Shown here: in pieces, positions 1-20,000 of the stretch
How positions within the stretch are numbered: position 1 is the first letter of the stretch
Layout of the letters: the number at the start of each line of letters is the position of its first letter
Source: an uncultured virus (IMG/VR IMGVR_UViG_3300021254_000023)
Lineage: Duplodnaviria; Heunggongvirae; Uroviricota; Caudoviricetes
Direction: 5' to 3' (one strand)
Length of the DNA: 20,000 nt
Virus record (IMG/VR): IMGVR_UViG_3300021254_000023
Made by a program: the position numbers and the translations under genes
Notes under the pieces: generated by a model
Told to the model about the DNA's origin: nothing
Database searches by the model: none
The model's input: only the letters and a program-made list of their open reading frames with translations

Positions 1-162
1 GAAGGGGATGTGGAGAAAAGTAACTTAATAGAGTACGTTAAGTCACATTTCGGAGAGCCTGGTATTAGTAAGTTTCATGATGGTGGTAAGAATGATATTT
101 TATATGTCTATATAGATCGTGAATTATGTCAATCATATATTATGATTAAGAAGAGAGATTAA
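1..162 (+). CDS. 3' end of hypothetical protein (partial, runs off left edge)
   Basis: Frame 1 is open from base 1 (EGDVEKSNLIEYVKSHFGEPG...IKKRD) to TAA at 160-162 and is followed by a terminator. Confidence 0.7.
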   Translation, partial: EGDVEKSNLIEYVKSHFGEPGISKFHDGGKNDILYVYIDRELCQSYIMIKKRD

Positions 163-179
163 TGTCTCTCTTTTTTTTT
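151..179 (+). terminator. Intrinsic terminator
   Basis: AAGAGAGA-ttaatg-TCTCTCTT hairpin followed by a T-tract, between convergent genes. Confidence 0.75.
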
Positions 180-251
180 AATGCAGAATCCGCTTAAAAA
201 ATAAAAGGCCTCGACTTTAGTCTTAGCCTCCTTTTTATATAGAATCGGTAC

Positions 252-1355
252 CTAGTATAAAAGTTCTCCTCTATACATTCCACCATTTTTCTGAACACCA
301 CTTATAATAAAGCGACGTTCCAATTCACCGTACCTGCTATACAGCCACCCATCCTTATCCTCTTTGAAGATTTCTCCAAAGTTTTCTGTTCGGGTACCTA
401 CATGCAGTTTAGTTCCTTTTACACGAATTGTATCCGTGTATAGGCCGAACTTAGTAGCTAAGTAATCATCAACCCAGTGATTTGGTTCTTCAGCCTTTGT
501 TTCTGTAGTTCCTCCATCTGGTTCACAGATTTCTGAATCTGAACTGACGGGTGCGGGATCTTCTTTAATCTTACCCTTCCCGATGGAGATTGAATTTATT
601 ACTTTTCCTATTACAGCATTGAGTTTACCTCCGGAGGGTTTCTTAACTGGATCTCTTTCTTCTTCCTCTGCATCGTTTTCGTGATACCAATCGTATTCTG
701 GATCAGTACGACGATCCCATTTACTGTAGAGCCATGAAGAAAGTTTATCTTTTCGTCCGTATCTCTTGATATAGGTTTTAGCCTCATTGAATTTCTTTTC
801 AAACTCATCTATATCCTCTCGTCCAGCTACGTAGTCCATGTATAGGACGCTTACATAGTTTGTACGAACCTGGATATTCAGACAATTGTCGTCTTCAATT
901 CGGCCATGGATATTAGCTTCATCAACAATAGATTTAAGCGTATCGATGGTACTAACCTCCAGAGAGTTAACAAGTTCCATAACGTCTGCTCGGACTTCTT
1001 TAACTTCAAGGTTCTCATCAACATATTGATTGATAGCTTTAGCAGAAATATTGCTGAACGTCTTGATATACTTAATACGACCGGGTCGGCCTACCAAGTT
1101 CTCATTAATATTCAGAGTATTCGTGGTCAAGATATAGAGTTTTCTGCTCTTATTCATGACACCATCAATCATTTTGAGGAGTGCTTGGCTTGCATTAGGG
1201 TCATCGTTCCGGAAGACCTTTTCAGCTTCATCTAAGAAGATGACACACTCAAACTCCAGCATCTGTACAAACTCAATCATACCAGGAGTATACTGGTTAA
1301 TGATGATGATAGGGATGTTAATCTCGTTGCAGAGAATTTTGGCACTAATGGTTTT
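252..1355 (-). CDS. AAA+ ATPase, exon 2 (spliced product 466 aa, join 1914..1618 + 1355..252)
   Basis: The frame of ORF 252..1280 extends upstream by 25 codons to 1355 (KTISAKILCNEINIPIIIINQYTPG-MIEF). It contains Walker B VIFLDEAEK, sensor-1 LTTN and the arginine-finger region LVGRPGRI. Confidence 0.9.
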   Translation of the reverse strand, partial: KTISAKILCNEINIPIIIINQYTPGMIEFVQMLEFECVIFLDEAEKVFRNDDPNASQALLKMIDGVMNKSRKLYILTTNTLNINENLVGRPGRIKYIKTFSNISAKAINQYVDENLEVKEVRADVMELVNSLEVSTIDTLKSIVDEANIHGRIEDDNCLNIQVRTNYVSVLYMDYVAGREDIDEFEKKFNEAKTYIKRYGRKDKLSSWLYSKWDRRTDPEYDWYHENDAEEEERDPVKKPSGGKLNAVIGKVINSISIGKGKIKEDPAPVSSDSEICEPDGGTTETKAEEPNHWVDDYLATKFGLYTDTIRVKGTKLHVGTRTENFGEIFKEDKDGWLYSRYGELERRFIISGVQKNGGMYRGELLY

Positions 1356-1617
1356 CAGTTATGTTACCCTATAGGCTTTTTATCCTATAGTTCAGATAGG
1401 TTCTTTGTTCCCTACTGCTCAGCATATATTTTCATCCTTTCTTTTTTGGATGGCGAACGCTCGTGGAGAGATTATATTCAGTTCTCTGTTTCACTCTCTA
1501 TGCGTTACACTACTTAGGATTCTTTAAGTCCTAAGTTAGCACGGTATTATCATCACAGACTTCACCGTTTTCGCTCGCTAATGATTTAATCGATTTCTCG
1601 ACTAAACGGCCGTTTTG
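1356..1617 (-). ncRNA. Group I self-splicing intron, 262 nt, no internal ORF
   Basis: 5' exon ends in U (GGU) and the intron ends in G (AACUG). Pairings seen: P1 GGUC/GGCC with U.G at the splice site; P2 UAGUCGA-GAAA-UCGAUUA (1587-1604); P3 GCGAGCG (1572-1578)/CGUUCGC (1453-1459); P4 CGGU/ACCG; P6a CUUAGGA/UCCUAAG; P7 GCAUA (1499-1503)/UAUGC (1422-1426); GAGAG/CUCUC; P8 CAUCC/GGAUG; 3' hairpin CUAUAGG/CCUAUAG. Removal restores GIKGTGKT in frame. Confidence 0.9.
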
Positions 1618-1914
1618 ACCAGTTCCTTTAATGCCGTTAAAGATTATACCCAGGTTCTGGTTACGTGAAATTACGTACTCACTATTCCAGGTCTTCTTTA
1701 TTTTCTCAATGAATTCGTCAATTCCCAGATCATATACTTTGAATGGGAATTCGAACTTTTCTGCAACCTTCTGGAGTCCAAGTCGTTGACTCATTGGGTT
1801 TGGATCTTGAACCAAGTTAAATATACCTGGTCCTGGGGAAGGGTAGACTTTAAAGTCTGCTGAGATTGGAAAGAATATTCCATGCTCAGGAATCCATTTG
1901 ATTTGATTACTCAT
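1618..1914 (-). CDS. AAA+ ATPase, exon 1 (99 codons, ends in Walker A ...GIIFNGIKGTG)
   Basis: ORF 1531..1914 reads NLGIIFNGIKGTG and then diverges into intron sequence. The KT that completes the P-loop begins exon 2. Confidence 0.9.
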
Positions 1915-2782
1915 ATTCGTATTTACCAGCTAATAAATTATACATATCAATGTAGTCAATTCCACAGGCATGGGCAGCATCAGCATCTTTACTACTGAGA
2001 CCCCACCTGCCGGAGTTGATTCCTATGTAGACCATATCTTCTTTGTTCCTCCAATCACGAACCGCCCCATAGACGATTCTTTCTTTTGGAGAACCTTCTA
2101 CTTGCTGTTTCAGGATAAACACAGAGTCTTTCCTGATTCTCAAATACGTACTTATACATACTTTGATATATTCCAAGGTTAGGTTTGCTACCCCAGGATT
2201 ACCAAATGCCGGTACTATATCATTGGCAGGAAAGATTACATATAGTCTAGTGGGATTGAAACTAGCTATCTTATCCCATACGTCGAACTTTGGTTTTAGA
2301 TCGAAGAGGGCTCTTGGCATGATGTTTGGTCTGCCATTACTCTCCCACGATTCATACAAACAGTCTAGGACGTCACAAATGACTACTTTCTTTCTGTTTC
2401 CAAGACCTCCGGTTGGTGTGACTTTAGGTTCTTCTTTCTTTGGTTGTCCAAAAGAACCACTTCCTGACCAACCACTGCCTGCTGACCATCCGCCGCTGTT
2501 TCCCCATGAGGGAGTTGTATCCTTCTTTTCCCAAGGAGCTCCCCCACTTCTAGAGGAGCCGAATGGGCTATTTCCGTTATCAAAAGGAGTGCTGTTACTC
2601 ATAGGCACCCAATGCCTCCTTTCTTCGAACTCGCTATCGAGTCTACTATTGAGTTCTTCTTGTTCATCAAGTAGTTTTTCTATTTTAATATCATCCTCGT
2701 CTATCATTTCCTCCAGAGGATCATCATCTTCTCTGGGGTAATCTGTGTAGTCGGGTGGAATATATTGTCTGTTATCGTTCAT
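1907..2782 (-). CDS. HAD-family (PNK 3'-phosphatase/GmhB-like) protein with degenerate catalytic motifs and an acidic, G/S/W-rich N-terminal region
   Basis: KVVICDVLDCL sits at the DxDGT position. MVYIGINSGRWGLSSKDADAAHACGIDYIDM resembles the C-terminal GD..G...S.SD...A...GI.Y.D motif of this family. Confidence 0.6.
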   Translation of the reverse strand: MNDNRQYIPPDYTDYPREDDDPLEEMIDEDDIKIEKLLDEQEELNSRLDSEFEERRHWVPMSNSTPFDNGNSPFGSSRSGGAPWEKKDTTPSWGNSGGWSAGSGWSGSGSFGQPKKEEPKVTPTGGLGNRKKVVICDVLDCLYESWESNGRPNIMPRALFDLKPKFDVWDKIASFNPTRLYVIFPANDIVPAFGNPGVANLTLEYIKVCISTYLRIRKDSVFILKQQVEGSPKERIVYGAVRDWRNKEDMVYIGINSGRWGLSSKDADAAHACGIDYIDMYNLLAGKYEYE

Positions 2783-3333
2783 GGCTGTGGAGCCCCTGTC
2801 CCATTAGAAGCATCGTCACCGCTACTGAGCGTTGCATCTTCAGCTTCGTGTTTTGCAGCAAGTTCAGCTTCAATGTTAGGATTGTAATGACAACTCTTCA
2901 AGAGACTGTGCAGCATACACGATCCATTGCTCGGTGAACATGCAGAATGACAGTCATTATATAAGCCACATACACCATCACACACAGCATCTATTACATT
3001 TGTCATGCGAACATAACCGTTTTCCTTGATAATATTCTGATACACATCTTCATATTCTGGGAAAACCTGTTCGATAGTTCCTTCTACAGGAACATAATCC
3101 TTATAGTCCTTATTCTCTTCGTCGTCAATGATTCCGAGATTACCGCAGAAATCTAGGAATGATTTTTCTGGGTTTTCAGGATCTCTAGGATCACGGAGCG
3201 ATGCACAGATCTTAGGCCCGTATGGACATACACTGAGACATGAAATCTCATCGTGAGGGTCTAAGACGGGTCTGAATACTAGGTAGCGATCACCATCACT
3301 AGTAACCACTTTGATTCTTTTAATTTTTTCCAT
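2779..3333 (-). CDS. Cys-rich hypothetical protein
   Basis: 184-aa ORF with two Cys clusters (CLSVCPYGPKIC; CDGVCGLYNDCHSACSPSNGSC). ATGA overlap with the next gene and a promoter motif upstream. Confidence 0.8.
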   Translation of the reverse strand: MEKIKRIKVVTSDGDRYLVFRPVLDPHDEISCLSVCPYGPKICASLRDPRDPENPEKSFLDFCGNLGIIDDEENKDYKDYVPVEGTIEQVFPEYEDVYQNIIKENGYVRMTNVIDAVCDGVCGLYNDCHSACSPSNGSCMLHSLLKSCHYNPNIEAELAAKHEAEDATLSSGDDASNGTGAPQP

Positions 3334-3357
3334 ATTCTATATTAAAATGTTATTTGT

Positions 3358-3368
3358 CTTTAATAAGG
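3358..3368 (-). promoter_or_regulatory. Repeated promoter-like motif CCTTATTAAAG
   Basis: Copy of the CCTTAtanaTG family 24 nt upstream of ATG 3333, just after a hairpin. Confidence 0.55.
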
Positions 3369-3375
3369 TTAAGAA

Positions 3376-3401
3376 GTCCCAGGCCAATTTTAGCCCAGGA
3401 C
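3376..3401 (-). terminator. Hairpin, probable terminator
   Basis: Minus strand GTCCTGGGCTAAAATTGGCCTGGGAC followed by TTCTT. Confidence 0.55.
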
Positions 3402-3410
3402 CGTTTTATA

Positions 3411-3566
3411 TTAGTGTTCATTATTTTCAGATATCCATTTCTCTAGTCGACTTCTGTCGGCAGGGAGAACGTGATTTCTGATACTGTCGATCTGAATACT
3501 GAACATCGTTTGTATTTGCTTCTTTGTGTAGGAAGCGCCATTATCAAGTGTTATTGTTACCGGCAT
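3411..3566 (-). CDS. Small hypothetical protein (51 aa), not in ORF track
   Basis: ATG at 3566 to TAA at 3411: MPVTITLDNGASYTKKQIQTMFSIQIDSIRNHVLPADRSRLEKWISENNEH. It fills the gap between a gene and a hairpin. Confidence 0.55.
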   Translation of the reverse strand: MPVTITLDNGASYTKKQIQTMFSIQIDSIRNHVLPADRSRLEKWISENNEH

Positions 3567-3795
3567 ATTTTTCTTTGTATTTTTTATCACTGATTATTGT
3601 TAAGGTTCCATCTACTGGATCTTTCATGATCCAATCTCCTTCCACAAGCCTTTTATCCTCTATATTGCAGTGAAACTTGTGATAGGGCATTCTGGAAGCA
3701 CATGTGAAGTTTTTTGCACGATTTTCTGTGTATAGGATAACTTCAGCTATGTTCTCCCTCGTAAATTGAATTGCAAGTGGCTCAGACTCTAACAT
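3544..3795 (-). CDS. Small phage protein ('A.QF...GDWI.K....G' type)
   Basis: LAIQFTREN...EGDWIMKDPVDGTLTIISDKKYKEKY resembles a common small phage protein pattern. Confidence 0.65.
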   Translation of the reverse strand: MLESEPLAIQFTRENIAEVILYTENRAKNFTCASRMPYHKFHCNIEDKRLVEGDWIMKDPVDGTLTIISDKKYKEKYAGNNNT

Positions 3796-5338
3796 TAATT
3801 TCTTTAAATTTCCAAGAAATTTCTACACCCTTGAGCGTTAAACCACTAAGTTCTATCTTCTTCGTGGTTTGGGCTGCTGACGGACGATACTTGTCTGCAA
3901 ATTTAGCTGTCTTGCTAGCAATCAGCTTGAAGGTATTCTCACGGATGATGCTCTGAGAGTTCTTCTCAATGGCCTCCCAATAGGACTTGTTTTTACTAGT
4001 CCGCTTGATATATCCAAGGATCCTAATCAGGTTCTCTGCCTTAATGCCGCCACGGCTGATTTGTCCATGCTCAACATAGTCAGTCAGGGCATTAGTGATG
4101 GCAGTGGAATCTGAGAAAAGGCCCTTCATAGTGGACTGTAGTTCAACAGTCTTATAGGAACCGTGGCTCTGAACGGGAATCTCTCGTGTGGGATAGTAAT
4201 GATCACCATAGATACCAATTCCCCGGAGGAACTGTTCTGCGCTGCTAACCTGAGTACGATGTTGACGGTTCTGAGAGTTTTGCTCAGTGGCCTTAGCTTC
4301 CATTATCGTCAGGTATTCCTGAGCAACCTTGGCAATATACAGCCTTGCCTCTGCGTCTGCCAGTACGTATGATGGCATAGCCTTTACGTTGTTTCTGCAT
4401 ACAATAGGAATCTTTTTAAGGTTCACTAAGTAGAGATTGTCGTAGGCTTCATTCATCTCTATACAACCAACCGCTCTTAGACGACGAGCGAGGCTGCTAC
4501 TTACCTTCACTCCAAGGAGAGGCATATTGAGACGACCATCTCGAATTATGTTTATGGTCTTCAGGCAGGTCAATCCTTCACGACGACCGGGCTCTACGCC
4601 GAATTCGTTCTCAGGGACGTCCACACTAACGAGAGCTTTATACTGTAGGCTCAAGTTAGCTCGAGTTTTATTACCGACAATTGCTGTGACGGGAACGAGC
4701 TGATTCATTATATACTCGACTCCCTCTGGTTTCCGGGTAGATGATGCCGTAATTCTTTCATATCGACCTACTAACTCTGGATCGATTAGTATTTTAGCAC
4801 TATCTTCTACCAAGTCATTAACAAGTTCGAAAACACTATACCTACGACCCTTCTTATAGAGTCTTGGACAGGTCATGATGTTAAGCTCTTGATTAATGTT
4901 TGGTCTCCAACTAGCACTCTCGTACATTTCTCCGGCAAGATTTTCTAATGTATTTAGACCTGTTTCACCATAGACAGAGTAAAACTGATCGATGAGTTTA
5001 GAATCTCGAGTGGCAAGTACCAGATCCTCAATGGTATCCATATAGACTTTTGGAGTACCAATGATCATCACTAGAATCTCACGAAGATCATTGATTTCGT
5101 AATCCTGGAGAGGATTCTTAGTTGTGGTCTTAAGGATCACGTAAGCATGAGTTCCTTGTACTTCAACCTCCCCCAATCCGTAGGTTTGATAACACCTGAT
5201 AGAGTTTGATACAACATCGAGAGTCACTATAAATTGTGCTCTCTGTTGGGATTTATTCGTTAAACGAACTTTCCCGTTTTCAATTGTTTGTGGGGTAATC
5301 TTAATTCTTGCTCCACTAATTAGTACTTCGTTGTTCAT
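3782..5338 (-). CDS. Hypothetical protein, 518 aa; C-terminal half resembles the tail region of phage vWA-domain proteins
   Basis: Long ORF with its own promoter motif. RANLSL...VDVPEN...INIIRDGRLNM is recalled from phage vWA-type proteins. No DxSxS MIDAS motif is visible. Confidence 0.75.
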   Translation of the reverse strand: MNNEVLISGARIKITPQTIENGKVRLTNKSQQRAQFIVTLDVVSNSIRCYQTYGLGEVEVQGTHAYVILKTTTKNPLQDYEINDLREILVMIIGTPKVYMDTIEDLVLATRDSKLIDQFYSVYGETGLNTLENLAGEMYESASWRPNINQELNIMTCPRLYKKGRRYSVFELVNDLVEDSAKILIDPELVGRYERITASSTRKPEGVEYIMNQLVPVTAIVGNKTRANLSLQYKALVSVDVPENEFGVEPGRREGLTCLKTINIIRDGRLNMPLLGVKVSSSLARRLRAVGCIEMNEAYDNLYLVNLKKIPIVCRNNVKAMPSYVLADAEARLYIAKVAQEYLTIMEAKATEQNSQNRQHRTQVSSAEQFLRGIGIYGDHYYPTREIPVQSHGSYKTVELQSTMKGLFSDSTAITNALTDYVEHGQISRGGIKAENLIRILGYIKRTSKNKSYWEAIEKNSQSIIRENTFKLIASKTAKFADKYRPSAAQTTKKIELSGLTLKGVEISWKFKEINVRV

Positions 5339-5369
5339 ACTTTTTTGTAGTTTATGTATGTTTTGTATT

Positions 5370-5407
5370 CATATATAAGAATTTAACCATTAATATCCTT
5401 ATTAGTG
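5370..5407. promoter_or_regulatory. Divergent pair of promoter-like motifs (TCTTATATATG minus 5370-5380; CCTTATTAGTG plus 5397-5407)
   Basis: Two copies of the recurring motif lie back to back in the 71-nt divergent intergenic region. Confidence 0.6.
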
Positions 5408-5409
5408 AT

Positions 5410-6051
5410 ATGAAAAATAAAATCGGTAAATGGAATGAAGTAACTTACGAAACAATGTCAGACATTTTTCGTAGATTCTTAGAAATGGAAGACTGGACTA
5501 AGGACATGGTTCTGGAGATTCAGGACCCTATTGCCATAGCGGCTGGGGATCATGAACGGCGCATGTATCTTGGCAATAGAATAGGTATCGATGGTTGGGA
5601 GAAATATGACGAGCCTTATCTCGATTGTATAAAAGCGGTTACAGAAACTAAAGGTGTAGACAGCTCAATCATGTTCGATAAGGATTATATAATCCTATGT
5701 ATGCTCGAAAGCAAAAATCCAACAATAGTGCCAATTTTTACAACTGATGAAAAAATGAGCAGGGCACTATTAACGGCTTTCTTTGGAGATCCATCCATTG
5801 ATGGTAGTTCCTTTTCAGACCTTATTGACACAAGTTCTCCTAAGTGGTATACCGTAGGGGATGATGGTAAAAGATATGTTCACCTCGGAGAGAAAGCATA
5901 TGAAAAGTTCTCTGTAGAAGAAAAATTTATTAGAATAAGAACAATAGATTATGAAACCTGGAAAAACGATATTACCGGATTCTTAGAGGATGACCAACCT
6001 CTTCAGTATACTGACTTAGATCTACAAAATATAACCCTCCTTAACCCATAG
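5410..6051 (+). CDS. Hypothetical protein, 213 aa
   Basis: ORF preceded by the motif and followed by a terminator. No family recognised. Confidence 0.8.
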   Translation: MKNKIGKWNEVTYETMSDIFRRFLEMEDWTKDMVLEIQDPIAIAAGDHERRMYLGNRIGIDGWEKYDEPYLDCIKAVTETKGVDSSIMFDKDYIILCMLESKNPTIVPIFTTDEKMSRALLTAFFGDPSIDGSSFSDLIDTSSPKWYTVGDDGKRYVHLGEKAYEKFSVEEKFIRIRTIDYETWKNDITGFLEDDQPLQYTDLDLQNITLLNP

Positions 6052-6069
6052 GAGGGATTTTTTATTTTT
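6034..6069 (+). terminator. Intrinsic terminator
   Basis: CCCTCCT-taacccat-AGGAGGG followed by ATTTTTATTTTT. Confidence 0.7.
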
Positions 6070-6090
6070 GCGTTTAGGGACCCAGGAAAG

Positions 6091-6101
6091 CCCTATATGT
6101 G
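6091..6101 (+). promoter_or_regulatory. Promoter-like motif CCCTATATGTG
   Basis: Variant copy 24 nt upstream of ATG 6126, followed by an A-rich leader. Confidence 0.5.
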
Positions 6102-6125
6102 TATAACAATTAATAAAAATAAACA

Positions 6126-6878
6126 ATGAATAAAGATGCAGTTTATGTAGTAAAACAACCAATACATTCAATTGTATCAATTGTTGTCGTAGACGAGGCA
6201 AAAACACCGCTTCATCCATCGGCCCATTCGAACCTAGATCAGCTGGTGGATATGACAGATGTGATTTTTGTTTTCTCGGATAGATTTTCAGTGTCTGGTT
6301 TTATGCCAGATAAATTTACTAGTCTATATAGAGGTTGTGCATATATTTATGGAAGTGGTAATGTTTTAGGACGACCTATTTTCCAAGCAATGTTATATGC
6401 ACAAGAAATCTTTAGACGTCATGCTGCTTATGTAGTGACTGACCTAGAGAGAATTGGAAAATTAAGATTTCAAAATAAAGAACTCTTACAAACTCTAGCA
6501 GCTAGTGCTATTGCAAAACCTATCTTGAGAATTAAAAGACTTAGTCCAGAAGAACTTTATTCGATATATCTCCCAGAGAAACAGGATGAAGAAGAAAAAG
6601 TTCCATGGTGGAAGTTTTGGGAAACTAAGTCTACTACAACACCAGAAGGAGATAGGATCAATAGTAGATATTGTTCTGACTCTAACTTAATGTTCTTTAA
6701 ACAGACATTAGTGAAGATTCTCCTGAAAAATTACGAAGATAAGAAATTTATGAAGTATGTTAATACGTTCTCAGAAGATGATCCTAGTTATTTATTTGCC
6801 TCGTATATCAGGGAGCTCGGCATAGATAACATTGATTCATCTCCAGAAGAACTGACTAATGTTGGAAGAGAGCTATGA
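6126..6878 (+). CDS. Hypothetical protein, 250 aa
   Basis: ORF with an A-rich leader and an ATGA overlap with the next gene. Confidence 0.8.
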   Translation: MNKDAVYVVKQPIHSIVSIVVVDEAKTPLHPSAHSNLDQLVDMTDVIFVFSDRFSVSGFMPDKFTSLYRGCAYIYGSGNVLGRPIFQAMLYAQEIFRRHAAYVVTDLERIGKLRFQNKELLQTLAASAIAKPILRIKRLSPEELYSIYLPEKQDEEEKVPWWKFWETKSTTTPEGDRINSRYCSDSNLMFFKQTLVKILLKNYEDKKFMKYVNTFSEDDPSYLFASYIRELGIDNIDSSPEELTNVGREL

Positions 6879-7207
6879 TTAGGTATAAACAACGGGGCTT
6901 GAATGATACTTTTCCTCGAGAGGTCACTACATGGAAATATGGAGATGACGTCCCGGAATGGTTAAGTGACATAGCTAAAGTGGCTAGTATAGATAATAAT
7001 ACTCATAGAATCTCTTTAGACATAAGGGAGACTAATACGGGAGGTTTTGAGATTTTAGATTCTAGTGGACAACATATTTTAGTTCGCCTAGACTCTAAAA
7101 CTGACATCCTGTGTAGAGATATTAGTCAGGGGGCTAAGGGAATTGTTCTATTCTCAATGACCCCACGTCAATTTGATTTAATTTATGTAAGCTATGGACA
7201 ATTATGA
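6875..7207 (+). CDS. Hypothetical phage protein, 110 aa
   Basis: MIRYKQ...VTTWKYGDDVPEWL...PRQFDLIY; possibly the same broad family as 3544..3795. Confidence 0.75.
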   Translation: MIRYKQRGLNDTFPREVTTWKYGDDVPEWLSDIAKVASIDNNTHRISLDIRETNTGGFEILDSSGQHILVRLDSKTDILCRDISQGAKGIVLFSMTPRQFDLIYVSYGQL

Positions 7208-7643
7208 TGAACTTCAATCGAAAATTAGTACGATTGAATCAGAGCTTGCTAAAGCCAAACTAGAACTAGAAAGCAGTAAGAAAGATGATTTTAAAGTAGA
7301 AGTAGAAAAGTTTTTTGATACTGCATTAGATGAGCAAGCTACTATTGGAGCTGAACTTAGCTTTAATCTATCGGAAGATATGAGATTTGCTAAGGGAATG
7401 ATAGTTTCTCTTCTTGAAAACGAATCAAGCGATGATTATGCTATGGCTAAAACTTACTTCAACTCTTTTAAGTCTAAGTACCTAGAACTTAGTGAGAAGA
7501 TTGCTGAAGTAAATCACATCAGGGCTAGTGTAGAAAGCATGGTTCGTGTATTTAAGAATGAAGTACACTTGGCGGAAGAGAAAAAGAGAAAAGCGGCGAT
7601 TGAGAGTGACTATAGTCTCAAACCGGAGATCGCTGAGATTTGA
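7194..7643 (+). CDS. Coiled-coil hypothetical protein, 149 aa
   Basis: E/K/L-rich heptad pattern; overlaps the upstream gene. Confidence 0.8.
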   Translation: MDNYDELQSKISTIESELAKAKLELESSKKDDFKVEVEKFFDTALDEQATIGAELSFNLSEDMRFAKGMIVSLLENESSDDYAMAKTYFNSFKSKYLELSEKIAEVNHIRASVESMVRVFKNEVHLAEEKKRKAAIESDYSLKPEIAEI

Positions 7644-7662
7644 TAAATTTCTGACAAAGCCT

Positions 7663-7702
7663 GTGGGGAAACCGTCTGTGATGGATAGTTTTCCCACTTT
7701 TT
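7663..7702 (+). terminator. Intrinsic terminator
   Basis: GTGGGGAAAC...GTTTTCCCAC hairpin followed by TTTTT, immediately before a promoter motif. Confidence 0.65.
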
Positions 7703-7703
7703 A

Positions 7704-7714
7704 CCTTATACATG
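7704..7714 (+). promoter_or_regulatory. Promoter-like motif CCTTATACATG
   Basis: 25 nt upstream of ATG 7740. Confidence 0.6.
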
Positions 7715-7739
7715 AAATGGATAATAACACAACAAAAGT

Positions 7740-7928
7740 ATGAAGAAAAGTAAGAATTGGCTATTGATTATTGTAGTAGTGATCGTAGCAATCTGGGTTC
7801 TCCCGGCCGCTTTAGGTGCACTAGGGAGTTTAGTATGTGTCAGCTTTTCCTTGATTGGATCGCTGATTAGTGTCGGATTCTGGGCTCTCGTAGTCTGGTT
7901 GTTATGGAAGCTTTGGAAGAAGGCTTAA
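7740..7928 (+). CDS. Small two-TM membrane protein, 62 aa
   Basis: Basic termini flank two hydrophobic stretches; appears monocistronic. Confidence 0.8.
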   Translation: MKKSKNWLLIIVVVIVAIWVLPAALGALGSLVCVSFSLIGSLISVGFWALVVWLLWKLWKKA

Positions 7929-7938
7929 GAAAGAAAAT

Positions 7939-7977
7939 AAAAAGAGGGGCAGCTTAATTGCTGTCGCCTTCTTTTTT
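7939..7977. terminator. Bidirectional terminator between convergent genes
   Basis: AAAAAGAGGGGCAGC-ttaatt-GCTGTCGCCTTCTTTTTT. Confidence 0.6.
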
Positions 7978-8871
7978 ATTTATCCACCAGATTATGTGGT
8001 CTTCGAGAGGTTTATCTGGTTCAATCCTATGTCTTGACACTGAGGATTTGATCATCTCCTTTGTTTTCTCAAAGAACTCATCAATCAGGTCTTCATGACC
8101 CTCCATAAACTCTTCATACTTTATGTTAGTATACTGAGTAGGATTGTATATAACTGTATATCCCATACAGCAAGATGTATACCTGAGTTCTAAGTCTCTA
8201 TTAACAGAAACCCAATAGTAGTCGTCGTCTCCATCGATAGCGCCCAAGAGGTATGCTAAGTCATTCGGCTCGACTTTACTATAGTTCCCCGGATAGTCTG
8301 GATTTCCCCATGCCCAGTGAATATACTTACCAACATCATCCTTAGCCTCTTTCAGGATAGCCAATTCATTATTGGCGTGCCAGAAAAGGCGGTGTTTCTT
8401 GTAATACGCATTTTTGAGTTTCCCTAGGATATCCACGTTGTAGGCTTCTCCTATAGGATTTTTTGGATTTCCATCCTCGTACTGATCACCAAAGATATCT
8501 AGGATGAAACGTCCAACAGCTTTCGACCTAGATTTTCCCGCTTTACAATGAATGACGAAGTCCTTTCCTAAGTTCCTTTCAATGAAGGTAACTATTAGAG
8601 CACCTTGTCCGCCAGTCATGGCTTTCATCCAATGTCCCTTGTATTGATAATCACCTGGCCCAGGAATATCATCAAATTCTATATTAAAGACGTTTGGGGA
8701 ATCGGAAAGAATGTGATCATTGTCATAGTCTTCCTTATCCTCTTCTAGTCTATACTTAATACAGTCTGGGGAACCTTCAATGGAGATAAAGGCTGTCTTA
8801 GTGGGATCTCTCTTGTATATTTCTTCTCGGAAATCTTTTTTAGAATATACACTAACTGTATTCTTTTTCAT
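7954..8871 (-). CDS. Protein-tyrosine/dual-specificity phosphatase-like (Cx5R) protein with an extra C-terminal domain
   Basis: P-loop VIHCKAGKSRS and an upstream acid loop IEFDDI. Confidence 0.85.
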   Translation of the reverse strand: MKKNTVSVYSKKDFREEIYKRDPTKTAFISIEGSPDCIKYRLEEDKEDYDNDHILSDSPNVFNIEFDDIPGPGDYQYKGHWMKAMTGGQGALIVTFIERNLGKDFVIHCKAGKSRSKAVGRFILDIFGDQYEDGNPKNPIGEAYNVDILGKLKNAYYKKHRLFWHANNELAILKEAKDDVGKYIHWAWGNPDYPGNYSKVEPNDLAYLLGAIDGDDDYYWVSVNRDLELRYTSCCMGYTVIYNPTQYTNIKYEEFMEGHEDLIDEFFEKTKEMIKSSVSRHRIEPDKPLEDHIIWWINKKEGDSN

Positions 8872-9230
8872 GGCAACTCTTCTATTCCCTGTCCTAACCA
8901 GTCTGCTACAATATGACGGTGGCAGAAGTCGCCTGGTTTTTCATAACATACTAGGGCAACTTCTTTTTTCCCGCCTGCCAATTCAGTCAAATTTCTTAAG
9001 ACTGATTCTTTATCTAAAACACTTAGTCGCTCTTTCAAAAACCTCTCGGTATATCTTTCTGGTGTTCCACCACGATTTTTATATTCATCGTAGATATCCC
9101 AAGAAGGGGCCAAGAGTTTGTATTCAGGATATTCCCAGCCAGGGACTGCTTTTCCACATATGGCAATTGGCATTATCCTGTCCGTGTCAATTGATTTGAC
9201 ATGAGCGAAATAGGTTGTCCAAATTTTCAT
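8868..9230 (-). CDS. DUF488-family protein
   Basis: MKIWTTYFA...LLAPSW...Y.ERF...ALVCYEKPGDFCHRHIVADWL. Start placed at ATG 9230, which overlaps the rtcB stop as ATGA. Confidence 0.85.
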   Translation of the reverse strand: MKIWTTYFAHVKSIDTDRIMPIAICGKAVPGWEYPEYKLLAPSWDIYDEYKNRGGTPERYTERFLKERLSVLDKESVLRNLTELAGGKKEVALVCYEKPGDFCHRHIVADWLGQGIEELP

Positions 9231-10618
9231 TTCTTTTTCTTTAAGGACCGCCAATCAGGTATTTCATCCTCCGCACCAGCTTTAATGTTTATGGCTGGTT
9301 TAATGAAGTACAGAATATCAGCGGTTGGTTTAATATTTTCAACAATTTCTTCCATAGGTTTATATGCCATGGGAGATTCGTCAATTGTACTCATATTAAC
9401 GGAGGTTGAGTAAATACCTTCCATAGATTTTTCGAAATCTTTCAATTTCAAGGTGTCCTTTGCTTTCGCTCTTGACATAACGCGACCAGCGCCATGAGAA
9501 CAAGAGTAGTTCCAATCGGGATTTCCTTTTCCCACACAAACTGCCATACCGTCTCTCATGTTGAATGGGAGAAGGAATGTCTCGTGAAGATTAGCTCGTA
9601 CGGCACCCTTTCTAATCATGGGAATACCATCAACTGTATCAAAGTCTATGTAGTTGTGAGTAGTAGTTACCACCCCAACCTTCTTAGCCTCTTTGACAAT
9701 TCCATTATAAATCTCTTCGGTCAAGCGGAGGATAGTTTGGTGATTGTAGGCTGCATAGGCCTGTGCTATTACCATGTCCGTTAAGTAGTATCGAAGATCT
9801 TCTCCCTCTAAGTAGCCAGGATTTCCTTGAGACTTATACTCGGCTATGGCCTTGTCTATTTCTTCACGAATCTTGGTTTTATCTTTGATTCTTTCACGAA
9901 CCTCTCTTGTGATTTGTCTTTCGACCTGTTTATCAAGTTTAACTTTGTTGGCTATATCATGCCACTTTTTCCATACCCTCTGGCCTAGGTTTCTAGAACC
10001 GGTATGAATGGTAACGGCCTGGATTGGCGTCATCATGTCTCCACCAACACCACCAAAGATAGCAGTAGATGGAGAAACACCTGTTCCATACTCGATAAAG
10101 TGATTCCCGCCGCCGATAGTTCCTATTGATTTATAGAATGTGGCTGGATCTATACCAACATCTTTCATCCATTCTTCCAGGTCATCTTCGTCTTGGAATT
10201 CTGGAACTATTGTTAGCCCACCTGTCCTCTGATAAGCCTTTCGTAAAGATTCTCTAAGAAATTTTAAAAAATCTTTAACTTCAAACATCCTATGTTCCTG
10301 AAGTCTTTTCCCTAATGGGAATGTTTTCTTCAGGCGGTGTTCAAAGAGAGGATATTTATCGGGCGGAATAGGTTCACTCATGAAAAGAGCACTAATAGAG
10401 CAACCTAGGTCGCAACCAACATGATCAGGATTAACCCAATCTCCGAGAGGAGCAGTAAATCCAATTACTATTCCTTCTCCTGAGTGAACATCAGGCATCA
10501 CTCTAACGCGTTTTCCATCAAAAGCTTTATTTCTACAGACCTCATAGATGGTTTCTAATGCCGTAGGCTCTACATAGTCTGTAAAAATCTTACAATTAAA
10601 ATTTTCAAGTTCAATCAT
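9227..10618 (-). CDS. rtcB: RtcB RNA 2',3'-cyclic/3'-phosphate-5'-OH ligase
   Basis: Motifs MPDVHSG, VGCDLGC, GTIGGGNHFIE, HTGSRNLG, HNY, RKGA, SCSHGAGR and DESPMAYK. Start placed at ATG 10618 (MIELENF), overlapping the upstream stop. Confidence 0.95.
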   Translation of the reverse strand: MIELENFNCKIFTDYVEPTALETIYEVCRNKAFDGKRVRVMPDVHSGEGIVIGFTAPLGDWVNPDHVGCDLGCSISALFMSEPIPPDKYPLFEHRLKKTFPLGKRLQEHRMFEVKDFLKFLRESLRKAYQRTGGLTIVPEFQDEDDLEEWMKDVGIDPATFYKSIGTIGGGNHFIEYGTGVSPSTAIFGGVGGDMMTPIQAVTIHTGSRNLGQRVWKKWHDIANKVKLDKQVERQITREVRERIKDKTKIREEIDKAIAEYKSQGNPGYLEGEDLRYYLTDMVIAQAYAAYNHQTILRLTEEIYNGIVKEAKKVGVVTTTHNYIDFDTVDGIPMIRKGAVRANLHETFLLPFNMRDGMAVCVGKGNPDWNYSCSHGAGRVMSRAKAKDTLKLKDFEKSMEGIYSTSVNMSTIDESPMAYKPMEEIVENIKPTADILYFIKPAINIKAGAEDEIPDWRSLKKKK

Positions 10619-10826
10619 AGTTATCAAGCGATTTTTCTTGTTTTCTATACTCTGACATTCTCTCTTCATATTTAGTACCTGCCAAAAATCCTTTTCGGAA
10701 AGCAAAATTCATGGCTTTTGTTACGATGGAGTTTATGTCTAATCCCTCTGCAATAAATTTCTTAACAGACTCATCAGTATCTTTGAAATTATTCTGTAAG
10801 TCTGGTTTTTCTGGTTTTCTAATCAT
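10611..10826 (-). CDS. Hypothetical protein, 71 aa
   Basis: Tiles between neighbouring genes; AFRKGFLAG is typical of small phage proteins. Confidence 0.7.
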   Translation of the reverse strand: MIRKPEKPDLQNNFKDTDESVKKFIAEGLDINSIVTKAMNFAFRKGFLAGTKYEERMSEYRKQEKSLDNYD

Positions 10827-10932
10827 TTTTCTTTGGTTTATAAAATGGACAATTCATAAATGCTAGTGGATTATGTTCAAAACACTCGCTTTGATTCCAT
10901 GCTTCACTACAATTTCCTGATTCAGTGCACAT
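10819..10932 (-). CDS. Small 4-Cys protein (37 aa), not in ORF track
   Basis: MCTESGNCSEAWNQSECFEHNPLAFMNCPFYKPKKND; overlaps both neighbours. Confidence 0.55.
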   Translation of the reverse strand: MCTESGNCSEAWNQSECFEHNPLAFMNCPFYKPKKND

Positions 10933-11323
10933 TGTTTAGGTATATATTACTTAAGATTAGCCAAGTTATTACAATCTGACACATATGTACTATTTGATCT
11001 GTCCAAAGACTAATCTTTTTTTGATTTGCTTTTAGATCATCTACTACGTAGTGCGCCGTTGCATTTAATACAAATATTACAGTTACCGTCTCATTAATTC
11101 CCTCCCATCCCCAAGTTATGACTAAGAATGGAAAAAGAATCATGATTGACCACGATATACTATGGATAGCTAGTGCCATTTTATAGTCATTCTTATAAAG
11201 ATCGTCGGGGGCGTTCTTTTCCCACCAACATCTCTGTTTCATACTACTCAGGCAGATTGGTTGTAACACAAAATCATCAATGATATGTGCTAGAATCATA
11301 AATAGTAGGAGTTTAGCCATCAC
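10922..11323 (-). CDS. DUF3307-family membrane protein
   Basis: LAHIIDDFVLQ...LAIHSI...HYVVDDLK...DQIVH pattern. Confidence 0.85.
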   Translation of the reverse strand: MMAKLLLFMILAHIIDDFVLQPICLSSMKQRCWWEKNAPDDLYKNDYKMALAIHSISWSIMILFPFLVITWGWEGINETVTVIFVLNATAHYVVDDLKANQKKISLWTDQIVHMCQIVITWLILSNIYLNNVH

Positions 11324-11514
11324 TTATTAGCAATAATGTAACATAATACTACAACTCCTGCTACCATAACTGCTGGCCAGAATAACCATGCTCCAACTGG
11401 GATTAGATTCCTTTTCCACCAAGAATCAGCTCCTTCAACTAAGACTCTTCCTACAATTAGAGCCCAAATTCCAAATACTAGGTAAAGTATTACTGCAATG
11501 ATAATAGTTAGCAT
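11320..11514 (-). CDS. Small membrane protein, 64 aa
   Basis: Two hydrophobic segments including WLFWP; overlaps both neighbours. Confidence 0.75.
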   Translation of the reverse strand: MLTIIIAVILYLVFGIWALIVGRVLVEGADSWWKRNLIPVGAWLFWPAVMVAGVVVLCYIIANK

Positions 11515-12581
11515 ACTCTTGTTATTCTATTTAAAAATTTAACTGGTTCTCGGTTTTCAAAGTAGAATAGGAGGTCGTAATCGTCAGGCTGAGGAGGAAT
11601 ACCATGTAGGTCTTCATAGATCTGAGCCATATAATTCTTCGTCACTCCTTTCATTTCATAGGTTCCGTCAGAGAACTCCTTGAGATATGCTCTGACACTC
11701 TGATCTGTAACTGTCTTGTATTCGACTGACTTCAGAAAGAATACCTGAGGATTCACGTAGGTCTGTTGTTCGGCAGCTACCCAATCACGAACCTCTAAGA
11801 GGCCTTTCCAATCAATCTCTATTGGATCTGGTCCTAGGGCGAAGATAATTTCGTCGTTATCACGGGTAATAATCTCTCCCTTATCTCCAATAAATTCTTT
11901 GATTGGTCCAGCAGCCTTGGTTATCATCCACTTCTCAATAGTCATCTGTCTGGAGGGATTTGTATTTCCAAAGACAACCACTCTAAGGTGTTTACTCTTC
12001 TTGATGTAATTCTTTACTGACTCCGGACACTTATCCCCAATGACAGCATCAACCCACTTGTCGTAGAGTTCTTTAGGTTTCTTACCTTCCTCTGGTCCGA
12101 CCGGAACTCCTGTGAAAAAGTCTGGAGAGATAGAAGATAGGGCTTGGTAATTAGCTCGAGACATATCTATACTCAGATAGTATTGCCCTACCTTACTTTC
12201 ATTATAGATATTATTCTTTGGGAGTTTTTCGGGGATATAATCAAACTCCTTGTTCGTAGCGGAGTACTCTTGGAGATCTTTCTTATTGAAAACATCATAC
12301 CAAGGACTCTGCAAGATACCTTGTAATAGAGCTTCTCGACCTTGGAAGTAGGAATCTATAAATGCCTTCGGATTTCCACCAAAGTCTTTCTCTACTCCTT
12401 GGAGAATCTCATCCCAGAGGGTCTTAGTTTTAAACATACCCTCATAAAGGTTCACCAGGTATTCAAAAGGACCATCTTCCATAACTGTAATTGGAAGTTT
12501 CATGTCCTCAATAAATCTGTACTTTAATTCTCTATTTTCTATCATATCATAGGTAAGGGGAACAAAAGAAAAAGGAAGCAT
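11508..12581 (-). CDS. Hypothetical protein, 357 aa, with polymerase-palm-like motifs
   Basis: YLSIDMSRANYQAL and IITRDNDEIIFAL. The CDS is secure; the function is speculative. Confidence 0.75.
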   Translation of the reverse strand: MLPFSFVPLTYDMIENRELKYRFIEDMKLPITVMEDGPFEYLVNLYEGMFKTKTLWDEILQGVEKDFGGNPKAFIDSYFQGREALLQGILQSPWYDVFNKKDLQEYSATNKEFDYIPEKLPKNNIYNESKVGQYYLSIDMSRANYQALSSISPDFFTGVPVGPEEGKKPKELYDKWVDAVIGDKCPESVKNYIKKSKHLRVVVFGNTNPSRQMTIEKWMITKAAGPIKEFIGDKGEIITRDNDEIIFALGPDPIEIDWKGLLEVRDWVAAEQQTYVNPQVFFLKSVEYKTVTDQSVRAYLKEFSDGTYEMKGVTKNYMAQIYEDLHGIPPQPDDYDLLFYFENREPVKFLNRITRVC

Positions 12582-12582
12582 T

Positions 12583-13182
12583 TTATACTTCCTCTATCTT
12601 TTTTATTCTAACGTCACTCCAAATATCCATAGGTGCTCCTAATGGTGTAAGAATATCCACTCGATTAGTGAACCTTGGATTCATAGTATCATGAACTATG
12701 TATCGACCGTTTATTCGTCTATTTCCCTTGACGACGGTTAATTCAATGACATTACCGTAGTTGTACCTATCAAGTAAGTCTCTACTGACGGCAACCCAAC
12801 GAATCTTCCCTTGTCTAAGTTTTTCTAAGTCAATTTTACTATTATCCGCAGTTATTAGTGGATCTTCGTCACATTGTGACACCACTGGATTATATTGAGT
12901 AACAGTTACTCTTCCTTTGTGTTTCTTTCTCTTGTGGGCAGCCAGCTTAATTGTTTTCTTTATAGTCGGCTCTTCCCATGAACACTCTTCTTCTTCTATG
13001 GTTTCAGGGTTTGGTCCATTATATTTTCCAATGGATGCAATAGCTCCCTCTAACCACTCTTTTTCTCGCTGTTCCCTACTTTTAGGTTTATTAGGGTTCA
13101 GGTTATACCCAAATAGACAAAACATGAACATGACTATTAGGGTAAATTGTAATCTATCAACCCTCTTTTCATCTTTTGTCAT
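12583..13182 (-). CDS. Membrane-anchored 3D-domain (MltA/RlpA-like double-psi barrel) protein, probably cell-wall lytic or binding
   Basis: N-terminal TM; VTVTQYNP..QCDEDPLITAD, WVAVSRDLL, YIVHDTMN.RF..RVDIL. Start placed at ATG 13182. Confidence 0.85.
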   Translation of the reverse strand: MTKDEKRVDRLQFTLIVMFMFCLFGYNLNPNKPKSREQREKEWLEGAIASIGKYNGPNPETIEEEECSWEEPTIKKTIKLAAHKRKKHKGRVTVTQYNPVVSQCDEDPLITADNSKIDLEKLRQGKIRWVAVSRDLLDRYNYGNVIELTVVKGNRRINGRYIVHDTMNPRFTNRVDILTPLGAPMDIWSDVRIKKIEEV

Positions 13183-13507
13183 ACTTCTTGGCAATTATTT
13201 TAAGTTCATTATTCTTGCCATTTAAAGTACTCCCTAAGAGTGCGTCGGCAAGTAAAATTAGCGTATTAACTCCGGCCGTATTTTTTACTTCCGGAATATT
13301 CTCTTTTTCATATACCGTTCCATCGGTATCTTTATTGTTAAACTGAAAAGAGACATTTTTATCCATCTTAATGGTTCTCTTTTTCAGCCGCTGTACGTAA
13401 TATTGACAAGTTTCATTTACGAAACCTACCATTTCAATGATGACTTTACGTCTTTGTATGTCGAACTTTGCCCAGTCCTCATACCTTTTTCTGAAATAAT
13501 TTTCCAT
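13169..13507 (-). CDS. Hypothetical protein, 112 aa
   Basis: First gene after the promoter motif at 13533-13543. Confidence 0.75.
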   Translation of the reverse strand: MENYFRKRYEDWAKFDIQRRKVIIEMVGFVNETCQYYVQRLKKRTIKMDKNVSFQFNNKDTDGTVYEKENIPEVKNTAGVNTLILLADALLGSTLNGKNNELKIIAKKYDKR

Positions 13508-13532
13508 AATATTCTTCGTTTAATTATTCTAC

Positions 13533-13543
13533 TATATATAAGG
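13533..13543 (-). promoter_or_regulatory. Promoter-like motif CCTTATATATA(G)
   Basis: 25 nt upstream of ATG 13507; heads the gene run 13507 to 7954. Confidence 0.55.
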
Positions 13544-13566
13544 CGCTGATATACTTTTCAGACGGT

Positions 13567-13619
13567 AAAAAAAATACAGGACTCGACACCTCCTTTCAAA
13601 AGATGTTGTCGTCTCTGTA
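13567..13619 (-). terminator. Intrinsic terminator
   Basis: UACAGAGACGACAACAUCUUUUGAAAGGAGGUGUCGAGUCCUGUA followed by U8. The G.U pairs favour minus orientation. Confidence 0.7.
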
Positions 13620-13697
13620 TACACAAACACAAACTACTTAAAACTCACTAAAAACCGGAACAATTATCATCGTTAATCGTTATTACATTATTAGTTT
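13567..13697 (-). ncRNA. Candidate small non-coding RNA
   Basis: Bounded by the motif at 13701-13711 and a hairpin plus U8 terminator at 13567-13619. The longest ATG ORF inside is 10 codons. Confidence 0.45.
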
Positions 13698-13700
13698 TCA

Positions 13701-13711
13701 CATTTATAAGG
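13701..13711 (-). promoter_or_regulatory. Promoter-like motif CCTTATAAATG
   Basis: Consensus copy directly after the hairpin GGGGAGAT-ttaag-GTCTTCCC that spans the DHH gene stop. Confidence 0.6.
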
Positions 13712-13729
13712 GTTTGAAGGGGGAAGACC

Positions 13730-14659
13730 TTAAATCTCCCCTTTCATTATTAGCTTCTCAAAATCAGCTAAGTTCAACTGAGTACCAGCAGCGCCAGCAT
13801 GACCTCCAGCTTTATCTGCTCCGAAGCGACTTTGCAAGTATTCGCCACAGTTAAATTCTGGTAGCCTTCCATTTTCCATATACATTCCAAGCGTAAAATA
13901 CACACTGCCAGTAGTTTCATCGGTTTTTCGATTAGCAGTCATGTAGATGTCATAATCATCTTTAACTGATTCAAAAATCCTAGAACCCATGCTGTTGGTT
14001 AGGATGCAAATTCCTTTGTACTTCCCTGCAACAGTGACGGGAAATGAATACGTTTTCACAGCGGCCTTGAATTGCTGCTTCTCATAATCATTAATCATTC
14101 GGCCCGCCTCTAATATGTGATCCATAGAGAAGGCGTCAGTCATGAAGTTATCGAAGTTTTCATAGATCTTATCGAAGTTCATTCCGTACTGTGCTTTTAG
14201 GGCGAGCTGGAATGGAACGATCTCTATGTCCCAGTTAAAACGGGAATGGTCCCAAACATCATAGGAAGAGAGGTACTGGATAGTCATGGGCGGTCTTGCT
14301 CCTCGGGTAAAAAATTCCCAAGTAAGTTCGCATGCTCCTTGACCGATTCGTCTCAGACCATCAATATCATTATAACCATTGCTGTCAGCTAGGTTCAAGG
14401 CAGTTACATGATGATCAATCCAGATCACATCTACGTTTCCTTTCAACCACTTCATAATGTTGGGAGGGAATGATATATCAACTAGGATGGCAGCATCGAA
14501 CTCCATCTCGTCAAACTTAGGCATAGGATCACCGTGTGTCCATCCTAACATCTCAATTTCATCCCAATAACCTTCTTTAGCTAGGGCCCACTTAGCAACC
14601 CCAGCACTAAATAACCCATCGTAATCAACTCGATGGTAAACTATAATTACTTTTTTCAT
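13730..14659 (-). CDS. DHH/DHHA1-family phosphoesterase
   Basis: YHRVDYDG, LVDISF, WIDHH, GACELTW, YDVW and GGHAGAAG motifs. Confidence 0.92.
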   Translation of the reverse strand: MKKVIIVYHRVDYDGLFSAGVAKWALAKEGYWDEIEMLGWTHGDPMPKFDEMEFDAAILVDISFPPNIMKWLKGNVDVIWIDHHVTALNLADSNGYNDIDGLRRIGQGACELTWEFFTRGARPPMTIQYLSSYDVWDHSRFNWDIEIVPFQLALKAQYGMNFDKIYENFDNFMTDAFSMDHILEAGRMINDYEKQQFKAAVKTYSFPVTVAGKYKGICILTNSMGSRIFESVKDDYDIYMTANRKTDETTGSVYFTLGMYMENGRLPEFNCGEYLQSRFGADKAGGHAGAAGTQLNLADFEKLIMKGEI

Positions 14660-15450
14660 ATTATATCAAGAAATGTAGATTCTCCATCATATATTCTCAG
14701 TAAGGTAAGTTCCTCGTTGAATGCAGTTCTTTCTATATTTTCTTGAGTTACTACCATACCGCTCCAGGCAGAGATATCTTTAAACACTTTATCAACATCA
14801 CCAACCGTAGTGAATTCGCATTCCTCTAGGTTAGAAATAGTCTCTCCATAACGTTCACCAAAAAAGGACTTCTGACTATCCGTCAAGTCACGAGCCACAA
14901 ATAGTGCGATGGCTGTGTGAAAGTAATTCCGGACATGCTCGGGGTCTGAGAAGAGAGGATAAGCTTTCATCTCCTTAAACTCCATCTTCTCCTTTAGCTT
15001 GTCTTTTGAATAGAGGATTCTCTCATTGGCTTTCTGTCGATCGATAGTTGAGATAGCTGAACAAAGACTACGTTCAGCCTCATTGGCTTCCCACTTCCAG
15101 GTGGCAGCCTCTAAGACACAGTCCGATAGTATATCTATGTACCTGTCGATAAGTCCATTGGCAGCCTCCAAGGAATCAAACCAATAGTCATCAGCTTTAG
15201 TCTCAACACCAACCCAGAAGTCTTTCCATGGAGCGGGGATTTCTAGTTTTTCAGCAGTTTCTCTAACTTCTGCATATTTTCTTCGGCAATGCACCTTGTA
15301 CTTATCCAGCTCTAGTGTTACGTCTATGAGCTTATCCTGGAAAGCACTAATTTCTCGCCTTGCCGCATTTGCTTTTTCTAGTTCTTTTTTCTTAGAACTT
15401 AATAGCCGATCTAGTTCATCGGTACTAATTTCTTTGTTGTTAAATTTCAT
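14656..15450 (-). CDS. Hypothetical protein with N-terminal coiled coil, 264 aa
   Basis: ORF with an ATGA overlap to the DHH gene and a promoter motif upstream. Confidence 0.8.
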   Translation of the reverse strand: MKFNNKEISTDELDRLLSSKKKELEKANAARREISAFQDKLIDVTLELDKYKVHCRRKYAEVRETAEKLEIPAPWKDFWVGVETKADDYWFDSLEAANGLIDRYIDILSDCVLEAATWKWEANEAERSLCSAISTIDRQKANERILYSKDKLKEKMEFKEMKAYPLFSDPEHVRNYFHTAIALFVARDLTDSQKSFFGERYGETISNLEECEFTTVGDVDKVFKDISAWSGMVVTQENIERTAFNEELTLLRIYDGESTFLDII

Positions 15451-15475
15451 TTGCTTTACCTGTTATTTTGTTTCT

Positions 15476-15486
15476 CAAAGGTAAGG
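15476..15486 (-). promoter_or_regulatory. Promoter-like motif CCTTACCTTTG (matches Bacteroidota -7 element TAnnTTTG)
   Basis: 25 nt upstream of ATG 15450; overlaps the 3' arm of hairpin AGGGGAAT...ATTCCCCT. Confidence 0.6.
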
Positions 15487-15543
15487 GGAATCAGACTTTA
15501 TTGGCCTAAATTCCCCTAGTGAATTCCTTCGTAAGTATGGCAG

Positions 15544-16611
15544 CTAGGAATTCTTTTGTCTAAGTTTGGTATAACTCTGTTTCCCTTTCGCCACCGACGA
15601 GGGATCAATGAGTCGCCAATACCTATTATTTTTATTCTCAAAAATGTTATCTGCGTATTCTGGTGGACGTTTGTCACTTTTAGAAGTTTCACGTACGGAT
15701 TCTCCGCTCTGTTTTATTCCAAACGCATTGTCCCAAGAAACGTCAAATATGTCGCCTGCCTTACGACCTGTTAATGCTAGTGGAGAAATACCACCACCAT
15801 TTTTTACTAGTCGGATGATAATATACATATTACCTTCAATATCAATGAAGTCCGACTCTTTTACTTTTTCCGATCCTTTAAAATCCCCTGTTATCATAGT
15901 CCACGGTACGTCTTCACCTTTTTTGTATCCTTGGTAAGATCCTATTCCCTGAATATCATCCTTTATGGATATTCTGAGGGATACGAGGAAGAGTTCCGCA
16001 TCCAAGAAGTCACCACCCGGGGTTTGAATTATATTCTTATCGGAGGTATTCTTGAAACCACTAAGTTTCAACACCATGTACCTAATTGATCCTCTCCATT
16101 CCTCCAAGGCGGAAGTTGGGTAAGTACTCAGGTCTAGGTTATCAAAGACCTTTTTCTCAGGATCAAATTGTCTCCAGGCAATGATATCAGCTGGGAAGAT
16201 GATGAGTTTTGGCTTATATTCAATTCCAAAGTACTCACACATCTTTTCTGAGAGAAACTTCTTATGACCTATCTCACCGGTCTGATGAGACATTATCACG
16301 GAATTGAACTTCTCTGTTTGAACAACCTTCTCCAGTTTATAAACCGTCTTAAGACCATTCTCGTAGAGGTGTCCTGGAATAAGTTCTCCACTAGAATCCT
16401 CTACAGCAGGGAGGGGTAGTCTCGGCTTTTCAAGACGTTGATCAAGGAAAGATAGGTAGTGATCCGTTGGGATAACATCTATCCTATCTCCCTTTAATCT
16501 AACGTAATGTGTTGCGCGAGACCTGTAGTGAAAGATAGGATACCCTTTCTCATCCTTCCCCTCGGTTACTCTAATTGTATCAGTATCGTTGTAACAATAC
16601 ATTCCTGCCAT
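15544..16611 (-). CDS. Hypothetical protein, 355 aa
   Basis: Long ORF coupled to telA by a TAATG overlap. Confidence 0.8.
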   Translation of the reverse strand: MAGMYCYNDTDTIRVTEGKDEKGYPIFHYRSRATHYVRLKGDRIDVIPTDHYLSFLDQRLEKPRLPLPAVEDSSGELIPGHLYENGLKTVYKLEKVVQTEKFNSVIMSHQTGEIGHKKFLSEKMCEYFGIEYKPKLIIFPADIIAWRQFDPEKKVFDNLDLSTYPTSALEEWRGSIRYMVLKLSGFKNTSDKNIIQTPGGDFLDAELFLVSLRISIKDDIQGIGSYQGYKKGEDVPWTMITGDFKGSEKVKESDFIDIEGNMYIIIRLVKNGGGISPLALTGRKAGDIFDVSWDNAFGIKQSGESVRETSKSDKRPPEYADNIFENKNNRYWRLIDPSSVAKGKQSYTKLRQKNS

Positions 16612-17807
16612 TATTTAAGCTCATCTGCCGTGATAGCTGCTTTACCAGTACCGTACATCTCTTCAAGGTCTTTAGCAATACCACGAAGTTCCTCACTAGT
16701 TTCTTTATTAATTCTAGAGATCTCTGCACGAGCTTCAGCTCTCTTTTGAGCTGCTTCGCGTATATTCTGAGCAGACGTCTTGAGGGCCTCCACAACGCTT
16801 GTGTTAGCCTGACGGTAGGTATCGAGATCGATGATATCACGCATGGCATTCTCCTCTACCTTGATAGTGATGTTCTTCATGTTCTCGGCATTCTGAACAA
16901 TCATCTTGTTGTGCATATCTTTGATAAGTTTCTGAGACTCTGCAATCTCTTCACTTCTCTGATCAATGATAGCGATGGCGATAGAGGTTTCCCACTCTGG
17001 AAGCACGTGATTCCTGATATTCTCTGCACTGGAGGCCAAGATCTCAGTATTATCTTTCATCTTCTGAATCTGCGGGAGAAGGATGTGGCCATTATATTGA
17101 GCTGCCATGAACAGCTGGTGACCACGCTCATCAATCTTCTCAAGGAATCTCTTCTTTGCGATAAGCTCCTGATCTGACCACTTACCTGGAGTTTCTCCAT
17201 TCTCCTTAAGCATTCTGTTGTACTCATCTTCAGTATCCTTATAGAGCTGAGCGAGGGCAACATAGTCCATACCAAGCTGCTCTATATAGGAGACAGTCTT
17301 TCTCTGAATCTCATCCAAGGTATTGTAATCCTGGAAGAGGTCGGCCTGTTGTGTTGCCAGAGAGTCAGAGACACGGCCAATAGTCTTCTTAGCGGATTCG
17401 TGCTTCTGAATGAGTTTATCTACACGAGCTGCTGCCGGGACTCCGATAAAGGGGAGTTTGGCTACGAATTTTTTCCAACCGGTCAGTTTGTCTGGATCTG
17501 CGAGCTGAGACTCATTAATGACGTCTACAATCTCCTGGATATAACCACCGACAGGACCGGCCTTATCTATCTTGTTCATTTCCAGCAACTTTGCTGAGCA
17601 CTCACTCTTCGTGGACTCAAGCTTGATACCGAAAGATGACAAGGTCTTCTCGTCTTTTACGTGGCGAGTGATCTCACGACAACGAGCAACTGCCTCTGGA
17701 GACAAGCTACTGACGTCAACGCGACCATCTTCACCAACAACACGACTAAGTTTCACCAATGCGTCGTCCGCATTTTCTCTTACTGTTTTTACAATTTCGT
17801 TTGCCAT
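16611..17807 (-). CDS. telA: Toxic anion resistance protein TelA/KlaA family
   Basis: Helical ~400-aa protein with TLSSFG, KKFVAKLPFIG, LPQIQKMKDNTEIL, VLPEWETSIAIAI, MIVQNAENMK and IIDLDTYRQAN matching the TelA pattern. Confidence 0.88.
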   Translation of the reverse strand: MANEIVKTVRENADDALVKLSRVVGEDGRVDVSSLSPEAVARCREITRHVKDEKTLSSFGIKLESTKSECSAKLLEMNKIDKAGPVGGYIQEIVDVINESQLADPDKLTGWKKFVAKLPFIGVPAAARVDKLIQKHESAKKTIGRVSDSLATQQADLFQDYNTLDEIQRKTVSYIEQLGMDYVALAQLYKDTEDEYNRMLKENGETPGKWSDQELIAKKRFLEKIDERGHQLFMAAQYNGHILLPQIQKMKDNTEILASSAENIRNHVLPEWETSIAIAIIDQRSEEIAESQKLIKDMHNKMIVQNAENMKNITIKVEENAMRDIIDLDTYRQANTSVVEALKTSAQNIREAAQKRAEARAEISRINKETSEELRGIAKDLEEMYGTGKAAITADELK

Positions 17808-17832
17808 ACTTTAAAATAGTTTATGTTTATCA

Positions 17833-17843
17833 CATCTATAAGG
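17833..17843 (-). promoter_or_regulatory. Promoter-like motif CCTTATAGATG
   Basis: 25 nt upstream of the telA ATG, immediately after hairpin AAAACCCTTGGATTAGTCCTTGGGTTTT. Confidence 0.6.
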
Positions 17844-17860
17844 AAATAAAAACCCAAGGA

Positions 17861-18544
17861 CTAATCCAAGGGTTTTGTCATGTCATACTTATAAAGTTCG
17901 GTCGGAGAGACGGGATGTTCCTCAAAGAATTCTTTACATCTCTTCTTTCTAAACTCTAGTTCTCCTTCTGGAGTTTTAAATGTACTTTGAAGCCATCCGT
18001 AGGAAGAATACTCTTTCTTTTTCTTCTTCTCAGACTTCCAACGCTTCTTGATTTTCTCTAAGAAGGCTTTTTCATTCTTTAATTCTTCACGAAGTTCGAT
18101 CATCATAGGCCAATCTTCCATGAAGCTAATGATATCGTAGGTCTGTCTTTCTTCAGGCTTTAAATTCTTAATCCATTCCCACTCTTCCTTAGAAGGTCTT
18201 CGAAGAAGTCGACCTTGATCATCTTTAATATAAAAGTAATCAGAGTCAATCACATAGTAATTCTTAAGGAGATAGTCTATAACATCGTCCTTAGCTTCAT
18301 CAATATCAAGCATGGACCAACCGTCGGGGATCCATTCATAGGATTCACCCCACTCTTTGTCTATCGGACTTGTATTATCATAGACTGACAGTTCACCTCC
18401 CATACCAGAGCATTTCTTAGAATCAATAGACTCAAGGTCCTGTAAGATGTCATCAACACTTCTTCCATAGTTTCTAAAAACGAAAACTTCAGAACTACTA
18501 TTAGTTATGACATCTGTTCTACTTTTTATTCTTCTTTTTGCCAC
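17861..18544 (-). CDS. 'TNSSSE'-motif family hypothetical protein, paralogue 3
   Basis: N-terminus RIKSRTDVITNSSSEVFVF; also SGMGGELSVY and PDGWSMLDID. Confidence 0.8.
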   Translation of the reverse strand: MAKRRIKSRTDVITNSSSEVFVFRNYGRSVDDILQDLESIDSKKCSGMGGELSVYDNTSPIDKEWGESYEWIPDGWSMLDIDEAKDDVIDYLLKNYYVIDSDYFYIKDDQGRLLRRPSKEEWEWIKNLKPEERQTYDIISFMEDWPMMIELREELKNEKAFLEKIKKRWKSEKKKKKEYSSYGWLQSTFKTPEGELEFRKKRCKEFFEEHPVSPTELYKYDMTKPLD

Positions 18545-18822
18545 GTTGTATCTTTTACTTTGTTCTTACCAAACGCTCTTTTTAAGTGTTTTTCAGTATC
18601 CAGTAATCCACAAGGACCATGGAGATACTCTATATCTACAGCTGTTCCATCGAAGGTGTCACTAAACTCCGCTGTAAAGATATTTGGCTTTTTAGGATTG
18701 TCTCTTGTCCCAAATGTTCCTAAGCCTTCCAGATAATCATACCAAGTTTCCATGACTGCTTCCCAGTCACCACTTTTCTTTATCTGATAGGATTCTATAA
18801 CTTCATCATATCGGTCAATCAT
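18526..18822 (-). CDS. Hypothetical protein, 98 aa
   Basis: ATGA overlap with the upstream gene; tiles the operon. Confidence 0.7.
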   Translation of the reverse strand: MIDRYDEVIESYQIKKSGDWEAVMETWYDYLEGLGTFGTRDNPKKPNIFTAEFSDTFDGTAVDIEYLHGPCGLLDTEKHLKRAFGKNKVKDTTWQKEE

Positions 18823-19307
18823 GTAGTGTAATGCTCGATAAAAGTTCTTTTATTTTTCTTCATCCACGTTTCCATCGGCTTAATACTGCTGTTCCAGTGA
18901 TCAAGCTCTCCGTAAGCATTCCCGATAAGCTTATTCCAGGAGGGATCAGCAAGAACTTTGTCCCAAAACTCTTTATCTTTTTTCTCAAAGTATTCTTTAA
19001 CTTCTGTTACTGTATGACCAAAGTCAATAAGTACTTGGAGAAGTGCGTTACTGGTTCGTAAGTTCATAGAAGGAGGGACAGCGGCTGGGAGATTCATCCC
19101 TGAAGGAGGTCTCATTATACGCTTAATATCTTCTTTGCTATGATATACTTTTGTATTTCTAGTAAGAGAAGATTCAATATACTCCTTATTTTCTAGGTCA
19201 GATTCTCTAAGCCACTCCATAAAATCATCCCAGTCCTGAACTTTCATAATGAATACTTCAGAACTACTATTGGTTATTACATCTGTTTTGCTTCGTATTC
19301 TAAACAT
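18819..19307 (-). CDS. 'TNSSSE'-motif family hypothetical protein, paralogue 2
   Basis: N-terminus MFRIRSKTDVITNSSSEVFIM. Confidence 0.8.
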   Translation of the reverse strand: MFRIRSKTDVITNSSSEVFIMKVQDWDDFMEWLRESDLENKEYIESSLTRNTKVYHSKEDIKRIMRPPSGMNLPAAVPPSMNLRTSNALLQVLIDFGHTVTEVKEYFEKKDKEFWDKVLADPSWNKLIGNAYGELDHWNSSIKPMETWMKKNKRTFIEHYTT

Positions 19308-19999
19308 TTTTGTACACTTGAATAATATCGTTCAACTTTTTCATACTCTGGCCAAATTTTCTGAATCTCTTTATCAGATTTTACATTAGCCATTCTATTC
19401 TGAATCTCTTCCCACTTCTTTTTCCAATAATCTCCTAACCAATCCCAGAAAAGATTTTTTGGAGAATGTTTAGGCCAATCTAGGCACTGAATATAGTCTG
19501 GATTAGTCATTATCCATCTTCTCTTCTCCTGGAAAGCAGAGTCCAAGTCGATGGCTAGGTAACCGTCGGGAAGACATTCAAAGGGTTTATGCTCATCAAC
19601 AATATCACTTGCCTCAGATTCATAGTCTTCCCAATCCCAGTAGTTACAATCGTTCTTTGTGGTCTGATTGTTATAAACTTCTATAATTCCTCCCATCCCA
19701 GAAACACGATCATCTTCCTCTTTTATACTCCTCAGAAATAGTTCCATGTTCTCTGGGCTTTTATCACTTTTCATGATAAAAACTTCAGACGAGGAATTAG
19801 TTACTACGTCCGTCTTGTTCTTTACTTTCACTGTTGGGTTTGTATAGTAAATTATTTTATTCTCTTTGATTATTTGTCGTTTTAGAAACCAAGAGGATAC
19901 TTTCCTAACTGCTAGGTAACTAAGATCTTCTATACTAACAATATGGTAAGGAGTTATCTCACCATGTTCATTATCATAGTTAATCTGTTTTACTCCAAG
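19277..19999 (-). CDS. 'TNSSSE'-motif family protein, paralogue 1; frame open to window edge
   Basis: VKVKNKTDVVTNSSSEVFIM, SGMGGIIEVY and PDGYLAIDLD. 56 stop-free codons precede the GTG at 19831, so the true start may lie outside the window. Confidence 0.75.
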   Translation of the reverse strand, partial: LGVKQINYDNEHGEITPYHIVSIEDLSYLAVRKVSSWFLKRQIIKENKIIYYTNPTVKVKNKTDVVTNSSSEVFIMKSDKSPENMELFLRSIKEEDDRVSGMGGIIEVYNNQTTKNDCNYWDWEDYESEASDIVDEHKPFECLPDGYLAIDLDSAFQEKRRWIMTNPDYIQCLDWPKHSPKNLFWDWLGDYWKKKWEEIQNRMANVKSDKEIQKIWPEYEKVERYYSSVQKCLEYEAKQM

Positions 20000-20000
20000 C

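Follow-up and report, generated by a model that had tools for sequence, protein, structure and literature searches.

A group I intron without ORF, spliced out of the Walker A motif of a phage AAA ATPase

Group I introns of class IA are characterised by an extra helix, P7.1, that follows P7 and precedes the 3' strand of P3, and those of the IA2 type, represented by the td intron of phage T4, carry two hairpins, P7.1 and P7.2, in their structure. The introns of phage JCL1032 are reportedly self-splicing. Passages of PMC3984707 name the P7.1 feature and describe the P7 pairing as diagnostic for subclasses, and passages of PMC2504315 link the Bacillus cereus prophage intron term-IVS1 to JCL1032 TMP and to TMP-IVS3, the latter being classed as IA1, and describe TMP-IVS3 introns with similar peripheries and dissimilar cores. 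Among P-loop ATPase genes, recA is a described host, whose group I introns often lack an endonuclease and, according to excerpts of the literature, are spliced in vivo; the difference from the locus treated here is that RecA has its own fold and not that of the AAA proteins. Many short group I introns are reported in a passage on the Jug jumbo gut phages, with metatranscriptomes supporting splicing for 37 of 76 (PMC12880540), and a passage on Delta and Zeta crAss-like phages mentions introns in the crAss ATPase ATP_43b (PMC7886860). The likeness to our locus is that these, too, are large gut phages with many short introns, and the passages concerned give no Walker A positions. Our literature search yielded no paper in which Walker A is named a hotspot of group I introns or the ATPase family described below a host, and supplementary lists may include such sites.

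We analysed a stretch of 20,000 nt from an uncultured virus of the Caudoviricetes (IMG/VR record IMGVR_UViG_3300021254_000023), termed the window in the following, in which an AAA ATPase gene is interrupted at the G|K boundary of its P-loop by what is almost certainly a functional, endonuclease-free, IA-like group I intron, which would be spliced by group I chemistry and probably arrived as a selfish element. The gene is composed as follows:

1618..1914, minus strand: AAA ATPase exon 1 with 99 codons, ending in GIKGTG, last base U; matched to the intron-less allele
1356..1617, minus strand: 262-nt group I intron without ORF, last base G (1356); bridged by an exact joint in RNA contigs; 153 bits with a leave-out model
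1531..1533, minus strand: in-frame stop codon inside the intron, in the 5' strand of P6a; ends the unspliced frame
252..1355, minus strand: exon 2; 367 codons plus stop, beginning with KT and comprising Walker B, sensor 1, the arginine finger region and the C-terminal part; PF00004, alignment A1

The joined protein with GIKGTGKT that an earlier note on this DNA had claimed was reproduced by removing 1356-1617, which gives a single frame of 466 amino acids (GIKGTG|KT) and leaves a U before the insert and a G as its last base. Among seven shifted cuts tried, GKT is restored only by 1356-1617 and 1357-1618, and of these two only the former has both the preceding U and the terminal G. If the insert is retained, the frame stops at 1531-1533 after 127 amino acids and lacks the P-loop lysine, which upholds the claim that the ATPase needs splicing. 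The longest stop-free stretch on the sense strand inside the insert is 28 codons, so that it holds no ORF, and no endonuclease family was found in the 16 window ORF entries scanned (of 57).

By its profile matches, the encoded protein is an AAA ATPase (PF00004, phrog_2376): exon 2 matches Pfam AAA PF00004 with E 1e-7, the intron-less protein P0001 reaches 47 bits against PF00004 (cut-off 21) and E 5e-45 against phrog_2376, and Walker A and Walker B are kept in the alignment of continuous homologues (A1). A comparison of the ATPase profile with solved structures gave no match at E 1e-5. The nearest related virus record (L001) encodes the same protein without insert, all 98 aligned residues of the exon 1 protein being identical to the intron-less allele, and a second record (L002) contains a diverged insert at the same base as the window intron, with an exon 2 that is 47% identical. 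Alignment to intron-less homologues had been proposed as a check, and homologues that are naturally two proteins as a refutation; L001 is continuous, and every full-length homologue forms one chain whose P-loop is unbroken. A pair of naturally separate proteins, or their joining by frameshift or bypass, could invoke the in-frame ATG at 1280 in exon 2, from which a 342-aa protein would be made, yet this product would be devoid of the P-loop, the homologous chains have a continuous Walker A motif and the insert is removed at an RNA joint (see below), so that we attach a negligible probability to this explanation.

Of 131 loci retrieved with the family alignment, a redundant set whose metagenome part consists of the best 80 of 192 and thereby favours intact genes, 127 contain the motif, which is intact in 124 and interrupted in three (L162, L176, L177). 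Since the related virus records measure 218 and 305 kb, both incomplete, and the window stretch is present in animal gut runs, the source is a jumbo gut phage, and names attached to a few homologues suggest a Bacteroidales host. Promoter-like sites in the window are fewer than expected by chance (11 vs 16.4 in shuffles). The window also contains, on the minus strand, an accessory cluster at 7954-17807 with phosphatase-like, DUF488, RtcB RNA ligase, DHH-like and TelA genes and, at 17861-19831, a series of short ORFs that are paralogous, three of them beginning with the common motif TDV(I/V)TNSSSEVF.

Removal of the insert was observed in RNA. When contigs of four runs were aligned to window positions 900-2000, a single, unambiguous joint was found, from 1355 to 1618, at which 262 bases are skipped. 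This joint, the junction ACTGGT|AAAACC at which the earlier note had proposed to look for RNA evidence, occurs exactly in contigs of all three RNA runs (X3, X4 and X5, from two studies) and in none of the single DNA run (X2), and the exon parts of the spliced contigs show zero mismatches to the window. As assembled contigs, the RNA data say nothing on strand, level or efficiency of splicing; the runs examined contained no RNA contig across the unspliced 3' junction, which proves nothing. Intron-less alleles being the majority (124 intact against 3 interrupted among the 127 motif-bearing loci) and RNA libraries being able to contain DNA, the joined contigs could be imagined to stem from a co-occurring intron-less allele beside a dead or non-splicing insert. 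The joint is, however, absent from DNA run X2 at a depth of about 190 and present in X4, RNA of the same sample, a comparison that covers the sample of X4. Moreover, the spliced contigs carry the exon letters of the window, whereas around the site L001, the closest allele without intron, uses another codon at 20 of 26 positions that encode the same residue, so that the contigs do not derive from the L001 allele. With the intron helices intact as well, this alternative is largely refuted and must be regarded as very improbable.

A different question is whether the RNA acts as an autonomous ribozyme or whether its splicing, although real, depends on a host or phage protein, a maturase or a chaperone. 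Relatives of the window intron carry LAGLIDADG genes, and proteins of this family can serve as maturases. Furthermore, a passage of PMC11878797 reports that four of eight spliced genes were spliced only in infected cells. Against such a dependence stand the complete and compact core and the lack of an ORF in the intron; we consider it rather unlikely, though a serious candidate, and it is compatible with group I identity.

The insert has a folding energy of -70.1 kcal/mol, far below that of dinucleotide shuffles (z = -5.3; mean of 100 shuffles, -46.3 +/- 4.5 kcal/mol). It contains the following elements:

1604..1625, minus strand: P1, in which the internal guide sequence (1611-1604) pairs with the exon 1 end; 8 pairs, a single bulge, U-G at the cut; from the fold
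1588..1603, minus strand: P2 hairpin with GAAA loop; from the fold, kept in L162 with a changed stem
1453..1578, minus strand: P3, 1578-1572 with 1459-1453; encloses P4-P5-P6-P6a (1568-1509) and P7.1 plus P7.1a (1498-1466)
1421..1505, minus strand: P7 pseudoknot helix between 1505-1499 and 1426-1421; contains the guanosine site, an invariant G-C pair with a bulged base
1433..1452, minus strand: P8; fold and covariation
1369..1417, minus strand: P9 and P9.1; fold and covariation

In the L162 intron, the same P1 helix is closed by a different loop. From an alignment of 24 cores, RNAalifold found P3, P4, P5, P6, P6a, P7.1, P8, P9 and P9.1 unaided; P7 was added by hand and is paired in 24 of 24 (100% of cells). 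Over 54 pairs, 96.6% of 1277 cells are paired and 41 pairs show two-sided changes, none of 500 shuffles reached the observed pairing and slid controls were 33-42% paired, figures that are somewhat inflated by the choice of the 24 rows, window included, for shared motifs. Two-sided changes affect 7 of 7 pairs in P3, 2 of 6 in P7 and 5 of 5 in P7.1. The G-C pair after the P7 bulge is present in all 24 cores, and the bulged base covaries with the first pair (15 A-U with C, 9 G-C with A). No P10 pairing with the 3' exon was obvious by eye; P10 is common in group I introns and not universal. The element thus shows a U/G P1 cut, a terminal G, a P3-P9 core with the P3/P7 pseudoknot and guanosine site, and RNA removal with exon ligation, the hallmarks of group I introns. 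The U, the terminal G and the P1-P9 fold named in the earlier note were all found, and its 262-nt ORF-less group I intron at 1356-1617 in the Walker A motif proved right to the base by spliced RNA contigs, the intron-less allele and covariation.

The covariance-model search suggested along with these claims turned out differently, as the Rfam group I model (RF00028) misses the window intron: scans of the whole window (E up to 1) and of 1300-1680 (E up to 10) gave no group I match, only chance matches. Applied to 12 related loci, RF00028 matched L010 only, and it is weak even on true members (35.7 bits for the T4 nrdB region, 44.5 bits for phage CPQ4, td not listed at E 0.01). We built a core-only covariance model, R1, from 18 relatives with all ATPase-site introns left out. 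R1 scores the window intron with 153 bits as the only match in 20 kb, and it also detects the RF00028-positive intron of CPQ4 (52.5 bits), the JCL1032 tape-measure intron (68 bits, E about 2e-17) and, as best match in 14 kb of T4, the 5'/P4-P6 part of the td intron (16.9 bits, E 0.003), matches that bridge the window intron to described group I introns. In a relaxed DNA search, nine phage records span at least 80% of the window intron, and a pattern derived from the intron 3' end matched at least 111 stretches; matches in Streptococcus phages (24 nt at E 0.9) were taken as chance. Among the sampled 3' ends, 110 of 117 have a variant P7, one has the classic form and six are unassigned.

The single extended P7.1 helix of the window intron is a class IA feature, and the two hairpins of IA2 are not found. 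In T4 td (IA2), these two hairpins were recognised by eye between P7 and P3'; td further differs from the window intron by its classic P7 and by I-TevI, the P4-P6 region being clearly similar. With the JCL1032 tape-measure intron (of the JCL1032/TMP-IVS3 type, linked to IA1) the window intron shares the architecture, namely P3-P8, the single P7.1 extension and the P9/P9.1 end, whereas the host gene is another and the diagnostic P7:P7' sequence is not matched, the window reading ACGCAUA/UAUGCU and both JCL1032 and T4 td the classic ACGACUA/UAGUCU. Because its P7 letters are unlike those of JCL1032 and td and P7 is diagnostic (PMC3984707), we file the intron no more closely than as IA-like with a variant P7. 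The contrast of periphery and core in TMP-IVS3 may be the same split as that between variant and classic P7. Both P7 forms were seen in members that Firmicutes phages carry in a family of small genes of Gly/Asn-rich, spore-protein-like type (L048, L051, L067, L011, L010), L010 having the classic and L011 the variant P7. In phiCD211 (L007), a second element (1792-2057), labelled Intron_gpI by the depositors and without Rfam match, lies about 30 bases past a lineage member.

The host site had been called unusual in the earlier note, which is overstated, since crAss-like phage cr6_1 has an intron at the same boundary and relatives occupy other Walker A motifs. In cr6_1 (NC_055894.1, gp44/gp43/gp42), the ATPase is split at GTKGTG|KT by an intron of 1084 nt whose P1 loop contains a LAGLIDADG gene (LAGLIDADG_3 match above cut-off), labelled 'intron-encoded endonuclease' in the record, between the ATPase halves. 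The two systems agree in ATPase family (phrog_2376 is the best match of both), in the G|K boundary and in intron lineage (147 bits with R1, 68% identity); they differ in the length and LAGLIDADG gene of the cr6_1 intron, in the host proteins, which are 26% identical over 160 amino acids, and in that the cr6_1 intron is known from database annotation. Of 67 cr6_1-type loci examined, eight have an intron of 1065-1084 nt, 46 are intact and 13 were not scored. Identity of the window's ATPase family with ATP_43b was considered and rejected, gene order placing ATP_43b near DnaB (Sak4-like in cr6_1); judging from gene order and figure legends, the family probably corresponds to 'AAA_ATP (delta)'.

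The lineage is often found in P-loops. The RecD gene of Bacillus phage PJN02 is split at GGGGMG|KS (L004, 520-1750) by a LAGLIDADG-bearing member, the endonuclease being annotated as two pieces. The 111 sampled 3' exons, among the matches listed, represent about 82 sites, of which eight start within a Walker A motif, numbers based on junctions chosen by eye, a rough grouping into sites and a scan of 80 peptides with near-duplicates omitted. For L038, L040/L047, L042, L062, L068 and L090 both exons were seen, and L076 and L112 were assigned by the start of exon 2 alone. The Walker A hosts include RecD, terminases, Sak4-like and other P-loop proteins, and further hosts are tape-measure, capsid, polymerase, nrdD and ligase genes. 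In terminase-like proteins, many members (L015, L018, L034, L056, L057, L061, L107, L111, L123) are located just upstream of a Walker B-like acidic motif. Some genes (L068, L054/L055, L016) contain at least two lineage members a few hundred bases apart, with short exons (39 codons in a Sak4-like gene). More members were found by profile search in the related jumbo phage records (L255-L259; five matches in G003, one in G002), two of them (L256, L258) in a COOH.NH2 ligase-like gene, as judged by likeness to L049. A second intron of the lineage was not found within the 20-kb window.

Following established group I chemistry, P1 would form between the guide sequence and the exon 1 end, P7 would bind a free guanosine that cuts after the U, and exon 1 would then attack past the terminal G, so that the exons are joined and the full P-loop is translated, while unspliced RNA would yield the 127-aa stub. 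The intron probably reached the conserved motif as a selfish element, and probably by homing of a cr6_1-like, endonuclease-bearing form with the gene in the P1 loop; the endonuclease gene would have been lost afterwards, and the intron may persist because only an exact loss keeps the motif. Homing followed by loss is favoured by the endonuclease-bearing form at the same site, by the patchy presence, by the clade of the window and L162 introns and by a peak of synonymous differences beside the site. In the tree, the window and L162 introns are joined (96/93), despite host proteins that share only about half of their residues, and cr6_1 falls with them in 34% of bootstrap trees; with cr6_1 not grouped, the tree does not support one origin for all introns at the site. 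Synonymous differences amount to 20 of 26 codons beside the site as against 72 of 237, the codon window having been chosen after the data were seen. Of 51 flanking bases, 41 match the intron-bearing L162 and 36 the close intron-less allele, and three intact alleles also match 41, a weak signal of possible co-conversion.

A regulatory role, an idea that the introduction of PMC11878797 mentions as an unproven hypothesis, would agree with the unspliced frame, which stops in the intron and lacks the P-loop lysine. It is nevertheless improbable, as the intron is patchy (3 of 127 and 8 of 54 scored loci) and missing from the close relative L001, an Rfam scan found no aptamer or other Rfam element attached, and the spread over about 82 different sites in 111 sampled rows, among the matches listed, is expected of a selfish element. 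For everything observed, a regulatory role is superfluous. The window element is a real, spliced, ORF-less group I intron of a known kind, and it exemplifies, with boundaries exact to the base and support from transcripts, an intron lineage that is widespread in phages and escapes the standard Rfam model, so that fragmentary annotation is probable for many ATPase, terminase and tail genes of phages. Group I introns use Walker A motifs much like inteins do (8 of 82 sampled sites, among the matches listed), and a compact active intron of 262 nt for which intron-less, ORF-less and endonuclease-bearing alleles exist at one site is handy for studies of homing and loss.

One further contig bears on the mode of spread. 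In run X3, a single contig of 635 bases extends across the intron as far as the terminal G and from there goes on at window position 8525 downwards, the loose contig end having been matched to window 8496-8525:

8525..8526, minus strand: GGU|C, mimicking a splice site within the phosphatase-like gene (7954-8871); one RNA contig; tentative

The mimic lies just past the HCxxGxSR motif of this gene and reads GGU|CGAAA, its counterpart at the native 5' splice site being GGU|CAAAA. On the minus strand, 49 of 20,000 positions have GGU|C, and GGU|CNAAA is found four times on both strands together, the native site counted. Neither the window nor L260, the only phosphatase locus of a relative that was found, is interrupted at the mimic, and L260 contains no lineage intron. 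We tentatively propose, as a possibility of less than even weight, that the terminal G of the excised intron might attack mimics in other phage mRNAs, which is the first step of reverse splicing, or that the sample contained a fresh ectopic DNA copy; for one contig in one run, a library chimera is a possible source as well. According to a passage of PMC3984707 (2014), spread by reverse splicing was without direct experimental evidence, and the junction, if real, would make it testable. It would also give the Rfam-invisible, variant-P7 lineage an RNA route to dozens of unrelated sites, many of them P-loops whose glycine codons supply GGU.

A piece of 30-32 nt from P9.1 (window 1362-1393) also occurs in other contigs of runs X2, X4 and X5, the depth being 375 for the shared piece and about 190, that of the phage, for one contig sharing it, which suggests a second intron of the lineage elsewhere in the phage genome.

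Follow-up and report, generated by a model that had tools for sequence, protein, structure and literature searches.

To our knowledge, phage-encoded regulatory RNAs are barely known beyond the enterobacterial and Pseudomonas phages, and we know of none from the large uncultured phages that infect gut hosts of the Bacteroidota type, where translation is initiated without a Shine-Dalgarno sequence. In lambda, the short transcript running from PR' to tR' (6S RNA) and its derivative StxS are constitutive and ORF-less, with a terminator about 130-190 nt past the promoter, and the lambda late genes rely on Q-mediated read-through. In enterobacteria, DapZ and MicL are sRNAs of the 3'-UTR type, which have their own promoter and share the terminator of the mRNA; RNAs of this kind are Hfq-dependent and have conserved seeds and verified targets. 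In Bacteroides thetaiotaomicron, the sRNAs FopS and GibS combine a single-stranded seed with a terminator hairpin and block translation initiation regions (PMC11697453). FopS is 65-70 nt long, has its seed at the 5' end, is encoded by the host in multiple copies, and is expressed from sigma-ABfr promoters (PMC11697453).

The locus considered here lies on the minus strand of a 20,000-nt stretch of DNA from an uncultured virus of the Caudoviricetes (IMG/VR record IMGVR_UViG_3300021254_000023), and this whole stretch is called the window in the following. Its elements are, in this order, a promoter-type motif (13711-13701), about 126 nt of sequence, a 45-nt hairpin, a run of eight U, and a second promoter. 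With lambda PR'-tR' this unit shares the succession of a promoter and an intrinsic terminator without an ORF in a phage genome. It differs from it by a separate promoter after the terminator, which is present in the window (13532-13566) and in all four other lineages with the unit. A dependence on read-through as in lambda was rejected because this second promoter precedes the next ATG. The likeness to DapZ and MicL consists in a promoter at the end of the upstream coding sequence, here 18 nt past the stop codon, and in one common terminator. FopS and GibS, mechanistically the nearest RNAs described, are short RNAs with a single-stranded pairing region and a Rho-independent terminator hairpin (PMC11697453), a layout that the putative RNA of the unit would share. 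Like them, the unit has its own promoter-type motif and a terminator, the U-run of which is degenerate in the 218-kb relative G002. Unlike FopS, however, it is encoded by a phage, is present in a single copy, carries a phage-specific motif, has its candidate seed just before the terminator, and has no match in Rfam at gathering thresholds, the best E-values (3.4-7.7) belonging to unrelated families.

Organization of the unit

The unit follows a gene for a DHH-family phosphoesterase of 309 aa (13730-14659, minus strand; phrog_4771, E 1.8e-20), which ends with TAA. The first promoter-type motif, CCTTATAAATG (P1; 13701-13711, minus strand), starts 18 nt past this stop codon and has a pyrimidine-rich tract and TTCAAAC directly upstream (13712-13727, minus strand). 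An AT-rich stretch of 30 nt separates P1 from the ATG at 13670 of a 10-codon ORF, MIIVPVFSEF (13638-13670, minus strand), the stop codon of which (TAA, 13640-13638) lies 18 nt before the hairpin. This is the longest ATG ORF, and none of at least 20 aa is found inside the unit. An interpretation as a small membrane-protein gene was rejected for this reason, since about 20 aa are needed for a transmembrane segment. Three frames of 21-32 aa start with GTG or TTG, but all of them run through the hairpin and are not credible as coding. Read beyond its TAA, the frame of the 10-codon ORF gives VVCVCVYRDDNIF, which is hydrophobic and then charged.

The remainder of the unit consists of a U/G-rich stretch, GGUUUUUAGUGAGUUUUAAGUAGUUUGUGUUUGUGUA (13620-13656, minus strand), which includes the seed proposed by an earlier sequence-only reading of the window (13624-13643), the predicted terminator hairpin of 45 nt and -14.7 kcal/mol (13575-13619, minus strand), and the U8 tail (13567-13574, minus strand). 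Hairpin and U8 together make a strong intrinsic terminator. The hairpin is absent from a simple terminator scan because its stem is interrupted. Between the DHH stop codon (13730) and 13619 no further terminator was found. The unit is closed by the second promoter, ACCGTCTGAAAAG-N10-CCTTATATATAG (P2; 13532-13566, minus strand), 24 nt before the ATG (13507) of a 112-aa ORF. The sequence-only reading had described a motif copy followed by about 130 nt and a hairpin with U8, with the 10-codon ORF as the sole ATG ORF of note, and each of these elements was recovered on the minus strand as it had been described.

The centroid fold of the unit keeps the hairpin alone, and the 171-nt region as a whole does not fold more stably than its shuffles (z = 0.28). 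The U/G-rich stretch is predicted to be mostly unpaired in the window RNA, with unpaired probabilities of about 0.6-0.99. A competing structure of the antiterminator type is absent from both the MFE and the centroid fold. A leader-peptide transcription attenuator was rejected because no alternative fold appears in these predictions and the stop codon is 18 nt away from the hairpin. The sole distinctive part of the unit is the roughly 30-nt unstructured U/G-rich stretch directly 5' of the terminator hairpin.

Phage context

G002, a 218-kb IMG/VR contig (identical to L001/L015) that is about 60% complete according to CheckV, is collinear with the window and 87-89% identical to it. In addition, L095, a metagenome contig of 138.5 kb, shares with the window the same DHH protein (100% identity) and an identical copy of the 146-nt unit. 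The DHH protein has 118 relatives, of which many contain PF01368. The contigs that carry DHH relatives are 180-400 kb long, and two of them have been deposited as bacterial MAGs. Even the closest cultured phages are only remotely related. RtcB shares about 40% identity with the proteins of Bacteroides and Phocaeicola phages, and the DHH protein is 24-29% identical to those of an uncultured 462-kb phage record and of the Prevotella Lak phages. Neither the window nor G002 contains tRNAs. The phage is an uncultured jumbo phage of the gut or rumen. In the window leaders, A makes up 41% of the positions -25 to -1, and an SD core is present in just one of 26. Therefore, the setting of A-rich, SD-less leaders that the sequence-only reading had assumed is right.

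The promoter-type motif

The motif family was described by the pattern CCTTA[TC]N[AT]AT[GA], and copies were counted when an ORF of at least 50 aa followed on the same strand within 60 nt. In G002, 16 of the 19 copies are located directly before such an ORF, compared to 20% of 3000 random positions and one of ten copies of the reversed motif. Two promoter-hairpin-gene arrangements and the ortholog of P1 account for the three exceptions. P1 is the sole copy in the window without a gene behind it, and one of three such copies in G002. In the more distant G003 the strict motif is less specific, with 18 of 35 copies before an ORF. CTTATAnATG is found 25-31 nt upstream of the ATGs of the 518-aa, the 62-aa, and the TelA-like genes. 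The P1 ortholog of G002 has the variant CCTTATTAATG, and the same variant precedes two bona fide genes of G002. Judged by its placement, the motif appears to be a genuine gene-start signal.

Two classes of promoters can be distinguished. Those of the first class, to which P1 and the promoters of most genes belong, have an upstream pyrimidine tract. In the second class, ACCGTCTnAnAAG is located 8-10 nt upstream of the motif; this class comprises P2, four other sites in G002, and the P2 of L096, a more distant relative described below. Concerning the transcribing enzyme, a Pfam search of 36 of the 45 G002 ORFs of at least 350 aa revealed neither a polymerase nor a sigma factor in this contig, which is estimated to be 60% complete. 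Six ORFs spanning locus borders and three orthologs of window genes were outside this Pfam set.

Conservation of the unit

The window and G002 are identical over 13569-13704, and this run of 136 nt is the third-longest perfect run in the 20 kb. The sole variable spot of the unit is the U-run, which is broken in G002 (TATTTTAATTTCG). For comparison, the third codon positions of the DHH gene are 66% identical between the two phages and the other long intergenic regions 82-86%. However, at all six other promoter sites of the window the next 100-170 nt contain only 0-3 mismatches to G002 as well. Past the motif, the first mismatches are found at +60 and then +151 for telA, at +6 and then +173 for the 62-aa gene, at +125 for the 345-aa gene, at +47, +85, and +169 for the 518-aa gene, at +61 and then +100 for the 184-aa gene, and at +133 for P1. 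Synonymous sites are included in this near-identity. Over the first 40 codons, the third positions are 96.7% identical in the six motif-led genes (240 codons) but 75.7% identical in 20 other genes (800 codons). Because every promoter of the window is followed by near-identical sequence, the perfect run shows P1 to be like the other promoters and does not show selection on the sequence of the RNA, and the identity was dropped as a sign of constraint on the RNA.

The unit is available in two informative sequence versions, one shared by the window, G002, and L095 and the other by L096 and L097. An exact 30-mer of the unit matched only G002 in IMG/VR. A degenerate 18-base pattern gave 12 matches, 11 of which were unrelated by inspection. 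A second copy of the unit was not detected by blastn-short in G002, the window, or 160 loci, and megablast and blastn searches against the INPHARED phages gave no matches.

The same slot in related jumbo phages

Relatives were compared by the DNA downstream of the DHH stop codon. An automatic pass kept 24 distinct downstream regions, four of which were flagged with the strict motif. Loci with a DHH match ending before residue 280 or with less than 200 nt downstream, including L108, were dropped in this pass; L100 and L108 (variant TCTTATATATG) were added by eye. A closed ORF-less unit is present in five lineages (window/G002/L095, L096/L097, L017, L100, and L108), always with the plan of a promoter, 75-190 nt, a hairpin with a U-run, and a second promoter. 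Thus, the arrangement from P1 to the terminator behind the DHH gene, which had been read from one sequence, is kept in four other lineages. In L108, two closed units lie in tandem, and a homolog of the 203-aa window protein is encoded behind them. Copies of the motif located 13-32 nt past the DHH stop codon, together with a conserved upstream TCAAA element, were found in at least six lineages.

In three other lineages, the place of the unit downstream of the DHH gene is taken by a gene for a small membrane protein. That of L187 encodes a 55-aa single-pass protein and lies between a promoter nearly identical to P1 (CCTTCAAAGCCTTATATATG) and a terminator, so that the framing matches that of the unit. 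L018/L099 encode a membrane protein of 49 aa right behind the DHH gene, and that of L101 has at least 59 aa. These frames of 49 to at least 59 codons contain a transmembrane segment, while the ORF of the window has 10 codons. A terminator directly behind the DHH stop codon is present in at least six lineages (L016/L098, L111, the L019/L116 group, the L021-L057 group, L103, and L188). The DHH tree, built from 21 chosen rows, places the window and G002 together with L096 and L017 (support 92/94), and L100 and L108 together with L187 and L018 (support 91/95). The DHH proteins of the unit-bearing lineages are just 40-48% identical. Because these lineages belong to two supported clades and their DHH proteins are so divergent, P1 and the terminator have been kept over a long divergence without an ORF between them.

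P1 and the terminator are conserved among the lineages; the interiors of the units cannot be aligned, with the exception of L096. The stretch before the terminator of L096, GGUUUUAGUUUUUGUUUUAAGUUUAGUUUGGUG, is weakly similar to that of the window (local alignment score 24, obtained by 41 of 1000 shuffles, p ~0.04). The accessibility of the seed as known from FopS and GibS is predicted for the stretch in the window RNA, whereas the corresponding stretch of L096 is predicted to be paired. The hairpin of L096 has a different sequence but the same position. L096 also has a 23-codon ORF straight behind P1 and, at the place equivalent to that of the 10-codon ORF, a hydrophobic 14-codon ORF, MVLVFVLSLVWCGL, which overlaps the 5' arm of the hairpin. 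MIIVPVFSEF and MVLVFVLSLVWCGL can be aligned as M[IV][IL]V.V[FL]S. The unit of L017 is A-rich rather than U/G-rich and does not contain an ATG.

Pairing with translation leaders

According to the sequence-only reading, the RNA would occlude the initiation regions of a class of mRNAs through its U/G-rich stretch. Two candidate targets had been named. The leader of the TelA-like gene (17810-17829, minus strand; ATG 17807) pairs at -17.5 kcal/mol, the best value among the 26 window leaders, and that of the 518-aa gene (5347-5361, minus strand; ATG 5338) at -15.3 kcal/mol. The pair counts given for them are exact. Nucleotides 13643-13624 form 16 Watson-Crick and 3 G.U pairs with one mismatch against 17829-17810, that is 19 of 20 pairs at -22 to -3 from the AUG, and 13637-13623 form 13 Watson-Crick pairs and one G.U pair with one mismatch against 5361-5347. 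Both targets share the leader motif ACAUAAACUA (ACATAAACTA) and are therefore not independent. A TelA homolog was not found in G003.

In the energy tests, the 27-nt stretch 13650-13624 was paired with the leader positions -35 to +6 of ORFs of at least 70 aa, and dinucleotide shuffles of the stretch served as controls. The best duplex has -17.5 kcal/mol in the window (26 leaders) and -19.2 kcal/mol in G002 (275 leaders), compared to -15.1 +/- 2.1 and -17.8 +/- 1.6 kcal/mol (mean +/- sd), respectively, with the shuffled stretch. Equally good duplexes were obtained with 19 of 150 shuffles of the stretch (13%) in the window and with 21% in G002, and with 9% of 300 and 22% of 60 shuffles of the leaders, respectively. 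At -14 kcal/mol or better the stretch pairs with three of the 26 window leaders, where 1.0-1.15 are expected, and with nine of the 275 G002 leaders, where 8.2-8.8 are expected. The three strongly pairing leaders of the window are a count that 5-11% of the shuffles reach. Averaged over its three best duplexes, the window stands out (1.3% in both controls); one of these duplexes is formed with an unrelated leader by a match of the G/C type. The ungapped count of 19 of 20 pairs, a statistic chosen post hoc, is rare in the 26 window leaders, where it was reached by 1/400 dinucleotide and 1/200 mononucleotide shuffles. It is not rare in the 275 leaders of G002, where 12/150 and 3/40 shuffles reached it.

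The U/G-rich stretch therefore pairs with the leaders no better than by chance, or at best borderline. With 9-22% of the shuffles as good by energy, the pairing is essentially not distinguished from that with shuffled AT-rich leaders. The proposed class of occluded leaders was not recovered, the strong leaders of G002 being as many as expected and those of the window three against about one. Targeting beyond chance, which is the defining feature of FopS and GibS, was thus not found for this unit in the same comparison. Two further sources of pairing were considered and rejected. The leader of the adjacent P2 is not among the eight best of the 26 window leaders (the eighth pairs at -9.4 kcal/mol), and an origin of the stretch as an inverted copy of a promoter and leader was dropped because the similarity to the region upstream of telA is, by eye, confined to 20 nt.

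Possible roles of the unit

The unit is more than a chance arrangement and is most readily understood as a closed transcription unit with the same terminator as the DHH operon. We give a probability of roughly 0.4 to the reading that it is a stand-alone small RNA gene with an RNA of about 125-135 nt, a reading drawn from sequence and comparison. What stands of the earlier proposal of a small RNA between promoter and terminator is that the unit is closed and not just a 3' UTR; what does not stand is the pairing with a class of leaders. P1 would fire just behind the DHH gene, and the polymerase would halt at the hairpin-U8 terminator, which would also be the end of the DHH operon. A small RNA of this length without credible coding capacity would be released, and P2, as a separate promoter, would then start the next operon. 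That each of the five lineages has a second promoter after the unit speaks for a separate product and not for a 5' leader. In addition, P1 and the terminator are kept around an interior without an ORF, and a fresh promoter always follows; therefore, either the transcript or its making should matter. As for the mechanism, the likeliest one would be that the U/G-rich stretch base-pairs with A-rich, SD-less initiation regions, and the leaders of the TelA-like and the 518-aa genes would be the best candidates in the window. It would fit the biology of such hosts, given their A-rich, SD-less leaders and the blocking of initiation regions by Bacteroides sRNAs of the FopS/GibS type. Such an anti-leader mechanism is doubtful and has no statistical backing. 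While the motif, the terminator, the lack of an ORF, and the recurrence in relatives are shown, the synthesis of the RNA, its stability, and any pairing of it are inferred.

Instead of encoding an RNA, the unit might serve termination. The hairpin and U8 would end the DHH operon and insulate P2, most of the RNA from P1 would be stopped there as a by-product, as with lambda PR'-tR', and the downstream operon would be served by it only when termination is overridden. We regard this as possible but rather improbable. Comparable sets exist in these phages, since G002 has three successions of a promoter, a hairpin with a U-rich tail, a leader, and a gene without a second promoter (motif ends at 164409, 114172, and 113782), and G003 has at least two such promoter-hairpin-gene sets (169445 and 21703). 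In these 5'-UTR cases, however, the tail is located 42-59 nt past the motif and 25-45 nt before the ATG, whereas it is at +126 here. A terminating role would be in agreement with the conservation of P1 and the terminator but not of the interior, with the absence of another terminator between the DHH stop codon and 13619, and with the degenerate U-run of G002, which would permit read-through. Yet the second promoter after the unit in all five lineages makes read-through unneeded for the downstream genes, and an antiterminator was not found by Pfam in the 36 large G002 proteins.

It could also be that the slot once held a gene for a hydrophobic or membrane protein and that the U/G-rich stretch represents leftover codons, the product being useless by now or reduced to a micropeptide of 10 aa. 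The membrane-protein genes in the same slot of L187, with its near-identical P1 and terminator, of L018/L099, and of L101 point in this direction, as do the ATG 30 nt behind P1, which is within the range of 20-31 nt of real genes, the similarity of MIIVPVFSEF to MVLVFVLSLVWCGL, and the hydrophobic and then charged continuation past the TAA. However, a peptide of 10 codons is too short for a membrane passage, U/G-rich sequence encodes hydrophobic residues in whichever frame it is read, and the unit of L017 does not even have an ATG. A codon-level signal is not obtainable because the window and G002 are identical at the ORF. Moreover, five lineages with compact phage genomes are unlikely all to retain P1 and the terminator for a gene that is dead. 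We consider a small-protein gene, as a relic or in minimal form, an unlikely explanation. It is very improbable that the motif is just a chance copy within a long but ordinary 3' UTR reaching to the operon terminator, and that no separate RNA is made. The motif has only 11 nt, and just 18 of the 35 strict copies in G003 precede an ORF, but chance would hardly explain why at least six lineages carry it, together with the TCAAA element, 13-32 nt past the DHH stop codon, nor why P1 shares the downstream ultra-conservation of the other promoters.

The reading as a small RNA gene can be extended. Jumbo phages from the gut and rumen with SD-less, Bacteroidota-type hosts might keep a fast-evolving sRNA gene in one fixed place behind the DHH gene, the stretch of which would mask the leaders of a few of their own operons (the TelA-like and 518-aa genes), each lineage having its RNA matched to its own leaders. 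This extension is speculative and quite improbable. If true, an RNA would act as a timing switch where translation does without Shine-Dalgarno pairing. A verified small RNA at this locus would open the field of regulatory RNAs in SD-less gut-phage systems. The present value is more modest, and consists in the recurrence, at a single genomic position, of a closed cassette of promoter and terminator and in the definition of a phage-specific promoter motif in two classes. In addition, complementarity between a U/G-rich RNA and A-rich leaders arises by composition alone, which calls for caution with similar sRNA predictions.

RNA-library contigs

Twenty runs from 11 studies contain the sequence, with a word share of at most 0.47, and 19 of them are on record as RNA. 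They are derived from gut, sheep-gut, and bovine-gut metatranscriptomes. Contigs of four runs from four studies reach both flanks of the unit, and none of them extends over 13523-13686 or is joined across it, although contigs cannot show absence. The upstream contig X1, from a single run, ends at 13687, which is 14 nt behind P1. On the other side, contigs end at 13517 (two studies, one of them running into adapter sequence), 13520, and 13504, that is 12-28 nt behind P2, and these ends near 13504-13520 may be taken as a weak hint at a transcript start at P2.

Promoter-proximal conservation and start sites

Each of the promoter motifs ending at 3358, 5370, 7714, 12548, 13701, and 17833 in the window is followed by 100-170 nt of nearly identical sequence, with only 0-3 mismatches to a relative that is 88% identical, and this holds for coding and noncoding sequence alike. 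Within the first 40 codons, third codon positions are 96.7% identical in the six motif-led genes compared to 75.7% in 20 others. This extreme conservation could reflect selection on the 5' RNA or on the DNA itself, or else recombination seeded at the promoters.

According to the upstream element the phage promoter motif can be divided into two classes, which may correspond to temporal classes. The first has an upstream tract rich in pyrimidines, while the second is characterised by a conserved ACCGTCTnAnAAG located 8-10 nt upstream of CCTTATATATG. Promoters of the ACCGTCTnAnAAG type are found in the window at 13532-13566 (P2, the second promoter behind the DHH phosphoesterase gene), in the collinear 218-kb relative G002 at 111197, 113792, 114182, and 211060, and in the related locus L096 at 4100-4137.

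For the 357-aa ORF of the window (11508-12581), the probable start codon is the ATG at 12545, which comes two bases after a CCTTACCTATG motif that is itself preceded by a hairpin and a T-run. The same order of motif, at or tt, and ATG is common to five G002 genes (74060, 101093, 132267, 179055, and 214437), which implies either near-leaderless mRNAs or a start within the motif. Promoter-proximal hairpins with U-rich tails were also found inside 5' UTRs, in G002 (motif ends 164409 on the plus strand, 114172 and 113782 on the minus strand) and in the more distant relative G003 (169445 and 21703, both minus). At these sites the U-rich tail is reached 42-59 nt past the motif and the ATG follows 25-45 nt further on, and a second promoter is absent. 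Such hairpins may be attenuators in this phage family, or else 5' stabilisers.

The slot downstream of the DHH gene

The 112-aa ORF behind P2 (13169-13507) has no PHROG match. Its identity to the G002 ortholog is 0.92, 0.96, and 0.92 at the first, second, and third codon positions, and this equal divergence sets it apart from every neighbouring gene. In the related locus L108, the DHH gene is followed by two closed promoter-to-terminator units in tandem (3898-4440), and past these comes a homolog of the 203-aa protein of the window. In L096 and L097 an 81-nt tRNA-like gene, which ARAGORN assigns as tRNA-Ile(aat), is located immediately past the second promoter (4144-4224), while neither the window nor the 218 kb of G002 contain tRNA genes.

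Gene content and related contigs

RNA- and stress-related genes are arranged in a row on one strand of the window (7954-17807), with an RtcB RNA ligase encoded at 9227-10705, the DHH phosphoesterase at 13730-14659, and a TelA-like protein at 16611-17807. An ORF of 447 aa at 216549-217892 on the minus strand of the jumbo-phage contig G002, corresponding to 16549-17892 of its piece L013, contains a reverse-transcriptase domain (RVT_1, E 1.5e-7). The phage DHH gene is also present in L187 (371 kb) and L188 (376 kb), which have been deposited as Mycoplasmatota and Bacilli MAGs, respectively, and the L187 contig contains the phage promoter motif in addition. Both look like jumbo-phage genomes that were binned as bacteria.
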